Source: an uncultured virus (IMG/VR IMGVR_UViG_3300012347_000249)
Taxonomy: Duplodnaviria; Heunggongvirae; Uroviricota; Caudoviricetes
Reading direction: 5' to 3' (one strand)
Length of the DNA stretch: 64,000 nucleotides
Virus record (IMG/VR): IMGVR_UViG_3300012347_000249
Shown: one piece after another, positions 1 to 64,000 of the stretch
Position numbering within the stretch: position 1 is the stretch's first letter
How the letters are laid out: each line of letters opens with the position of its first letter
Program-made: the position numbers and the translations under genes
Notes under the pieces: generated by a model
The model's database searches: none
What the model saw: the letters and a program-made list of their open reading frames with translations, nothing else
Told to the model about the DNA's origin: nothing

Positions 1-1
1 G

Positions 2-55
2 GTGTCATTTCCCGATGAGAAAACACTCAATTGGTTCGTCCTGAGGTGGGCATGA
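2..55 (+). CDS. Family-A small protein, 5'-truncated by window edge
   Basis: Frame 2 reads VSFPDEKTLNWFVLRWA*; the stop overlaps the next ATG. Confidence 0.75.
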   Translation: MSFPDEKTLNWFVLRWA

Positions 56-279
56 CAACAATTTCAATGAGCTATAATGTTCTAACAAATGCAGGGTGGA
101 CCCGCATACAGCTTGACGCTGAAAAAGTTATGCAAGCCCGACGACAGGAAAGTTATTTTGAATTTTTTGAAACTGCACACATTCGCGATCGGTATGCAAT
201 CTTTAGTGTACCTGATGGTTACGATTTCTTTTTTCAAAATAAAAAAGATGCCACAGAGTTTGCATTGAGGTGGGCATGA
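52..279 (+). CDS. Family-A small protein
   Basis: ATGA-coupled; ends FQNKKDATEFALRWA. Confidence 0.8.
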   Translation: MTTISMSYNVLTNAGWTRIQLDAEKVMQARRQESYFEFFETAHIRDRYAIFSVPDGYDFFFQNKKDATEFALRWA

Positions 280-485
280 GTGACGCAGTTTATCCATATC
301 GTGTTACGTTTAATCGTACCACCCAGTGGTATCCAAATTCGTCAACTTACGGCAATGGAGACTGGATAAAAATTAGTGAATGGTGTGACAGTTCTATCGG
401 TCCAGGCAACTGGGATTACTATTGGAATGAGTTTGTATTTTCCCGTGAAGAAGATTACATGTTGTTTAAATTAAAATGGCTATGA
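276..485 (+). CDS. Family-A small protein
   Basis: ISEWC core; ends FSREEDYMLFKLKWL. Confidence 0.8.
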   Translation: MSDAVYPYRVTFNRTTQWYPNSSTYGNGDWIKISEWCDSSIGPGNWDYYWNEFVFSREEDYMLFKLKWL

Positions 486-733
486 AAAAGGCACGTATTG
501 ACTCAGACCAGCTAAACACCATCTTCCAGAAGTGGGCAGCAAACAATGGGTATAAGACCTCGGGACATTGGATCGACCACTTTGATCGACTTAACCTGCG
601 TTACGGCCCCGGCCAGGCGTTTGATCATTATGTTTGGTCATGCGGTGGCCGCATTTACACGGAATACAGCAAGCGTTATGCAGACTTCTTCGAAGACGAA
701 GATCTAATTATGTTTACATTAAGGCACCTATAA
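482..733 (+). CDS. Family-A small protein
   Basis: Ends FEDEDLIMFTLRHL. Confidence 0.75.
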   Translation: MKKARIDSDQLNTIFQKWAANNGYKTSGHWIDHFDRLNLRYGPGQAFDHYVWSCGGRIYTEYSKRYADFFEDEDLIMFTLRHL

Positions 734-963
734 TGTATGAAGATGGAGGTTTTGTGGAAATTACACAACGAATATATGATGGCCCAGACGGTTACCGCTG
801 GCGCAAAACTTTTGCATTACTTCCTGTAAAGACAGTAAGCGGCAAATACATATGGCTCAAAACTGTATACAAACAACGATTTTGGGTAATATGGGGAAGA
901 GGATTTCACATGGAACCGCATGTGGAATATGGAGAAATATTTGATGTACTGAAAGATCAGTAA
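733..963 (+). CDS. Small hypothetical protein (paralog of 1060-1296)
   Basis: TAATG coupling; WRKTFALLPVKTVSGKYIWLKTVY...EYGEIFDVLK. Confidence 0.75.
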   Translation: MYEDGGFVEITQRIYDGPDGYRWRKTFALLPVKTVSGKYIWLKTVYKQRFWVIWGRGFHMEPHVEYGEIFDVLKDQ

Positions 964-1059
964 CAAAATAATTGCTTTTATGCTAAAATTCGTGCATGAA
1001 ACACTTTAACAACACCCTGGCCCAATTGGGGGCTCCTTAAAGACATCAATCCAATTTAC

Positions 1060-1296
1060 ATGAGTTACACCGGTGCAGCAACACTACGAAACAGCACAAG
1101 CGGAGCGCCACCAGTGAGAGAACGTGTTAAAGAAGACTGGACCAAATGGTTTGCATGGTATCCTGTTACTGTTAATGGAAAACGAGTGTGGTTGCAAAGC
1201 GTGTACCGACGTTGGTGCTATACTCTTATGTTCGGCGAGCAATTTCGCGAAGAATACGAGTACGGGGACTTATTTGACGTGCTAAAGGTCGAATAA
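1060..1296 (+). CDS. Small hypothetical protein (paralog of 733-963)
   Basis: WTKWFAWYPVTVNGKRVWLQSVY...EYGDLFDVLK; start uncertain. Confidence 0.7.
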   Translation: MSYTGAATLRNSTSGAPPVRERVKEDWTKWFAWYPVTVNGKRVWLQSVYRRWCYTLMFGEQFREEYEYGDLFDVLKVE

Positions 1297-1559
1297 TGGA
1301 ATTGTTCTACGGCGGCGGTGGGAACCAGTACCCTGACTTCAGATACAAGGTGCGTATCAAGAAGGACTCGCCTAACGTCAATGCCATGATGAAGTGGTGC
1401 GATGACTACCCAACTGGTGGCCATGGCTACTTTAAACGCTACTACATTGACTGGCGTGGTGGCACAAAGAGTTGGGACAGTGATTATACCACATTTGAAT
1501 TTGAATGGGAAGAACCTGCTATTATGTTTGCTTTAAGTTTTGCGGATAGCGTATGTTAA
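1296..1559 (+). CDS. Family-A small protein
   Basis: MMKWC core; FEWEEPAIMFALSF. Confidence 0.8.
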   Translation: MELFYGGGGNQYPDFRYKVRIKKDSPNVNAMMKWCDDYPTGGHGYFKRYYIDWRGGTKSWDSDYTTFEFEWEEPAIMFALSFADSVC

Positions 1560-1906
1560 TGAATGATACTGAATTTGCCGACTACCAGAGTCGTTACAAT
1601 CACGACCCAGTTGTTCAACGGCTTTGCAAAATAATTTTTGACAATCATCGTATTGAAGACTTAGAAGACGAGATTGGTGTCTTAACTGACGAACTTAGCT
1701 ATTTCGAACGTCAACTAAAAGAAGCCCGCTACGAAATCAAGCAGCTAGAAGCCCGCACCATTGAAGACATGGCAGCAGATTTAGTTAATCGTGTAACGGC
1801 AGCAGAGAGTCGTAGCCGACGGTATCTCGAAGAAAAAGATAACATACTGGCCAAGAACAAAGAACTACAAGAAAAGATCAATGTATGGTCAATACTTGAA
1901 CGCTAA
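1553..1906 (+). CDS. Coiled-coil hypothetical protein
   Basis: Heptad-like charged helix. Confidence 0.7.
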   Translation: MLMNDTEFADYQSRYNHDPVVQRLCKIIFDNHRIEDLEDEIGVLTDELSYFERQLKEARYEIKQLEARTIEDMAADLVNRVTAAESRSRRYLEEKDNILAKNKELQEKINVWSILER

Positions 1907-1917
1907 CAGGCACAACA

Positions 1918-2151
1918 ATGAATCGAATATATCTCAAAGACACTGACCCTGCCTTTCGTGGGCTGTCATATCAAGAAGCACATGACGCACTTAAATCAGC
2001 TGGAGAGTGGTCTGCTGCTAATTGTAAAAGTTTGGTATCGTGGGGTGTAGTAGATGTAAGCGATGTATCTAGTGCAATGTGTGACTGGATGGGCGAATAT
2101 GTATTTCGTGACGAGCGTGATGCCACTTGGTTTAAACTAAAATGGCAATAA
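1918..2151 (+). CDS. Family-A small protein
   Basis: Ends FRDERDATWFKLKWQ. Confidence 0.8.
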   Translation: MNRIYLKDTDPAFRGLSYQEAHDALKSAGEWSAANCKSLVSWGVVDVSDVSSAMCDWMGEYVFRDERDATWFKLKWQ

Positions 2152-2411
2152 GATTTGAGTTGTTGGAAGGTCGAATACATGGTGCCAGGTACTATAGTGT
2201 TAGGCCGTTAAATGAGTGGTTTATGACCGGGGGAATGTCCGAAGATCCGTATAGCACATGGAGTACTATGAGCGATTGGTGTACTGAAGCATTTGGTGCA
2301 GCACCCATTGACGGAATTTGGGACCCTGGACACAGATGGTATGAAAACAATGCAAAGTTTTGGTTCCGCAATGAACAAGATCGCACCTTATTTTTATTGA
2401 GATTTGCATGA
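2142..2411 (+). CDS. Family-A small protein
   Basis: MSDWCTEAFG; ends FRNEQDRTLFLLRFA. Confidence 0.8.
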   Translation: MAIRFELLEGRIHGARYYSVRPLNEWFMTGGMSEDPYSTWSTMSDWCTEAFGAAPIDGIWDPGHRWYENNAKFWFRNEQDRTLFLLRFA

Positions 2412-2671
2412 GGCCCGTACACGTTATTTGGATTGACAGCACAGGTGCCGTTCCTTCAGAAATGTTGGATTGGTGCATTGAGAATGTCGGTAAACCTTAT
2501 CCCATTATTGAACGTCCGTTTGAAGGTGTGCCATATGGTGCCGACTACGATGATCCAGAGGGGAAGTGGATTTGCCACGCACACAATCATGTTGGGAACG
2601 GCAGATATGTTGATACCTTTTGTTTCCGTGACGAAGCAGATGCAACTATGTTTGGGCTAAAGTGGGCATAA
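2408..2671 (+). CDS. Family-A small protein
   Basis: MLDWCIENVG; ends FRDEADATMFGLKWA. Confidence 0.8.
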   Translation: MRPVHVIWIDSTGAVPSEMLDWCIENVGKPYPIIERPFEGVPYGADYDDPEGKWICHAHNHVGNGRYVDTFCFRDEADATMFGLKWA

Positions 2672-3060
2672 TTGAGTGGATCAAAGACCGCTGGCTAACT
2701 TGGCGCACAGGTAAGGACCGGTCTACACGAGAGTGGGAAGCATGGTATGAGGTCAATGTTGTATATCGTGCCAGTAGTATCACTAACATGTTTCAGCACT
2801 TCAAGCATGTTATCGAAGTAGACTCGCGAAAGTTTATAGACCATGGTGAGCCGTTTGCCTATGTACCGTGTGAAGATGCTCGACAATATTTTTGGCCCGC
2901 AAGACCACTAGGTGAAAACTGTGTTTGGAGATTCGAACGAGTGATGTGGGATAATCGGGCTAACACTTGGTACATTAGTGGCCTAGGCGATACTGATATG
3001 ATTTTCGTAGCAACAAACAATGACGATGATGCAGTAATGGTATCATTAAAATTTACATGA
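2662..3060 (+). CDS. Family-A protein (longer variant)
   Basis: GTG start; ends TNNDDDAVMVSLKFT. Confidence 0.75.
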   Translation: MGIIEWIKDRWLTWRTGKDRSTREWEAWYEVNVVYRASSITNMFQHFKHVIEVDSRKFIDHGEPFAYVPCEDARQYFWPARPLGENCVWRFERVMWDNRANTWYISGLGDTDMIFVATNNDDDAVMVSLKFT

Positions 3061-3302
3061 CTGAAGTTAAATTATCAAACCAACAGGTAGAAGATCTACT
3101 GTACTACGAAACTGGGTTTGAGCAAATGCACCCTCATCTCGGCGCCATTGAGTGGATGGAAGAATATGGGTGGAAGTATAGAGATGATTGGAATTGCGTT
3201 AAAGTTGTGCCCGGTGGACAGATACGTAATGCTCACGTTTATTACAAGCTAACGTTCGCAGACGACGAAATGGCTTCAATGTTTTTGCTGAAGTGGTTGT
3301 AG
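3057..3302 (+). CDS. Family-A small protein
   Basis: Ends FADDEMASMFLLKWL. Confidence 0.8.
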   Translation: MTEVKLSNQQVEDLLYYETGFEQMHPHLGAIEWMEEYGWKYRDDWNCVKVVPGGQIRNAHVYYKLTFADDEMASMFLLKWL

Positions 3303-3303
3303 C

Positions 3304-3528
3304 GTGGTAAGGGCCGCAGAAGGACCGTGGGTACTAGCTGATCAAGTTAACACAGACGGAGTTAACTGGTACCTACTCAATTGCCGATATATGTTTGCAG
3401 ACTGGATCGAAACATGCGATCCCGATACTTGGAAGCTACACGGTGCATACCACAGGGCACGTTACTGGGTACGCGAAGATCTGTATACTTTATGCTTACT
3501 TCAAAAAGAAAATAAAAACCTAGTATAA
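3304..3528 (+). CDS. Family-A-like small protein (divergent)
   Basis: ADWIE...YWVREDLYTLCLL, similar to 4295-4501. Confidence 0.65.
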   Translation: MVRAAEGPWVLADQVNTDGVNWYLLNCRYMFADWIETCDPDTWKLHGAYHRARYWVREDLYTLCLLQKENKNLV

Positions 3529-3535
3529 TTAGGGT

Positions 3536-3724
3536 ATGACAGCAGTACCCTTCCCAGACACACGCATGGCAGTTGACCAATTTGCGTTGTGGATGCATTT
3601 TAATATGCCCCCGGAACCCGGCAAAGTTCGCTGGCATATTGTAGCGGCTGTAACCGGGTGGTCTATTCAGTTTGTGGAAGATTCCGATGCAACACTTTTT
3701 AGCTTACTGTGGCAAAATGATTGA
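3536..3724 (+). CDS. Family-A small protein
   Basis: Ends FVEDSDATLFSLLWQND; TATAAT 6 nt upstream. Confidence 0.75.
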   Translation: MTAVPFPDTRMAVDQFALWMHFNMPPEPGKVRWHIVAAVTGWSIQFVEDSDATLFSLLWQND

Positions 3725-3923
3725 CCACAAGTTCTTTGTATCGTTTAAAGAACTGCGTAGGCACAGTTCAGGAACAATCCGAGATGCCCGCTGCTGGGTA
3801 CTTGATAATGTTAAACGCGGCGATGCAGACATTTTTGCATCTGATTCAACTAATGCTATGTACGGTGGTATTTCTTTCAGATACGAAAAAGACTGTGTGG
3901 CATTTTTATTGGTGTGGGCATGA
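3717..3923 (+). CDS. Family-A small protein
   Basis: Ends FRYEKDCVAFLLVWA. Confidence 0.8.
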   Translation: MIDHKFFVSFKELRRHSSGTIRDARCWVLDNVKRGDADIFASDSTNAMYGGISFRYEKDCVAFLLVWA

Positions 3924-4111
3924 CAGTTGATGTAAAGATTAAACTCCATCCTTCTCAGGTAATGCCTGATGTATTCGACTGGCTCCATGAACAAGGATGG
4001 CAACACATTGTTGACTGGCGTTGGTTCCGGCCAAAAGATAACAGCGGTACTTACATCTTTCAATTTGAAGAAGACGAACATGCCATATTGTTCTCATTAA
4101 AATGGATGTAA
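3920..4111 (+). CDS. Family-A small protein
   Basis: Ends FEEDEHAILFSLKWM. Confidence 0.8.
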   Translation: MTVDVKIKLHPSQVMPDVFDWLHEQGWQHIVDWRWFRPKDNSGTYIFQFEEDEHAILFSLKWM

Positions 4112-4302
4112 TAGGGCACACTTTTCAGACCAGCAAAGGGTATGTGGTTTTACTTAAACTGCAAACAAACGCCAATGACATCGTTGATTGGTGCAAGCAA
4201 ACCTTTCCCGCAGAGTCTTGGAAGTATGTTCCGCACTCTGTAATACACATAAATGACGAAGAGCTGTATAATTGGTTTTTAATACGGTGGTCCAATGACT
4301 GA
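4102..4302 (+). CDS. Family-A small protein
   Basis: IVDWCKQTF; ends INDEELYNWFLIRWSND. Confidence 0.8.
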   Translation: MDVIGHTFQTSKGYVVLLKLQTNANDIVDWCKQTFPAESWKYVPHSVIHINDEELYNWFLIRWSND

Positions 4303-4501
4303 TACCTGGGTTAAGATTCTCACTACACAACAAGATGGAAAGTGGGCACATCGTCACGCAGATTGGCGTGAAATCATGACTGGACCAGACATGGCAAAAT
4401 GGATCGAAGAACAAGATCCTGCAACGTGGTTTTTGCCATACCCAAGCGTGTATTGGTTAAGTCCCGAATTGTATATAATTTGGAAACTGAGGTGGACATG
4501 A
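4295..4501 (+). CDS. Family-A small protein
   Basis: Ends LSPELYIIWKLRWT. Confidence 0.75.
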   Translation: MTDTWVKILTTQQDGKWAHRHADWREIMTGPDMAKWIEEQDPATWFLPYPSVYWLSPELYIIWKLRWT

Positions 4502-4737
4502 AGTGGTACAACAAACAACGTAGACGCAAGCATTGGCATGTGATTCCATACCATGCAGGCAGAGTTAAAGAAGTAATTGCACTTATGCGAGCCGGCGAGT
4601 ACCGAACAATCAGTGCCCTAAAACAATGGGGACAGCAGCACGACAGCACAGGGGGCTTCTTCTACTCTCAAGCAACAGGGTGTTGGTACTTTGAAAAGGG
4701 CGAAGATGCTGTGCTCTTCAAACTTAAATTCCTATGA
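4498..4737 (+). CDS. Family-A small protein
   Basis: Ends FEKGEDAVLFKLKFL. Confidence 0.8.
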   Translation: MKWYNKQRRRKHWHVIPYHAGRVKEVIALMRAGEYRTISALKQWGQQHDSTGGFFYSQATGCWYFEKGEDAVLFKLKFL

Positions 4738-4979
4738 ACGAAGAACTGATTATTTCTTTATCTCCATACTGGGAAAAAATTATCAGTTACTATTACGACC
4801 AAATCGAAAATGGTGACGATGGTGACGATGTTGAGGACCGGCCGTCAATTTGGGAGTGGCTTGAGCAGGAGTTTAACGCTGTTAGATACCACCGGTGGCA
4901 TCGCACCAACAACAAAATCTCTGATGTTATTTTTGAAACTGAGGCTGAGCTAGTGTTCTTTAAGCTGAGGTGGACATGA
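4734..4979 (+). CDS. Family-A small protein
   Basis: Ends FETEAELVFFKLRWT. Confidence 0.8.
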   Translation: MNEELIISLSPYWEKIISYYYDQIENGDDGDDVEDRPSIWEWLEQEFNAVRYHRWHRTNNKISDVIFETEAELVFFKLRWT

Positions 4980-5158
4980 CCATGCGATATAAAGTGGATT
5001 ATCATTCTCTCCCAGGCTATTCGCATAATCGCAAGGAAATGGCAGAATGGTGCAACGAATGCGTTGGCCCACTGTGGATCAACTGGAAATTTAAAGACTG
5101 GAAATGGTATTTTCGGTATAAGAAAGATTATGCTATGTTTTTGTTGAGGTGGAAATGA
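4976..5158 (+). CDS. Family-A small protein
   Basis: MAEWCNECVG; ends FRYKKDYAMFLLRWK. Confidence 0.8.
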   Translation: MTMRYKVDYHSLPGYSHNRKEMAEWCNECVGPLWINWKFKDWKWYFRYKKDYAMFLLRWK

Positions 5159-5415
5159 CTGTAACTTACGTGCAGCCTTGGCCGGACATGCCACACTTTC
5201 AAGTGCCTAAATTGCACCGTGTTGTTTATGCTCAAACTGATGACAATGTGCAGGCGAAGTTTCAACGTAGTTATAAGGACGTTATAATTGACGAGTGGCT
5301 CAAGTCTAACTGCCGACGCCCGTTCTATCATAGTCCGGGATATTTGTACGAGAAGTTTATTGAGTTTGAGTGTGACGAAGACGCTGTAATGTTTGCATTA
5401 AGGTGGGCAAAATGA
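5155..5415 (+). CDS. Family-A small protein
   Basis: Ends FECDEDAVMFALRWAK. Confidence 0.8.
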   Translation: MTVTYVQPWPDMPHFQVPKLHRVVYAQTDDNVQAKFQRSYKDVIIDEWLKSNCRRPFYHSPGYLYEKFIEFECDEDAVMFALRWAK

Positions 5416-5687
5416 ATTGGAGTAGAAATCATTACACAATAAAGTTGTGGCGTGCCAAGCCTAATACATCATTGCGGGCACAAGACTACGCTTATCTAAT
5501 CGGTTGCGGGATTGGAGTCAGAACTGTAATCCGACCCGGGCAAAGCCCTAACAGTGTTTGCCAAGTTTTTGAAGTTACTACCAGTAACGAAGAACAAGAA
5601 TCTCAAATGCTGTTGCTGCTATCCGGTCAAGTTGACCTAGCATCACACAACGTTGCAGCAACTTCTCAATATAGATTTAATGTATAA
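5412..5687 (+). CDS. Family-A-like small protein (divergent)
   Basis: ATGA-coupled; TSNEEQESQMLLLL. Confidence 0.6.
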   Translation: MNWSRNHYTIKLWRAKPNTSLRAQDYAYLIGCGIGVRTVIRPGQSPNSVCQVFEVTTSNEEQESQMLLLLSGQVDLASHNVAATSQYRFNV

Positions 5688-5697
5688 TGGAACTAAC

Positions 5698-5922
5698 ATG
5701 AATTACTGGGACGAAAGATTGGCGCTGTTTACTCCCGAAGAGTACGAACAGTTACCTGATGGTACTGAGCTTTATAGCATTGGCGGAAAAATGTTAATCA
5801 AGGGCAAAGACTACATTGACCGAGACACACGTTTTGGGTACTTAGCCGTTGGTGTACTGGATCCGTGGGACCATCCGCTTAAAGATTTGTTCCTAACATT
5901 TAAACTAAAACAAAAGTATTAA
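5698..5922 (+). CDS. Small hypothetical protein
   Basis: DRDTRFGYLAVG; ends DLFLTFKLKQKY; alternative start at 5680. Confidence 0.65.
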   Translation: MNYWDERLALFTPEEYEQLPDGTELYSIGGKMLIKGKDYIDRDTRFGYLAVGVLDPWDHPLKDLFLTFKLKQKY

Positions 5923-5955
5923 TTTCAAAAATGGCAGAAAGTGCTATAATAAATC

Positions 5956-6252
5956 ATGACTACACAAATCAAACTCGATCGCAAACATCACGATAAACTT
6001 ACTGAAATTGAAGCATGGGCGTTAGAGTCCATCGGACTCGGTAGCCGTCGTTTTGTTAAAAATACATGGATGGGCATTGAAGACTGGTTCTACTACGAAG
6101 AACGTGTGGAAAAAGTCGAAGAGCTCACCGAAGAACAAATCTCCGAAGGTCAGACGCTGCACGTTGATGCAAGCGATGACGAGGAAAGTGATTTGATCTT
6201 TGTTTTCCGTCGTGAAAACGATGCACTGATGTTTAGCCTACGCTGGCAATGA
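5956..6252 (+). CDS. Family-A small protein
   Basis: Ends FRRENDALMFSLRWQ; extended -10 just upstream. Confidence 0.8.
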   Translation: MTTQIKLDRKHHDKLTEIEAWALESIGLGSRRFVKNTWMGIEDWFYYEERVEKVEELTEEQISEGQTLHVDASDDEESDLIFVFRRENDALMFSLRWQ

Positions 6253-6479
6253 CATACACTGTTGAATTTGGTAAGAGCTCGTACCATCTTCAAGAAGAGA
6301 TGGCCAAATGGTGTGGGGAGAACTTTGGCAGCAATCCTCCGTACACCTCTTGGGTGTACAATACCCCCACTGAGTGGGAAGGTCTCGGTAAGTGGTGCAT
6401 GACCAGTGCATTTGGTAACACATTCTTCTACTTTCGCGAAGACACCGATCGTACAGCATTTTTATTGAGGTGGTCCTGA
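6249..6479 (+). CDS. Family-A small protein
   Basis: MAKWCGENFG; ends FREDTDRTAFLLRWS. Confidence 0.8.
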   Translation: MTYTVEFGKSSYHLQEEMAKWCGENFGSNPPYTSWVYNTPTEWEGLGKWCMTSAFGNTFFYFREDTDRTAFLLRWS

Positions 6480-6727
6480 TGGCAGTGTGGGGTGGTAAGT
6501 ACATCAAGGCTAATCCTCGCACTGTGCGTGGTGCCCGTAAACGTGGATGGCATGTTGTTGACGTTCCGGACACCTATCACAGTAAACATCGCTTGTCTTG
6601 GCTAGGAGTTGGCATGTGGACTGTAAACCATACCAACGGATATTTCGTTGACAACTTTGCAACCAAACAGTTTGCCTTTGAGCGTGAAGAAGACGCAAGC
6701 AGATTTATCTTTCAGTTTGTGATATGA
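6479..6727 (+). CDS. Family-A small protein
   Basis: Ends FEREEDASRFIFQFVI. Confidence 0.75.
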   Translation: MAVWGGKYIKANPRTVRGARKRGWHVVDVPDTYHSKHRLSWLGVGMWTVNHTNGYFVDNFATKQFAFEREEDASRFIFQFVI

Positions 6728-6990
6728 AAAACGAAATAGATGATGATTTCTTTATTGAGGCTTCAAAAATAATACAAGAAGAGATCGACAGAGAGATCAT
6801 TGACCATATTATTGCAACTGAAATGAAGAGCAAAGGTTGGACCGCTGTGTACATAAAGCCGTCTGTACCCGGGCTGTTAGCAAGTGAATGGATTCACCTA
6901 AATGCAACAGGCGATTACCGCTTTGCACAACAGCATTGGTATTTTGAAAACTCCATTGATGCTACGAATTTTGCTTTAAAATGGGCTTGA
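6724..6990 (+). CDS. Family-A small protein
   Basis: Ends FENSIDATNFALKWA. Confidence 0.8.
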   Translation: MKNEIDDDFFIEASKIIQEEIDREIIDHIIATEMKSKGWTAVYIKPSVPGLLASEWIHLNATGDYRFAQQHWYFENSIDATNFALKWA

Positions 6991-7015
6991 CCGTTAAATA
7001 AATTAGCAGTAAAAT
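6987..7015 (+). promoter_or_regulatory. Sigma70-like early promoter
   Basis: TTGACC-17 nt-TAAAAT; ATG 6 nt downstream. Confidence 0.6.
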
Positions 7016-7021
7016 ACATCT

Positions 7022-7633
7022 ATGAAAGTTTATTTCAGTAAATATCGGTCGCATTGGGTTAGCCCCTACACCATGCTGGAAAAAGCATTGTTCTGGCTCG
7101 ACTGGGAAAATATCCCCTACGACACACCTTGGGTTGAAAAATGGGCCACCAGGCTCGAACCCATTAGCAAAGGACTTGAAAAGTTTTTGGACACAGTGCA
7201 TCCAAAAATTACCATTGTTAAAATTGACTACTACGATACCTGGAGCATGGACTATACCCTTGCTCACATTATTGTTCCTATGCTCAAGCAGCTTCAAGAA
7301 ACAAAACAGGGATCACCTTTAGTTGACCCAATTGATGTGCCAGAACATCTACGCCCAACTGAAGAGCCAAATCAACAAAACGGATACACTGACAACACTA
7401 TCCACGAACGTTGGAAGTGGGCGTTGGATGAAATGATTTGGGCGTTTGAACAAAAGATTGATGATAATGCAGAAGACAAATTCTGGGATCACAGTGCAGT
7501 AAACAAACAGGACGATCTTAATACCCAAATTGGTCAAATTAAATGCGACCACGATGGGCTAACAGCGTTCAACGAGCGTAAAGCAAACGGATTCCGTTTG
7601 TTTGGAAAATACTACCAAGGACTTTGGGACTAA
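7022..7633 (+). CDS. Hypothetical phage protein
   Basis: 203-aa ORF; DTWSMDYTLAHII...GFRLFGKYYQGLWD, recalled from T4-like phages. Confidence 0.8.
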   Translation: MKVYFSKYRSHWVSPYTMLEKALFWLDWENIPYDTPWVEKWATRLEPISKGLEKFLDTVHPKITIVKIDYYDTWSMDYTLAHIIVPMLKQLQETKQGSPLVDPIDVPEHLRPTEEPNQQNGYTDNTIHERWKWALDEMIWAFEQKIDDNAEDKFWDHSAVNKQDDLNTQIGQIKCDHDGLTAFNERKANGFRLFGKYYQGLWD

Positions 7634-7635
7634 CC

Positions 7636-8010
7636 ATGGAAGAACTTTTGGGCTTTATCATTAACTGCGTTTTGTGGTACATATTCTTTGGCTTTTTGCT
7701 AAGAATCTATGATGCATGGAAAGCAGTCAAGGAGGACTCTCCTAGCCGCGAGGATGTAGCTAAACAAGTAATGACCATGATCCATACTGTTAAACAAGAG
7801 CAGCATGGCGACATCTTTTACTGGTTTGATGCAGACTCTGACGCATTCCTGGGCCAGGGTAAAACTGATGACGAGATCAAAGAACAGCTTAAGCAGCGTT
7901 TTAAAGGGCATGTATTCTTGCTTGACGAAACCCGAGCTTTAGCGGGCCCTGATCTAAAAATCACCCCAATCAAAGAACTAAAATTAGTCAATAAAAGCAC
8001 AATTGCTTAA
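7636..8010 (+). CDS. Hypothetical protein with N-terminal TM helix
   Basis: MEELLGFIINCVLWYIFFGFLL. Confidence 0.7.
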   Translation: MEELLGFIINCVLWYIFFGFLLRIYDAWKAVKEDSPSREDVAKQVMTMIHTVKQEQHGDIFYWFDADSDAFLGQGKTDDEIKEQLKQRFKGHVFLLDETRALAGPDLKITPIKELKLVNKSTIA

Positions 8011-8033
8011 TCAAATTCAAGTATAATGCGTGT

Positions 8034-8426
8034 ATGACAATGCATTTAGCCCACCCCAGCCTTAGCCTAAGCGGCAAGAAAAAAGGCAAGCTCAAGTTCA
8101 AGTCAGCTGAAGCAAAAGCAGCCCATGAACGTTTAAATGATGAATGGCGTGCTATTAAAGAAAAGCACGGCGTTGAAGAGCATGAACGAAAGCGCCAACG
8201 TGCTATGAAGGCAGAGCCCTTGACCTACAAGTTGTCTGCACCTCCGGGCCGTGGATCAACCACTCATATCCCTAGCCGCGACACAGGCGGCACTGCTACC
8301 CTTGCACCAGCAAAAGTTTACACTGGCACTAAGGTCAAGGGCATCGCAACCATGCACAAGTCAAATGCTGTGCCTGTGTTTAGCGATGAAGAAGCAGTTG
8401 AAATTTCAAAGATGCGCCGTGGATAA
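8034..8426 (+). CDS. Basic hypothetical phage protein
   Basis: VYTGTKVKGIATMHKSNAVPVF motif, recalled from T4-like phages. Confidence 0.8.
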   Translation: MTMHLAHPSLSLSGKKKGKLKFKSAEAKAAHERLNDEWRAIKEKHGVEEHERKRQRAMKAEPLTYKLSAPPGRGSTTHIPSRDTGGTATLAPAKVYTGTKVKGIATMHKSNAVPVFSDEEAVEISKMRRG

Positions 8427-8718
8427 CGCCACTTACTATTGCAGGATCACTTGTCAGAATGAGCAATGGATGCCAGGTGTGTACAGCATAAAAACCTCAG
8501 ATAACGAACGTGGTAAAGTATACTCACCGAGTACTGCCCTAAGACTTAATCTCATTCGTTACAGCGATAAAGTGTGGCGCGAAGGCCCTAGGGGCGGGGT
8601 CAAGATTGTTAAAGATCGAGTCGGACTAAATCGTAATTTCAAATACGTCACACACGATCCCAAAGCAATGAAAGAATTTGCATGGATCAAACTCTCCGCA
8701 AAGTCTCCGCATGATTAA
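8419..8718 (+). CDS. Hypothetical protein (paralog of 8711-8959)
   Basis: Probable GTG start; VWREGPRGG...FAWIKLSA. Confidence 0.7.
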   Translation: MDNATYYCRITCQNEQWMPGVYSIKTSDNERGKVYSPSTALRLNLIRYSDKVWREGPRGGVKIVKDRVGLNRNFKYVTHDPKAMKEFAWIKLSAKSPHD

Positions 8719-8959
8719 GCACACCTACTACATAGTTAACAAAAACGATACTGTGACCAGGAGGCAGGATTATAATCACGGCACCCGCTACACCCCAAGT
8801 TGGATGTACGGCTCAAAACAAGTGTGGCGCGAAGGCCCCAAGGGCGGCATAGAACTTGTGTACAAAGATTGGGGAAGCGGACCATTTCTCAAACGTGGTA
8901 GCCCAGAAGTAAAGAAGCAATTTATGTGGATCAAACTACAAGCCACTGATCCGGCATAA
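8711..8959 (+). CDS. Hypothetical protein (paralog of 8419-8718)
   Basis: VWREGPKGG...FMWIKLQA. Confidence 0.7.
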   Translation: MIKHTYYIVNKNDTVTRRQDYNHGTRYTPSWMYGSKQVWREGPKGGIELVYKDWGSGPFLKRGSPEVKKQFMWIKLQATDPA

Positions 8960-8999
8960 GTAAACAGCGTAGATAAAGAAAGGAAAACGCAGTACCATA

Positions 9000-9218
9000 A
9001 TGGCTAAAGAAGACCTAATTCGCATGGCAGGCAAAGTTGACGAAGTCCTCCCAAGTGCAATGTTTCGAATCAAACTCGAAAACGATCACATAATCACCGC
9101 AACCCTAGGCGGTAAATTGCGTCAACACAATATCCGTATCCTACTCGGTGATAAAGTAGAAGTTGAAATGAGCCCATACGACTTAAATCGTGGGCGTGTT
9201 GTGTACCGTAACAAATAA
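9000..9218 (+). CDS. infA: Translation initiation factor IF-1
   Basis: 72 aa; MAKED.I...G.V.E.LP.AMF.I.LENDH...[29 protein letters not shown]. Confidence 0.95.
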
Positions 9219-9261
9219 CCCGTGTTAATGCCCACTCTGTGTGGGCTTCTTTGTGTTTTGG

Positions 9262-9267
9262 TAAATA
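9262..9267 (+). promoter_or_regulatory. T4-type late promoter
   Basis: Intergenic TAAATA upstream of the structural genes. Confidence 0.65.
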
Positions 9268-9291
9268 CACTATTAAAGTGGATACCAGAAC

Positions 9292-11553
9292 ATGAGTTCA
9301 GACATTAGATCAGTAAACGTAGGTACAATCGCTAACGACGGTACCGGCGATGCGATTCGCACAGCATTTACCACCGTAAATGATAACTTTGGTAACTTAG
9401 ATACTAGAATTAGTACCGGTAACTTTGGTGTTGTTTATAGTGGAACATACATTCAAGCAAACTTGACCCTTGCTAGCCTAGGGTCAACTACTACAGAGAC
9501 TTTAGAAGTACATCAAACTGCAAACGTTGCAGGTAATGTACAAATTGCTAACCTAACTGTAAACAACGCTTTTAGAACCAGCACATTAACTACCACAGGC
9601 AACGCATACGTGGGCAGTTGGTTAAACGTAACTAACTCTGCAAAGTTTGCTAAGGATGTTACCATTGACGGTAACTTGTTGGTGCTAGGTAACTCACTAG
9701 CTATTTCCACAGCAGACTTGGTAGTCGACGATACCTTAGTCCACATTCACAGTCCAGCAGATATGAGTCCACTAACAATGGACGATGGCAAGGATGTTGG
9801 CTTTGTTCTTCACTACTACAAAGGCACAGACAACCATGCTGCGTTGCTTTGGGGCAACGATTCGGGATCACTTGAATACTACGCTAGCGGAGTAGAGACC
9901 ACAGGTAATACTTTTGCAGGTACATACGGTGATATTAAGGCCGGAAGTTTTCATTCCACAAACACCACACCTGCAACTAGCACCACAACAGGCGCTATTG
10001 TAAGTGCCGGGGGCATTGCCGCAGCAGGTAATGTACATGCATACGGATTTAACGGCAATCTTGATGGATCAAGAGCCAACGTTGAAAACCTAAGTGTATC
10101 TGGTACCGTAGTTGGATCTATGTACTTTACAGGAGCCGACACTATTTACATTAACGGCTCTGCTGTTGCTACATCCGCTGCATCGTTTGCTGGTGGTACT
10201 GTACCTGGTTACAGCTTGTTTAACGCTGTTTTAGAAACCCGTGGTAACTTATACGCTAACAGCCAAGTGGCAAGTACTAGCACCAACACTGGTGCATTAG
10301 TGGTACGTGGTGGCGCAGGTATCATAGGCGACATTTACGCAGGCACTATTAACGGACCGATTGGGTCTTTGGCTGCAAACACAGGTAATTTTACTAGTGT
10401 CACTGTTAACAACACCACAGACTCATCAAGTGTTACAACTGGTGCGTTAGTTGTTAAGGGCGGTGTTGGTATTGCAGGTAACGTATACATCGGCGGTAGC
10501 TTAAACAACACACCAATTGGTGTTTATGGTGCTGGTGTTGGTAACTTCTTGTCCATCGGTGCTACATACTCTGGTACTGGTGTGTTTACAACACTGCGTT
10601 CAACTGCTGCTATCCCATCTACTAGCACAACAACCGGTGGCTTTATTGTTAGCGGTGGCGCAGGATTTGGTGGCAACGTGTTTGCTTCTGCAATTTACTC
10701 AGACAATATACGTTTTGCCAACGGTGCAGCGTTTGTGTCTACTTCGATTGCTGCAACACCGGAGATTACTGCAAACATCCCAGGTGGCAACAATGTAGGA
10801 TTAAGTTTAACCACTACCGGTGTAACTGCTGCTACATACGGAAATACTGCATACTTTCCAACTTTTACAGTTGATACCAAAGGCCGCGTTACTTCAGCAG
10901 GAAGTCAACTTATTAGCTTGTCATTAACTGGAACAACAGGTACAGGTTCGTTCACAACCGTCAACGGGTTATCAGTTGCGGGCGGCAACGGAATGACTGC
11001 GGTAGCAGCAGGTAACGTAATCACTATCTCTACTCCGCAGGATTTGAGATCTACTGCGGCGCCTGTGTTTAATGGATTAACTACCAATTCAACTATTGTT
11101 CCGGGCGCAAACGCTACCGTTAACTTGGGCAGTACATCTGCATGGTTCAACAATATCTATGGTGTGTCAAGTCAAGCCAAATACGCCGACTTGGCAGAAA
11201 AGTACACAAGCGACAGCGACTATGCCCCGGGTACTGTGTTGGTATTTGGTGGCGCACAAGAAGTTACTGTTGCCACAGAATTTGCCGATACCAGAGTTGC
11301 CGGTGCAGTTACAACTGATCCAGCTTACTTGATGAATGCTGAACTAGATGGTGTTGCTATTGCATTGCGTGGACGTATTCCAGTTAATGTAATTGGCAAG
11401 GTTACCAAAGGTGATTTGCTTGTAACAAGCACAACACCAGGATGTGCAGTAAGCGTTGGTAACGACAAGTCACATGGTCCTGCTGTGTTTGCTAAAGCAC
11501 TTAACAACAAAGAAAATGATGGCATTGGCCAAATTGAAGCGGTAATACTATAA
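9292..11553 (+). CDS. Tail fibre/baseplate-associated virion protein with C-terminal intramolecular-chaperone (peptidase G2-like) domain
   Basis: N-term VNVGTIANDGTGDAIRTAF (T4 gp9/gp10-like); four S/T-T-x-T-G-(A/G)-x-x-V-x-GG beta repeats; YADLAEKY...GRIPVNVIG...KGDLLV C-term. Confidence 0.8.
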   Translation: MSSDIRSVNVGTIANDGTGDAIRTAFTTVNDNFGNLDTRISTGNFGVVYSGTYIQANLTLASLGSTTTETLEVHQTANVAGNVQIANLTVNNAFRTSTLTTTGNAYVGSWLNVTNSAKFAKDVTIDGNLLVLGNSLAISTADLVVDDTLVHIHSPADMSPLTMDDGKDVGFVLHYYKGTDNHAALLWGNDSGSLEYYASGVETTGNTFAGTYGDIKAGSFHSTNTTPATSTTTGAIVSAGGIAAAGNVHAYGFNGNLDGSRANVENLSVSGTVVGSMYFTGADTIYINGSAVATSAASFAGGTVPGYSLFNAVLETRGNLYANSQVASTSTNTGALVVRGGAGIIGDIYAGTINGPIGSLAANTGNFTSVTVNNTTDSSSVTTGALVVKGGVGIAGNVYIGGSLNNTPIGVYGAGVGNFLSIGATYSGTGVFTTLRSTAAIPSTSTTTGGFIVSGGAGFGGNVFASAIYSDNIRFANGAAFVSTSIAATPEITANIPGGNNVGLSLTTTGVTAATYGNTAYFPTFTVDTKGRVTSAGSQLISLSLTGTTGTGSFTTVNGLSVAGGNGMTAVAAGNVITISTPQDLRSTAAPVFNGLTTNSTIVPGANATVNLGSTSAWFNNIYGVSSQAKYADLAEKYTSDSDYAPGTVLVFGGAQEVTVATEFADTRVAGAVTTDPAYLMNAELDGVAIALRGRIPVNVIGKVTKGDLLVTSTTPGCAVSVGNDKSHGPAVFAKALNNKENDGIGQIEAVIL

Positions 11554-14500
11554 TGATAACTTGGAATACACCTGCAGGTAATCTAGGAACGTTTAAGGAA
11601 CTAGATTACAATGAAATCTCATTAAGTGCAACTGATAGTGACAGCGAACCATTATCGTTCCGTCACTTAGCTGGCACGTTGCCACCTGGTATGTATATTA
11701 CTACCAACGGATTAATCAAAGGTGTACCAACTATTACTGGGTCGGCTGTTAACAATTCAGCTACCTATGTATTCTCGGTTAGAGCAAACAATCCTCTAGG
11801 GCGTGTTGCAGATCGCACATTTAGTTTGGTTATCACAAACCAAAGTGTATTGACTATCAGCCCACGTGAGCTACGGTTAGGTGCGTTTGACAATGGATCT
11901 TTAATTAGCTACCAATTCCAAGCAATCTCAGATAATCCAAATGCTAACCTAACTTGGAGCATTGTTAATGGCAACCCGCCATTGGATATCAAAACCGGTA
12001 AACCAATGACGCTTAGTTCGGCTGGACTGTTTAGCGGATACATTGCACGCCTAACCGATACCACCACTGGAACCGCAGGTTACGATGTTGAAGCAGACGA
12101 TGCGTTCCCGTATGATTTTAGTGCTCAAAGTAAAGACCGAGTGTATAGTTTTACTATCCAAGTAACAGATGGGTATGCATACGATACTATTCCAGTGTCG
12201 ATTAGTATTGTAAGCAAAGGCAACTTTACTGCCGATAACGATATTACTTTGATCAACAATAATAGTTTAACCGTTGATTCTGATAATCGATACGTTCCCA
12301 TTATTACCACTGATCCTAGTGTTATTCCTGTATTACAAGAAGGTAGTAAATTTAGTTTTAAATTTGATGCCATTGACCCAGAAGACAGTGCAGTTCACTG
12401 GTCCGCAAATGCTGGATTGCCTAACGGTATTTCCTTAAGCAGTGTAACTGGATGGTTAAGTGGTACTGTGCCATTGCAAGTCGAAGATCAAAAAGTATAC
12501 ACCTTCACTGTTAATGCATATAAACGAGATAATCCAACTTATATTAGTAACGGCTTAGTAGTTAATATTACCACAGTGCGTGACTCAAGTAATTATATCA
12601 CTTGGTCTAGCCCATCCTCACTAGGCCCAATGGTTAATGGCGCAGTTAGTGAACTTAAATTGTCTGCTATCAGTAACCTAGGCAAAGAAATTATCTACGA
12701 AAAACTAGATCTACCTAGTAGCAGATTGCCTCAAGGATTGAAATTATTAAATACCGGCGAGATTGTGGGGCGTGCCACTTTCCAATATTTTAATGTTGAC
12801 GGAGATAGCAGCAAGGTATATGTAAAAGACACTAGCCAAATAACCGTTGGTATGATTGTTGAGGGTCCCGGAGTTGCAAGCGGATCTAAGGTACAGGAAA
12901 TTGTTAATATTAACACTGTGATCGTTAAGCCTGCAATTTATGCAGTAGAGGGCACAGAAATCACATTCCGTGATTTGTTAGTTAATAACGAGATTGTTAC
13001 CCGCACCACAAACTTAACAGCCAGTACTACTATCGACAAAGGCAAAACAACCTTTGACAGTTCATACAAGTTTACAGTCAGAGCATCTACTGTAGATGGG
13101 TCTACTACTACCACTAAAGAATTCACTATTGCAGTTGACAACTACAATAGAGCACCATACGAAAATATCTACCTAAAGGCTTTGCCAAGTTTAGATCAGC
13201 GCCGAACGTTTGAAAGTATTATTAAAAATACCGATATCTTCCCAGACGAGTTAATTTACCGCCCAATGGACCCATGGTTTGGCAAGAGCCGAAATATTCG
13301 CATGCTGTTCCTGCCGGGACTAACAACCAGCGACTTGAGTGTGTTTGCAAACGCAATTGAAAAAAATCATTACACTAAAAAGATTAACTTCGGTAATATC
13401 AAAACTGCCCGAGCATTAGACGACAATTTTAATGTTAAGTATGAAGTTGTTTATGTAGATGTTGAAGATAATAAACAAGTCAATGGGGTTAGCACTGCAT
13501 TAACTCAAGAACCATTTATTAGCAATTATTATCTGTCCGGAAATAACAGCTATCATACATTGTACCCAAACAGCTTTGGCAACATGACTTACCGATTAAG
13601 TTCCGGAGTTGGGTATAGTAATAAGGGTGCGTTACCAGATTGGATGACTAGCCCACAAGAAGACGGGCGTGTGCTTGGATTAGTACGCGGCGTGGTCCTT
13701 GCGTACACTATACCTGGTGCAAGTAAATTGATTGCATATCGGTTAGCTGATAACGAAATTAACTTTAACAACATTGATTTTGTTGCCGATCGATACCAAC
13801 TAGACTCATTGTTAAGCAACAATTACAACACCACAACAAATCGGTTCTATCAGAACAAAGAAGTTACATTTGATTCACTTGTTTCAGTAACCGACGTGGA
13901 TATGGTTGTAGGAATTGCAGCACAAGGTAATAACCCTGCTATGAGCATTGAGCTAACCGTAGCCCCGAATATTGGCTTTGGCTGGAATGTTGAAGGCAGC
14001 AATCTAAGCAGCAGCAGCTTTATACCAAAAGAAACAACTGTTACTGGAATTTCTGGTACCACAGTTTATTTGAGTAAGCCAGTTAACGTAAGTGTCGGGG
14101 ATCAGATTCTGTTCCGTGGAACCGCAAGTGCAACGTATGCAGTTTCTGTTCCGTTTGACAGTATCAACAACAAATTTGTTGATCAAGTACCGTTCATTGA
14201 CGGTGTTAAGAACTATCAAGATGGCGAAACTATTTTGTTTGCAAGGCAAGAAATGTATGCAGGATATACTGGCAGCAATGACGGGTGGAATCAAGTAACA
14301 GATTTGTTTATCGGCAACGACAACGAGTTTGATAATGATAATTTTGACGACTACGCTATTGTTCCAGGGTATGCTGCAAAGTTATTGGACCCAGATACAC
14401 AGAACCAACGTGCAGGTGTCTGGAGAATCAATATTGCAACTGACGGACTAATTACCCTAACTTTACTAAGAGAAATTGTACTCGACCAAATGGTTAAAAT

Positions 14501-14729
14501 TATCAGCGGCACTAGCCATGCTAGCACATATATGAAGTACGATTCTGTAATACAGAACGGGTTTACTGTACCTGCGTACACCCCGCAAAGTGCATTACAA
14601 AGCAGCGCCAGTGCAAGAACACGTTTTGATGGCACAAGTACACGCTTTTACGATCATCGCGACAATTATGCCGATCCAGAAATTGGCGATAAATACATTA
14701 GATTCACACAATTCGGAGTTTACAAATAA
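11553..14729 (+). CDS. Large virion structural protein with Ig-like (He_PIG-type) repeats
   Basis: Repeated GTLPPGM/GLPNGISL/RLPQGLKL followed by Y-x-F-T-V-x-A; TAATG coupling. Confidence 0.8.
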   Translation: MITWNTPAGNLGTFKELDYNEISLSATDSDSEPLSFRHLAGTLPPGMYITTNGLIKGVPTITGSAVNNSATYVFSVRANNPLGRVADRTFSLVITNQSVLTISPRELRLGAFDNGSLISYQFQAISDNPNANLTWSIVNGNPPLDIKTGKPMTLSSAGLFSGYIARLTDTTTGTAGYDVEADDAFPYDFSAQSKDRVYSFTIQVTDGYAYDTIPVSISIVSKGNFTADNDITLINNNSLTVDSDNRYVPIITTDPSVIPVLQEGSKFSFKFDAIDPEDSAVHWSANAGLPNGISLSSVTGWLSGTVPLQVEDQKVYTFTVNAYKRDNPTYISNGLVVNITTVRDSSNYITWSSPSSLGPMVNGAVSELKLSAISNLGKEIIYEKLDLPSSRLPQGLKLLNTGEIVGRATFQYFNVDGDSSKVYVKDTSQITVGMIVEGPGVASGSKVQEIVNINTVIVKPAIYAVEGTEITFRDLLVNNEIVTRTTNLTASTTIDKGKTTFDSSYKFTVRASTVDGSTTTTKEFTIAVDNYNRAPYENIYLKALPSLDQRRTFESIIKNTDIFPDELIYRPMDPWFGKSRNIRMLFLPGLTTSDLSVFANAIEKNHYTKKINFGNIKTARALDDNFNVKYEVVYVDVEDNKQVNGVSTALTQEPFISNYYLSGNNSYHTLYPNSFGNMTYRLSSGVGYSNKGALPDWMTSPQEDGRVLGLVRGVVLAYTIPGASKLIAYRLADNEINFNNIDFVADRYQLDSLLSNNYNTTTNRFYQNKEVTFDSLVSVTDVDMVVGIAAQGNNPAMSIELTVAPNIGFGWNVEGSNLSSSSFIPKETTVTGISGTTVYLSKPVNVSVGDQILFRGTASATYAVSVPFDSINNKFVDQVPFIDGVKNYQDGETILFARQEMYAGYTGSNDGWNQVTDLFIGNDNEFDNDNFDDYAIVPGYAAKLLDPDTQNQRAGVWRINIATDGLITLTLLREIVLDQMVKIISGTSHASTYMKYDSVIQNGFTVPAYTPQSALQSSASARTRFDGTSTRFYDHRDNYADPEIGDKYIRFTQFGVYK

Positions 14730-15649
14730 TGACTAGCCAAGTTAATCCATACAATATCGACGGTACTTACCCTGTTGCAGGACAGGATAATGATTCACAA
14801 GGGTTCCGCGATAACTTTACAAACACACGTAATAACTTTGCGTTTGTAAAGTCTGAACTAGAAGACCTACAGTCTAAAGTTCTACTAAAAGCCCCTTTAA
14901 ACAACACTACACTAAACAATGATTTAAGTGCAAGTGGCACAACACTAAACAATGCCCAATTAACCGCGTTTAGTGAAACATATTACAACAACGGTTCCTT
15001 AAGTGGAAGCCAAACTGTTAACTATAACCAAGGAAACTACCAGCGTATTACTACCGGCGGTAGTTTAACTGTTGGATTTAGTAACTGGCCAACTGCGGGT
15101 GTTATGGGACGTTTAATTTTATGGGTTAACGTTACAAGTACCGCATACACGTTAACATTACCGTCACAAGTTACTTTAGGTTTTCCTGCAGAACTTAGCG
15201 GGTCTTCAAGCAACGTAATTACATTTGATGCCACTGGCGATTATTTGTATGAGTTTGTTAGCAGCGATTATGGTGCAAGCTACTTCTGTCGAGAGCTTAC
15301 CCGAGCAGCAAACAAAGTACACGGCAAACTATCTGTTACCGGAGAATTGCTGCTAGCCAGTTCTGAGGACTTAGCTAACGCAGGTGCTGCAAGTTTAGTT
15401 AAAACTGCAAGTTACTTTAGCACAGGAGCAGCCGAAACAGCTACTCTAGCAGCAGGCACAGATGGCCAGATTAAAACCTTTATGATGGCAGCAGACACTG
15501 GCGACATGGTTATTACTGTAACCAATGCAGGTTGGAAAACTTCCGGAACCGGCACTATTACGTTTGACACTATTGGCAACGGATGTACTTTGCAATACGT
15601 TAACTCAAAATGGTATTGCATTGGTAACAACGGTGCTGTGTTTGCATAA
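14729..15649 (+). CDS. Virion structural (tail) protein
   Basis: YPVAGQDNDSQGFRDNF N-term; T/S/G/N-rich beta content. Confidence 0.75.
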   Translation: MTSQVNPYNIDGTYPVAGQDNDSQGFRDNFTNTRNNFAFVKSELEDLQSKVLLKAPLNNTTLNNDLSASGTTLNNAQLTAFSETYYNNGSLSGSQTVNYNQGNYQRITTGGSLTVGFSNWPTAGVMGRLILWVNVTSTAYTLTLPSQVTLGFPAELSGSSSNVITFDATGDYLYEFVSSDYGASYFCRELTRAANKVHGKLSVTGELLLASSEDLANAGAASLVKTASYFSTGAAETATLAAGTDGQIKTFMMAADTGDMVITVTNAGWKTSGTGTITFDTIGNGCTLQYVNSKWYCIGNNGAVFA

Positions 15650-15664
15650 TTAATACCACTTTAA

Positions 15665-15712
15665 TTGACTCCTAGATAACAGATGTCTATACTACTGTTA
15701 CTAGGAGTTTTT
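15665..15712 (+). promoter_or_regulatory. Sigma70-like promoter overlapping an RBS-sequestering/terminator hairpin
   Basis: TTGACT-17-TATACT; inverted repeat ACTCCTAG(A)TAACAG / CTGTTACTAGGAGT followed by a T-run. Confidence 0.65.
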
Positions 15713-15714
15713 TA

Positions 15715-16128
15715 ATGACTAATCATATTGATTTAAACAAATACACAAAATTCGTTGATGCTGTTACCAGCAAAGAAACCAACAACTACGACTATCTGCA
15801 TCAACGCCTTAACGAGTTACGTAATACCACAAACGTAAACGTAAGCCTGTTAATGAACAGTGCCATTGGACTTGCAGCTGAAACTGGCGAGTTTGCAGAA
15901 ATCCCAAAGAAAGTATTCTTCCAAGGCAAGCCACTTGATGAAGCTGCAATCTTTCACATGAAGCGTGAACTAGGTGATATCTTTTGGTACTGGACCAATG
16001 CTTGCCGCAGTCTGGGACTAGATCCCAATGACGTTATCCAAGAGAACGTTAAGAAATTGGAAAGCCGTTACCCAGGTGGCAGCTTTGACGCACACTACAG
16101 CGAAAACCGCCAAGACGGAGATCTGTAA
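15715..16128 (+). CDS. MazG-like nucleotide pyrophosphohydrolase
   Basis: GLAAETGEFAEIPKK...KRELGDIFWY...NVKKLESRYP. Confidence 0.9.
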   Translation: MTNHIDLNKYTKFVDAVTSKETNNYDYLHQRLNELRNTTNVNVSLLMNSAIGLAAETGEFAEIPKKVFFQGKPLDEAAIFHMKRELGDIFWYWTNACRSLGLDPNDVIQENVKKLESRYPGGSFDAHYSENRQDGDL

Positions 16129-16397
16129 TGGGATTAGGGCCATCAGTGTGTCAACACTGTCAAGTTCTAGCAGATTACAGCGAGGAACCTATTCCCGTTG
16201 TACGCAACTCTAGTACCACAACTTGCAGTAAATTCACACACTGGTACTGCCCTATCTGCGGCGAAACTGATCCTAATGATTATGCAGGGTTTAGTAACTG
16301 GGATAAGTACGAGCGTAATCTTAAAGTACACTTAGACAATAAGAAATTACTTAAATTTCTAGAAGGAGAAAATCCGGATGCACCCACTAGCACCTAG
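16128..16397 (+). CDS. Zn-ribbon small protein
   Basis: CQHC...CPIC. Confidence 0.7.
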   Translation: MGLGPSVCQHCQVLADYSEEPIPVVRNSSTTTCSKFTHWYCPICGETDPNDYAGFSNWDKYERNLKVHLDNKKLLKFLEGENPDAPTST

Positions 16398-16626
16398 CTT
16401 ACACGAACTGTCAATGGATGAATTAACAACCAAGTACAGTGATTTACAGAAGCGTATGAACCAAGCATATAGATTTGGACCTGCTTCAATCATTCCACAG
16501 ATCCAAATGATGATGGAACATTATCAAGCGGAGTTAAACGAGCGTAACCGTAAGCAGCTCGAAGAAATGAACAAGAAGGCCAATGACACTGGCAAAGGAT
16601 ACAAGGGTATCGTTGACATTTCATGA
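16378..16626 (+). CDS. Hypothetical helical protein
   Basis: AAGGAG RBS upstream; 82 aa. Confidence 0.75.
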   Translation: MHPLAPSLHELSMDELTTKYSDLQKRMNQAYRFGPASIIPQIQMMMEHYQAELNERNRKQLEEMNKKANDTGKGYKGIVDIS

Positions 16627-17141
16627 ATTACGATAAATTTGGTAGAGCCTATGTTCAAAGTGATGATCTGGCAGACATGCTCTACCAGGACCCTAACTTG
16701 AACTTAAATAGATTTTTTGTTGTTGATCCTGAACAGTACAATAACACTGTTCAACGTATGTACTTGGACTACGAGCATCTACAAGAGTTCAAGGAAATTG
16801 ATCCGTTAATGACCATTGAGCAGTTTGATCAAGCATTGCAAGAAGAATGGAAGATGCCCAAAGAGTATCTAGATTTTGATATTGCACAATGGCTACTGGA
16901 TCAATGCAAAACTGATCCTGAGCTACAACGTGTTGGCGAAGAATTACTACTGTACCATGAGCGTGATTTGTTTAACCTGTTACGCTACTTAAAGTACATG
17001 GTAGATACTTTTAGAAAACATAAAATTGTTTGGGGACTCGGTCGAGGATCAAGTGTTGCTAGTTATGTGCTGTACCTAATTGGCGTTCACAAAATTAACA
17101 GTATGTATTATGATTTAGATATCAGCGAATTTTTACGGTAA
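16623..17141 (+). CDS. DNA polymerase III alpha (DnaE)-like fragment
   Basis: RVGEEL...VWGLGRGSSVASYVLYLIGVHKINSMYYDL matches the DnaE GPGRGSAAGSLVAY.L.IT.IDP..YDL region. Confidence 0.85.
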   Translation: MNYDKFGRAYVQSDDLADMLYQDPNLNLNRFFVVDPEQYNNTVQRMYLDYEHLQEFKEIDPLMTIEQFDQALQEEWKMPKEYLDFDIAQWLLDQCKTDPELQRVGEELLLYHERDLFNLLRYLKYMVDTFRKHKIVWGLGRGSSVASYVLYLIGVHKINSMYYDLDISEFLR

Positions 17142-17144
17142 ATA
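17139..17144 (+). promoter_or_regulatory. T4-type late promoter
   Basis: TAAATA followed by an AGGAG RBS. Confidence 0.6.
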
Positions 17145-17161
17145 CCCTACCAGGAGAATAT

Positions 17162-17554
17162 ATGAAAAGAACTTACACAACCGCAAACGGTAAACAAGTA
17201 TCAATTGACAGCATCCGTCTGTCTAACGAAGAAGTAATTGCTGTCGGCAACATGAAGGTAAACGCACGTGGAGACCAATTGGGCCCAGGCGGTGTACCAG
17301 AGAAGTCAAAGCAGCAGGCAGTAAACGAATACTACAACTTGCATACGCCAGTAGCAGGTGCAATGCGTCCAGGCAGTGGTGTTATTGAAGATAAGCCCGC
17401 AGCAAAGCCTATGAGCGTTACTCCGCCTGCTCCTGTAGCAGATCCTTTGATTGAAGAACAAGATCAAGTGGAAGTAGTTAAACCTGCTGAACCAAAAATG
17501 CGTGGCAGTCTAGCTGACGCCGTTGCAAAATCAACCGGCCCAACTCGTATCTAA
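17162..17554 (+). CDS. Hypothetical protein
   Basis: AGGAG RBS; AVGNMKVNARGDQLGPGG; Pro-rich tail. Confidence 0.8.
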   Translation: MKRTYTTANGKQVSIDSIRLSNEEVIAVGNMKVNARGDQLGPGGVPEKSKQQAVNEYYNLHTPVAGAMRPGSGVIEDKPAAKPMSVTPPAPVADPLIEEQDQVEVVKPAEPKMRGSLADAVAKSTGPTRI

Positions 17555-17555
17555 T

Positions 17556-17984
17556 ATGGCAAAAGAAGAAAAGTTATTTGAACGCACTGGCAAATTAAAA
17601 GCCACAAACCAAGTACCAGGCATTCGTGCTATCCTCGACCATGTGATTGTCACAGACATGGACTTCAAAGGCCGTAAGTTATCTAGCGGTATTATGCTTT
17701 TAGGTGACGACGGTACTGCTGAAGGTATTCGTCCACGATGGGCCAAAGTATACAAAGTTGGGCCGGATCAAACTGATGTTAAAGTTGGGCAATGGATTTA
17801 TGTTGAACACGGTCGTTGGACTCGTGGACTTGAAATCGACATTGACGGTAACGAATTCACTGTTCGACGTGTTGATCCTAAGTGCATTCTCTTTGTGCAA
17901 GACGAAGAGCCAACACACGATGATACCATTTCAACTGCGGTGTCTGGTGAGAAGAAGACCCGCGAAAACTGGAACGAATACTAA
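17556..17984 (+). CDS. Co-chaperonin GroES-like protein
   Basis: IRAILDHVIV...LSSGIML...AKVYKVGP...VKVGQWI. Confidence 0.85.
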   Translation: MAKEEKLFERTGKLKATNQVPGIRAILDHVIVTDMDFKGRKLSSGIMLLGDDGTAEGIRPRWAKVYKVGPDQTDVKVGQWIYVEHGRWTRGLEIDIDGNEFTVRRVDPKCILFVQDEEPTHDDTISTAVSGEKKTRENWNEY

Positions 17985-17987
17985 TTA

Positions 17988-18236
17988 ATGGGGTACATTA
18001 AGAATTGGGATGTTGGTGCTATACAGCATCAACTTTCTCGCTGTTCTGCGGAAATGAAGTATTCGGGCAATGACGGTTTTACCGCTTGGTCTTGTAAAAA
18101 AGATCTCTTGGATGTAAAATACATGCTAGATCGTATACTTGCCGGTGCGCCATACTTCAGCAGTTTAGAAGATGAGTACCATAAGCAGCAAGAACAAAAT
18201 CAAATATGGAATACTCTAAATGAAAAAACTGATTGA
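17988..18236 (+). CDS. Hypothetical protein
   Basis: NDGFTAWSCKKDL; 82 aa in operon. Confidence 0.7.
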   Translation: MGYIKNWDVGAIQHQLSRCSAEMKYSGNDGFTAWSCKKDLLDVKYMLDRILAGAPYFSSLEDEYHKQQEQNQIWNTLNEKTD

Positions 18237-18429
18237 TAATAGTGGCGGTATGAAAACTTTTGTGGAATTACGTCCACTTGAGAACCCGCAACATCCTGGA
18301 TGGATGTATATCAAGTTAACAACTACTTGGGACGATGCCAAGAATCCGAACGAAGAGCAGACTAAATTTGATATGTGTTTAACCCCAGAAGCATTTGCTA
18401 CATTCAAGGGTTTCTTTAATGAAATGTAA
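18220..18429 (+). CDS. Hypothetical protein
   Basis: 69 aa, overlapping operon arrangement. Confidence 0.7.
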   Translation: MKKLIDNSGGMKTFVELRPLENPQHPGWMYIKLTTTWDDAKNPNEEQTKFDMCLTPEAFATFKGFFNEM

Positions 18430-18694
18430 TACCTGCAAAAAAGAATATAGTGCGAACTGCGATTACAACCAAGGACGATGTCCACATCGAAAACCTATGA
18501 TAGAAATTCAACCAAAAGATACCAGCAAGGGACATTTTTATGTTAGCCTTGCAAAAAGTTTTTTACGCATCTCTGGATTCGTAACCTTGTACCTTGCAGG
18601 TGCAAACCCCGAGCTAATGACATCATGGCTCAAAGTAACAGCAGGGCTATTAATGCTTGCTGAATGTTTAGGCATTGTTGAGGAACTAGTATGA
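18419..18694 (+). CDS. Small membrane protein with N-terminal Cys cluster
   Basis: CNTC...C...CPH, then two hydrophobic helices ending LGIVEELV. Confidence 0.7.
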   Translation: MKCNTCKKEYSANCDYNQGRCPHRKPMIEIQPKDTSKGHFYVSLAKSFLRISGFVTLYLAGANPELMTSWLKVTAGLLMLAECLGIVEELV

Positions 18695-18984
18695 GTGACG
18701 GTGGCAAGGGCGACAGTCCGCGCCCATTCTCGGTAACACAGCAAGAGTATCACAAAAATATAGATACTATCTTCGGCGCACGTAAGCGTTGGGGGTTTGA
18801 TAAGAGCTGTGGATGCTATCGTTGCATGGGACTAAAGTACGACGAGCGTGGTAATCCACTTACCATGAGTACCTTTATTGTATGCCCAGACTGTGGTAAC
18901 AAGCGTTGCCCTAAGTCAACTGATCACACATTGGCTTGTACCAACAGCAACGAGCCAGGCCAAAAAGGCAGTAGATATGAGTGA
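18691..18984 (+). CDS. Zn-binding hypothetical protein
   Basis: MSDGGKGDSPRP; CGCYRC; CPDCGNKRCP..TDH...C. Confidence 0.75.
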   Translation: MSDGGKGDSPRPFSVTQQEYHKNIDTIFGARKRWGFDKSCGCYRCMGLKYDERGNPLTMSTFIVCPDCGNKRCPKSTDHTLACTNSNEPGQKGSRYE

Positions 18985-19192
18985 ACGAATTAAAGAACTT
19001 GCGGGCATGGCAAAGTTAATGGCCGAGGAAGATATTAACAAACAGATATCATACAACGCCGAACTCAAGGCATTTGCTAACAAGTTCGCTGAGTTGATTA
19101 TCAATAAATGCAAAGAAGCAGTGGCAAAAACTGACCCAACAACATCGCAACGTGCGATACAAGCAATCAATGAAGAATTAGGAATCAAATGA
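18977..19192 (+). CDS. Family-B (MNERI...) small protein
   Basis: MSERIKELA...KFAELIINKC...ELGIK. Confidence 0.75.
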   Translation: MSERIKELAGMAKLMAEEDINKQISYNAELKAFANKFAELIINKCKEAVAKTDPTTSQRAIQAINEELGIK

Positions 19193-20106
19193 AAGAATTA
19201 TGGACAGAGAAGTATCGCCCCAAGACAGTAGGCGATTATGTATTCACTGATGAGTCACAGCGTAAACAAATTGAAGCGTGGGTGCGTGATAAAACCATTC
19301 CGCACATTTTACTAAGTGGTAGTCCAGGTACTGGTAAGACAACATTGGCCAAGGTTCTAATCAATGAACTAGGCATTGACGACTATGATGTGCTACAGAT
19401 TAACGCAAGTCGTGACAACGGTGTAGACTTTATCAAAAGCAAAGTAGAAGGCTTTGTGCAAACAATGCCATTTGGTAAGTTCAAGGTTGTGCTAATGGAC
19501 GAGGCTGATTACTTGTCACACAACGCACAGGCTATCATGCGTGGTCTATTAGAAACATACGCAAGCCAAGCACGTTTTATCTTTACATGCAACAAGCCAC
19601 ACAAGATTATGGATGCGTTGCATTCACGTTGCCAAGGCTTCCATATCAACAAAACAGACAAGACTGAGTTTACTGCCCGTGTTGCCACAGTATTAGTAAC
19701 TGAAGGAGTTGACTTTGATCTTGATACCTTGGACTTGTATGTTACTGCAACCTATCCTGACTTGCGTAAGTGTTTGAACCTAACACAAGCAAACAGCAGT
19801 AGCGGTACACTAGACAAGCCCGGAGAAAATGATCGTTCAACTCGTGACTTTAGAATCTCAGCAGTTGAATTATTACGTGCAGGGCAAATCCGTGCAGCAC
19901 GTCAAGAAATTATCAACAATACAGACAACTATGACGAAATGTTTCGTTGGATGTACAATAACTTAGGCATGTGGTCCGATTCAGAAGCGGGCCAAGACGA
20001 AGCAATTTTAATTATTCGTAAGGGACTAGTTAACCATAGTATGGTAGCAGATCCTGAAATTAACCTAGCAGCAACATTAGTGGAGTTAACTCAAATTGAG
20101 CAATAA
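19189..20106 (+). CDS. Sliding-clamp loader AAA+ subunit (T4 gp44/RFC-like)
   Basis: LWTEKYRP, GSPGTGKTT, INAS, DEADYL, SRC motif. Confidence 0.95.
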   Translation: MKELWTEKYRPKTVGDYVFTDESQRKQIEAWVRDKTIPHILLSGSPGTGKTTLAKVLINELGIDDYDVLQINASRDNGVDFIKSKVEGFVQTMPFGKFKVVLMDEADYLSHNAQAIMRGLLETYASQARFIFTCNKPHKIMDALHSRCQGFHINKTDKTEFTARVATVLVTEGVDFDLDTLDLYVTATYPDLRKCLNLTQANSSSGTLDKPGENDRSTRDFRISAVELLRAGQIRAARQEIINNTDNYDEMFRWMYNNLGMWSDSEAGQDEAILIIRKGLVNHSMVADPEINLAATLVELTQIEQ

Positions 20107-20110
20107 ATGT

Positions 20111-20677
20111 CTACTTATTTTTATTTTTCCAATATTTTAATCTAGCTAGTGACATGCGTTGTTTTGTTAGCTCAGATTTTGGAAGTCCCTTTAATGGACT
20201 AGACCCACCTTTATTGTAAGGTACTCTACCCATACATGCAGCAGATAATGCGGCAGAATGTTCTTTAGTTCTAGCTTTACCAGTTAATGCATTGGAAATT
20301 TTGGCACGATGTTCTTCAGTCATTGTACGTTTAGGTTTTCCTTGCTTACCCTTCGGCACTCCTGCTAAACCAGTTTCTATTATTAAATTTGCCCACTCAT
20401 CTGATTCAACAATTAAATTTTCTATAGAGAACTGAGTGGCATAGTTATACACCTCTTCTCTGGTATTGAATAATTGGCACCAAACGGTAGTTACATTCTT
20501 ACCGTATTCCTGCAAATGCTTTGTCCAATTTTTACCTGATCCGTTATATTTTAATGGATCTCTGAAAGTCTTACCAAAATATTTTAGCCCAGTTACATTA
20601 TGTTTCTTAATGTATAACCAAGTAGGTCTAAAATTATCTTGTGTAATTTCCTTAATAGTAGTATTATAAATACTCAT
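20111..20677 (-). mobile_element. Free-standing GIY-YIG (Seg-like) homing endonuclease with NUMOD3 repeats
   Basis: WLYIKKHNVTGLKYFGKT...YNGSG..W..H; C-term TEEHRAKIS/TKEHSAALS/SELTKQRMS; inverted relative to neighbours, AT-rich. Confidence 0.85.
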
Positions 20678-20746
20678 GCTGATAGTTCCTTATAAACTGT
20701 TAGAGTAGTCGGATATTTCCAGTATCGCGGGCTACAACTATATTTA
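20665..20746 (+). ncRNA. Candidate two-hairpin cis-antisense RNA or regulatory element of the homing endonuclease
   Basis: Convergent late promoters (TATAAATA + at 20665; TAAATA - at 20746); hairpins CTGATAGTT/AACTGTTAG and GTAGTC/GGCTAC need G-U pairs, which form only on +. Confidence 0.5.
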
Positions 20747-20754
20747 TTAATTTT

Positions 20755-21156
20755 ATGAAAAACAATCAGATTTACCTAGTAGCATATTATGCAATGAAAC
20801 CCCGTGCAGGTGTTAATACCTGTAAAGCAGGGTGGATGAAAGATCACAACAATCTACAGTATGACGAGAAAGTCGAAATTGTACGTGGACTAAAATCAAA
20901 CACCAATACTGCAAAGATTGTATTGGACTTTTCCACCAAGACTGTTACACGTAACGGCTTTAATGGCGACCTTGATTTTAAGAAGTTGTTTAAGTATTTC
21001 TTCGGCGGCTACCATCAATACATGACCACTGTTATGCGTCAGTTAGATCCTGAGTTCATGGATACTATTGTGTCAGAACTAGAAGAAGAATTAAAAGCAG
21101 CGGATGCAGCGGCGGCAGCTGAAATCGAAAATGCCCAAGCAGTTCCAGCTGAGTGA
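20755..21156 (+). CDS. Hypothetical protein
   Basis: 133-aa ORF. Confidence 0.75.
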   Translation: MKNNQIYLVAYYAMKPRAGVNTCKAGWMKDHNNLQYDEKVEIVRGLKSNTNTAKIVLDFSTKTVTRNGFNGDLDFKKLFKYFFGGYHQYMTTVMRQLDPEFMDTIVSELEEELKAADAAAAAEIENAQAVPAE

Positions 21157-21457
21157 ATCAGGTGATAGGGGTTGGTTTGTTGGTTCGTTTGAACGAGCTG
21201 TTTTTCAAACCAACGACCTTGAAGCGGGTTACCAAGTCAACCTTAAGGGTGAAACTAGTAAGCCGCATTTTCACAAAATTGCAACCGAAATCAATCTCAT
21301 TGTTAGAGGTGCAGTGTTAATCAACGGCGAGCTTTATACTGCGGGCATGGGAGTTATTTTTTACCCCAACGAAGTAGCAGAATGCGTGTATATAGAAGAT
21401 ACTGAAACTATGGTGATTAAGACTCCCGGAGCATTAAACGATAAATATCTAATATGA
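21131..21457 (+). CDS. Cupin-fold protein
   Basis: GWFVGSF...PHFHKIATEINLIVRG...IKTP. Confidence 0.75.
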   Translation: MPKQFQLSESGDRGWFVGSFERAVFQTNDLEAGYQVNLKGETSKPHFHKIATEINLIVRGAVLINGELYTAGMGVIFYPNEVAECVYIEDTETMVIKTPGALNDKYLI

Positions 21458-21705
21458 ATCCAGCAATGCTCAAAACAATGAAGGCGAAGAAAAAGCGCCC
21501 TGTAGATCCGAATGCTCCACCGCGTCCGAATCTAATGAGCCACGACAAGGTTATCCGTGACCAAAAAACCCAACTTGGAACCATGGAACAACGCTTGCAA
21601 TACTTAGAACACCGTTTGCAGGAAACTGAATCTAAACTGCGTTATCAAACACAGTACTTGACTCAGTTACATCAAAACCTGCAGAACTACGTTCGCAAAA
21701 AATAA
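21454..21705 (+). CDS. Basic coiled-coil protein
   Basis: KAKKKR..DPNAPPRP, then heptad repeats; TAAATA at 21442. Confidence 0.75.
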   Translation: MNPAMLKTMKAKKKRPVDPNAPPRPNLMSHDKVIRDQKTQLGTMEQRLQYLEHRLQETESKLRYQTQYLTQLHQNLQNYVRKK

Positions 21706-21710
21706 TGTAA

Positions 21711-22110
21711 CATAAGGTTGGCAGGCCGGTTAATATTCTGCTGGGTAAGCATCTGATGTGTGTGCCGATGCCCAATTCTGTTCTTACAAACGGACTTCAA
21801 TTCTCTACCCTTGTGATGCAAGGATGCCTTAAAACGATACCCCTCTGCGGTAATAACGTTTGAATTGTCGGATACAGGTTGAGTGTAGCGCAAGCTAACT
21901 TAGATCCATTACGTCCATTGCACAACTGACACCGAGGTGCATTAAAAATCGTAGTAGGTAGGGTAAGGTACAGAGCCCAGAGACGTGGAATCCAAAACAC
22001 CTACTGTCAGTGAACGAGAGCAACTCGGATGAAGCCTTTTTGACATCCATTTATTGGGTGTCAATTCCACTCCACAATCTGGATGAAACTATCACTTTAA
22101 GTGTGTTAAA
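21711..22110 (+). ncRNA. Candidate large structured non-coding RNA
   Basis: The only long intergenic gap; many nested stems with G-U pairs and a GCAA tetraloop on +. Confidence 0.55.
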
Positions 22111-22165
22111 AAACAGCTTCAAGCGATAGCGAAGAAGCAAGTGTACGCAGTACACTTTTATCATT

Positions 22166-22193
22166 TTGACATTTAATCCAAATGCTGTATAAT
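22166..22193 (+). promoter_or_regulatory. Consensus sigma70 early promoter
   Basis: TTGACA-16-TATAAT, followed by an AAAGGA RBS. Confidence 0.75.
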
Positions 22194-22216
22194 ATGAACA
22201 TTAAAGGATTAGCTCA

Positions 22217-22873
22217 ATGTCAATGTTAAACACAGAACAAGTTTTTGAAGCTGCTGTAGCTGCATTCAGAATCAATGGCAATAAAGTTCTGACTAAATCT
22301 TCAGGCAATATGATTGCCAATAAAGTACTAATCGAATCTGAGTTAGCAAATCCGAATATTGTTACAGATCAAGATCGAGCAGCAGCAAAAGAGCTCATTG
22401 AGTTTTTCACTTATCACAGAACAATGTCTAGTCTTGTTGGTAAAGATTCAAATGAATTCACACAACTGATTACCACAATCATTGGAGTGGATAGAGTACC
22501 TAAGCGTCTCATTGGGTTACTGCAATGGGCACCTCGCCTAGGATCTGATATTCATCATGCACAGGAAGTACGTAATCAATTGGCTGTACTTAGTTATGGC
22601 AGCAAATTTCTAGGTCGTCCCGGGGATAAAGTTGAAATTGATTACGTGGTAATACATAAACGTTATAACAAACCCTATCAAGCATGGCGCTACATTGGGC
22701 ACGATACCCATGGCAACATTGTGGGCTTTTTCAACAAACTAGAAATCACTAAACCTGCATTCAGGATCAAAGGGCGTATCAAACAAACCGAAACTAGTCG
22801 CTTTGCAGAGAATGGAAAAACCACGTATCTATCACATGTTAAGGAAGTACATGACAGCTCAAGTAACTTGTAA
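22217..22873 (+). CDS. Hypothetical protein, possible C-terminal OB fold
   Basis: SKFLGRPGDKVEI...IKGRIK...TTYLSHVK. Confidence 0.75.
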   Translation: MSMLNTEQVFEAAVAAFRINGNKVLTKSSGNMIANKVLIESELANPNIVTDQDRAAAKELIEFFTYHRTMSSLVGKDSNEFTQLITTIIGVDRVPKRLIGLLQWAPRLGSDIHHAQEVRNQLAVLSYGSKFLGRPGDKVEIDYVVIHKRYNKPYQAWRYIGHDTHGNIVGFFNKLEITKPAFRIKGRIKQTETSRFAENGKTTYLSHVKEVHDSSSNL

Positions 22874-23114
22874 AAATTGTAAACTTAATCGTGCTAGTTG
22901 GCTTTCTAGGAATTTTGCCAACAGTGTGTGGTGGACTTGCAGTCTTAAAAAATCCGAACCTGTGTATAATGTGGTTGATGGGACCACAAAACCAGGTGAA
23001 TACGCTAGCTGTAGCAGTGTGCGTTGGGACGAGGATTTGTGTGGGAAAAATGCAAAAGCATGGATTCCACGCAGTAAAAAAGATCTGTTTCTTTTACTCA
23101 CCCACGTAAAATAG
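22851..23114 (+). CDS. Cys-rich small protein
   Basis: CKNC..C..CSSVR...CG; AAGGA RBS. Confidence 0.7.
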   Translation: MTAQVTCKNCKLNRASWLSRNFANSVWWTCSLKKSEPVYNVVDGTTKPGEYASCSSVRWDEDLCGKNAKAWIPRSKKDLFLLLTHVK

Positions 23115-23147
23115 CTGTATAATGTGGTAACAGCAAAGGATTACCAA

Positions 23148-23348
23148 ATGACTACACAATGTGATAATTGCAAAAAGGTCTACAAAGACCGCACAGGCTT
23201 TTGGGGCCTCAGCAATTACCACGGCGTAAGTGGTAATTTTTGCGGCAAGTGCTACGATAAAGTATCGCACAACAGTTATGGCAAACCCGAGCAACCTGGC
23301 GAGTATCTTGCTATCTTGCTCAAACAAGGATATAAACATGCTTCCTGA
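23148..23348 (+). CDS. Zn-finger small protein
   Basis: CDNC...CGKCYDKVSH; AAAGGA RBS. Confidence 0.7.
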   Translation: MTTQCDNCKKVYKDRTGFWGLSNYHGVSGNFCGKCYDKVSHNSYGKPEQPGEYLAILLKQGYKHAS

Positions 23349-23745
23349 AGAACACAAAGTATCTATTATCAGTAATGGCCTGCATTTTATGCGAAGCATT
23401 ACGGAAGCATATGGTGCCGACAAAGGCATGGAACTGTGGGAACAGATCACAAGTGTGCTTGATGATGACGTTAAAGGTCAAATCTTCTTTGCTATGATCA
23501 CTGGTCAATACAACGATCGTATCCTGTTGAAGGGCATCACGCACTATGCAACTAACAATGCAGTGGCCTGCATCAAGGAGATTCGTACATGGACGGGCTT
23601 GGGTCTGAAAGAAAGCAAAGACATTTACGACCGCTTGCGTAATCGCACGTATGAAAGCAGCCCTAGCCAAGAGTTTATCAAGGTTGGGCCCGAGCAGTAT
23701 AGTCAGGCAATTACAGGTCTTCGTAATGCAGGTTTCACGATATGA
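23338..23745 (+). CDS. Protein with ribosomal L7/L12 C-terminal-like domain
   Basis: AVACIKEIRTWTGLGLKESKD resembles bL12 KI.VIK.VR..TGLGLKEAK. Confidence 0.75.
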   Translation: MLPEEHKVSIISNGLHFMRSITEAYGADKGMELWEQITSVLDDDVKGQIFFAMITGQYNDRILLKGITHYATNNAVACIKEIRTWTGLGLKESKDIYDRLRNRTYESSPSQEFIKVGPEQYSQAITGLRNAGFTI

Positions 23746-24113
23746 CAACGCATGAAAAATTGCGTGAGCTTGATTGGGCTACAGCTGACGGGCGCCGGAT
23801 TCCAATCAAGGATCTAGAGACCAGCCACTTAGTTAATGTTATTAACTGGATCATTGATAACAAAAACTTGTACCCTGTGCATGTACTAGATATCATGACC
23901 AACGAAGCAGAGTATCGCAAAACACTGCTATTCGCCGAAGGTAAGGCTTACCCGCAGAAAGTTAATCGTCGCTGGCAACTCATTGATCCCGCCACAGGAA
24001 AAGGGCACATTATCCCGCCGCCTGCTGAGTATATTGAAGCAGTTAAGGACAATGCAGGATATCAAACAATGAGTAAACGCACACAGAAAAAACGCCAAAC
24101 AGAAAGAAAATAA
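23742..24113 (+). CDS. Hypothetical protein
   Basis: WATADGRRIPIKDLETSHLVNVI. Confidence 0.75.
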   Translation: MTTHEKLRELDWATADGRRIPIKDLETSHLVNVINWIIDNKNLYPVHVLDIMTNEAEYRKTLLFAEGKAYPQKVNRRWQLIDPATGKGHIIPPPAEYIEAVKDNAGYQTMSKRTQKKRQTERK

Positions 24114-24295
24114 TGAAATTTTATCTTACAATTGGTATATTAGTTGTCTACTTTGTGTTTTGTGGATATATTATCAACGATGGGATTTATAACATTCGCG
24201 TAAACAGTTTCAAACTTGGTTGCATGAATGCTGTTGCATCCCGTGAAGCAATTGAACAGTGTAAAACTCTTGCAGAAGAAAAGATCAAACAATGA
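24113..24295 (+). CDS. Small membrane-anchored protein
   Basis: N-terminal TM helix, two C-terminal Cys. Confidence 0.65.
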   Translation: MKFYLTIGILVVYFVFCGYIINDGIYNIRVNSFKLGCMNAVASREAIEQCKTLAEEKIKQ

Positions 24296-24597
24296 ACTAT
24301 CAACACATTGGCTGGTGCAAAGACGGTACTCATGATAAAGTGTGGGGCATTATTTGTTTGCAAGAACCAACTACATCTTATCGTGGTGACGGTAAGTTCG
24401 TGACCTTTTGGGGTCGTCGTGGCAAGAAGCTACAGACCAAGACAGTAGAAACTGGTCATTACGAAGTCAAGAAGATGTTTGATAAAAAGTTAGACAAGGG
24501 TTATCAAGAAGTTGACAAGCGACGACTTGATGAAGTGTACCCTGAGTTTGAACAAGACCTGGAACAAACGGCTGTCTGGGCAATGCTACGAGTATAA
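24292..24597 (+). CDS. WGR-domain-like protein
   Basis: HDKVWG...TFWGRRG...KKLDKGY. Confidence 0.75.
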   Translation: MNYQHIGWCKDGTHDKVWGIICLQEPTTSYRGDGKFVTFWGRRGKKLQTKTVETGHYEVKKMFDKKLDKGYQEVDKRRLDEVYPEFEQDLEQTAVWAMLRV

Positions 24598-24606
24598 GGA
24601 AATAAT

Positions 24607-24804
24607 ATGGACGCAAAAGACGTAATTAACCGTGCCAAGAACTTGCGAGAGTTTGAAGTACAATGCACACTACCTGAGACCTTTCGCTTCACTGGCACTG
24701 TGCCTTTTGATATGCGTATCACAGGGGATCAAGTCAACGTAAAAGTGCTAGCAGAAACGCACGAAGAAGCACTGGCAAGGGCCACGGAGTACCTCAATGG
24801 CTAA
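24607..24804 (+). CDS. Hypothetical protein
   Basis: TAAGGA RBS; 65 aa. Confidence 0.7.
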   Translation: MDAKDVINRAKNLREFEVQCTLPETFRFTGTVPFDMRITGDQVNVKVLAETHEEALARATEYLNG

Positions 24805-25048
24805 AGAGATTCCACAGCACAAAGATATCTTTGGGCAGGAACTAGTACTCGATGACTGTGTGGTTTACCCGCAAAGTAACTCAATGAAGATTGGCAAGGT
24901 GGTTAAGATTAACCCTAAGATGATCTCTGTTAAGAACTTGTCCGAAAATGGATGGCGTAGTGAAACGCTAAAGTATCCATTAGATTTAGTTAAAGTACAC
25001 GGACCCGAAGTAACCATGTACTTACTAACCAACACCACAACTACCTAA
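24797..25048 (+). CDS. Small SH3/KOW-like protein (similar to 29498-29746)
   Basis: KDIFGQELVLDDCVVY...GKVVKINPKMI. Confidence 0.7.
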   Translation: MAKEIPQHKDIFGQELVLDDCVVYPQSNSMKIGKVVKINPKMISVKNLSENGWRSETLKYPLDLVKVHGPEVTMYLLTNTTTT

Positions 25049-25056
25049 GGAACCCT

Positions 25057-25263
25057 ATGCCGGAAATTAAACTGCAATCTGCATTTAAAGTAACCATCAT
25101 TGAAAGCGAACGTGGTTGGGGCCAAAAAATTGACGAAATAAAGTATTTCGACAATGAAACCGAAGCCCATAACTTTGTTAATAGATTCAACAGTGCAAAT
25201 ACCAAAACTGATGGAGTACCAGACTGGTACATGTACGCACGTTACGATGGAATGGTACGCTAA
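25057..25263 (+). CDS. Hypothetical protein
   Basis: ESERGWGQKID...VPDWYMYA; TAAGGA RBS. Confidence 0.75.
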   Translation: MPEIKLQSAFKVTIIESERGWGQKIDEIKYFDNETEAHNFVNRFNSANTKTDGVPDWYMYARYDGMVR

Positions 25264-25287
25264 TTGATATTCCTGCTATAATAAGCA

Positions 25288-25767
25288 ATGGAATACGAAG
25301 TTTACCTTCTTGACAACAAATACCAGCTTTGCCACAAAGGCGAAGCAATCATTGCAACAAATAATTTGGCTGTAGCATGCACGTATGTGTATGAATACTA
25401 CAACAAATACCAAATTCCGATATGTGTATATCAACCACGACACGGGCACTATCGAGAAACATATGCACCGTGGTTAACCGAGGAAGATAAGATGGCACTG
25501 CCTAAAGAAGTTAAAATGACACGTGACGGGGGCAACTTTTGGCGTGCCATGACATTCCGATATGCTGTTACCTATGCAATTATCCTGCCGGTGGTTGCTG
25601 CTGTGATGATTGCAGTCATTAACCCACTGTGGTTCCGCGATAGCTTCTTCCGCTGGGTCGAGAATACTGTCAACAAAATCACACGCTGGCGCAACTACCG
25701 CACCTATGCTTTGTATCTTGGTGCAGATCCAGAAATGTGGCATACACTAAAGGACAATGTGGAATGA
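25288..25767 (+). CDS. Hypothetical membrane protein
   Basis: TM helix; possible internal start at 25492 (GAGGAAG RBS). Confidence 0.65.
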   Translation: MEYEVYLLDNKYQLCHKGEAIIATNNLAVACTYVYEYYNKYQIPICVYQPRHGHYRETYAPWLTEEDKMALPKEVKMTRDGGNFWRAMTFRYAVTYAIILPVVAAVMIAVINPLWFRDSFFRWVENTVNKITRWRNYRTYALYLGADPEMWHTLKDNVE

Positions 25768-25931
25768 AGCGAGATACAGCCTACGCCATTTTGCTAGGGT
25801 TCTTGCTTGGTGCTATCTTAAACACCATGCCGTGGGCTGATGCAGAGCAGTATCGCAGAGCCAAGCAGGAATGCGAAAAAACATTGCCACGTAACCAACA
25901 TTGCATAGTAGTTGGAGTGCCGTCAAAGTGA
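25764..25931 (+). CDS. Small membrane-anchored protein
   Basis: TM helix, then ECEKTLPRNQHC. Confidence 0.65.
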   Translation: MKRDTAYAILLGFLLGAILNTMPWADAEQYRRAKQECEKTLPRNQHCIVVGVPSK

Positions 25932-26218
25932 GGATATACAAATCTGATGGTCGCTATAAGTATCACTCACAAGGGTACGAATACATTGCACAATTTGGGT
26001 GGGCAAGCCTAGCTGATAAAAAAATGTGGTCCGAATTGATTAAGGTTTTTGAAGAAACCTATGGTCCTCACATTGAACGTTATACTGACGAAAAGGGCTG
26101 GCCGAGATCGAGACGTAATGAACATTACGTTCTAGAGCAGAATAAACCTGCTCGACGCCGGCGCATTTATGCAAAGCACGAATCCGACTTTACAATTGCA
26201 TTATTGAAAGTATCGTAA
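25928..26218 (+). CDS. Hypothetical protein with Family-A-like tail
   Basis: GTG start; ends RIYAKHESDFTIALLKVS. Confidence 0.7.
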   Translation: MRIYKSDGRYKYHSQGYEYIAQFGWASLADKKMWSELIKVFEETYGPHIERYTDEKGWPRSRRNEHYVLEQNKPARRRRIYAKHESDFTIALLKVS

Positions 26219-26874
26219 TGAAAGCAGAAAAATTAGAGTTGATGGAAAAATGGTTAACCCTATCTACATTGATGGGCCTTGACTACGATAACATCTACGA
26301 CGACTGGGACAATGATGGCCAGGATTTCTTTAGCATGCTTGAAGAGTACGAGCAGTTAATGGAGCGCCTCAAAGAGCCTAACGAACTCATGAAGGTTGTT
26401 TTACAAACAGTAAACATGGGTGTCACTTCCGAAGATATTGAGGAGTATGTACACTACCGTAATAGGAAAGAAGAAGAGTTACGCCAGGCCGAAAGGTTGG
26501 CACGTATATACTCAACTCCTGCGATTGTTGAGCTACGTGAAAATCGTGACTTCAAGATCCTTCCTTGTGGTCGCTATAAAAATCACACCTACTTTTCTTT
26601 TAAAAATGCAGCGGGCAAAGAGTTTCAAGGCCGTGCGTTTAGACAACGTTGGGATAACTATCGTATTTGGTTAACGTGGAAAGACAAAAACGGCAAGAAG
26701 GTTTCTTGGAAATGGGACTCTGGCCGAAATGGCATTGCGGTGCCACATTCTTTCCCACATGAGTGGAAAAATTGGGGTTATGCCACTGAGCTAAATCATA
26801 TGGTACACATAATTGCACACCATGTGGTTAACAAAACAATGCCAAAAGCTGCTGCTTTCAAGTATCCAAAATGA
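26218..26874 (+). CDS. Hypothetical protein
   Basis: 218-aa coupled ORF. Confidence 0.75.
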   Translation: MKAEKLELMEKWLTLSTLMGLDYDNIYDDWDNDGQDFFSMLEEYEQLMERLKEPNELMKVVLQTVNMGVTSEDIEEYVHYRNRKEEELRQAERLARIYSTPAIVELRENRDFKILPCGRYKNHTYFSFKNAAGKEFQGRAFRQRWDNYRIWLTWKDKNGKKVSWKWDSGRNGIAVPHSFPHEWKNWGYATELNHMVHIIAHHVVNKTMPKAAAFKYPK

Positions 26875-27167
26875 ACTTAACTACACTGCAAAACAATCTG
26901 CGTAACACAATCGCCGGCAAGGAACAACTGTTGGCAAGGTACAATGCTCGGCTAGTACCGCATCCTGCACCAGATGATGTTACCTGGTTTGCTTCCAAAT
27001 ATATTGTAGAGTTCCTTGAAGTCAACATTGACGAACTCAAGCGTATCTTAACAGACGTAGAGCTGTGCATTAATGATGCCGCAGCAAGAAGCTGGGATGG
27101 ATGTGTGGATCGTATGAGCGGTGCATTTGACGACGATGAATTGCGTGGCCGTGATGGATGGAATTAA
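26871..27167 (+). CDS. Hypothetical protein
   Basis: Ends DRMSGAFDDDE..RDGW. Confidence 0.7.
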   Translation: MNLTTLQNNLRNTIAGKEQLLARYNARLVPHPAPDDVTWFASKYIVEFLEVNIDELKRILTDVELCINDAAARSWDGCVDRMSGAFDDDELRGRDGWN

Positions 27168-27170
27168 TCT

Positions 27171-27584
27171 ATGGAAAAGAAAAAAGAATTATTGTTCAGC
27201 GTAACTGCTAAAGACTGTGATTGGTCCTATACAAAAGGTACCGGTGCAGGTGGGCAAAAGCGTAACAAAACAAGTTCAGCAGTACATTGTCATCATCGCC
27301 CTAGCGGCGGGTATGGCTACAGTGAAGCAAGTCGCAGCCAAGCAGACAACAAGCGTGATGCTTTTGTTAAAATGGCCAACACCAAAGAGTTCCAAAAATG
27401 GAACAAAATGGAAGCGTGGCGCCGCATGGGTGTACTTGATGAAATCGATCAAAAAGTTGCAGAAAGCATGCAACATATTAAGATCGAAATACGTGTTGAC
27501 GGTAAGTGGACTGAAGTTAAAGAACACATGCTTGTTGACGACCCCGAGGACTTTCGAGTTGAATGGTTAAAGGAGATGGAATGA
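27171..27584 (+). CDS. Class-I release-factor-like peptidyl-tRNA hydrolase domain protein (ArfB/YaeJ/PrfH type)
   Basis: GTGAGGQKRNKTSSAVHCHHRPSG...SRSQADNK. Confidence 0.9.
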   Translation: MEKKKELLFSVTAKDCDWSYTKGTGAGGQKRNKTSSAVHCHHRPSGGYGYSEASRSQADNKRDAFVKMANTKEFQKWNKMEAWRRMGVLDEIDQKVAESMQHIKIEIRVDGKWTEVKEHMLVDDPEDFRVEWLKEME

Positions 27585-28099
27585 ATACCCAACAATGGCT
27601 AAACAAAATTACATCAAGCAAACAAGAATTACATCACTGGCTTGGGCGACAGTACATTGGTGAGATAACAGCGGCTAAACGAATTCGCAAACTAGCCGAC
27701 GAAGCACCTGAAAAGTTCAAACCTGTAATTAATCGTATCGCCGATGATGAAGCACAACATGCTTTCTGGGTTGGTGGGTTACTTGTCGCTCGTAATATTG
27801 ATCTCCCTGCAATTGAACATCCGGAAGATCGCTACTGGAAGCCTATTCTTAGCGAGCTTGACTCATTTGAAAAGACTACAGCAGCAGGTCATCACGCCGA
27901 AGGTATGCGACTGGTTCGTATTCGTGCATTAGCAGATTCAGACAAAGTGGACAGTGATATCCGTGAAGTATTTCGTAAGATTCTTCCGGATGAAGAATTC
28001 CACGAGCGAGCTTTTGGTGCCATGTCTGACCAAGATAGCATCGAGTTAATGCGTGACAAACACTTAGCAGGCCTTGACTTGCTTGGGTTGGAAATCTAA
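27581..28099 (+). CDS. Ferritin-like di-iron protein
   Basis: GE..A...IADDEAQH...AE...ILPDEEFH (two ExxH motifs). Confidence 0.8.
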   Translation: MNTQQWLNKITSSKQELHHWLGRQYIGEITAAKRIRKLADEAPEKFKPVINRIADDEAQHAFWVGGLLVARNIDLPAIEHPEDRYWKPILSELDSFEKTTAAGHHAEGMRLVRIRALADSDKVDSDIREVFRKILPDEEFHERAFGAMSDQDSIELMRDKHLAGLDLLGLEI

Positions 28100-28323
28100 T
28101 GGAATCCATTCCTGAAGTAACCATTGTTGAAATTTTGCCAACCAAAATTTGGCAAGAAAAAGACGTATGGGGCACAGTGCATATCAAAATGCAGCACCAC
28201 GGAATGGATCCATTTACACTGGTTAACATCAATTACAATTACGCATACACCAGTAATGCACACCAGCATCATCTTGCTGAAGAAATTATCAAATTGTTAG
28301 GTGGTACAAATGATCGAGCATAA
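28099..28323 (+). CDS. Hypothetical protein
   Basis: Coupled ORF. Confidence 0.65.
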   Translation: MESIPEVTIVEILPTKIWQEKDVWGTVHIKMQHHGMDPFTLVNINYNYAYTSNAHQHHLAEEIIKLLGGTNDRA

Positions 28324-28687
28324 AGTAGTATTTGCCAGCCCGGGCACCTTTGTAAGCGAGTCAACTGTAAAGGACATTGATTCCTGGAACGTTGAACAAG
28401 CAAAAACAATGGCACGTTCTATTAAAGAGCGACATGCTGCAACACCCTATGGGTTCCGGTTTGAAACATGGGAAGACTCTGTACGCACAAAAGTAAGCCC
28501 AATGTATTATCTTGGCGGCCAAGTTCGCACATACGAAATGGTGCTGTTAATGAACTTACCAGAAGAAAATATTTTGCGGAACAACATGCGTTACAATAAT
28601 ATTAAGCGAGTTATTTGTAATACTAATTCATACAAAGTAACTATGCCCTTAGAAGACGACGATATTGTTATCGAAGACTGGAATTAA
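28310..28687 (+). CDS. Hypothetical protein
   Basis: SPGTFVSES...ERHAATPYGFRF...ILRNNM. Confidence 0.75.
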   Translation: MIEHKVVFASPGTFVSESTVKDIDSWNVEQAKTMARSIKERHAATPYGFRFETWEDSVRTKVSPMYYLGGQVRTYEMVLLMNLPEENILRNNMRYNNIKRVICNTNSYKVTMPLEDDDIVIEDWN

Positions 28688-28733
28688 ATCCATTTTCCTG
28701 TATAATAAGGGCATTGTTATTACAGGTGATTAA

Positions 28734-29501
28734 ATGAGTCAAGTTCTTGTTTGGAAAAGTGATGCAGATGGCAAGTTGTTTGAAGACAAAGCCAAGTATA
28801 CCGCTCATCTTCGTAAACTTGGTGCAGCACGAGCACAGGTACGCCGACTAGAAAAACGTGCAGCCGAACGCGAAGTGTTCTTAGACACAATGGGACAAGT
28901 TGCATCATTTGATGAGCTACAACAGTTCATCGTTAAGAACTGGAGCTTCTTCCGTGACAACATGATCCAGAAAAATAACTGGCGCAAACGCAACCAATAT
29001 CCCAAGAAGGCCGATCAGCTTATCGACTTGACGCTGTCTGGCTTGCACTTTGTTAAAGAACTTAGTAATAGTCATTCTTCGCCACGCAAAGGTGTTAATA
29101 ACTTCGACTCCCGCCATGAACGCAACCAAGGCAAGCCCACAGCCTATGCAGGCTGGCGCGGTCGCATTAGTTACAGCGTAACAAGTTCAAGTGGCTTTGG
29201 CAGCGATTACTTTAATGGCACACCTATTTGCACTGGATCGGGTGGTGGTGGCGATGAGCGTTTGTCTTATGAGTTGAAACTGTGGGCAGCAGACTTTCCT
29301 GTGATGTGGGAAAAACACTGCCGTGACACTTGGGTTATGCTTGAGAATCAAGAACGACAACATGTGTGGCGTGCAGTTGGGGGCAGTGGCTTGGCTATTC
29401 CCGCAACCGAAGCTGACATCCCAGCAGACTGGGTATTGCCCGATCCACTAGAAGCAACGTCTTACTATACTGGGCAAACTTACGGAAGTGAGACAGCATG
29501 A
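28734..29501 (+). CDS. Hypothetical protein
   Basis: SNSHSSP..G..N...GWRGRI...TGSGGG; TATAAT and AGGT upstream. Confidence 0.8.
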   Translation: MSQVLVWKSDADGKLFEDKAKYTAHLRKLGAARAQVRRLEKRAAEREVFLDTMGQVASFDELQQFIVKNWSFFRDNMIQKNNWRKRNQYPKKADQLIDLTLSGLHFVKELSNSHSSPRKGVNNFDSRHERNQGKPTAYAGWRGRISYSVTSSSGFGSDYFNGTPICTGSGGGGDERLSYELKLWAADFPVMWEKHCRDTWVMLENQERQHVWRAVGGSGLAIPATEADIPADWVLPDPLEATSYYTGQTYGSETA

Positions 29502-29746
29502 TCGAATATGCAGTAACTGATGTCATTGACCAAGAGATCAAAGTAGATGACTTTGTGGTGTTCTACAGCAATATCTACAAAGTCAAAGCAGTGGGCACCA
29601 CTATGTATAGCAACGGCGGGGGCGTGGTGCGTATGAAGATTGTGGACAATCCCAGTGCAAAATCTGTGGCCAAACACAGCAAGGATATTGCTAAACTGGA
29701 TCAGCAGCAAGTACTACTCTGGATGCTGAAGCAAGGTTATAAGTGA
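29498..29746 (+). CDS. Small SH3/KOW-like protein
   Basis: TDVIDQEIKVDDFVVF. Confidence 0.7.
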   Translation: MIEYAVTDVIDQEIKVDDFVVFYSNIYKVKAVGTTMYSNGGGVVRMKIVDNPSAKSVAKHSKDIAKLDQQQVLLWMLKQGYK

Positions 29747-29946
29747 GCGAATCCGAGAATACGTTCCGTGCCCTTAAAGGTCAAGAACTTCTTGTGACTA
29801 GATTTGGTTGCAGAATTGGGTGGCATGTGTGGGAAAAATACAAAGACCCGCAAAGAATGATAGAAGGTGGTTATAATATAACTTACCAAACTCGTGTTTG
29901 CGGGTACTGCAATCTGCAGGATCTTAAGGTGCTAAGAAAGGAATAA
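29743..29946 (+). CDS. Small Zn-binding protein
   Basis: CRIGWHVW...RVCGYC. Confidence 0.65.
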   Translation: MSESENTFRALKGQELLVTRFGCRIGWHVWEKYKDPQRMIEGGYNITYQTRVCGYCNLQDLKVLRKE

Positions 29947-29948
29947 TA

Positions 29949-29987
29949 GTGGAACGAATAAAAGAACATTTCGGAGTTGAGGAATGA
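29949..29987 (+). pseudogene. Collapsed Family-B remnant (VERIKEHFGVEE*)
   Basis: Family N-term fused directly to family C-term. Confidence 0.65.
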
Positions 29988-30130
29988 CTACACTAATGAA
30001 ACAAATTGCCGACGCACAGAAACAAGTTAAACTAATGGCAAAACAGTTTGGTCGTGCCAGTCAACAATACAAAGATGCAGTCAAATATCAAGCCGATCTT
30101 GTACTCAAACAAATGCAAGGTGCAAGATGA
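29984..30130 (+). CDS. 48-aa hypothetical protein (not in ORF track)
   Basis: MTTLMKQIADAQKQ...QGAR*; ATGA-coupled at both ends. Confidence 0.6.
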   Translation: MTTLMKQIADAQKQVKLMAKQFGRASQQYKDAVKYQADLVLKQMQGAR

Positions 30131-30387
30131 ACGAACGAATTAAACAACTTAAACACGAAGCATATCAGTTTGCAAACTCAAACTGTGGTGACGAATTTGG
30201 CGGCGTTGATGAAATGAAGCGCCGCCTGAAGTTTGAAGAAAAGTTCGCCGAGTTGATTGTTCGGGAATGTTTAGATATTGCTAAAAATTGGGAGGACGAA
30301 CTAGAAAATGCCAACATGCTCAGCGAATCAAATGCAGCTGGCATCGTGGCATATCGAATTGCACGACAATTTGAAGTTGAAGAATGA
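30127..30387 (+). CDS. Family-B small protein
   Basis: MNERIKQL...KFAELIVREC...QFEVEE. Confidence 0.8.
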   Translation: MNERIKQLKHEAYQFANSNCGDEFGGVDEMKRRLKFEEKFAELIVRECLDIAKNWEDELENANMLSESNAAGIVAYRIARQFEVEE

Positions 30388-30563
30388 ACTGGGAAGCAAC
30401 TGAAATCTTGCTACAATTAGTCAAGGATCAGTTTATTGTAGAACACAATAAATCCAAGGAAAATCAAAGCGAAGCAAGATTGAGAGAACTACGACAGGCC
30501 GCTGTTGGCTTGCATGAACAACGAATTTTCTTGAATGTAAAACGATTGAAGGAAACAAAATGA
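30384..30563 (+). CDS. 59-aa hypothetical protein (not in ORF track)
   Basis: MNWEATEILLQLVKDQF...KETK*; ATGA-coupled at both ends. Confidence 0.6.
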   Translation: MNWEATEILLQLVKDQFIVEHNKSKENQSEARLRELRQAAVGLHEQRIFLNVKRLKETK

Positions 30564-30805
30564 TAAACGAACGAATTCGAGAACTCATTGAACAGGCCAC
30601 TACCGAAGAGCACGACGGCTTTCGTTATTTTGATAAGAAAAAGTTCGCCGAGTTGATTGTGCAGGAATGTATTGGCATTGTAGAAGCACAAAAGGAATCA
30701 TTGTGCGAAGATGAAAACACTTGGTGTGACAGGGATTATGGTTACGAAATGGCGGTGAATGATTCGGTTGATATGGTTAAGAAACATTTTGGAGTTGAAG
30801 AATGA
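30560..30805 (+). CDS. Family-B small protein
   Basis: MINERIREL...KFAELIVQEC...HFGVEE. Confidence 0.8.
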   Translation: MINERIRELIEQATTEEHDGFRYFDKKKFAELIVQECIGIVEAQKESLCEDENTWCDRDYGYEMAVNDSVDMVKKHFGVEE

Positions 30806-31095
30806 TTAGTTTTAGTTTTAATTTGCGTAACCCATTTAGTGACCGTTGGGACAATATCTACAATCGTAGTGCAGTAGTCGATCGGTTGCACAAGGCTGTG
30901 GAGTTTGAAGTTTACCGTGATACAACCATTGTGAGCTTTGCATTCCGTTGGAACATTAGACAAGACCACGCTGGCATGAGCTTGGATCTTGGCTTGCTGG
31001 GCTATACTGTATCAGCACAGTATTACGACACACGCCACTGGAATGATGAAGCGGGTCGTTTTAACATTTACGACAGTGCAGGTAACGCATCATAA
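30802..31095 (+). CDS. Hypothetical protein
   Basis: QDHAG...LGLLGY...YDTRHWN. Confidence 0.7.
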   Translation: MISFSFNLRNPFSDRWDNIYNRSAVVDRLHKAVEFEVYRDTTIVSFAFRWNIRQDHAGMSLDLGLLGYTVSAQYYDTRHWNDEAGRFNIYDSAGNAS

Positions 31096-31334
31096 TGGCT
31101 AACTACGCAGAATATTTTGCTGCACGAGATGCAGACTTGCCTAAGCCCAAGTACAACTACGGCGATCGTGTTTTTGGCCACTGGAATAAGATTCCTTTCA
31201 TTGCCAGTGTGATCCGTGAAGAACACAAAACAGTGTTAGTTCAAACTGACTTGCCTGTTATGTACGAAGAACAAACCCACAACATCTTAAAGCTGTCACG
31301 GGCAGATGTTAAACTATTAAAGAACTATGACTGA
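31095..31334 (+). CDS. SH3-like hypothetical protein
   Basis: PKYNYGDRVFGHWNKIPF. Confidence 0.7.
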   Translation: MANYAEYFAARDADLPKPKYNYGDRVFGHWNKIPFIASVIREEHKTVLVQTDLPVMYEEQTHNILKLSRADVKLLKNYD

Positions 31335-31593
31335 GCATCTGTTAGGTTACAATGAACGTCCAGTGGAAGTAGATGGTGAGTACGATTACAACAAGCGTTC
31401 CTACATCTTTGATCCAATCTACGAAGCACGCCGCGGATTCCTAGTTACACAAGCTATGATGATGTGCCGCGAATGCGGGCATGTAATTAAAAGTACAGGC
31501 GGGCCAGGATACCGTAGCGTTTGCTTAAACTGCTATCCTGTGCTAAAATTAGCAGACTTTGCCCAAGGGCATCAACATAATGTTACGGAGTAA
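31327..31593 (+). CDS. Zn-finger small protein
   Basis: CREC...CLNC. Confidence 0.7.
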   Translation: MTEHLLGYNERPVEVDGEYDYNKRSYIFDPIYEARRGFLVTQAMMMCRECGHVIKSTGGPGYRSVCLNCYPVLKLADFAQGHQHNVTE

Positions 31594-31596
31594 ACC

Positions 31597-31791
31597 ATGA
31601 TCGAAATGCGTTGGTATTTGCCAGTTAGTGGCGACAAAGTTTTACAGTATCGTCAAAAGATTGATGTTACTGTTCGAGCAGCAACTGCTGGCATGTGGGA
31701 CTCAAAGTCCATTGCAGAAACTGCTAACATGCAATGGAGCCCTTGGAAAGAAGTCCCATTAGAGTCAGAACGCAATCCAGATTTTCCTTAA
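31597..31791 (+). CDS. Hypothetical protein
   Basis: EMRW...VLQYR...WSPWKEVP; GGAG RBS. Confidence 0.7.
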   Translation: MIEMRWYLPVSGDKVLQYRQKIDVTVRAATAGMWDSKSIAETANMQWSPWKEVPLESERNPDFP

Positions 31792-31863
31792 TACTTTAGT
31801 GTACTTGTGGGTAATTGAGTTTGAGCATATAATAGATATATCAAAACTCTGATAAATATCTGT

Positions 31864-32064
31864 ATGAAAATTAACGAAATTACCCAAGTTAACTTGCAAG
31901 CTCTTAAAGAGAGTTTAGAGCAATCTAATAACACTGGTGTCTCTACAGATAATTTAATGGCCATTGCTGAACAACATGTCAAAGGTACATGGAGTAAAGC
32001 AATGACTCTTGAAGAATCTTTAGCGGAGGATCAACGAATATTAGCCGAGGCAATGGCCAAATGA
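31864..32064 (+). CDS. Small late protein with MKINEI head-targeting-like N-terminus (antitoxin position)
   Basis: TAAATA at 31853; MKINEIT...LKES; ATGA-coupled to a toxin-like gene. Confidence 0.7.
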   Translation: MKINEITQVNLQALKESLEQSNNTGVSTDNLMAIAEQHVKGTWSKAMTLEESLAEDQRILAEAMAK

Positions 32065-32429
32065 GCGTTGTTTTTAAGAATAGCCCCGAGTACGTTAGTA
32101 CACTGGCTAAGTGGGCAGTTGGTAATCCTGCGTTGGTTGACAAAATATCGGAATTTAAACGCACCAAAATGGCTAATCCCATGCAGCCATTTGGTAAAAA
32201 CGACACCAGACTGGTTGCAGATGCACCTCTGGGTAGAGCAGTCCCTGGCCTAAGACATGCACATCTCACACAAGATTTAAGCATCTTTTACACCTTAGGC
32301 GGATCTAATCCCCACGTTTTTAATTTGTTTGGCATCTATAGCCACAATGAAAGCGGTACAGGGAATAGTCAGAACATTAAAATTCAAAAGAATCTAGGTA
32401 AGCGCCTAGCAAATCAATCGTTTATGTAA
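32061..32429 (+). CDS. RelE/YafQ-like mRNA interferase-fold protein
   Basis: ND..L......LRHAHLTQDLSIFY...LFGIYSHNE resembles YafQ DH.L.G...RECHI.PD.LLIY...GTHSEL. Confidence 0.65.
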   Translation: MSVVFKNSPEYVSTLAKWAVGNPALVDKISEFKRTKMANPMQPFGKNDTRLVADAPLGRAVPGLRHAHLTQDLSIFYTLGGSNPHVFNLFGIYSHNESGTGNSQNIKIQKNLGKRLANQSFM

Positions 32430-32460
32430 TATAAAATTGCTCATAGTGTATAATAGCACT

Positions 32461-32757
32461 ATGAACGATCCGCAAACATATTACAAAATTCGTCACAAAG
32501 TAACCAAGCGTTGGAGCAAAGGCGGCGTCTACGCCAATGCAGAAGGCAACAACGGATATTGGGTCGAAAAAGGTGGCAAGACTTGGGACACCCTAGGTAA
32601 ACTTCGTGCTCACATTACCAGCCACTTAGGCAAGTACAGCGGCAGCACTGATATGAGCAATTGGGAAGTGGTTGAGTACAAGATGACTTACCAAGATACC
32701 AAAGGCATTCATTCGGTTATGGATCCAAAGAAACTTGTGGAGCTATTAAAGAGATGA
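32461..32757 (+). CDS. Hypothetical protein
   Basis: YYKIRHK...SKGG...GKTWDTLGKLRAH; TATAAT 6 nt upstream. Confidence 0.75.
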   Translation: MNDPQTYYKIRHKVTKRWSKGGVYANAEGNNGYWVEKGGKTWDTLGKLRAHITSHLGKYSGSTDMSNWEVVEYKMTYQDTKGIHSVMDPKKLVELLKR

Positions 32758-32972
32758 ACGAACGTATTCGTCAAATTGCTCAACAGGCTGGCTTACAGCC
32801 TTTCGAAGACTGTGGCCCAGGTTACGTGTATAAAATGGAAAAGTTCACTGAGTTGCTGGTTAATGAATGTGCTGATATTGCTAATCAACAATTCAAAGCA
32901 GCAACAGGCCTAGATGATCGTGATTGTTGGACTGCTGCCGAGATGAAACAACGGTTCGGAGTTATTAAATGA
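32754..32972 (+). CDS. Family-B small protein
   Basis: MNERIRQIA...KFTELLVNEC...RFGVIK. Confidence 0.8.
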   Translation: MNERIRQIAQQAGLQPFEDCGPGYVYKMEKFTELLVNECADIANQQFKAATGLDDRDCWTAAEMKQRFGVIK

Positions 32973-33205
32973 GCTGTACACACTCTCGTGAAACTAGCCG
33001 TTGGGTAGATGACGATGATTGGTCGCCACAGGACGGTGGGTCAACTGGGCACTGGGAATACGAAACTGTTTACACAACTGTTGATATTGATTTGCACCGA
33101 TATAAGTGTACACAATGCGGCGAGATAATGTACTACTCTGGTAGAGCTAAACAGTACTACGAAGAGGGTGTTAAGTTTGATTGGATTAAAGGACTAGACA
33201 AATGA
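32969..33205 (+). CDS. Zn-ribbon small protein
   Basis: CTH...CTQCG. Confidence 0.7.
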   Translation: MSCTHSRETSRWVDDDDWSPQDGGSTGHWEYETVYTTVDIDLHRYKCTQCGEIMYYSGRAKQYYEEGVKFDWIKGLDK

Positions 33206-33366
33206 CCTTTCGATTCTGGTGTCAGTTAAAGTGGTACGAACATGTTGACGAAATCATCATGATAGATGGTGTTGAGCCATCGTACACTAGTCAGCAATAC
33301 TTCAACAAATACCGATGGTGGCTAAAGCGTGAATACCAATACCAACAAAAAAGAAACGTTCTATAA
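33202..33366 (+). CDS. 54-aa hypothetical protein (not in ORF track)
   Basis: MTFRFWCQLKWYEH...YFNKYRWWLKREY; ATGA-coupled. Confidence 0.6.
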   Translation: MTFRFWCQLKWYEHVDEIIMIDGVEPSYTSQQYFNKYRWWLKREYQYQQKRNVL

Positions 33367-33829
33367 AAAAGAAGGTCGCAAGTACGTACCAGTGTACGAG
33401 TACGATCAAGAACTAATGGATGCGTTTCCGCAAGGGGCACATCTAGTGATTTGTTATCCTGGCGGCAAAAGCACACGCTATAATGTTGATCCAAACTATG
33501 CTGCAATGATTGCAGCAGGTCGGCTTGCTGAAGATGCTGTGTCTAATGCTTTAGTTAAAGCAACAGAGATACGCAGACAAAAACGCTCCGAACAGCCTTT
33601 AACTCCTGGTCAACGTGATGCATGGGAAAAACTAGTTGAAGAGTTTGGCCCCGATGCTAAACAGCTAGAATGGCCTAGTGCCCGCGAATGTTCAGAAGCC
33701 GCTGTAAAAGCAATGATAGATGAAGCAGAACGACTTATGCAGCACGAAAGCGTTAGACTTGCTTACGAGCACTTTCAGATGGTTTGCAAACTAACAATGG
33801 AAAATAAAAATGACACCGGAAGTATTTGA
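33329..33829 (+). CDS. Hypothetical protein
   Basis: FYKKEGRKYVPV...VDPNYAAMIAAGR. Confidence 0.75.
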   Translation: MNTNTNKKETFYKKEGRKYVPVYEYDQELMDAFPQGAHLVICYPGGKSTRYNVDPNYAAMIAAGRLAEDAVSNALVKATEIRRQKRSEQPLTPGQRDAWEKLVEEFGPDAKQLEWPSARECSEAAVKAMIDEAERLMQHESVRLAYEHFQMVCKLTMENKNDTGSI

Positions 33830-34040
33830 ACGCAACCGTAAGGTTATGCGTAACTATCGCATCAATGACAACGTTATCGTTAACGGACAGTTTGGCACTA
33901 TCGTCGATTACGATGCGTGGAACAATGAACGCAAAGTGTATTTGATTATCAAAATGCACACTGAGGGCAAGCTGCGTCGAGAAGATGCTGTTGCACATTG
34001 GACCATTGACGCCGACTTAACTAAGGTAGAGCATGTATGA
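33810..34040 (+). CDS. SH3-like small protein
   Basis: YRINDNVIVNGQFGTIV. Confidence 0.65.
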   Translation: MTPEVFERNRKVMRNYRINDNVIVNGQFGTIVDYDAWNNERKVYLIIKMHTEGKLRREDAVAHWTIDADLTKVEHV

Positions 34041-34423
34041 AAACGTATCTTACACCCAAAGAGTTTGCTGACTTGTTCTGGCACTTCTTTGTTACCCGCC
34101 TTGAGCGTTACGATCGTACTGCTAGCCAATGCGACATGATCCTTGCTAACCTATTCAGGCAGTACGAGAAGGACGTCAAGGAAACCTTGGAAGGTTCCAT
34201 GTATGGTATCGAAGAGTTCAAAGGTGATAATGCCAACAACCTTATTGGCTATCAATTCCACAAGAGCTTCCGTCAAGTGGATGTAATTCCGGCCAAACAC
34301 ATTGATAGCATCATTTGGTCTTGCATTCAAGATGCACCTGTATTCTGGCGAGCAATGGAAAGTGCCTGCAAAATCCTTGTTAAAGAGGATGCCGCAGAGC
34401 TTTACAAAGACGAGGTTTGGTAA
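34037..34423 (+). CDS. Hypothetical protein
   Basis: 128-aa coupled ORF. Confidence 0.7.
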   Translation: MKTYLTPKEFADLFWHFFVTRLERYDRTASQCDMILANLFRQYEKDVKETLEGSMYGIEEFKGDNANNLIGYQFHKSFRQVDVIPAKHIDSIIWSCIQDAPVFWRAMESACKILVKEDAAELYKDEVW

Positions 34424-34746
34424 TGAACGAACGAATTAACGAACTTGCTATCCAAGCCGGGGGAATCTGGCAGGGTGGATACGTTGACAATCATGCTGGC
34501 GATGGAGTCTACACAGACAAGAAGTTTGTCAGCGGTGGCGACATGGATGTAGAACAATTCGCCCGGTTGCTTATTCAAGAATGTGCTAAAATTGTAGAGG
34601 ATAGTACCTGGAATCTTCCGCACGGATATAAGGCAGTAGATCAGGCTAAGTTAGTTAAACAACATTTCGGAGTTGACGAATGCACGAACGAATTCGAGAA
34701 CTTTCCCTGCAGGCTGGCATTCATTTTGGTCGTAGTGCCACTTTAG
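34423..34746 (+). CDS. Family-B small protein with lost stop codon
   Basis: MNERINELA...FARLLIQEC...HFGVDE, then TGC where TGA is expected. Confidence 0.75.
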   Translation: MNERINELAIQAGGIWQGGYVDNHAGDGVYTDKKFVSGGDMDVEQFARLLIQECAKIVEDSTWNLPHGYKAVDQAKLVKQHFGVDECTNEFENFPCRLAFILVVVPL

Positions 34747-34913
34747 ATGGTAATGACATTGCTCGTTTTGTTACAACTTCTGATATGGAAAAGTTCGCCG
34801 AGTTGATTGTTAGGGAATGTGCCAATGTTATAACAGAAACACGCTGGCATCTTCCACCGACACAACAACAAATTGCTATTGGTATCAAAGAACATTTCGG
34901 AGTTGAAGAATGA
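34680..34913 (+). CDS. Family-B small protein
   Basis: MHERIREL...KFAELIVREC...HFGVEE. Confidence 0.8.
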   Translation: MHERIRELSLQAGIHFGRSATLDGNDIARFVTTSDMEKFAELIVRECANVITETRWHLPPTQQQIAIGIKEHFGVEE

Positions 34914-35071
34914 AAGAATATCAAGTATATTACCTAGTCAGTGTTGAGGGCATTGAAGCTGGGCCCTTCCCAACAGTGGATGCAGCAGTGCATGGCAAGA
35001 GCAAGTTCATCCCACCATTTCAGTCTTTGCTCTCTATAGTTAAGAGCACCATTAAAGCAGAGCCATTATGA
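34910..35071 (+). CDS. 53-aa hypothetical protein (not in ORF track)
   Basis: MKEYQVYYLV...AGPFPTVDAA; coupled. Confidence 0.55.
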   Translation: MKEYQVYYLVSVEGIEAGPFPTVDAAVHGKSKFIPPFQSLLSIVKSTIKAEPL

Positions 35072-35193
35072 CTTTAACCAGAATCAGTTTAGATAAAGAC
35101 AATCGTATGCTAAGATTAGGCATCGGCAAGAATGACGGCAACTGGTTTGCTAGAGTTGACTTGTGGTGTGTAGGATATAGGATTACACGATGA
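35068..35193 (+). CDS. 41-aa hypothetical protein (not in ORF track)
   Basis: MTLTRISLDK...WFARVDLWCVGYRITR; coupled at both ends. Confidence 0.6.
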   Translation: MTLTRISLDKDNRMLRLGIGKNDGNWFARVDLWCVGYRITR

Positions 35194-35399
35194 ACGAACG
35201 AATTACGGAACTTATGCGTGAAGCTGGTATGAGTTTCTCCTCCCAGACTGAACGAATTGTCTCCCGAGAAGAAGCATTAAAGTTCGCTGAGTTGATTGTG
35301 AAAGAATGTGCCTCATTATTTGATCCAGACTTACAGGATGAGCACGAAGAATGGGTAATTCGTAAAAGTATCCTAAATCATTTCGGAGTTGAAGAATGA
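35190..35399 (+). CDS. Family-B small protein
   Basis: MNERITEL...KFAELIVKEC...HFGVEE. Confidence 0.8.
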   Translation: MNERITELMREAGMSFSSQTERIVSREEALKFAELIVKECASLFDPDLQDEHEEWVIRKSILNHFGVEE

Positions 35400-35662
35400 G
35401 CAAAGGTAGCGAACTTTTTGATGCAGTGACAAAACTGGACCATCCTTTGGCTCGTAAATTGAAAGAACTACACGCAGAGGCTTTTGCGTTGCCAACCACC
35501 GATGATGCTGAAAAGTTTTTAACAGAGTGGAAAAAGAACAATCCTGAAGAAGCACGAGCCATGCACGAGTTTATCTTTGGGGATTTAATGGATGAACGAG
35601 AAAGTCGCCGTGAAGTTAAATCAGAGTTAGGCTACAGTCGCATCGGAAGGAACAATGTATGA
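35396..35662 (+). CDS. Hypothetical protein
   Basis: Coupled ORF. Confidence 0.65.
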   Translation: MSKGSELFDAVTKLDHPLARKLKELHAEAFALPTTDDAEKFLTEWKKNNPEEARAMHEFIFGDLMDERESRREVKSELGYSRIGRNNV

Positions 35663-35931
35663 ACGAACGAACTAAAGATGTGAATCCACATGTCTACTCA
35701 GCTTGGCAACAAGCGGCAGCAACAGTTAGCCCGTTGAAAACAGGCGGCGAGTGGCAAAAAGATTTTGTGATTAAGTTTGCTGAGTTGATTGCTCTGGACT
35801 GTATGAAACTTTGCACAGAGGTTAAAGAAGACTTATTTACTATCCAAGATAATGATAAGCGTGATCTAGCAGAAATGGCTGCTACGTTTTGCTACGAAGC
35901 AATCAAGAGTGAATTTGGGGTTGAAGAATGA
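35659..35931 (+). CDS. Family-B small protein
   Basis: MNERTK...KFAELIALDC...EFGVEE. Confidence 0.8.
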   Translation: MNERTKDVNPHVYSAWQQAAATVSPLKTGGEWQKDFVIKFAELIALDCMKLCTEVKEDLFTIQDNDKRDLAEMAATFCYEAIKSEFGVEE

Positions 35932-36512
35932 AAAACAGTGTAATTTTAGTTGATGCTGATGGCGTGCTTTTGAATTGGGAGTACGCATTTGATATCTGGA
36001 TGGAACAGCACGGATTTAAAAAGATTCCCGGTGCCGAGTTTGAATACGACATTGCCAAGAACTACAACATTGACAGAGAACAAGGCAAGAAGCTGATTAA
36101 GATCTTTAACGAATCTGCTGCCATTGGATTCTTGCCGCCATTGCGTGATGCCATGTATTATGTAAAGCGCCTACACGAAGAATTTGGTTATGTGTTTCAC
36201 TGCATCACTAGTCTTAGCCTTGACCCAAACGCAGGCAAGCTGCGTGAAATGAATCTCAAAAAGTTGTTCGGTGACACAGCATTTGAAAAGGTTGTTTGCT
36301 TAGACACAGGCGCAGACAAATATGATGCACTGTTGCCCTACAAAGGCACAGGTTGCTGGTGGGTTGAGGACAAGCCTGAAAACGCCGAAGTTGGTGCAAG
36401 CCTTGGCCTGCGTAGCATTCTCATTGAGCACGGACACAACATGTACCACTTTCACAACGATGTGCAAAAAGTAATTAACTGGAAAGAAGCGTTTGAGATA
36501 ATTACTAAATGA
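35928..36512 (+). CDS. HAD-family 5'(3')-deoxyribonucleotidase-like phosphatase
   Basis: ILVDADGVLLNW; ITS; WVEDKPEN. Confidence 0.85.
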   Translation: MKNSVILVDADGVLLNWEYAFDIWMEQHGFKKIPGAEFEYDIAKNYNIDREQGKKLIKIFNESAAIGFLPPLRDAMYYVKRLHEEFGYVFHCITSLSLDPNAGKLREMNLKKLFGDTAFEKVVCLDTGADKYDALLPYKGTGCWWVEDKPENAEVGASLGLRSILIEHGHNMYHFHNDVQKVINWKEAFEIITK

Positions 36513-37654
36513 ACAAAAAGCTAGGGTACTACACTTGTCACGGCAAGGAATTTGAATCTAAGATCCAAGCACTGATGTTTTCCAAAGCGACCGGAAAACC
36601 GGTGCAATGGTGGTTTAATAATGACGTTTTCGACCATTATCCGTGGCATATTGAGCCAGAATTGACCCTAGATCAACTGTACGATGCTAGAGCAAGACAA
36701 ATACGCGAACAGTACGATTATGTGATGTTAAGCTACAGTGGCGGCGCAGACAGTAACAATGTATTGGAAAGCTTCTTGCGCCAAGGCCTGCACATTGATG
36801 AGGTAGTAACTAACTGGGCACTGGATGCCAGTGAAAAGTACACTGTGCTAGATACTCGAGAACGCTCGGCGTGGAACAACAATGCTGAGTTTAAGCTGCA
36901 CACCACCGATAGATTAAACTACATCAAAAGCGTTAGTCCTCAAACTAAGATTACAGTTAACGACACATCTCAGGCGCTTGTGGATTCCTTTCTGTCTGCA
37001 GGCGATGCAAGTTGGGTAAATAAAAAGCGTGAGATATTAAATGCAGGTGGTACCAACGTATACAACTATGCATACTTCAAAGATCTAAGGCAACAGTTTG
37101 ACCGAGGCAAGCGTATTGCACTGGTCGTTGGCGCCGATAAACCTAAACTAAAAATCATAGGCAACACATTTAATCTATTCTTTGTAGATAAAAGTGTTAA
37201 CATGATTTCAGTGCAGGATCACATTGAAGAGTATCCTAACGCAGAACCTGTCTACTTCTACTTTGATCCACAATGTGGCGATTTGATTTGCAAACAAGCT
37301 CATACAGTATTGAAATGGATTCATGCCAATCCTCAACACCGTGACACTTGGGTCAAAACAGATCCTCATACTCTGCGTCATGTTCAAGAAGAGTTACTAA
37401 AAACAATTATCTACTCAACTTGGAATCCCACTTGGTTTCAAATTCAAAAGTCAGTGAGTGACTGGGATGACGAAATTGATTACTGGTTTAGTAGAGGTTG
37501 GGCAGGAACACAGGAGCACAAAATTTGGCTTGAAGGTTTAAATTTTGTGCAATCTAAAATTGGTGATTTGTTAGCCAAGAACCCCGATGGTACTACCAGG
37601 GGACTTGCTGCTATGTTTAGTAAAAATTATTTTATAGGAAATGTAAATGTTTAA
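36509..37654 (+). CDS. PP-loop (adenine nucleotide alpha-hydrolase-like) protein
   Basis: LSYSGGADS motif; GADKP. Confidence 0.75.
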   Translation: MNKKLGYYTCHGKEFESKIQALMFSKATGKPVQWWFNNDVFDHYPWHIEPELTLDQLYDARARQIREQYDYVMLSYSGGADSNNVLESFLRQGLHIDEVVTNWALDASEKYTVLDTRERSAWNNNAEFKLHTTDRLNYIKSVSPQTKITVNDTSQALVDSFLSAGDASWVNKKREILNAGGTNVYNYAYFKDLRQQFDRGKRIALVVGADKPKLKIIGNTFNLFFVDKSVNMISVQDHIEEYPNAEPVYFYFDPQCGDLICKQAHTVLKWIHANPQHRDTWVKTDPHTLRHVQEELLKTIIYSTWNPTWFQIQKSVSDWDDEIDYWFSRGWAGTQEHKIWLEGLNFVQSKIGDLLAKNPDGTTRGLAAMFSKNYFIGNVNV

Positions 37655-38516
37655 AAAAATCGTAGCCGCACTGCTTATGTGCATTGCATCAGTTTCATTT
37701 GCCAAGGAAACTATTACAATTATTTGGCCCTTTAATATTGGATCCAATCAAGCCAATACTTTACGTGCAATTATCACTGAAGCAAATGCAACACAAAGTG
37801 ATTACGAATTTGTTCTCGATAACAAGCCCGGTGCTGGCGGCGTAGTTGCAGCAAACTATGTTATTGCTCATCCACATAACACTGTGCTAGCAATGAGCTC
37901 GTCGTTTTTTATTAGACCAAACTTTGCGGCGCCTGTGTATGCAGTAGATAGCTTTACTCCAGTGTTTGTGCAAGCAACGGGATCTCCTATTGCAGTGTTA
38001 AGCAAGCGTTATAGTGTATACAAGGATGTTCCGCTAACCAGTGACACAACAGTGGGTACCGCAGGTGTTGGTACTATCAGCGACTTGGTTGCGTCTAATA
38101 TTACTAATGCACGCCGCATTCCTTATCCAAGCATGATTGCTGCGGACAAAGATGTTATGGGTCAGCACATCGACTTAAGCACTGACTTTGTAGGCGACAT
38201 TAGTGGCCTCATTGAAAGTAATTCAATCAACGTGCTGGGCATTACTGGAACAAAGACCATTGGAAATATGAAGCCACTAAAGGGCTTTGAGAAGTTGGTT
38301 GCTAACTACGGAATTTACGCATCAACAGAAATGCCAGAGTCAACTGTGCAAGCGTTGCATGCAGTTCTCAGCAAAGTAAACAATACAAAATCCGTAACTG
38401 ACAGTTACAGTAGAGATCACTTAACTCCGGCGGCAATGAATATGCGCCAAAGCCTAGAATGGTTCAAAGAACAAACTAAGTATTGGCGCACACAAGCCGA
38501 AAGGGTTAATAAGTAA
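37647..38516 (+). CDS. Bug/TctC tripartite tricarboxylate transporter substrate-binding protein
   Basis: Signal peptide; ITIIWPFNIGS; VLDNKPGAGGVVAANYV; GTAGVGT; IPY. Confidence 0.85.
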   Translation: MFKKIVAALLMCIASVSFAKETITIIWPFNIGSNQANTLRAIITEANATQSDYEFVLDNKPGAGGVVAANYVIAHPHNTVLAMSSSFFIRPNFAAPVYAVDSFTPVFVQATGSPIAVLSKRYSVYKDVPLTSDTTVGTAGVGTISDLVASNITNARRIPYPSMIAADKDVMGQHIDLSTDFVGDISGLIESNSINVLGITGTKTIGNMKPLKGFEKLVANYGIYASTEMPESTVQALHAVLSKVNNTKSVTDSYSRDHLTPAAMNMRQSLEWFKEQTKYWRTQAERVNK

Positions 38517-38519
38517 CTA

Positions 38520-39272
38520 TCAGATCTCCTTATAAATTTTAAGGATTTCAGACACAGCAGGATGTCTCATGATGTCCTTGCCTGTGAACTCCACTCCACT
38601 GACGTATTTGCATTTTGCAGTGTATTCGTCAACTAAACGTTTAAAGTCTAGCAAGCCGTTGTCTGCTTCTTTACGGTCAGCTTGGCGAGTATCTCCTGTA
38701 ACAATAATCTTGGAACCGTCACCGAGGCGTGTAAGCAGCATCTTCATCTGCGATGGTGTCGCGTTTTGCATTTCGTCTGCAATAATCCACGAGTTTTTAA
38801 AGGTACGTCCTCTCATGTATGCTAGTGGAGAGATCTCAATTTCTTTGTCTTCTAGCATACGTGTGACATCAGACGGTCTATAATATTCTTCAATGTAGTC
38901 AATTATAGGACGAGTCCATGGTGCCATTTTAGCGTTAAGGTCGCCCGGAAGGAATCCGTGCTGTTCATCGTCTACGCCGACAGCTGGTCGGGTAATTACG
39001 ATCTTGGAGCATTCGCCTGCTCTAAATGCTTTTAGTGCTGCAAGTACAGCTAGCATTGTTTTACCAGTTCCTGCTGGGCCAGTGGCGAATACAATTGTTC
39101 TGTTGGGGTCTGTTAATAAGTCTAGGTAAGTTTCTTGACTTAGTGTTTTTGGGGTTAAATTAATCGGTCGTTGTTTTTGTGGGCGATACGTGTCAATGTT
39201 AATTGTGTTATCTTGAAAATGTGCTTGGGGAATTGCTTGTTGAGCCTGTGCTCGGTTTCTACGCTTAGACAA
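38520..39272 (-). CDS. phoH: PhoH-family ATPase
   Basis: GPAGTGKT, ITRPAV, GFLPG, LAYMRGRT, DEMQN, GDTRQAD, RHP; probable TTG start after AAGGAGG (ATG alternative at 39305). Confidence 0.95.
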   Translation of the reverse strand: MSKRRNRAQAQQAIPQAHFQDNTINIDTYRPQKQRPINLTPKTLSQETYLDLLTDPNRTIVFATGPAGTGKTMLAVLAALKAFRAGECSKIVITRPAVGVDDEQHGFLPGDLNAKMAPWTRPIIDYIEEYYRPSDVTRMLEDKEIEISPLAYMRGRTFKNSWIIADEMQNATPSQMKMLLTRLGDGSKIIVTGDTRQADRKEADNGLLDFKRLVDEYTAKCKYVSGVEFTGKDIMRHPAVSEILKIYKEI

Positions 39273-39342
39273 ATTTGCCTCCTTGGGGTGCGTGAATTTT
39301 TCCATTTTACTGTGGATCAGTAAAACAGTCTGTCCACGAAAA

Positions 39343-39461
39343 TATTTAAGGCCGTTAGCCTAGGTCAATTAACAGGGTTTATAACTTTTGCAAAAGAGGC
39401 TAAGTATTAAGCTGTCTGGTTAGCTCAGTTACATCATAGTTCAATAACATCTGCATAAATA
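39343..39461. promoter_or_regulatory. Divergent late promoters
   Basis: TAAATA on - (39343-39348) toward phoH and on + (39456-39461). Confidence 0.55.
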
Positions 39462-39481
39462 CTTTAAACCGGATTAATCCA

Positions 39482-40051
39482 ATGGCTAATAATTTACGAG
39501 ATGTAATCAACAACACAAAGACTATCACAATGACGGATAGTGCTTTAAACACACTCATGGACTTTGAGCGTGTAATTGACGAGCTAGACCTATATGCGTT
39601 TGCAAACTGGAAAATGGGCGAGCTTGTCGAAGGCCCAGTTTACGAAAAATACTTCGTTACTTGCACATTTATGTGGCCACACAAGAAAATGCCTGATCCA
39701 CGTGCAGCAGAGCGTTTAGCAGAATACGACTGCGAAGTGTTTTACAAGCGTGATATTTTAGAATTTCCAGTTAAAGTTAAATCACCGACAGATTTTAAAC
39801 CGGGTACAAAAGTACCTAAAAAGGGCACAGCCCCAATTTGGTTAGTTAAGATTGTTATGCCTAAGACACTTATGCAAGAAATCCACCAAGGTAGCTTGGA
39901 ATTGGAATCCGGTAATGTGGACATGGAAGACATTGAACAAGCATACGAAACTGGCCAAGACGACAAAATGTACAAAACCGGCGGTGCCGAACAAGTAAAC
40001 CCCGAACAAGGAATAGGCAATGAGCAACCAGCACAACCGCCAGCAGTTTAA
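39482..40051 (+). CDS. Hypothetical late protein
   Basis: LMDFERVIDELDLYAFANW..GELVEGP...MPDP. Confidence 0.8.
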   Translation: MANNLRDVINNTKTITMTDSALNTLMDFERVIDELDLYAFANWKMGELVEGPVYEKYFVTCTFMWPHKKMPDPRAAERLAEYDCEVFYKRDILEFPVKVKSPTDFKPGTKVPKKGTAPIWLVKIVMPKTLMQEIHQGSLELESGNVDMEDIEQAYETGQDDKMYKTGGAEQVNPEQGIGNEQPAQPPAV

Positions 40052-40598
40052 TGAAGGGCTAGAGAGAGGTGACTTAAAGCGCCTTGTACACCCTGAGTTA
40101 CATATCGACGAATTTAAAAGCAAGCTAGGACGCGACGAAGACGTTTGCGTTATTAGCTTTAAAATTGCCAGCAAAGAACCGGCAGCAGACGTTGTTAGCT
40201 TTGTTGAAAAAGGCTACGAGTGGGTTATTGATGCAGATGTTAGCAGCGGCGAAATGGACGACGGTGCTTATCTAGTATTTGTTGAAGTAGACCGTGACAC
40301 AACTCTGCCAATCCACATCATGGAAATGATGCAGGATTTAATGAACTTAACTGACCAAGATATCAGTGACTGGCGTCTACGTTATCAAACTAGCACAAAA
40401 GATCACGAGCTAAGTGAAGAATCTATTAACGCATTGGTTCCGTTAACTTCTGAAGCATACCAAGCCAAGTTTGGCAAAGATGAAAAGAAGGCAGAGCTAG
40501 ACAAGCTAAAAGCTGTAGCAGGTGTTAAGGTAGACACTAAAGCCCCGAAGAACGAGTACACCGAAAGTTTACGTAACTTAGCCGGCATCATTCGCTAA
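40020..40598 (+). CDS. Hypothetical late protein
   Basis: IDEFKSKLG...FVEKGYEWVIDADVS.GE; ends LRNLAGI. Confidence 0.8.
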   Translation: MSNQHNRQQFNEGLERGDLKRLVHPELHIDEFKSKLGRDEDVCVISFKIASKEPAADVVSFVEKGYEWVIDADVSSGEMDDGAYLVFVEVDRDTTLPIHIMEMMQDLMNLTDQDISDWRLRYQTSTKDHELSEESINALVPLTSEAYQAKFGKDEKKAELDKLKAVAGVKVDTKAPKNEYTESLRNLAGIIR

Positions 40599-40604
40599 AC
40601 CATT

Positions 40605-40648
40605 AAAACTCCTATTTGGCTAAATATTCATAGTCAATAGGAGTTTTT
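40605..40648 (+). promoter_or_regulatory. Late promoter inside an RBS-occluding hairpin of the endolysin
   Basis: AAAACTCCTATT / AATAGGAGTTTT flank TAAATA (40621). Confidence 0.75.
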
Positions 40649-40650
40649 CA

Positions 40651-41277
40651 ATGAGTTTTGGACTAACATTAGAACAATTAAAACAAATAGTTCCCGGTAA
40701 TCCGTATATTGAGCACTGGCACGAAGCCTTGTGTGAAATCTTACCAGATTACGAAATCGATACGCCACAGCGTATTGCAGCATTCCTTGCCCAGTGTGCC
40801 CACGAAAGCGGCGGCTTTAAAGCAATTAAAGAAAACTTAAACTATCGTCCGGCTACTCTCGTAACATTGTTTAAGAAGTACTTTGACCTTGAAACTGCTA
40901 CCCGCTATTGCGCCATGCCAGATAAGCAAGCTGCGATTGCCAACAGAATCTATGCTAACCGCATGGGCAACGGCCCAGAAGAGTCGGGCGATGGCTTTAA
41001 GTATTGCGGACGTGGCCTAATCCAGTTAACAGGCAAAGACAACTACTCACGTTATGCACAGAGTTTAGAAATCTCTGTTGAAGAAGCCAGCGAGCATTTA
41101 ACTACATTTGAAGGTTGCGTACAAAGTGCTGCTTGGTTCTGGGAAGCCAACAACTTAAACCAATGGGCAGACAAGGGCGATATCTTAACGCTAACCAAAC
41201 GTATTAACGGTGGTACCATTGGTCTTGAAGATCGCATCAAACACTATAACCATGCTTGTCACGTACTAGGAGCCTAA
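40651..41277 (+). CDS. Glycoside hydrolase family 19 endolysin
   Basis: AAFLAQCAHESGGF...ENLNY...GRGLIQLTGKDNY...SAAWFW...TKRINGG. Confidence 0.92.
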   Translation: MSFGLTLEQLKQIVPGNPYIEHWHEALCEILPDYEIDTPQRIAAFLAQCAHESGGFKAIKENLNYRPATLVTLFKKYFDLETATRYCAMPDKQAAIANRIYANRMGNGPEESGDGFKYCGRGLIQLTGKDNYSRYAQSLEISVEEASEHLTTFEGCVQSAAWFWEANNLNQWADKGDILTLTKRINGGTIGLEDRIKHYNHACHVLGA

Positions 41278-41278
41278 T

Positions 41279-41740
41279 ATGTGGCTACTACATTTCCTTC
41301 CAGATAGCTTTATACAATTTATTGTACATACTATTTTACTTGCAGGTATTATTGGCTGTGTTGCTACGTTTTATTTTGCCAACAAGATATTACGTGCATG
41401 GCCACCTCTTGCAGTGTATTACAAGACTGCACAGATTGCCAGCGTTATCTTGTTGGTAAGTGGTATCTATTTTGAAGGCGGGTATTCAGCTGAAATGCAA
41501 TGGCGTGAACGAGTTGCAGAAGTTGAAGCCAAGGTTGCTGAAGCCGAGCAAGCCGCTAAAGTTGCAAATGACAAGCTAGACAAAAAGAATGCCGGCAAAG
41601 TTAAAGCAATTCGTGAGAAGCAAGTAATAGTCAAACAATACATTGACCGAGAAGTTACTAAATATGATGCAACTTGTCCTATACCAGCACCAGTTGTTAA
41701 AGCACATAATGCAGCAGCAAAAAACGAGACAATAAAATGA
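41279..41740 (+). CDS. Inner-membrane spanin (Rz-like)
   Basis: N-terminal TM helices, coiled coil, C-terminal CPIP...HN.AA; follows the endolysin. Confidence 0.7.
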   Translation: MWLLHFLPDSFIQFIVHTILLAGIIGCVATFYFANKILRAWPPLAVYYKTAQIASVILLVSGIYFEGGYSAEMQWRERVAEVEAKVAEAEQAAKVANDKLDKKNAGKVKAIREKQVIVKQYIDREVTKYDATCPIPAPVVKAHNAAAKNETIK

Positions 41741-42123
41741 AAATTAACGAAATTATTACCGAAGCATGTTGGACTGGATACAAACAAGTTGGCATGAAGA
41801 AAAAGGGCGGCAAGTCTGTTCCTAACTGTGTGCCTACAAACGAAACTGAAGTTGACGAAACCGCAGCATGGCAAAAGAAGTCAGGTAAGAATAAGAACGG
41901 TGGCCTAAATCAAAAGGGCGTTGACAGCTATCGTCGCGAGCACCCAGGTAGCAAACTACAAACCGCAGTTACTACTAAGCCAAGCAAACTAAAGCCTGGC
42001 AGCAAAGATGCCAAGCGCCGTAAGAGTTTCTGTGCCCGAATGAGTGGGGTTGATGGTCCAATGAAGGACGAAAACGGCAAGCCAACTCGTAAGGCACTGG
42101 CATTGAGAAAATGGAATTGCTAA
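41737..42123 (+). CDS. Basic putative internal head protein
   Basis: MKINEIITE|ACWTGYKQVGMKKKGGKSVPNCVP...VDE|TAAWQKKSGKNKNGGLN...RRKSFCARM...ALRKWNC. Confidence 0.8.
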   Translation: MKINEIITEACWTGYKQVGMKKKGGKSVPNCVPTNETEVDETAAWQKKSGKNKNGGLNQKGVDSYRREHPGSKLQTAVTTKPSKLKPGSKDAKRRKSFCARMSGVDGPMKDENGKPTRKALALRKWNC

Positions 42124-42380
42124 TGAGATACTTACTAATTGCACTATTGTTATCTGGGTGCAGCACCGTTGTTCCTGTGACAGCAAAGTTTCCAGACAAG
42201 CCTAAAAATGTTGAACTATGTCCACAACTTGAAACAGTGTCAGACGATATTAAACTAAGTGGGCTAACTAGTACAGTTACAAAGAATTACAGTACCTATT
42301 ACGAGTGTGCTGTGAAAAATGATGCCTGGAATGAATGGTACGAGATACAAAAACGTATATTTGAGGGAGTCGCAAAATGA
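42123..42380 (+). CDS. Outer-membrane spanin lipoprotein (Rz1-like)
   Basis: MRYLLIALLLSGC lipobox; Pro-rich region, two further Cys. Confidence 0.75.
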   Translation: MRYLLIALLLSGCSTVVPVTAKFPDKPKNVELCPQLETVSDDIKLSGLTSTVTKNYSTYYECAVKNDAWNEWYEIQKRIFEGVAK

Positions 42381-42430
42381 ACGAACAAGAACAATGCGGT
42401 AAGTGCGGACACACTCACCCTAAAAACTAA
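42377..42430 (+). CDS. 17-aa CxxC-H-x-H micropeptide
   Basis: GGGAG RBS, ATGA-coupled; MNEQEQCGKCGHTHPKN*. Confidence 0.4.
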   Translation: MNEQEQCGKCGHTHPKN

Positions 42431-42439
42431 GGAGCAAAA

Positions 42440-43003
42440 ATGTCAATAACAGATTCAGTTTTAAAATTGATCAACGCAGAGCCTAAGGATCCAGCTGCAC
42501 CAAAGCCGCCAGTTGGTTCACGCAGCGAACGCGAAGCTAAACTAAAAGACAAAGCAGGTATGGTTATTTCCGTGTTTGCATTGTTGCTAGCAGTTAACAG
42601 TTGGTACGGCGGCAAACTAAGCAGCACAGTGTTAAACAATACACTAGGTGCCAATAACAAGTGGGCACAGTATCAAGCCAAAGCAGGTCGCGGGGTTGAT
42701 TACGAAATCGCAGCTAAAATGACCACTGACCCGAAACTTAAAGTGGAGTTCCGTTCTGAAGCAGACCGCATGGATGCTGATAAGAAGGCCATTGCTGTAG
42801 AAGCTCGTGCCATGGAAGCCACTCGTGAAGAAGCCAAGAAGTCTAGCCCATGGATCGGTTATGCTAGCACAGCATACCAATTGGCTATTGTTGTTCTATC
42901 AGCAAGTATTCTTGCAGTTAGCATGGCAATGTTCTGGGGTAGTTTTGCTGTTGCAGGCGTTGGTATTTTACTAAGCCTAAACGGTCTATTCCTGTGGTTC
43001 TAA
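42440..43003 (+). CDS. DUF4337-like membrane protein
   Basis: TM helix, NNKWAQYQAK, coiled coil, QLAIVVLSASIL, TM helix. Confidence 0.7.
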   Translation: MSITDSVLKLINAEPKDPAAPKPPVGSRSEREAKLKDKAGMVISVFALLLAVNSWYGGKLSSTVLNNTLGANNKWAQYQAKAGRGVDYEIAAKMTTDPKLKVEFRSEADRMDADKKAIAVEARAMEATREEAKKSSPWIGYASTAYQLAIVVLSASILAVSMAMFWGSFAVAGVGILLSLNGLFLWF

Positions 43004-43027
43004 TATAAAAATAATAAGGAGCTAGAA

Positions 43028-43558
43028 ATGAGTCAAAAAGATTATGATAAACTAAGTGGCAGTGAAAAGGCCAAAGAAGATTGGATGAACAGTAAGTGGC
43101 GCCCAATGATGGGATGGATGTACATGTTGATTTGTACATTCGACTTTGTGATTGCGCCAGTGTTATGGAGTTTGATCCAAGCAATTTACAAAGGTGGCGT
43201 TAACGTGCAGTGGCAACCATTAACATTACAGGGTGCAGGTTTATTCCACATCGCAATGGGTGGTGTACTCGGTCTTGCAGCATATGGGCGCACACAAGAA
43301 AAACTAGGCGGAGCAAATAATGGCGGAATCCAACTTCCAGCAAATGCAGGTACAACATATCAGGCACCTACACCAATCCAACCAGCAGCACCAGTCGCAA
43401 GTGCGCCAGCAGCAGGCGGAGCCTTCTCGGCAGCAAGCTGGGGCACCACACCAGTTGCAACATCAAACTTCGGCGGAGGTTTTGGCGGCGCATCAGCGAT
43501 TGCAACAACAGCAAGTGGTAAGAAAATCATTCCCGATGAACCACAACCCCTACTATAA
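43028..43558 (+). CDS. Holin-like protein (GTA-type 3TM holin family)
   Basis: KWRPMMGWMYM...LGLAAYGRTQEK. Confidence 0.75.
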   Translation: MSQKDYDKLSGSEKAKEDWMNSKWRPMMGWMYMLICTFDFVIAPVLWSLIQAIYKGGVNVQWQPLTLQGAGLFHIAMGGVLGLAAYGRTQEKLGGANNGGIQLPANAGTTYQAPTPIQPAAPVASAPAAGGAFSAASWGTTPVATSNFGGGFGGASAIATTASGKKIIPDEPQPLL

Positions 43559-43570
43559 GGATCAATTAAA

Positions 43571-43780
43571 ATGAAACAACTATTACAAATCGTATTCGCA
43601 GTATGCGTAGCACTAGGTACACAATATGCTTATGCAGGTGGCGAAAAGAAAGAAGTCTGCACTGACGTAAAAGACAAAGCAGGCAAAGAAGTTAAAAACA
43701 AAGACGGTAGCACAAAACAATCTTGTAAAACTATTAAAGTACACAAGAAAGTTGAAGGCGAAAAAGTACCAACTAAGTAA
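43571..43780 (+). CDS. Small secreted Lys-rich protein
   Basis: Signal peptide ending AYA; two Cys. Confidence 0.7.
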   Translation: MKQLLQIVFAVCVALGTQYAYAGGEKKEVCTDVKDKAGKEVKNKDGSTKQSCKTIKVHKKVEGEKVPTK

Positions 43781-43781
43781 C

Positions 43782-43826
43782 TTGACGTTAAACCAAAAGT
43801 CCTGTATACTCACATACAGGACTTTT
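43782..43826 (+). promoter_or_regulatory. Sigma70-like promoter overlapping a 13-bp hairpin/terminator
   Basis: TTGACG-17-TATACT; AAAAGTCCTGTAT / ATACAGGACTTTT perfect inverted repeat. Confidence 0.7.
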
Positions 43827-43828
43827 TT

Positions 43829-44032
43829 ATGAGCACATACAACGAAACACATAATGAATACCACCTTCACGGGTTTGAGGTAATCGACGGGCTCAGAGAA
43901 TCTCTCGGTGATAACGATCTTTATCAGCTGTATAAGGATAGACCATGGTTTACACAAACTGGTCGCGTTTTTATTAGAAAAGATGTTGATGCACCGGCAT
44001 TGGTAACTTACTTGTTGCTGCGTAAACGATGA
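43829..44032 (+). CDS. Small protein with Family-A-like tail
   Basis: Ends PALVTYLLLRKR. Confidence 0.65.
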   Translation: MSTYNETHNEYHLHGFEVIDGLRESLGDNDLYQLYKDRPWFTQTGRVFIRKDVDAPALVTYLLLRKR

Positions 44033-44250
44033 GTCCAATTAATCAAATTTTGCAAAATCATCTTTATGAGCCAAAATGGGATGTGCCTGCACAATACAAA
44101 ATTCGAAATGAAATACTGGCACTGGAAATTCCTGGCTTAGTTGATGTGCAATTTGAATTTGAAGGTAGTACTAAAGTTAGAGTCACTCCGGTATTTGCGA
44201 ATGAAAAAGACTACATGTGGTATAATTTAAAATATGGCAACCCATTATGA
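44029..44250 (+). CDS. Family-A small protein (dispersed copy)
   Basis: Ends FANEKDYMWYNLKYG. Confidence 0.75.
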   Translation: MSPINQILQNHLYEPKWDVPAQYKIRNEILALEIPGLVDVQFEFEGSTKVRVTPVFANEKDYMWYNLKYGNPL

Positions 44251-45085
44251 AACACTTGGCTTAACTGAGTCGGCAACACAAGACGATATCAAAAAGGCAT
44301 ATCGCAGTCTTGCCAGCAAGAACCACCCAGACAAGGGCGGAGACACAGCTAAGTTCCAAGAAATCCAAGCTGCATATGCAGCAATAGAAACTCCTGAAAA
44401 GCGAGCCCGGTATGATGCCGAACGCCAGGGAATGGGCCAACGTTATCAGTTTAACGACTTTGGTAACAGCCATAGCGACATGGATATCAATGATATTCTT
44501 CGTAACTTTGGTTTTAGTTTTGGCGATGCATTTATGCGTCAACGCCACGAACAGCAACCCCGCCGCAATAAAGATCTACGCATTAACTTGCCTGTGCATT
44601 TAGTTGATTCTCTGGATACTAGCAAGCGTGTGGTTAGCATAAAAACAACCCGTGGTGAAGAACAAACAGTGGAAATTGAAGTCCCACGTGGCGTACACAA
44701 CAACACCATTATCAAGTATCCCGGGCTAGGGGATAACTTCTTTACATCATTACCGCGTGGTGATTTGCATGTGCATTTTCATCTTTTATCGGATCCGAGA
44801 TTTGAAGTTAGCGGATACGATTTAGTGGCAGCACTTGACATTAACTGTTTAGATGCTATAATAGGTTGCGAGCAGGAATTTACAACACTGGATAATAAAA
44901 CATTTAGTATTACAATTCCTGCAGGTACACAAATGGGTACTAAATTCAAGGTCCCTGCACAAGGGCTGTATTCTGCACAACAGCAACAGAGAGGAAACTT
45001 ATATTTGATTGCTAACATTTTTGTTCCGACAAATCTAAACCAAGAGCAATTAGATATTGTTCGTACGCTCACAACCCCCAAATAA
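44234..45085 (+). CDS. DnaJ/CbpA-type chaperone (no Zn finger)
   Basis: J-domain HYETLG..DIKKAYRSLA.KNHPDKGG; C-terminal DnaJ domain. Confidence 0.92.
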   Translation: MATHYETLGLTESATQDDIKKAYRSLASKNHPDKGGDTAKFQEIQAAYAAIETPEKRARYDAERQGMGQRYQFNDFGNSHSDMDINDILRNFGFSFGDAFMRQRHEQQPRRNKDLRINLPVHLVDSLDTSKRVVSIKTTRGEEQTVEIEVPRGVHNNTIIKYPGLGDNFFTSLPRGDLHVHFHLLSDPRFEVSGYDLVAALDINCLDAIIGCEQEFTTLDNKTFSITIPAGTQMGTKFKVPAQGLYSAQQQQRGNLYLIANIFVPTNLNQEQLDIVRTLTTPK

Positions 45086-45092
45086 ATAATCT

Positions 45093-47381
45093 ATGTTGAA
45101 AACTAACCCTGAAATCGATCACATCGTTGCAGAAGCAGTAGCCAAAGCAGCACATTTCAAACACAATTACGTGACCATCGAGCACGTAACACTGAGTCTA
45201 ATTCAGTATAAGCCATTCAACAACTTGCTCTATGATTTTGGCGTCGACACAGATGCAATGATTGCAGACCTCGAAAAGTACCTAACCAATCTTGATTTGG
45301 GTGCAGTTACTGGTGGTGAACCCAAAAAGACACATGCCCTTGAGCGTGTGTTCAACCGTGCAGCAACGCAAGTTCTGTTCAGTGCCCGTTCGCACATTCA
45401 AATTGTTGACTTGTTCTTGAGCATTCATGCAGAACACAACACCTATGCACACTATTACATGGTAAAGTATGGCATGGATCGTCAGAAACTTGTTGATTAC
45501 TACAACAAGAACTACACCGAAGAAGCAAATCAGAAAGACCTTAACAAAGGCAAAGTTGATGAGTTCCTGGAGCAGTATTGCACCAACCTCAACAAGCAGG
45601 CACGTGATCAGCAGATTGATCCAGTCATTGGCCGTGAGCACGAACTGGAAGAAATTGCAGAAACTCTTGCTAAACGTAACAAGAGCAACGTGCTGTTGAT
45701 TGGTGATCCTGGCGTGGGTAAAACTGCTATTGCAGAAGGCCTTGCACTCAACATCGTAGAAGGCAATGTGCCCGACTACCTCAAAGACTACACAGTCTAT
45801 AACTTGGACATTGGTAGCTTACTTGCTGGCTCTAAGTACCGCGGCGAGTTTGAAGAAAAGTTCCAGGACGTTATCAAAGGACTTAAGTCCAAAGGTAAGT
45901 GTGTGCTGTTTATTGACGAAGCACACCAAATGCGTGGTGCAGGTTCTGGTGCTAACAGCTCGGTGGACTTTGGTAACATGATTAAGCCTGCACTGACCAA
46001 GGGTCAAATCAAGGTTGTTGCATCCACTACGTGGGAAGAATACTCGCAGTCGTTTGAGAAGGATCGTGCATTGATGCGCCGTTTCCAACGCATTACAGTT
46101 GACGAGCCTACTCCGCAAGTGGCCAAAGACATCCTCAAAGGCCTCAAAGACAAGTTTGAGAAGTTCCACGAAGGCACTATTACTGACGATGCAATTGATG
46201 CAGCAGTGGATCTTAGTGTGCGTTATCAAGCAGACAAGAAACTGCCCGACAAAGCCATTGATTTGATTGACAGTGCATGTGCCCGTCTAAAAATTAAAAC
46301 AGTTGGCTTCAACGTTACACGTACACACATTGTGGACGCTATCAGCAAGTTCACTAAGATTCCCGTTGAACAAATTGGCAACAATGATACAAACGGTGCA
46401 ATCACCAATCTCGAAGGTAACATCAAAGGTAAACTGTATGGACAAGATGCAGCAGTTGACGATGTGCTGGAAAAGATCTATGTGGCACGAGCTGGCTTGA
46501 AAGCACTTAACAAGCCCATTGGTAACTTCTTGTTCCTTGGCCCAACTGGTACAGGTAAAACTGAACTGGCTAAGTTGCTGGCAGAGAACTTGGGCATGAA
46601 ACTGCTACGCTACGACATGAGCGAGTACCAAGAGAAGCATTCAGTTGCTAAACTGATTGGTGCGCCTCCTGGCTATGTGGGCTACGACGATGGCAACCTT
46701 GGCGGCGGTATGTTAATCAGTGACATTGAGAAGAATCCTAACAGTATCATCTTGATGGACGAGATTGAAAAGAGTCATCCTGATGTGTCTAACATCTTGT
46801 TGACCTTGATGGACGAGGGTATGATTACCAGCAGCAATGGCAAGAAAGCCGACTGCCGTAACTGTATCGTTATCCTTACCAGTAACTTGGGTTCAGCAGC
46901 AAACGAAGGCAACGCAATTGGCTTTGGTCGCAGCATGCAAAAGACTGGTGAAGATGACAAAGCAGTTAAAGACTTCTTCAAGCCAGAATTCCGCAATCGC
47001 TTAGACGGCATTGTTAAGTTCAACAAGCTGGATCAAATGAGCATGCGTAAGATTGTTACTAAGTTTGTTAAAGAAGTTAACGACTTGATGGTGGAACGCA
47101 AGATTACTATCCGTGTTAATGAGCCAGCAGTGGATCACTTGATTGCTACGGGCTTTGATGCTAAGATGGGCGCTCGTCCTCTACAACGCAAGATCAACGA
47201 ACTTATTAAAGTGCCGTTGAGTAAGAAAATTCTCTTCGAGAATATTCAACCAAATAGTCTCATTGTTATCGATTATGTTAACAACGAATTGACTTTTGAT
47301 GTCCAATCACAATTTGGCATCCTACCACAACCTATTGTTAATGATGACGGATTCATTGTACTGGACCCAATTAAATCCTAA
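45093..47381 (+). CDS. clpA: ATP-dependent Clp protease ATP-binding subunit ClpA
   Basis: Clp N domain; GDPGVGKT and GPTGTGKT Walker A motifs; KYRGEFEE; IGF loop; FKPEFRNRLD; MGARPL; no ClpB middle domain. Confidence 0.93.
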   Translation: MLKTNPEIDHIVAEAVAKAAHFKHNYVTIEHVTLSLIQYKPFNNLLYDFGVDTDAMIADLEKYLTNLDLGAVTGGEPKKTHALERVFNRAATQVLFSARSHIQIVDLFLSIHAEHNTYAHYYMVKYGMDRQKLVDYYNKNYTEEANQKDLNKGKVDEFLEQYCTNLNKQARDQQIDPVIGREHELEEIAETLAKRNKSNVLLIGDPGVGKTAIAEGLALNIVEGNVPDYLKDYTVYNLDIGSLLAGSKYRGEFEEKFQDVIKGLKSKGKCVLFIDEAHQMRGAGSGANSSVDFGNMIKPALTKGQIKVVASTTWEEYSQSFEKDRALMRRFQRITVDEPTPQVAKDILKGLKDKFEKFHEGTITDDAIDAAVDLSVRYQADKKLPDKAIDLIDSACARLKIKTVGFNVTRTHIVDAISKFTKIPVEQIGNNDTNGAITNLEGNIKGKLYGQDAAVDDVLEKIYVARAGLKALNKPIGNFLFLGPTGTGKTELAKLLAENLGMKLLRYDMSEYQEKHSVAKLIGAPPGYVGYDDGNLGGGMLISDIEKNPNSIILMDEIEKSHPDVSNILLTLMDEGMITSSNGKKADCRNCIVILTSNLGSAANEGNAIGFGRSMQKTGEDDKAVKDFFKPEFRNRLDGIVKFNKLDQMSMRKIVTKFVKEVNDLMVERKITIRVNEPAVDHLIATGFDAKMGARPLQRKINELIKVPLSKKILFENIQPNSLIVIDYVNNELTFDVQSQFGILPQPIVNDDGFIVLDPIKS

Positions 47382-48075
47382 CATCAACTTCGAGCCAACC
47401 CGCAAGCAGTTCTATAATCAGTATCTTTGTAAACTGGTTATAGACTGCCCATGCGGTCGCCTTATTAATGATGATCCTGTTGACTTAAAGTTTGCATTAC
47501 GCAGACGTGTTGAAGACTCAAGATGGCAGAATTATGGAGGCAGTTGGGCGTCTAGACACAATAAAGATCTAGACAGAGCCGACGTAGCATTGTTAGGTGC
47601 TCTAATAGATATTAAAAAAGAGTTTACTGAAGTTAAGTTTAGAGTTGAAGAACCATGGGTTCAAATATACGCAGCAACCGAAGATACACTAAAGGTAGTT
47701 GCAGAACGAATCCCTGTAGAATTTAGAACCTCTATAACACTAATACAACTACCTGAATCGGAAGAGCAGGCAGCACTACTTAAAGAAAACAAAATACTGT
47801 TAAGCCCAAAAAGCAAGGTCACTTTCAAATACAAAGTGTTCCTTAAGGACGGGAATTATGCAGTAGAAACCAAACGCCAAGTACTTGAATATCTGCGTAA
47901 TTTAGGACCAGATGCTCAAGTAAGTACTGGAACAGCAATGATGTTGTCTAAGCCCTACGAGTATACGTGGGGGTGTTTTGTATATGTAAACGATCCAAGC
48001 ATCTTAACCTTTTTGAACATCATTAGTCCAAACATGGTTTCACAAATTCATGAGCTGACCCACGTTAGCAAATAA
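47341..48075 (+). CDS. Hypothetical protein
   Basis: 244-aa ORF overlapping the clpA end. Confidence 0.75.
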   Translation: MMTDSLYWTQLNPNINFEPTRKQFYNQYLCKLVIDCPCGRLINDDPVDLKFALRRRVEDSRWQNYGGSWASRHNKDLDRADVALLGALIDIKKEFTEVKFRVEEPWVQIYAATEDTLKVVAERIPVEFRTSITLIQLPESEEQAALLKENKILLSPKSKVTFKYKVFLKDGNYAVETKRQVLEYLRNLGPDAQVSTGTAMMLSKPYEYTWGCFVYVNDPSILTFLNIISPNMVSQIHELTHVSK

Positions 48076-48102
48076 ATACTAGCATATATCAAGGAGCCTA
48101 TA

Positions 48103-48270
48103 ATGGCAAAAATTCAAGAACAAGTGATTGTAATCAGACTTAGCAAACTAGTTAAGGATAACGATGATCACTTTCCAGATCTAGCAACCGAAGAAGTTGT
48201 TGCTAGCTTAGAACAAGTAACACAAGAATTGGTTGCAGCCGGCGTAGTTGTCGAAGTTGCAGCTGGCTAA
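48103..48270 (+). CDS. 55-aa late protein (not in ORF track)
   Basis: TAAATA at 48073, AAGGAG RBS; MAKIQEQVIVIRLSKLVKD...VVVEVAAG*. Confidence 0.75.
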   Translation: MAKIQEQVIVIRLSKLVKDNDDHFPDLATEEVVASLEQVTQELVAAGVVVEVAAG

Positions 48271-48296
48271 TTAACTCTCAATTAAGAAAGACAAAC

Positions 48297-49184
48297 ATGG
48301 TAAAAAAAGTACCCGAATCATCTACCTCTGATAAATCAGTATCAGATGCGGTAGCTGCAATTAAAGCAGCAGCAGAAGCAGCACAGCAAACAGCAGCGCC
48401 ACAGCAACAACAAGGTGTTCCTTTTGACTTTAGCAAGTGTCATCTACACTTGGGCATCCCTTGTTACGGCGGAATGATGAGCGAGCCAACTGTTACTAGC
48501 TTGCTACGTTTTATTCTACTTGCACAGCAAGTTGGATTAAACTGGAGTCTTGACACAATGGTTAACGAGAGTTTGGTTACCCGTGCTCGCAACAACCTAA
48601 TGGCCAAGATGATGACTAATGCACAAGCAACACACTTTATGTTTATTGATGCAGACATCCGTTTTGAGCCAGATGCTATTCTTAAAATGATGGCATGTGA
48701 CAAAGACGTTATTGGCGGCTTGTATCCAAAGAAGGCCCTACCAGTTAACTACGTTATTAATCTGCAACCGCAAACCAAAGTTCAAGGTGACATCTTTACT
48801 GTTGACACAATGGGCACAGGCTTCTTGCTGTTCAAACGTCATGTATACGAAAAACTAATTGCTGCTCATCCAGAGTGCAAGTATGTTGACGATGTGGGCC
48901 TAGGTAAACAATACGAGCCAATGATGTACAGCATCTTTGATTGCAAGATCGACGAGCGTGGACACTATCTAAGCGAAGACTGGTTGTTCTGCCGTCGTTG
49001 GGCTGCATTGGGCGGCGAGATTTGGGCACACGGTAAAGTATTGCTGAACCACATTGGTCACTATGAATTTGCCGGTGACTTGAGCAAGATGCCACAGTTC
49101 GGACAACCTGTAACAGAACAAAATGCACAGATTCCCCAGGCACTGTCTGATGCTATGAAAATGGCAATTAAAAAGGAAGAGTAA
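48297..49184 (+). CDS. GT-A fold glycosyltransferase-like protein
   Basis: IPCYGG; ESLVTRARN; HFMFIDADI (DxD); GTGFLLFKR; YLSEDWLFCRRW. Confidence 0.85.
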   Translation: MVKKVPESSTSDKSVSDAVAAIKAAAEAAQQTAAPQQQQGVPFDFSKCHLHLGIPCYGGMMSEPTVTSLLRFILLAQQVGLNWSLDTMVNESLVTRARNNLMAKMMTNAQATHFMFIDADIRFEPDAILKMMACDKDVIGGLYPKKALPVNYVINLQPQTKVQGDIFTVDTMGTGFLLFKRHVYEKLIAAHPECKYVDDVGLGKQYEPMMYSIFDCKIDERGHYLSEDWLFCRRWAALGGEIWAHGKVLLNHIGHYEFAGDLSKMPQFGQPVTEQNAQIPQALSDAMKMAIKKEE

Positions 49185-49660
49185 TGGTTCAAGAGATTGA
49201 AAAAATCAAATTCCGCGTTGGACTAAGTGGGGCATACTGGGATAAAAAGCCAGAGTACAGCGTTGCCATTAACGGCAAAGAGTACCTGCGTGGCTTTATT
49301 ACCGCAGAGCCTGGCGTAACTGAAACGTTTGAATTTGTTGCAGATATTGCAGAAGGTTCGCATCGTTTAGAAATTGCTTTGCTAAACAAAGAAAACTCTG
49401 ATGTGGTTAAGAATACAGACAACTCTTCAGAGTTCTCTATTGTCAAGGACATGCTGCTAAACGTTGATACCATTGAAATTGATGATATTGACATTGGGCA
49501 TCTACGTTACACTGCAAGCAAATATGAGCTAGTTAAAAAGCAAATATTCAATGGCGAAATTGTATCTGAGCTAAAGAGCTGTGTAAATCTAGGATTTAAC
49601 GGTACATATGTCATGCAATTTGACAGCCCGTTCTATCTTTGGTTGCTGGAGAACTTGTAA
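49184..49660 (+). CDS. Hypothetical beta-rich protein
   Basis: WDKKPEYSV...FDSPFYLWLLENL; N-term resembles 53602-53871. Confidence 0.75.
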   Translation: MVQEIEKIKFRVGLSGAYWDKKPEYSVAINGKEYLRGFITAEPGVTETFEFVADIAEGSHRLEIALLNKENSDVVKNTDNSSEFSIVKDMLLNVDTIEIDDIDIGHLRYTASKYELVKKQIFNGEIVSELKSCVNLGFNGTYVMQFDSPFYLWLLENL

Positions 49661-49688
49661 GCTAAATATAGCAATAAACGGACAATTT

Positions 49689-51968
49689 ATGTTTATTGCA
49701 GAACTTTTTAACGGGGCACCGAAACATGTGCCCGCACCAGAACAAACATATGTTGAGGACTCAGGTCCTCAACTAGTTGTACTATATCCAGGGCGTTTTC
49801 AGCCCTTTCATCTTGGCCACAGTGATGTTTTTAACACTTTACAAAGCAAATTTGGCCGCGGCAATGTTTACATTTCTACCAGCAACAAAACAGAGGAGGG
49901 ACGCAGTCCGTTTAACTACTCTGACAAGTTGGTATTCATGACAGCAGCAGGTGTACCTGTTGATCGTGTTATTGAAAATACAAGCCCATACAAACTCCCC
50001 CCAAATTTTGATCCTGCAAACACTATCCTTGTGGTAGCAGTTGGTGCGCCGGATGCTGATCGTTTACGTCCAGGTTCTTATAAAAAGGACGGACAGCCGG
50101 GATATTATCAAAAGTTTGAAAGCGTTGAAAAATGCACTACAGCAGATAAACACGGTTACGTAATTGTTGCAGCAGAGCGTAAGAAGCTAGTCACCATTGG
50201 TGGCAAGCAATACGATGCTAGCCACGGAACTGAAGTACGCAATTTATGGAATGCTATCCGTAATAAGCCACAGCAACGTGCTGAGTTTATTGTTCAATTA
50301 TTTGGACGCAATGATCCAGAAGTTGGCCGCGTACTAGACAAGATTGACCTAAGTGAAGCAGCGGGAGAAGTAGCACTGCCAGTTGATTCTATCAGCCCAA
50401 TACATGGTGGTATCAATGAATCTGCAGATGATGCTTTTGCCCCATCAGACCGTGTGTTTAATCAGGTACAACAAGACCGCCATCCACTTAGCCAGTACTT
50501 AACCTTTGAAGATTACGACATGCTAATGGACGAGTTTGCGGATGCTCAGTCTGCTGTAAAGAATGATGCAGAACTAGATGCGTACCTTGAGAAGTTTGAG
50601 TCCGGGCTACAAAGCGCCGCTATTCCACAAGTGATTTTGGAAATTGTTGAAGAGTTTGTACACGGACGCCACGGCAAGTACGGCACTGAAGTTCCGCGTC
50701 GAAATCAAGTGCTACTAGATGATCTAAACAAAGCATTCAGTCAAATCTGGATGGATTTTAAACCAGATCGATTTGTTAGAACGTTAGTTCGTCATATGTC
50801 ATTGGCGTGCGTTGCTGCCATTCATGCAGAAGAGTCAGACGACGATTTGTACGAAGAAGATGACGACATGTTTGCTCCAAGCAAAGCACAGAAGATTTCG
50901 CAAGGACTGCGAAAGTTTGCAGAAGAACTTCAAGGCGAGATGAATGCTGCACATGCGAGTTGGCAGCAGGATAAGAGCTGGTATGGTGTAGAGCAAGAAA
51001 AGATAAAGTTTATATTGTTCCTTGCAGACAACTTTAACAATAGAAGTAAAGTTCCATACACACTAAACTACATTGCTCGAGTACTAAATGGCGATAGCAG
51101 CGTAGTTGAATACTACAAGAAGCATGCAATTTGGGATGCTGATGATTATCTCAAAGAAACTATGGGCCACGGCTTTGCTGAATTGTTTGATGAGTATGCC
51201 GGGCAGCTAGATGAAGAAGATGACATGTTTGCTGACAGTAAACGTGTAAAGGTTACTAAAGCTATCATTGATGACTTAGAATACATTGCTGATCAAATGA
51301 TATACGAGCCAGAAGCGTTTCTCGAGGGGCGTGGATGGGAAGACGCTGACATTAGCATTGATGAAGTACAAGAAGCTGGATCAGTGTTTGAGAACCTGGC
51401 CAATGAGTTTAAGACTAAGGGCTTAGACGGTGGACTTGCTCAACTATTCCATCTGTATCATCACACTCAAAATCAAGTTGCTGAATGGGTCACAGACGAA
51501 ACCATTGATGCTTTATCAAACGACTACGAAGTGGACATGTCTAGATTTAATCTTGAAGAAGAGGATGACATGTTCTCTGCCCCTGGCAAAGTAGCAACTT
51601 CGGTTAAACATAATGTTTCTAGAAAATTAGCAGTTGTTAATCAAGCTAACAGAGCAAAGGATCAAGAGCTACAAAAAATTGTAGAGATTGCCAAATCTGT
51701 TTACGGTAGACCATATAGTACCGGCACAATCGGTGGCGGAAAAGTATATCGACTAAGCATCCCGGCTAGATTAAATCATGACTATCGATATGTTAAGTTA
51801 GACAGCGTGTCGGCGGACGATAAGACCATACTAAATCAAGCCAAAGGTAAATTCTTTGATCTGTTAAAACAACAGGGATTAGACGCTAGTAGAGTTGACA
51901 TTAAGTATCACATTGGCTCGGGATTATATGTTAGTGTTCGTATTAAAATGAAATCGGAGGTGGCGTAA
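49689..51968 (+). CDS. Modular putative internal head polyprotein with N-terminal HxGH nucleotidyltransferase domain
   Basis: TAAATA at 49663; MFIAELF; YPGRFQPFHLGH; four DD(M/A)F linkers. Confidence 0.8.
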   Translation: MFIAELFNGAPKHVPAPEQTYVEDSGPQLVVLYPGRFQPFHLGHSDVFNTLQSKFGRGNVYISTSNKTEEGRSPFNYSDKLVFMTAAGVPVDRVIENTSPYKLPPNFDPANTILVVAVGAPDADRLRPGSYKKDGQPGYYQKFESVEKCTTADKHGYVIVAAERKKLVTIGGKQYDASHGTEVRNLWNAIRNKPQQRAEFIVQLFGRNDPEVGRVLDKIDLSEAAGEVALPVDSISPIHGGINESADDAFAPSDRVFNQVQQDRHPLSQYLTFEDYDMLMDEFADAQSAVKNDAELDAYLEKFESGLQSAAIPQVILEIVEEFVHGRHGKYGTEVPRRNQVLLDDLNKAFSQIWMDFKPDRFVRTLVRHMSLACVAAIHAEESDDDLYEEDDDMFAPSKAQKISQGLRKFAEELQGEMNAAHASWQQDKSWYGVEQEKIKFILFLADNFNNRSKVPYTLNYIARVLNGDSSVVEYYKKHAIWDADDYLKETMGHGFAELFDEYAGQLDEEDDMFADSKRVKVTKAIIDDLEYIADQMIYEPEAFLEGRGWEDADISIDEVQEAGSVFENLANEFKTKGLDGGLAQLFHLYHHTQNQVAEWVTDETIDALSNDYEVDMSRFNLEEEDDMFSAPGKVATSVKHNVSRKLAVVNQANRAKDQELQKIVEIAKSVYGRPYSTGTIGGGKVYRLSIPARLNHDYRYVKLDSVSADDKTILNQAKGKFFDLLKQQGLDASRVDIKYHIGSGLYVSVRIKMKSEVA

Positions 51969-53605
51969 TGTTTATTAACGAAATCTTCGAAAACGATAAC
52001 GACATGTTTGCTGACCGTTGGTACGACGATAGCAAAGTGCAGAAGATGATTCAGCAACATTTTACGCCTACCATTGGTACAACGCGGGCTTATGAGCTAG
52101 GTCTCGATTGGGTCAATCTAGTATCAGACCCGGACGCTGTTGGTAGAACTAAAATGTTGTCAATAAACAATGACTTTGCTGAAAAACATAATTTCCCATT
52201 TAGATTTAAAAACTTCAAATGGGACGGTAATGATGGTGAAGTTTACTGGGTGTTAACTGGCGGCATTCCGCCTCTAAAAGAAGAGGATGACATGTTTGCT
52301 CCGTCATGGAGAATGACAGTTATTCATATGTTACGCAAGATGCTTGAGTCTGCTGCACTTCAAAATAAATTCGAAATTGAAGCACATGACTTGGAAGATA
52401 TCCAACACTTGATCGCCGCATTACAAACTGGTAACATTGATAATGCCAAGAAAGTGTGGAGCAATTTTGATTTAGATGAATTAGACAATGTGCTGTACTT
52501 GTATGTTGTTAGGTCACACCCTAACATCGACTTATACCAGCTGTTGGGCAACGAGGAAGACTTTCTTGAAGAAGATGACGACATATTTGCTAGCCCATTC
52601 CGTGTAGTACGTGATGTTATGGAATGGCAACGCACAGCGTCTAGAAAGTTTGGCACACGTGGTATGCGTTCATTGAGATTGCCCAATACGATAGTATTCT
52701 ATGTAAAGCAAGAAGATGGGGCAGTTAAGGGTGCCTACTATAGCCCGCAACCTGCTAGCGACGATACCAACATCGGAACTTATAACAAGAACTTCAACGG
52801 CAACATTGAGCAATACATGAAGCAGGATCCGCACAATCCTCTAAACCAGTTGTCTGAAGAAGAGGATATGTTTGCCGGCACAACAGTAGGCACCGTAATG
52901 AAGTGGTATAACAAACTAGATGAGTTGTGTGATGAAACTGGTTGCAGTGCCGACGAAATGTTGAGATTTGATTCCGATACCTGGGCACACATATACGTCA
53001 ACGTAGAAGACGAGGGCTACCCTGCTAGTGTCGTTGGTATAGCAACAGAGCAAGAACGTAAACAAATTATCCAAGACATAAAAGGGTTTATCAGTGATAT
53101 CCAGCAAGCATCGGGTATTAAAGAATCCGACGATGATATGTTTACTACAGGCCCAACCCTATCACAAAAGCTAGGTGATGCACTGCTTAGATACGGCGAC
53201 GGTGTGTTAATGTATGCAGATGATCTTAAAGGCAGTGATGACCCAGACACTCGAGACTATGTGTCTGAGTTACTGTCAAAGGGTGCAGCTTTTGTACGTG
53301 CTGGTAAGGCATTTGACGCTAAAGGATTACAAGCTGGTATCATGGAATGGGTGTTAATTGATCGCGAGTACCGTGACGAATTCTACAACTATGTTAGAGA
53401 AGTCGAGGACTGGAATCCCGAAGAACTAATCAACGGGCATTTAGGACTAAATGAAGAGGCAGCAGGTGTGGGCGTTGTTAGCAACAGTAAAGATCCACGT
53501 TATGTAATGGCTACAATGGGCGATCAAAATGACGTTGATGCTAGCACATTACCTAAAATGATGAAAGCCTACAGTCTAATAGGCAAAAAGGCTAAGAAGC
53601 GATGA
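51968..53605 (+). CDS. Modular putative internal head polyprotein
   Basis: MFINEIFE; five DDMF-type linkers; LNEEAAGVG tail module. Confidence 0.8.
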   Translation: MFINEIFENDNDMFADRWYDDSKVQKMIQQHFTPTIGTTRAYELGLDWVNLVSDPDAVGRTKMLSINNDFAEKHNFPFRFKNFKWDGNDGEVYWVLTGGIPPLKEEDDMFAPSWRMTVIHMLRKMLESAALQNKFEIEAHDLEDIQHLIAALQTGNIDNAKKVWSNFDLDELDNVLYLYVVRSHPNIDLYQLLGNEEDFLEEDDDIFASPFRVVRDVMEWQRTASRKFGTRGMRSLRLPNTIVFYVKQEDGAVKGAYYSPQPASDDTNIGTYNKNFNGNIEQYMKQDPHNPLNQLSEEEDMFAGTTVGTVMKWYNKLDELCDETGCSADEMLRFDSDTWAHIYVNVEDEGYPASVVGIATEQERKQIIQDIKGFISDIQQASGIKESDDDMFTTGPTLSQKLGDALLRYGDGVLMYADDLKGSDDPDTRDYVSELLSKGAAFVRAGKAFDAKGLQAGIMEWVLIDREYRDEFYNYVREVEDWNPEELINGHLGLNEEAAGVGVVSNSKDPRYVMATMGDQNDVDASTLPKMMKAYSLIGKKAKKR

Positions 53606-53871
53606 ATCACACTTGCATAGACATTGATGTGTGGTGCAAGTGGAGTGATACACCACCTGTATATCGTGTTTATGTAGACGATGAGTTGCTCACTGAGCGT
53701 GACTTTATTTGGGAAACCACCCGCCATTACATCAAAGAGCACATTGAAGTATTCTTAGACGAAGGATGGCACGAGGTTAAAATTGTAAATTGCAGTGGAT
53801 CAACAGCAGAGTTTATAACGAATAACGTAGTAGTTAATGGACGGGCTTCTAGTGCCAAGTTTGTTATCTAA
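53602..53871 (+). CDS. Hypothetical beta-rich protein
   Basis: WSDTPPVYRVYVDDELLTERDFIW. Confidence 0.75.
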   Translation: MNHTCIDIDVWCKWSDTPPVYRVYVDDELLTERDFIWETTRHYIKEHIEVFLDEGWHEVKIVNCSGSTAEFITNNVVVNGRASSAKFVI

Positions 53872-53901
53872 CTAAATACACTATTATTCGGAAACTTTGA
53901 C

Positions 53902-54969
53902 ATGAAACCCACAGATTTTATCGTAGAAAGCATCGGCGAAGATGCAGATGCTATGCACAAAGATCATGAAGTGCAGCTAGCACGTCAAGACTGCTACAAT
54001 GCAGCAAAAAATGCAATTGAGTTGCACAAGTTACTATCATCAGTAAGTGAACAAGAAGGATTAGAAGGTTGGATTAGCGAAAAGATAACTCTAGCAGCCG
54101 ACTACCTAAACACAGTTAAAGAATACTACGAGTACCAGAGACGAACTGCTACTCATTTCATGCTGCCCGAGTTTACATTCGAGAGTGCAGAAGCACACAT
54201 GGATTCGTTGTTAGAAAACGATGACTTTGCACCAAGCAAACGTGCTGCCACTAATATAGCTGCAAGCGGCTGGAGACGAGGTGGAGAGCGTACAGGTAGT
54301 TTAAAGGGCTACGTAGAAACAACTTTTGATCACATTAAAAGTGTGTTTGGCGACCCAATAGATGGGCCAACCGACAAGCCATATGATAAAGTATCCTGCG
54401 AGTGGATCGTGACATTCAAAGATGGCACTGTAGCATCAATTTACGATTACAAAACCGGCAAAACCCCAATGAATCTATATCGTTGGCACATTGGCGGGAA
54501 TAATGCAAGAGCCGTTGAGTATGTAACTCACCTATTAGGCATTGAAGGCGAAGTATACGAAGGGCAAGAAGTATTTGAAAATGCTCCAGCATTGCTAAAA
54601 GCAGAAATGCCATTGGTTCGTGAAATTGAACAAAGCATGGCAGATAACGGATACCAAAAAGGCACAGAAGAATACACAAAAGTATTTGATCATATGTTGG
54701 CATTCCATCGCAAATTTGGTAACGCCAGCAGAATTAACCAACCGGACCCTGTTAATAAGTTTAACCACAATCCCGACGACAATTGGTCTGCAGACTTTGA
54801 GCGCCGTATGAAAGTTAGTGAAATGACCGCAGGTGGCACAGGTGCAGGCGGATTTGCAACAGGCCCTACTGCTGGTGGTACATTTAAAAAGACAACAGGT
54901 GTTCCTAAAAAAGTTAAAAATACTCTACGTAGAATATCACCTAAAATTGGCACAGGAATTTACAAATGA
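53902..54969 (+). CDS. Modular putative internal head protein
   Basis: TAAATA at 53873; MKPTDFIVE; LEGWISEKITLAADYL module; LLENDDFAP; VSEMTAGGTGAGG tail. Confidence 0.8.
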   Translation: MKPTDFIVESIGEDADAMHKDHEVQLARQDCYNAAKNAIELHKLLSSVSEQEGLEGWISEKITLAADYLNTVKEYYEYQRRTATHFMLPEFTFESAEAHMDSLLENDDFAPSKRAATNIAASGWRRGGERTGSLKGYVETTFDHIKSVFGDPIDGPTDKPYDKVSCEWIVTFKDGTVASIYDYKTGKTPMNLYRWHIGGNNARAVEYVTHLLGIEGEVYEGQEVFENAPALLKAEMPLVREIEQSMADNGYQKGTEEYTKVFDHMLAFHRKFGNASRINQPDPVNKFNHNPDDNWSADFERRMKVSEMTAGGTGAGGFATGPTAGGTFKKTTGVPKKVKNTLRRISPKIGTGIYK

Positions 54970-56942
54970 GCGACATGAAACGTCTACTAGAAAAGATGAC
55001 TCAATTTGCTGGTCAAGCAGTTGGGCAAAAGCCCGGTGATCAAGTTCGCGGCACAGAGAAGGCAACCAAACGTAAAGATAACAAGCATCCGTTTGCCGGT
55101 CGCTTAGTTGGGGCTAGCGAAAGCAAAAGCCTATTAGCTGATTTAGAAAAAGAGCTAGTTGAAGGTGCGGTTAAGCGTAGCCTAGCAGAACAGTTTGCTG
55201 AGTTTAAAGAAACTAAGGTTGCATACGATAAGCAAACTGGGCAAATGGGAGTAGATAACTCAGATCCAGATCAACGCCACGGATTATATATTAACGGTAA
55301 ACTAGTTAAGACTGTAAATGGCGCAGATGCAGCCAACAACTTAAAGAAACGTGATCCACGCTTTAAGGATGCAACTGTTAAGAAGATTGCAGAATCTGAC
55401 GATATGTTTGCAGATCGTCAATCTCAGAAAATCGGGCAAGCTATTATCAAAGCCGGCAAAAGTGTAATAGAAGATGCACCACATATGTGGCCAGACGATA
55501 AAGAAATGATTGAATTTACCATTATCGATGGCAAAGACATGATCAAGATTGGCAAGACATTCATTGAACAAGGTATGTCTGCTGGCGAAGATGCGTTCTG
55601 GGACGTAGACACCGCAGTGCGTGATCAAATGTATGACGCTGTTCTTGATATTGGCATCGACCTAAATGATGTATTGCTTGATGAACAGCAAGATGTGGCA
55701 GAAGGCTCTAATGTAGATTCGCAAATCAAACGAATCAAAGACAGAATCCTACAACTCAAGGATTGGAATACAACTGGCTCACATGACAAGAAAATTAAAG
55801 AACTACAAACAAGACTAAAAGAACTACGGTCACAAAAGCAAAGTGTGGCGGAAGAAATGACGCCGGCTGGCGAATTTCTAAACAAACAAGAACGCTTGAA
55901 AGCTGGCGACAAAGTTTATTACAAAGGCCGTGTAGTTGGTATTGCAACGGGCGACATGGATGACGACCGTGTGGTGTTTAAGCCAGTGCCTGGATATGGA
56001 ACTAACCCCAACTTTGCTAGCTTGCCAATTGATTTAATCAGTTTGAGAGAAAGCAATCAGTTTAGCGACTTAGAAATTGCTATCATGGAAGGCGGCAACT
56101 CTCTAGAAGAGTTAGATGAGACTCGTTTGATCCACAGTGATTCCAAAGTTAACATATTCTACAAGCCAGGACACAATCAAACTAAAGCTCAGATGGTAGC
56201 ACGTATGGTCCCAAACAGCCAGGTTGATCGCATTATTGCATCGTTGGTAAACAAGTTCGGGGTTAAGTCAACAGATTTTGAATGGCATCCTGGCGATCGT
56301 GATCAGTATAAGTTTACCAATGAAGATGCCGAGTCTTTTGGATACAAGAGTTTACATCCAGAAATATTTAAAGCACGTCAACAATTCCCAATGGCCAAGA
56401 GCGATATGGAAGCGTTGTTGATGTATGTGCAATCGCAAGAAGAACAAGACATTGATCGTGTTGACCGTGTAAACGATCGCGAAGATGCAGAGATTGAACA
56501 GCTTGACAAAGAAGAAGATTCATTAGAAAGCCGACTAGAAGCATTAACTGCACAGTTGGAAAAATTAAAGACAAAAGCAAAAACTGTTAAAGAAGAAGTT
56601 CCTGCACCAGTTGCAACCGCAGGTGGTCCAGCTGGAGCCAATCAACCAAAGACTACACCGCCTGGTGCTACTCCAGCAGTTGATCCTGCACAGCAAGCAT
56701 TACTAAAACAAAATCAATCTAAGCTACAACAAAACCTAGCAAACTTAAAGAGTGCTGGCGTACAAATTGATCCTGCAAAGGCTGCTCAGACCCTACAAAA
56801 GACTGATACCGGCGCCCCAATGAACGCAATGGATAAAGATACTATTGCACAAATGGCACCTGCTATTGGTGACGTAATGTCAAATCCACAGACAGCAACT
56901 CAATTAAATACACTAATTAAAAAGGCTGGTGGTGGTGTGTAA
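54966..56942 (+). CDS. Modular putative internal head polyprotein
   Basis: QKPGDQVRG..HPFAGRLVG; IAESDDMF; many x-x-E junctions (VAEG, VAEE, LRES, LDET, VKEE). Confidence 0.8.
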   Translation: MSDMKRLLEKMTQFAGQAVGQKPGDQVRGTEKATKRKDNKHPFAGRLVGASESKSLLADLEKELVEGAVKRSLAEQFAEFKETKVAYDKQTGQMGVDNSDPDQRHGLYINGKLVKTVNGADAANNLKKRDPRFKDATVKKIAESDDMFADRQSQKIGQAIIKAGKSVIEDAPHMWPDDKEMIEFTIIDGKDMIKIGKTFIEQGMSAGEDAFWDVDTAVRDQMYDAVLDIGIDLNDVLLDEQQDVAEGSNVDSQIKRIKDRILQLKDWNTTGSHDKKIKELQTRLKELRSQKQSVAEEMTPAGEFLNKQERLKAGDKVYYKGRVVGIATGDMDDDRVVFKPVPGYGTNPNFASLPIDLISLRESNQFSDLEIAIMEGGNSLEELDETRLIHSDSKVNIFYKPGHNQTKAQMVARMVPNSQVDRIIASLVNKFGVKSTDFEWHPGDRDQYKFTNEDAESFGYKSLHPEIFKARQQFPMAKSDMEALLMYVQSQEEQDIDRVDRVNDREDAEIEQLDKEEDSLESRLEALTAQLEKLKTKAKTVKEEVPAPVATAGGPAGANQPKTTPPGATPAVDPAQQALLKQNQSKLQQNLANLKSAGVQIDPAKAAQTLQKTDTGAPMNAMDKDTIAQMAPAIGDVMSNPQTATQLNTLIKKAGGGV

Positions 56943-58816
56943 TGCGTATACATGATATTTTTGAGAACAGTGGTGATGACTTATTTTCTACGCCACGTAA
57001 CGAGCTAGGCAAATATATTCGTGCCGGACAGTGGGCAAGTGCTGCTATTCAATGTTTAAAATCTGGTTATCGAAACGCTCAGGTTGAGCAGAATATCATT
57101 CCTGGTATTACTCGCAGCAGCCGATCCGGTAGTGTTGCAGGTGGGGCAATTTGGTATGATGTTAGAGATTGGTATCAAAAGTTTATTGCACCAAACGACT
57201 GGCCTGAATTGTTACAGTACGTATCTAGTCTAAAGGCCAAAGGTCCACTTAATTCTGCATTAAGACACTTGGTGAATTTTTATGCAGATGATAACCCACA
57301 ACGTACCAATGAGGTATATCAACTAATAGTTGACAAAAAAGCCGTTGATGCATTGGTTTACTTCTTAACTTGGCCGGGCAACGAAAATATGAAACGTGTT
57401 CCGGAATTGGAACCATATATTATGACTAGCCCGCGTGCCGCTATGTATTATGCAGACAGTGTGTTAGATTCACGTTGGCCCGATGCTGAGCCATATATTG
57501 CCACAGACAAAGTGTCGTGGAGCATGTATTCTGCTAGATTATTAAACACCGACAACATGACCAAAGCAGGCCGTGCTACTAGAGATGCAGCACAGCAAGA
57601 AGCATTAAGAAGATTACCAGCAGGACACAAGAAACGTATCGCAGAAGATGAAATGTTTGCCACAAGCAATCGCAGCAAAGTATATCCTGCAATTAAATCT
57701 GTGTTAGATGGGTTTTACGACCATTATCAAGCTCTATACAATCAAGCAGATCCAGAAGCCAGCGAAGAATGGTATATTCAACTTGGCGAATATCTAAGTG
57801 ACTACGACTATCTGCGTAGCGAATTAGCACGAGGCGGCATCCCTGGATTTTTAAATGGCTTAGACATGATGTCACAAGAAATCATAAATGCTATTGACAG
57901 CGAACTAGCAATCAAGCATCGGGTATTCTTGAATCAAATTGAAGATCAGAATGCTCCACTAGACGAAGACACTGACGAATACGATGATGATATGTTTGGC
58001 TCAAGGACTACTGGTCACCCTACATATCTACTGAAAGCTAAACAAGCTCGAGAAAAATACATCCAGCACGAAAATCAATTTGAGAAAGAATTGCGTAAAC
58101 TAGGCCAACGTTTACCACAGTCGTGGGATGGAAGCAAAATGTTTAAGAAATTATCCAGTGACCCAAAGTACGCTGCGGCACTAAAACATTATGCAGCCAG
58201 TGAAAAATATGCAGGTCTAGCACAAAAATACGAAGACTTAGCACAACGTAAAGCGGTTAAGGAAGAAGACGATATGTTTTCTGATAACCGTGTAGTGATC
58301 AACCCACGCACTTTATCTAATATTACTCATCAATTATCTCGTAGATACCACAAATATGCCGGAACTAGTGCCGAACAAGACACTGCTGATCTATATCATT
58401 CGGAGGCATATGTGCTAGAACGTGCATCGGATGCATTTCTAAATGGACTACGTGCAGGCATTAAAGAACTAGAAGACTTAGAAGATTCAACAACATGGGA
58501 AGACCTAGATGAACTTGCTGCCGACTTCAATATTAACTTATCTGCACTAATGGACAAATACGATGCAGGTGAATTACACGAGTCTGAAGACGATGACATG
58601 TTTGCGCCAAGCAACAAACCCAACCTACAAAAGATTAGCACAGATCAACTAAGAATGCTGCACTCATTGTCTAAGACTGATTCCCGTCAAGAGTATGCAT
58701 CTGCACATAAACTACAAATAGCAAGAATTGAGGCGGAAATGGCCCGTAGAGGTTTGCCAATGCGAACTCTCGACGAAGACATCAACATACCACTCGGTTC
58801 CCATAAAGGTAAGTAA
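56942..58816 (+). CDS. Modular putative internal head polyprotein
   Basis: MRIHDIFE; five DDMF-type linkers; EPYIM..P..A..YA...L..RWP.AEPYI repeat. Confidence 0.8.
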   Translation: MRIHDIFENSGDDLFSTPRNELGKYIRAGQWASAAIQCLKSGYRNAQVEQNIIPGITRSSRSGSVAGGAIWYDVRDWYQKFIAPNDWPELLQYVSSLKAKGPLNSALRHLVNFYADDNPQRTNEVYQLIVDKKAVDALVYFLTWPGNENMKRVPELEPYIMTSPRAAMYYADSVLDSRWPDAEPYIATDKVSWSMYSARLLNTDNMTKAGRATRDAAQQEALRRLPAGHKKRIAEDEMFATSNRSKVYPAIKSVLDGFYDHYQALYNQADPEASEEWYIQLGEYLSDYDYLRSELARGGIPGFLNGLDMMSQEIINAIDSELAIKHRVFLNQIEDQNAPLDEDTDEYDDDMFGSRTTGHPTYLLKAKQAREKYIQHENQFEKELRKLGQRLPQSWDGSKMFKKLSSDPKYAAALKHYAASEKYAGLAQKYEDLAQRKAVKEEDDMFSDNRVVINPRTLSNITHQLSRRYHKYAGTSAEQDTADLYHSEAYVLERASDAFLNGLRAGIKELEDLEDSTTWEDLDELAADFNINLSALMDKYDAGELHESEDDDMFAPSNKPNLQKISTDQLRMLHSLSKTDSRQEYASAHKLQIARIEAEMARRGLPMRTLDEDINIPLGSHKGK

Positions 58817-58819
58817 TAT

Positions 58820-60418
58820 ATGTTTATTAATGAATTATTTGAAAATGACGACATGTTCGCTGCCAAGCGTCCCGGAAAATACTATGACTCCGATCGTCAA
58901 CCACGTGAGTACCGAGTCTTTTGGGATCAGCTAATCCCTGATTCAGGAAAAGCAGAAACCGTCGAAGGTGAAATGCTACGTGCAGTTTCTAAAATACAAC
59001 ACGACTTCTATAACAACGGATTTGGTAACAACTGGAGCGGGGCACTTGCTTACCTACAGCAATATTTGCCATCATTTGGTGTTAATATTCCTCATACCTT
59101 ATGGAACACTATTAGTCCGTATGCCACAGGAAGAACACATCCTAATAACCAAAAAATAGAAAACAATATCGGCCTAGCACTTGACCAAATCACAGACGGT
59201 GTTATGGCTGCAATACGAAATAGTGATGGCAACTATCATCCTAATCGAGCAGATATGTATGACATGTCTAGTCCAACTCAATGGAGTGACGACGAAGATG
59301 ATTACGACGAAGATGAAGACGATTATGAGGATGATGTTTACGAAAACGCAGACGAAATGTTTTCAACTAGTCGGCCTCGTGTGGCTGCAAACCAGAGAGA
59401 AGAATTGCAGCGAAGAATCATTAATGCTTATAATAGGGTTAATAAAAATCATCTAGATTACGGGGTTAGACAACTCGATGATAGCGAAGAATACCGAATC
59501 CTGAAAATTATCTATGCAGACAATCCCGATCCGTTGCAGGCGGCTCTAGAAAGAGCCAAAGAGTCAGACTTAGACGTTTTGGCTAACGATTTCGAAAAGA
59601 TAGCCGACGAGCTTGATAGAGATCTACTCGAAGCATCGTTTCAGTTTGACTTAGACGACGAACCAGAGCCTCCTAAGAAAACCCAAACTAAGGATAAGCC
59701 AAAGTTTAATCACGATCCGTTCCAACAGCAACAGGATCGCCCTTTAGCCAATCGCCAAGCAGAGCCGCAGGGCAGTGCAGCCCAACCGGCTGCTCCTAGA
59801 ATGCGCCAAGCAACAGCAGCAAACACCCGTAGAGCCGCAGGAAATGTGGAACCTACGGATCAAATGCGTGATATGTTGGGTCGCATGCGAGACATTGAAA
59901 TTGATCCAGACTTGGCAGACTACCCTGCCGACGAGCCTACTTTAGATATTAGTACAGAAGTTAACACTGAAAACTTGCCAGCAGTGGCAGGACAAGCAAT
60001 TGCCGCAGCAGGCGAATCTAGCCCAGAGTTCCACCAAGTTGCACGTTTACCGGGCAACATGAGTCGCATGATTCGTCAACTTGGCAAAGCATTGTTTGGC
60101 AGCATGACCAATACACCAACAGAAGACATCTACATGATTGGTAACTTAGGTGGGCAAGGTCCAAACACACGCATGGAAGTGAATGCAGTTGCTAACTTTG
60201 TTCGTGAGAACGGCAACGACATGGGCCCAGGAGATATTGATTTTGATGCAGTAATGCCAGGTTACTCTGCACAGACACATCAGTACGAAGCAGCAGGCAT
60301 TCGTTGGTTGCTGGTCAAAGACTTTGCAGGTGAATACATTTATGCATGGCCAGAGGCAGATAGCAAGAACACTGGTAATACTGCACAACTAAGCAACGAG
60401 CCAAAGAGAATCAAATGA
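58820..60418 (+). CDS. Modular putative internal head polyprotein
   Basis: MFINELFENDDMF; LIPDSGKAETVEGEMLRA..FYNNG module; acidic tract; VYENADEMF. Confidence 0.8.
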   Translation: MFINELFENDDMFAAKRPGKYYDSDRQPREYRVFWDQLIPDSGKAETVEGEMLRAVSKIQHDFYNNGFGNNWSGALAYLQQYLPSFGVNIPHTLWNTISPYATGRTHPNNQKIENNIGLALDQITDGVMAAIRNSDGNYHPNRADMYDMSSPTQWSDDEDDYDEDEDDYEDDVYENADEMFSTSRPRVAANQREELQRRIINAYNRVNKNHLDYGVRQLDDSEEYRILKIIYADNPDPLQAALERAKESDLDVLANDFEKIADELDRDLLEASFQFDLDDEPEPPKKTQTKDKPKFNHDPFQQQQDRPLANRQAEPQGSAAQPAAPRMRQATAANTRRAAGNVEPTDQMRDMLGRMRDIEIDPDLADYPADEPTLDISTEVNTENLPAVAGQAIAAAGESSPEFHQVARLPGNMSRMIRQLGKALFGSMTNTPTEDIYMIGNLGGQGPNTRMEVNAVANFVRENGNDMGPGDIDFDAVMPGYSAQTHQYEAAGIRWLLVKDFAGEYIYAWPEADSKNTGNTAQLSNEPKRIK

Positions 60419-61125
60419 GAGCTAGTGAGTTCATACCCGAAGACATAAATCCTGACGTTTACCATCAGGATTTTTCTCATGAACTTGAGATAGACGGTAT
60501 TGTATACCGAGCTAAAACACTAAAGAACGACCAACAGTTTGTTGTTAGGGCATATGCCGGCAAACAATGCATTGGATTTGCAAAGTTTCGCCTCCCACGA
60601 CATGAGGGGCTATCATTATCCAGTGACTGGACTAAGGTTGCAAAGTCATATAGAAACAAAGGCATTGCATCTAACATGTATGCGTATGCACGTATGCTAG
60701 GTAATACCATTAACCCATCTAGTTATCAACTTGACCCAGGTAGACGTATGTGGGACAAATGGCGCGAAAAAGGTGATGCTAAACACCTAAGTGAAACAGA
60801 TGACGACATGTTTGCCCCGACTAAGGGCATACGAATTGCAGATGCACTGATACGTATTGCAATCAGCGAACTTAGAGAACTAAGACACAACTTAGAAGTA
60901 GCTACAGATCCTGTTGAAAAAGACTGGACTCGTGATCAAATTACAGATATTCCACAGTTAATTGAGCTAGCTAACACCTTTAGAACAGAACCATTGTCAG
61001 TAGCACTAGATGCCGCAGAATCATTATCATTTGTATTGTCAATTGATTTTATTGACCTGCTACTGCACCACGACAACATCGACCTACGTGAGCTATTCAC
61101 TGGGTGGGAACCAGAAGACAACTAA
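60415..61125 (+). CDS. GNAT acetyltransferase-like domain plus DDMF module
   Basis: MRASEFIPE; VAKSYRNKGIASNMY (acetyl-CoA motif A); LSETDDDMFAP. Confidence 0.75.
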   Translation: MRASEFIPEDINPDVYHQDFSHELEIDGIVYRAKTLKNDQQFVVRAYAGKQCIGFAKFRLPRHEGLSLSSDWTKVAKSYRNKGIASNMYAYARMLGNTINPSSYQLDPGRRMWDKWREKGDAKHLSETDDDMFAPTKGIRIADALIRIAISELRELRHNLEVATDPVEKDWTRDQITDIPQLIELANTFRTEPLSVALDAAESLSFVLSIDFIDLLLHHDNIDLRELFTGWEPEDN

Positions 61126-61132
61126 ATAGATC

Positions 61133-62527
61133 ATGCGAGCAAAAGAATTTTTACTGTTAGAATACCGCAGAGATGTAACTGCACAAAAGATGGGCGACCG
61201 TCTTATTACATCGTTCCACGCTAAAGAGAACGGCCATTCCCTGCCTGACAATTTGTATGGCGCATGGACAGTAGTAGATATGGTTATTCGCCCAAAGTTT
61301 CACTTTGAAGATACAATCGTAATGAATGTGTTGGGACAGAAGACCACCATCAACAAAGCAACTGCTCCGGAAATACTACAAAAAATAAAACCAGCACTAA
61401 TTGATGCTATCCTAGCAGCATTGGAACAAGGCGATCCAACAGCACACAAAGAATACACCCAATGGATTGCTGCCCGTTACATTACTGGCGACACAAAGCT
61501 AGAGGATGTTAGCAGTACCTTAAGAGAATATCTTCATAAGTTTGTTATTCTAAAGCGTAAGAAGATTCTAAAGCCGCCAGCAAACGATATCAACAAGTAC
61601 AACAGCTTTGGTAACTTCATGGACAACATGGACGAGTATGCATTGCCCGAAGATGAAGTTGCTGATAAGGGCAAAGTTACTGAAATGTACAAGGATGCGG
61701 AAGTTCGCATTGTTGTACCAGAAGATGAACCAGCAGCTTGCTACTATGGACGTGGCACACGTTGGTGTACAGCCGCAACACAGGGCACCAACTACTTTAA
61801 TCACTACAGCCGTCAAGGTCCGTTGTATATCCTGATCCCAACAAAGGCCATGTACGAAGGCGAAAAGTACCAGTTACATTTCCCTAGCGAACAGTTTATG
61901 GACGAACAGGACGAATCTGTTTCATTGGAATACGTTATCAATGAACGATTTCATTTATTAGACTTCTTTAAACAGCAAGAGCCCGAACTCAAAGACTATG
62001 TTGCATACACTGATGAAGAGCAGTTAGCGCCATTGCTGGCAAAGATCAAAGAAGTTGCAATGGACTGGCTGTGGGACGAAGTAATGAATTGGGAACAACA
62101 AGATGATTACTATACTCAGTGGCAAGCAGAGCAGGCCCGTGAACGTGGATGGGAAGACGAAAATGGTGAGGTCGACTGGGATCGTGTACGCGAAGACGAT
62201 CACCTAAACAACTACCTAGAATACAACGACGAAGTTAGAACTTGGGTCAAAGAAGTAGAAACTGCATTAGACTACAGCCCAAAAATGGTTAAAGATTTTG
62301 CATCTGCACCTAGAGATGGACTAGACGATCAAACATACAAGATGGAAGAGCTTGACGCTTTGCTTGCACGAATAGTAAACTACGAAACTGGTAAAGCTGG
62401 TAGTCGGGAATTTGATCACATTGCCAGTGCAATTGTAGAACGCATTGGTGTACGTAAAGACAGCAATAGAATCAGCAACAATGACCCAGTCTGGACAGTG
62501 TACGTATCAGGATGGCCCAGACACTAA
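61133..62527 (+). CDS. Putative internal head protein (PcfJ-like WCTA domain)
   Basis: TAAATA at 61123; MRAKEFLLLEY; DPT.HKEY.QWI; YYGRGTRWCTAA...GPLYI...KYQLHF..QFMD. Confidence 0.8.
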   Translation: MRAKEFLLLEYRRDVTAQKMGDRLITSFHAKENGHSLPDNLYGAWTVVDMVIRPKFHFEDTIVMNVLGQKTTINKATAPEILQKIKPALIDAILAALEQGDPTAHKEYTQWIAARYITGDTKLEDVSSTLREYLHKFVILKRKKILKPPANDINKYNSFGNFMDNMDEYALPEDEVADKGKVTEMYKDAEVRIVVPEDEPAACYYGRGTRWCTAATQGTNYFNHYSRQGPLYILIPTKAMYEGEKYQLHFPSEQFMDEQDESVSLEYVINERFHLLDFFKQQEPELKDYVAYTDEEQLAPLLAKIKEVAMDWLWDEVMNWEQQDDYYTQWQAEQARERGWEDENGEVDWDRVREDDHLNNYLEYNDEVRTWVKEVETALDYSPKMVKDFASAPRDGLDDQTYKMEELDALLARIVNYETGKAGSREFDHIASAIVERIGVRKDSNRISNNDPVWTVYVSGWPRH

Positions 62528-62557
62528 CTCGTATAAATACTCATAAGAGGATTAGAC

Positions 62558-64000
62558 ATGAGATTTAACGACATTTTATTAGAATATAACCGCGATCAAA
62601 CAGTTAAGAACTACGGTAACAAAGTATTAGCAGTTGCACTAAAAGATCGTTCAGTTATAAACGCACTTATTGGGCGATTCCCAAATGGTGCAATTAAAGC
62701 TGGTGCAGATACCCCAGAAGGGCAACAGTTAATTCTAGACTACGTTATGGGGGTTATTGAGCAATCAGACCCAACAAAGAACAAAAACTACGCACAAGCT
62801 ATTACTAGAATGTACACCTTGGGTGGCACAATGCTAGAAGATATTGAGTCTACACTAAGTCAGTATCTAATCAAATTTGACAAGCTAAAAAACAAAAAGA
62901 AGATTCCTGCTCCGCAAAACGACTTTATGCGTTACAAGAGCTTAGATGAGTTCATGAGCGTAGTTGAGCAACTACCTGATCCAGACAGCGAAATTGAGCA
63001 ACAAAAAATCGGTGCTGTGCAATTACCACCCGAACGCGACTGGCGTTACGTTTACGGAAGAATGGATGAGCAAGGTCGTATTACAACTGACTGCTTGATC
63101 ATTCAACCATTGACTAAATTTGGCGGTTACTGGTGGGCAAAAGAATACCCAAAGAAGGGTGTTACTAACCGTTGGTGTACAGCGTGGGAAGGCGATAACA
63201 GTCGCTTTGATTACTATGCCAAGCAAGGCCCACTATTCATTATTATTCCTGCACAACGCACAGACGATAACGAAAAGTATCAATTCCATTTCGAAACTAA
63301 ACAGTTCATGGACTTCCAAGATCACCAAATTGGTGACGAAGGTATGGACCAATTGGCTAAACGTTTCCCTGCACTACAACAGGTATTTAGACGTCAGGCA
63401 ATCCAGTACAACTTACTTGGACTAATGACAGATGACTACAAAGCCGCAGTTCGCAGCCACTCTAAAGTTGCGTCTAAAGAGCTAGACTCTCTAATTGAGC
63501 AATACAAAGAACGTATTGCTGGGTTTGGATTCAGCAGCCTAGGTGACTACGGTATCACTATCCCTGAAGACACTCAACGTGAATTAATGCCACTAATTGA
63601 AAACTACCTTGAGCAGTGTAGAGCTACGTTAGTTAGCAAGGACGGATTCTGGCGCCAGGTAGTGAATAAACTAGGCACAGAGCGAAACGAAGACAAACTA
63701 GAAGTTATCTTAAACACAGACTCATCACTAAAAGCATTAGTTGAGCAAAGTGAAGCAGGAAAAGCAGTTGCAGAAATAGCATCCTTGCCAAACATCAAAC
63801 AGCGTATTGATGCAAGTCACTTGCAAGATTTATTATTGCGTGACCCATTGTTCCGTTTTACCATGCGCCAAGTTCCTAAGTTGTACAAATCCTTCTTAGA
63901 TGAATTGAGTAGCACACAAGTTAACGAAGCATATAGCATGGATGACTTGCGTAAAGATGCAGCAGCCGGAGTAAAAGCGTCAATTGATAAACAAAGTGAT
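62558..64000 (+). CDS. Paralog of 61133-62527, 3'-truncated by window edge (not in ORF track)
   Basis: TATAAATA at 62532, GAGGA RBS; MRFNDILLEY; DPTKNKNY; NRWCTAW...GPLFI...KYQFHF..QFMD; open to the window end. Confidence 0.85.
   Translation, partial: MRFNDILLEYNRDQTVKNYGNKVLAVALKDRSVINALIGRFPNGAIKAGADTPEGQQLILDYVMGVIEQSDPTKNKNYAQAITRMYTLGGTMLEDIESTLSQYLIKFDKLKNKKKIPAPQNDFMRYKSLDEFMSVVEQLPDPDSEIEQQKIGAVQLPPERDWRYVYGRMDEQGRITTDCLIIQPLTKFGGYWWAKEYPKKGVTNRWCTAWEGDNSRFDYYAKQGPLFIIIPAQRTDDNEKYQFHFETKQFMDFQDHQIGDEGMDQLAKRFPALQQVFRRQAIQYNLLGLMTDDYKAAVRSHSKVASKELDSLIEQYKERIAGFGFSSLGDYGITIPEDTQRELMPLIENYLEQCRATLVSKDGFWRQVVNKLGTERNEDKLEVILNTDSSLKALVEQSEAGKAVAEIASLPNIKQRIDASHLQDLLLRDPLFRFTMRQVPKLYKSFLDELSSTQVNEAYSMDDLRKDAAAGVKASIDKQSD

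What the first reader, a model, noticed from the sequence alone, without database searches (positions are those of the whole stretch)
21711..22110. ~400-nt highly structured non-coding region, candidate novel large phage ncRNA
Seen: this is the only long gap in a tightly packed genome, with many nested stems on +. Stems: GGCAGG/TCTGCT (21720/21737); GCATC/GATGC (21749/21767); CAATTC/GAATTG (21798/21862) enclosing CCTTG/CAAGG; TGAGT..TAGC-GCAA-GCTA..ACTTA (21880-21902, GNRA loop); ACTGACA/TGTCAGT (21925/22005); TAGTAGGT/ACCTACTG (21952/21999); CGAG/CTCG (22015/22024); TTGACATCCA/TGGGTGTCAA (22040/22055). GGATGAA is repeated at 22027 and 22081. Several stems need G-U pairs, which favours a + strand RNA. 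I see no tRNA, tmRNA, RNase P or intron signature. Inference: a large ornate ncRNA (GOLLD/ROOL-like in scale), a ribozyme, or a replication-primer RNA.
Basis: partly seen in the sequence, partly recalled or inferred. Interest (0 to 1): 0.72.

Follow-up and report, generated by a model that had tools for sequence, protein, structure and literature searches.

The report
New ornate RNA gene in phages
The gap holds a real, intricately folded RNA gene of about 390-460 bases that matches no catalogued RNA family, is shared by well over a hundred uncultured freshwater and marine phage contigs, and ends in two look-alike arms that always carry the same six-letter box.

Summary
Window 21705-22092 (+) is the conserved body of a structured RNA gene; a tail hairpin and terminator take it to about 22159.

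- **Conservation:** against its nearest relatives the body is 93-94% identical, while the ORF just upstream is 64-65% identical.
- **Distribution:** motif scans found 24 IMG/VR and 108 metagenome matches, giving 89 distinct full-length copies.
- **Structure:** on 76 dereplicated copies, 64 proposed pairs in 15 helices, three of them pseudoknots, are 94.3% paired against 36-44% for slid controls. 49 of 64 pairs change on both sides. G-U pairs fix the + strand.
- **Weak point:** single-sequence folding energy is not better than shuffles (z -0.8).
- **No known family:** nothing in Rfam 15, ARAGORN or 50,697 cultured phage records matches.
- **Odd feature:** The boxes sit on two homologous 3' arms, and one core loop can pair with either arm.

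Function is unknown. I favour a stable trans-acting RNA with a toggling twin-arm read-out. The neighbourhood (tmRNA, tRNA) hints at translation or RNA processing.

The parts
21705..22092 (+). Conserved body of the RNA, about 388 nt, from the 5' pseudoknot strand to just past box R2
   Evidence: 93-94% identical to L001/L003 while the upstream ORF is 64-65% identical. Alignable in 89 distinct copies. 94.3% of 4761 pair cells are paired.
21705..21710 (+). PKa 5' strand. It pairs with the loop (21785-21788) of hairpin 21777-82:21789-94. It overlaps the stop codon of the upstream ORF.
   Evidence: 5 pairs, all with changes on both sides, 83.9% paired (helix 1).
21716..21741 (+). 5' H-type pseudoknot. 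S1 is GG(U) 21716-18 with (G)CC 21726-28. S2 is GCAG 21721-24 with CTGC 21738-41.
   Evidence: S2: 98.3% paired, 3 of 4 pairs with double changes. S1 was seen by eye only (GGU/GCC against GGCG/CGCC, GGUG/CACC and AGCG/CGCU). MAFFT misaligns it, so it was not counted.
21743..21773 (+). Helix GGG/CCC (21743-45:21771-73) enclosing a variable hairpin, GCAT 21749-52 with GTGC 21762-65
   Evidence: 99.1% paired (helix 3). Inner stem 82.4% paired, covariation score 0.569.
21798..21867 (+). Central domain. A 7-bp helix (21798-804:21861-67) encloses hairpin CCTTG/CAAGG (21809-23) and a second hairpin.
   Evidence: 7 of 7 pairs with double changes, 95.9% paired (helix 5). Hairpin 94.8% paired.
21826..21879 (+). 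PKb pseudoknot: GCC 21826-28 with GGT 21877-79, crossing the central helix
   Evidence: 100% paired. One pair switches C-G (62) to U-A (14) (helix 7).
21880..21902 (+). Optional hairpin capped by a GNRA loop (GCAA here; GCGA, GTGA, GTAA and GAGA elsewhere)
   Evidence: Absent in about 31 of 76 copies.
21905..22004 (+). 3' core pseudoknot. He (21905-15:21982-89) crosses Hf (21954-59:21999-22004). Hairpin Hd (21919-24:21937-41) lies inside.
   Evidence: Helices 9, 10, 11 and 13 are 94.6-98.9% paired; 17 of 20 pairs have double changes.
21927..21933 (+). Loop of Hd, TGACACC: the docking loop
   Evidence: Pairs with M2 (22057-63) over 7 bp, 99.4% paired. Pairs with M1 (22005-09) over 5 bp, 90% paired.
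21961..21982 (+). Invariant, mostly unpaired block GGGTAAGGTACAGAGCCCAGAG
   Evidence: Nearly invariant in the 23 distinct sequences that were found with a different motif, so it is not only a selection effect.
22005..22033 (+). Arm M1: TGTCA, a linker of about 12 nt with a small hairpin, CAACTC, then box R1 (GGATGA 22027-32)
22041..22063 (+). Hairpin Ha (TGACATCC/GGGTGTCA). Its 3' strand is the M2 docking strand.
   Evidence: 8 pairs, 97-99% paired, many G-U (helices 14-15).
22059..22087 (+). Arm M2: TGTCA, linker, CAATCT, then box R2 (GGATGA 22081-86). Homologous to M1.
   Evidence: The hexamer is identical to R1 in 75 of 76 copies, with 8 hexamer types. The spacing between boxes is 50-65 nt.
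22116..22138 (+). Tail hairpin with loop AAGCGATAGCGAA (tandem G-A plus a GNRA-like cap)
   Evidence: The same hairpin type (loops GAGCGATAGCGAA, GAGTGCAACGAA and others) recurs 20-60 nt after R2 in most lineages listed. Seen by eye, not counted.
22139..22159 (+). Terminator-like hairpin plus T run: the likely 3' end of the RNA
   Evidence: The hairpin is conserved in L001/L003, and an equivalent second hairpin is present in other lineages.
22166..22193 (+). Boundary, not part of the RNA: a perfect TTGACA-16-TATAAT promoter for the next gene (22217-22873)
   Evidence: 12 of 12 consensus matches. Similarity to relatives ends here.

Best explanation
**Shown**
- This is a single-copy gene for a stable, highly structured non-coding RNA read from the + strand. 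The conserved body is about 390 nt; with tail hairpin and terminator it is about 460 nt.
- It founds an RNA family found so far only in uncultured, mostly large, freshwater and marine phages.
- It folds into three domains tied by pseudoknots: PKa and S1/S2 at the 5' end, PKb in the middle, and He crossing Hf at the 3' core. Long invariant unpaired stretches lie between the helices.
- Its 3' end is a partial tandem duplication. Two homologous arms, M1 and M2, each consist of a UGUC(A) strand, a linker, CAAYYY and then a hexamer box. The two boxes are kept identical while the hexamer itself differs between lineages.

**Inferred**
- One core hairpin loop (UGACACC) can pair either with M1 or, after hairpin Ha opens, with M2. 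The freed Ha 5' strand can then pair with M1.
- The RNA is therefore a near-isoenergetic two-state device that puts box R1 or box R2 into the same place on the core.
- No internal complement to the boxes exists. I therefore take them to be specificity elements read by an outside partner, an RNA or a protein.

**Favoured function (weak)**
- A trans-acting adaptor or decoy that engages a host or phage component of translation or RNA processing. The recurrent position just downstream of phage two-piece tmRNA and near tRNA genes suggests this.
- Catalysis is not excluded.
For: - **Conservation above coding level:** body 93-94% against 64-65% for the upstream ORF.
- **Family size:** 24 IMG/VR and 108 metagenome motif matches, giving 89 distinct full-length copies. 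One copy in each of 5 of 5 large contigs.
- **Structure:** 64 pairs, 94.3% paired against 36-44% when slid and 77.9% when shuffled. 49 pairs have double-sided changes. Covariation score 0.510 against 0.194; 0 of 500 shuffles reach it.
- **Strand:** frequent G-U, for example 32, 22, 19 and 18 of 76 in hairpin Ha.
- **Gene-like flanks:** 32 of 67 distinct upstream regions carry a TGTATA(A/C)T-type -10 within 95 nt. A terminator follows. Flanking protein genes are not conserved; the largest cluster covers 23 of 112 loci.
- **Twin boxes:** hexamer identical in 75 of 76 copies with 8 types, so at least 7 concerted changes. MI analysis shows same=1.00 for four column pairs.
- **Alternative docking:** loop to M2, 7 bp, 99.4% paired, 3 pairs with double changes. 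Loop to M1, 5 bp, 90%. M1 to Ha 5' strand, 5 bp, 80.5%. Ha itself 97-99%.
- **tmRNA context:** Rfam permuted or beta-type tmRNA in 8 of 12 loci tested, always upstream on the same strand, and within about 70 nt in 5 of them.
- **Presence in RNA libraries:** contigs from four metatranscriptome runs of four studies cover parts of it. These are contigs only, so transcription is not proven.
Against: - No experiment exists, and no read-level evidence for the ends.
- The two-state model rests on pairing potential. The four strands descend from a duplication, so part of their mutual complementarity is inherited. The shuffle and slide controls for the short helices are only moderately clean: 28-34 of 500 shuffles reach the count of double-changed pairs.
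- No partner for the boxes was found. No complement exists inside the RNA (best candidate column 71% paired). There is no consistent complement in the adjacent tmRNA. The window's hexamer is not enriched in the 64-kb window (9 found, 7.2 expected).
- tmRNA adjacency was seen in a minority of loci: 7 of 100 scanned with ARAGORN, many of them too short to show it. It is absent from the window itself.
- In the window's lineage the RNA starts at the stop codon of an ORF with no promoter of its own, so there it must be co-transcribed and perhaps processed.
- The MFE z-score is unremarkable.
Confidence: 0.5

Rival explanations
1. Self-processing ribozyme. The pseudoknotted core docks M1 and then M2 and cuts, or cuts and rejoins, at the same position of each box. 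This releases the 50-65-nt piece with hairpin Ha, linear or circular, or trims the RNA's 3' end.
For: Long invariant unpaired stretches in a multi-pseudoknot core. Two equivalent 'substrate' arms with identical boxes and alternative docking to one loop. One RNA-library contig of a relative runs through the upstream ORFs and the core and stops 4 nt after 22008, followed by adapter sequence, between M1's UGUCA and R1 (record 8).
Against: An RNA-library contig spans R1 to R2 uncut (record 3: 21985-22091), and no joint was reported inside the element. The contig end is not at a box. A single contig end is weak evidence. No known ribozyme family matches.
Confidence: 0.2
2. Template RNA with terminal redundancy. 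A polymerase copies the segment between the boxes and jumps from one box to the other, as in telomerase RNA templates or the template jumping of DRT2-type reverse transcriptases. The comparison is recalled from memory and comes from no call.
For: Perfectly co-varying direct repeats bound a 50-65-nt segment. A large structured scaffold lies upstream.
Against: No reverse transcriptase (PF00078) in 0 of 5 large contigs, one of them estimated 100% and one 92% complete. No conserved neighbouring protein. The segment holds a strongly conserved hairpin whose 3' strand also pairs with the core.
Confidence: 0.05
3. Cis-acting element rather than a gene of its own: a 3' UTR or leader that regulates neighbours, a replication origin or primer RNA, or a DNA-level site with direct repeats for a DNA-binding protein.
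For: In the window it lies among replication genes (clamp loader at 19189-20106) and directly follows an ORF. Box spacings cluster at 50-55 and 59-65 nt, near 5 and 6 DNA turns.
Against: Neighbours differ among lineages: cyclase, desaturase, peroxiredoxin, amidoligase, tmRNA. A terminator and a separate promoter isolate it from the downstream gene. G-U covariation is strand-specific and therefore at RNA level. Half of the loci have a promoter-like site just upstream.
Confidence: 0.08
4. A very divergent or permuted member of a known large RNA class: group I intron, RNase P RNA, tmRNA, or GOLLD/ROOL.
For: The He/Hf pseudoknot with a CAGAGAC-like stretch is loosely reminiscent of the P3/P7 region of group I introns (recalled, not tested). 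The host phages carry permuted tmRNAs, so permutation does occur in them.
Against: No Rfam family reaches even E<=10 on the element or its gathering score in the window or in 12 related loci. ARAGORN finds nothing on it. There are no flanking exons: flanks vary and it has its own promoter and terminator.
Confidence: 0.05
5. Protein-coding after all: small ORFs, or translational bypassing between matched take-off and landing sites as in T4 gene 60 (recalled).
For: Spurious-looking ORFs of about 70 aa overlap the element in 53 (+) and 68 (-) of 112 loci. In the window an ORF at 22010-22129 reads both boxes in frame. The 50-65-nt spacing resembles the 50-nt gap of gene 60.
Against: The box spacing takes all residues mod 3: 51, 16 and 18 of 85. 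One- and two-base indels are scattered through the body. Runs of 20 or more invariant bases show no third-position relaxation. Compensatory pair changes explain the variation.
Confidence: 0.01

Closest known systems
GOLLD (RF01998) and ROOL (RF03087), large orphan structured RNAs often carried by phages and prophages
   Same: Large, ornate, phage-borne, many covarying helices and pseudoknots, often near tRNA genes, function unknown.
   Different: No covariance-model match. Shorter: about 390-460 nt against my recalled sizes of roughly 580 and 800. It has the twin co-varying boxes. Whether it multimerises like those RNAs is untested. For the cryo-EM paper 10.1101/2024.12.08.627333 I saw only the search listing and the start of the abstract.
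Group I intron catalytic core
   Same: A pseudoknot in which one helix's 3' strand follows another helix's 5' strand (He/Hf against P3/P7). GNRA-capped peripheral hairpin. Found in T4-like phages beside homing endonuclease genes.
   Different: No Rfam hit even at E<=10. 22 invariant bases separate the two strands that abut in group I introns (architecture recalled). There are no exons; it is a free-standing gene.
Transcription attenuators and riboswitch expression platforms (1:2/3:4 against 2:3 pairing)
   Same: Four mutually compatible strands allow two exclusive pairing schemes.
   Different: Here the strands belong to a duplicated arm at the 3' end of a large RNA. They do not sit ahead of a regulated gene, and a terminator and a new promoter follow.
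Template RNAs with terminal redundancy (telomerase RNA, DRT2 ncRNA)
   Same: A segment bounded by short identical direct repeats that must stay identical, attached to a structured scaffold.
   Different: No reverse transcriptase nearby or anywhere in 5 large contigs. The comparison is recalled, not tested.
Phage two-piece tmRNA loci of aquatic myophages (Melnitz-like phages)
   Same: Same kind of phages and the same RNA-gene neighbourhood. In Melnitz a structured RNA, a glutamine riboswitch, sits at the 3' side of the phage ssrA gene (PMC9004378; I read the abstract and the passages found).
   Different: The element here is not a glnA motif (no Rfam hit) and is five to six times larger.
Earlier scan note e1-5926527: pseudoknotted 350-450-nt RNA of Erwinia, Dickeya and Yersinia jumbo phages beside replication genes
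   Same: Same size class, jumbo phages, pseudoknotted, beside replication genes as in this window.
   Different: Another genome. No sequence similarity to any cultured phage record was found for our element, so it is at most a distant analogue.

Membership tests
Any Rfam 15 family (including GOLLD RF01998, ROOL RF03087, Intron_gpI, RNase P, tmRNA families) | Covariance-model match at the family's gathering score | tested here: not met
   0 matches in the whole window. At E<=10 there are only two chance-level hits, both outside the body (PsrR1 at 22180-22247 on the minus strand, S15 leader at 22339-84). In 12 related loci only tmRNA and tRNA genes match, never the element.
Group I intron | Interrupts a gene; flanking exons join to one reading frame or RNA | tested here: not met
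   Flanking ORFs are unrelated between lineages. Promoter-like site upstream in 32 of 67 loci. A terminator follows.
Group I intron | P3-P7 pseudoknot with adjoining strands and a guanosine-binding site in P7 | tested here: inconclusive
   A crossing pair of helices exists (He and Hf), but 22 invariant bases separate the strands. No G-site could be assigned. The features are recalled.
tmRNA | tRNA-like domain (acceptor stem, T arm, CCA) plus a tag reading frame | tested here: not met
   ARAGORN finds no tmRNA on the element in the window or in 100 loci, while it finds genuine permuted tmRNAs next to it. Reading from the boxes gives no conserved frame.
RT-templating ncRNAs (retron, DRT2-like) | A reverse transcriptase gene adjacent to the ncRNA | tested here: not met
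   No conserved neighbour. PF00078 absent from 5 of 5 large contigs, with controls positive in 3 of 14 reference genomes.
RT-templating ncRNAs (retron, DRT2-like) | Template bounded by identical short repeats | tested here: met
   R1 equals R2 in 75 of 76 copies.
Type III antitoxin RNA (ToxI-like) | Tandem full-length repeats followed by an endoribonuclease toxin gene | tested here: not met
   Only about 35 nt is duplicated, behind a unique core of about 300 nt. No conserved downstream gene.
Orphan large structured phage ncRNAs (a descriptive kind, not a homologous family) | More than 300 nt, many covarying helices, non-coding, phage-borne, autonomous gene | tested here: met
   Only 2 hits in 185,579 species genomes, both on small MAG contigs.

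The most novel reading that the evidence does not exclude
A new class of large natural ribozyme or RNA-only machine. A multi-pseudoknot core handles two identical cis 'substrate' boxes in turn by swapping which of two homologous arms is docked. For example, it might excise and perhaps circularise a 50-65-nt hairpin RNA. This would be a two-step, twin-site mechanism not described for any known RNA class.
Probability: 0.15. Interest if true: 0.92.

Novelty: categorically new. Interest (0 to 1): 0.82.

Why it matters
- **Few such RNAs remain unexplained.** Large, highly conserved, pseudoknotted RNAs of unknown function are rare, and the solved ones (ribosome, RNase P, introns, tmRNA, guide-RNA scaffolds) each opened a field. 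This family is abundant enough for solid comparative modelling: 89 distinct copies.
- **It is confined to uncultured aquatic phages**, some of which probably infect Betaproteobacteria, as their beta-type two-piece tmRNAs suggest.
- **It has an unusual signature.** It carries direct-repeat covariation: two boxes kept identical through at least seven changes, on arms that can dock alternately to one loop. I found this feature in no description. That gives clear, cheap experiments: in vitro transcription, probing, box swaps and cryo-EM.
- **It may reveal a new way for phages to interfere with host translation or RNA processing.**
- **Limit of the novelty claim.** It rests on Rfam 15, 50,697 phage records and four full-text searches. 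A description in a subscription journal or in supplements that I could not see would lower it.

Tried and rejected
- **Folding energy as a test.** z -0.82 on + and -0.79 on -; uninformative.
- **Relatives through the downstream 218-aa protein.** None in IMG/VR.
- **Own genome.** Not held.
- **Cultured phages.** No blastn match with 601 nt or with the 86-nt core at E<=1. The only cultured homologs of the upstream 117-aa protein are Synechococcus phages; in phage Bellamy the genes abut with no gap.
- **Closing helix AGGUUG/CAAUCU proposed by RNAalifold.** Rejected, because U-to-C changes at column 19 are not compensated (UA 59, CA 12), and those bases form pseudoknot S1 instead.
- **Internal partner for the boxes.** The best column is only 71% complementary.
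- **Complementarity of the boxes to the neighbouring tmRNA.** Only 5-7-nt chance-level matches, with one 9-mer in L046.
- **Genome-wide enrichment of GGATGAA.** None.
- **Reverse transcriptase.** None.
- **Conserved protein partner.** None; neighbours are a CHASE2-cyclase, a fatty-acid desaturase, DUF4337, an amidoligase and AhpC.
- **RNA-library contigs.** No joints within the element. Stretches without cover, and the small shares of the runs I did not lay, say nothing. Contigs cannot show ends, strand or level.
- **Earlier scan notes.** Nothing by sequence or by place; one analogous note by words.
- **Literature.** Searches gave no description of this RNA. The three papers that hold the 12-mer are human-gene primer hits.
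- **Row left out.** L121 was dropped from the pair counts because its first ~130 columns did not align.

Full report
**What is at the site.**
- The stretch between the stop codon of an 83-aa ORF (21454-21705, +) and the next gene (22217-22873, +) has no ORF of note.
- Its 3' boundary is sharp. A hairpin plus T run lies at 22139-22159, then a perfect TTGACA-16-TATAAT promoter at 22166-22193.
- Rfam 15 finds nothing in the 64-kb window at gathering scores. At E<=10 it finds only two chance-level hits outside the body.
- ARAGORN finds no tRNA or tmRNA in the window.
- Single-sequence folding is unremarkable. The MFE is -131.2 kcal/mol against -126.0 +/- 6.4 for shuffles, z -0.82; the minus strand gives z -0.79.

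**Homologs.**
- The window's genome is not held, and no cultured phage record matches.
- The upstream 117-aa protein led to nine IMG/VR loci. In three of them, contigs of 240-354 kb, the similarity runs on through the gap and stops at the terminator.
- There the body 21706-22092 is 93-94% identical, while the ORF just before it is 64-65% and the tail is 72%.
- Motif scans then gave 7 and 24 IMG/VR matches and 108 metagenome matches, 80 of them listed.
- After extraction there were 89 distinct full-length copies and 24 partial ones. Dereplication at 97% left 77. L121 was then left out because its 5' part does not align, leaving 76.
- The core 19-mer occurs in only 2 of the contigs of 185,579 species genomes, both short MAG contigs. 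This is therefore a phage RNA, not a cellular one.
- Each of five large contigs holds one copy.

**Structure.**
- Mutual information, RNAalifold and inspection give 15 helices.
- On alignment A3 (76 sequences) the 64 pairs are 94.3% paired. With the partner slid by 1-3 columns the figure is 36-44%, and in column shuffles it is 77.9%.
- 49 of 64 pairs change on both sides. The covariation score is 0.510 against 0.194, and 0 of 500 shuffles reach it.
- Three long-range pairings cross other helices: PKa (5' tail with a hairpin loop), PKb (C-G 62 / U-A 14) and Hf across He. A fourth, S1, I saw only by eye because MAFFT misplaces it.
- G-U pairs are frequent, which rules out the minus strand.
GCATC/GATGC is not (49% paired) and is replaced by GCAT/GTGC (82%). 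CGAG/CTCG is not general (50%).
- Long unpaired stretches are invariant. An example is GGGTAAGGTACAGAGCCCAGAG at 21961-82, which is also invariant in sequences fished with a different motif.

**The twin arms.**
- The 3' end is a partial duplication. Arm M1 (22005-22033) and arm M2 (22059-22087) share the plan UGUC(A), linker, CAAYYY, hexamer.
- The hexamer differs between lineages: AGCAAA 23, AACAAA 17, AGCGAA 16, AGATGA 10, GGATGA 6, AGCGAG 2, AGTGGA 1, AACGAA 1. It is the same in both arms in 75 of 76 sequences; the exception is L087. MI shows identity 1.00 for four column pairs.
- The spacing varies from 50 to 65 nt and takes all residues modulo 3. A reading frame or ribosomal bypass is therefore excluded.
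- No complement to the box exists inside the RNA.
- The loop of hairpin Hd (TGACACC, 21927-33) can pair with M1 (5 bp, 90% of cells). It can also pair with the 3' strand of hairpin Ha in M2 (7 bp, 99.4%, three pairs with compensatory changes).
- Ha itself is a well-supported 8-bp hairpin. Its 5' strand could pair with M1 (80.5%).
- Two pairing schemes of similar size, 13 and 12 bp, thus exist. Each places one box behind the helix made with the core loop.
- This is inference from pairing potential. Because the arms are duplicates, part of it is inherited.

**Gene organisation and context.**
- In 32 of 67 distinct upstream regions a TGTATA(A/C)T-type -10 lies within 95 nt. By eye, some of these have a CCAAnnTTGG palindrome and some have a leader with UAGGC repeats.
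- Downstream of R2 most lineages have an A/U-rich linker, a hairpin with a GAGCGATAGCGAA-type loop and a second hairpin (by eye). In the window these lie at 22116-38 and 22139-59.
- Flanking protein genes are not conserved. The largest real cluster covers 23 of 112 loci. Examples are a CHASE2-cyclase, a desaturase, DUF4337, an amidoligase and AhpC.
- A recurrent neighbour is a permuted (beta-type) tmRNA gene upstream on the same strand. ARAGORN finds it in 7 of 100 loci scanned and Rfam in 8 of 12 loci tested.
- In five loci the gap is about 70 nt or less. In L072 and L046 the element begins right after the tmRNA terminator.
- tRNA clusters lie nearby in L074 and L111.
- Two-piece tmRNAs are known to be typical of aquatic phages, and in Melnitz-like phages a riboswitch follows the ssrA gene (PMC9004378, passages read).
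- No reverse transcriptase is present in five large contigs.

**Expression.**
- Of 24 runs listed, 20 hold part of the stretch, 6 of them RNA libraries.
- I laid four RNA runs from four studies. Their contigs cover parts of the element and of the upstream ORFs.
- One contig spans R1-R2 uninterrupted. One 1166-nt contig of a relative ends 4 nt after 22008, next to adapter sequence. No joints were reported inside the element.
- These are contigs from RNA libraries. They do not prove transcription, ends or strand.

**Interpretation.**
- Shown: a real, autonomous, single-copy, + strand structured RNA gene of a family absent from Rfam 15, from cultured phages and from the papers I could search.
- Inferred: a pseudoknotted core with a bistable twin-arm 3' end that presents two copies of a lineage-specific hexamer to an outside partner.
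- I favour a trans-acting adaptor or decoy connected with translation or RNA processing (confidence about 0.5 for the whole statement, much less for the function).
- A self-processing ribozyme acting at both boxes is the main rival (0.2).
- Template RNA, cis-element or primer, divergent known class and coding are minor rivals.
I could not test any relation, and our element has no sequence match in cultured phages.

Noticed in passing
window 20111-20677 (-): A 188-aa ORF matching a homing-endonuclease PHROG (phrog_314, E 6e-12) sits on the opposite strand between the clamp-loader gene (19189-20106) and the 133-aa ORF. In relative L001 these two genes abut, so this looks like a free-standing homing endonuclease insertion.
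   Followed up: partly
L072:1851-2253, L046:2757-3174, L073:1788-2187, L084:2295-2769, L110:1186-1660, L069:3881-4302, L115:691-1150, L074:4743-5020: Genuine permuted (two-piece, beta-proteobacterial type) tmRNA genes with plausible tags (for example ...FALAA...YALAA) in phage contigs that carry the element. This hints at betaproteobacterial hosts.
   Followed up: partly
L045, L060, L070, L030, L084, L120 and others, 10-60 nt upstream of the element (shown): A leader with 3-4 copies of UAGGC(A/U) at about 10-nt spacing lies between a TGTATA(A/C)T promoter-like site and the RNA. 15 of 67 upstream regions have at least two AGGCN. Many of these promoters carry a GACCAAnnTTGG palindrome just upstream.
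   Followed up: no
window 35379-35671 and 30238-30390: Two short islands are far more conserved than their surroundings against relative G002. One is 98% identical over 293 nt to a non-syntenic place. The other is 96% identical over 153 nt, with a second 81% copy. Both overlap small ORFs (35396-35662, 30127-30387). They may be mobile or repeated small genes.
   Followed up: no
window 29747-30126 and 31594-31978: Two further stretches of about 380 nt have no ORF of 70 aa or more on either strand, so the studied gap is not the only one. There is no Rfam hit in them.
   Followed up: no
L019:2901-2975, L104:4795-4870; L049:190-277: ARAGORN calls tRNAs with anticodon CTA (amber-reading, labelled tRNA-Pyl) in two loci, and a tRNA with a four-base anticodon (ttga) in a third. 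These are possible suppressor or recoding tRNAs in these phages.
   Followed up: no
window 22166-22193: A perfect sigma-70 consensus promoter (TTGACA, 16 nt, TATAAT, with TG two bases upstream of the -10) starts the next transcription unit. The downstream 218-aa protein has no PHROG match and no relative in IMG/VR by peptide patterns.
   Followed up: partly
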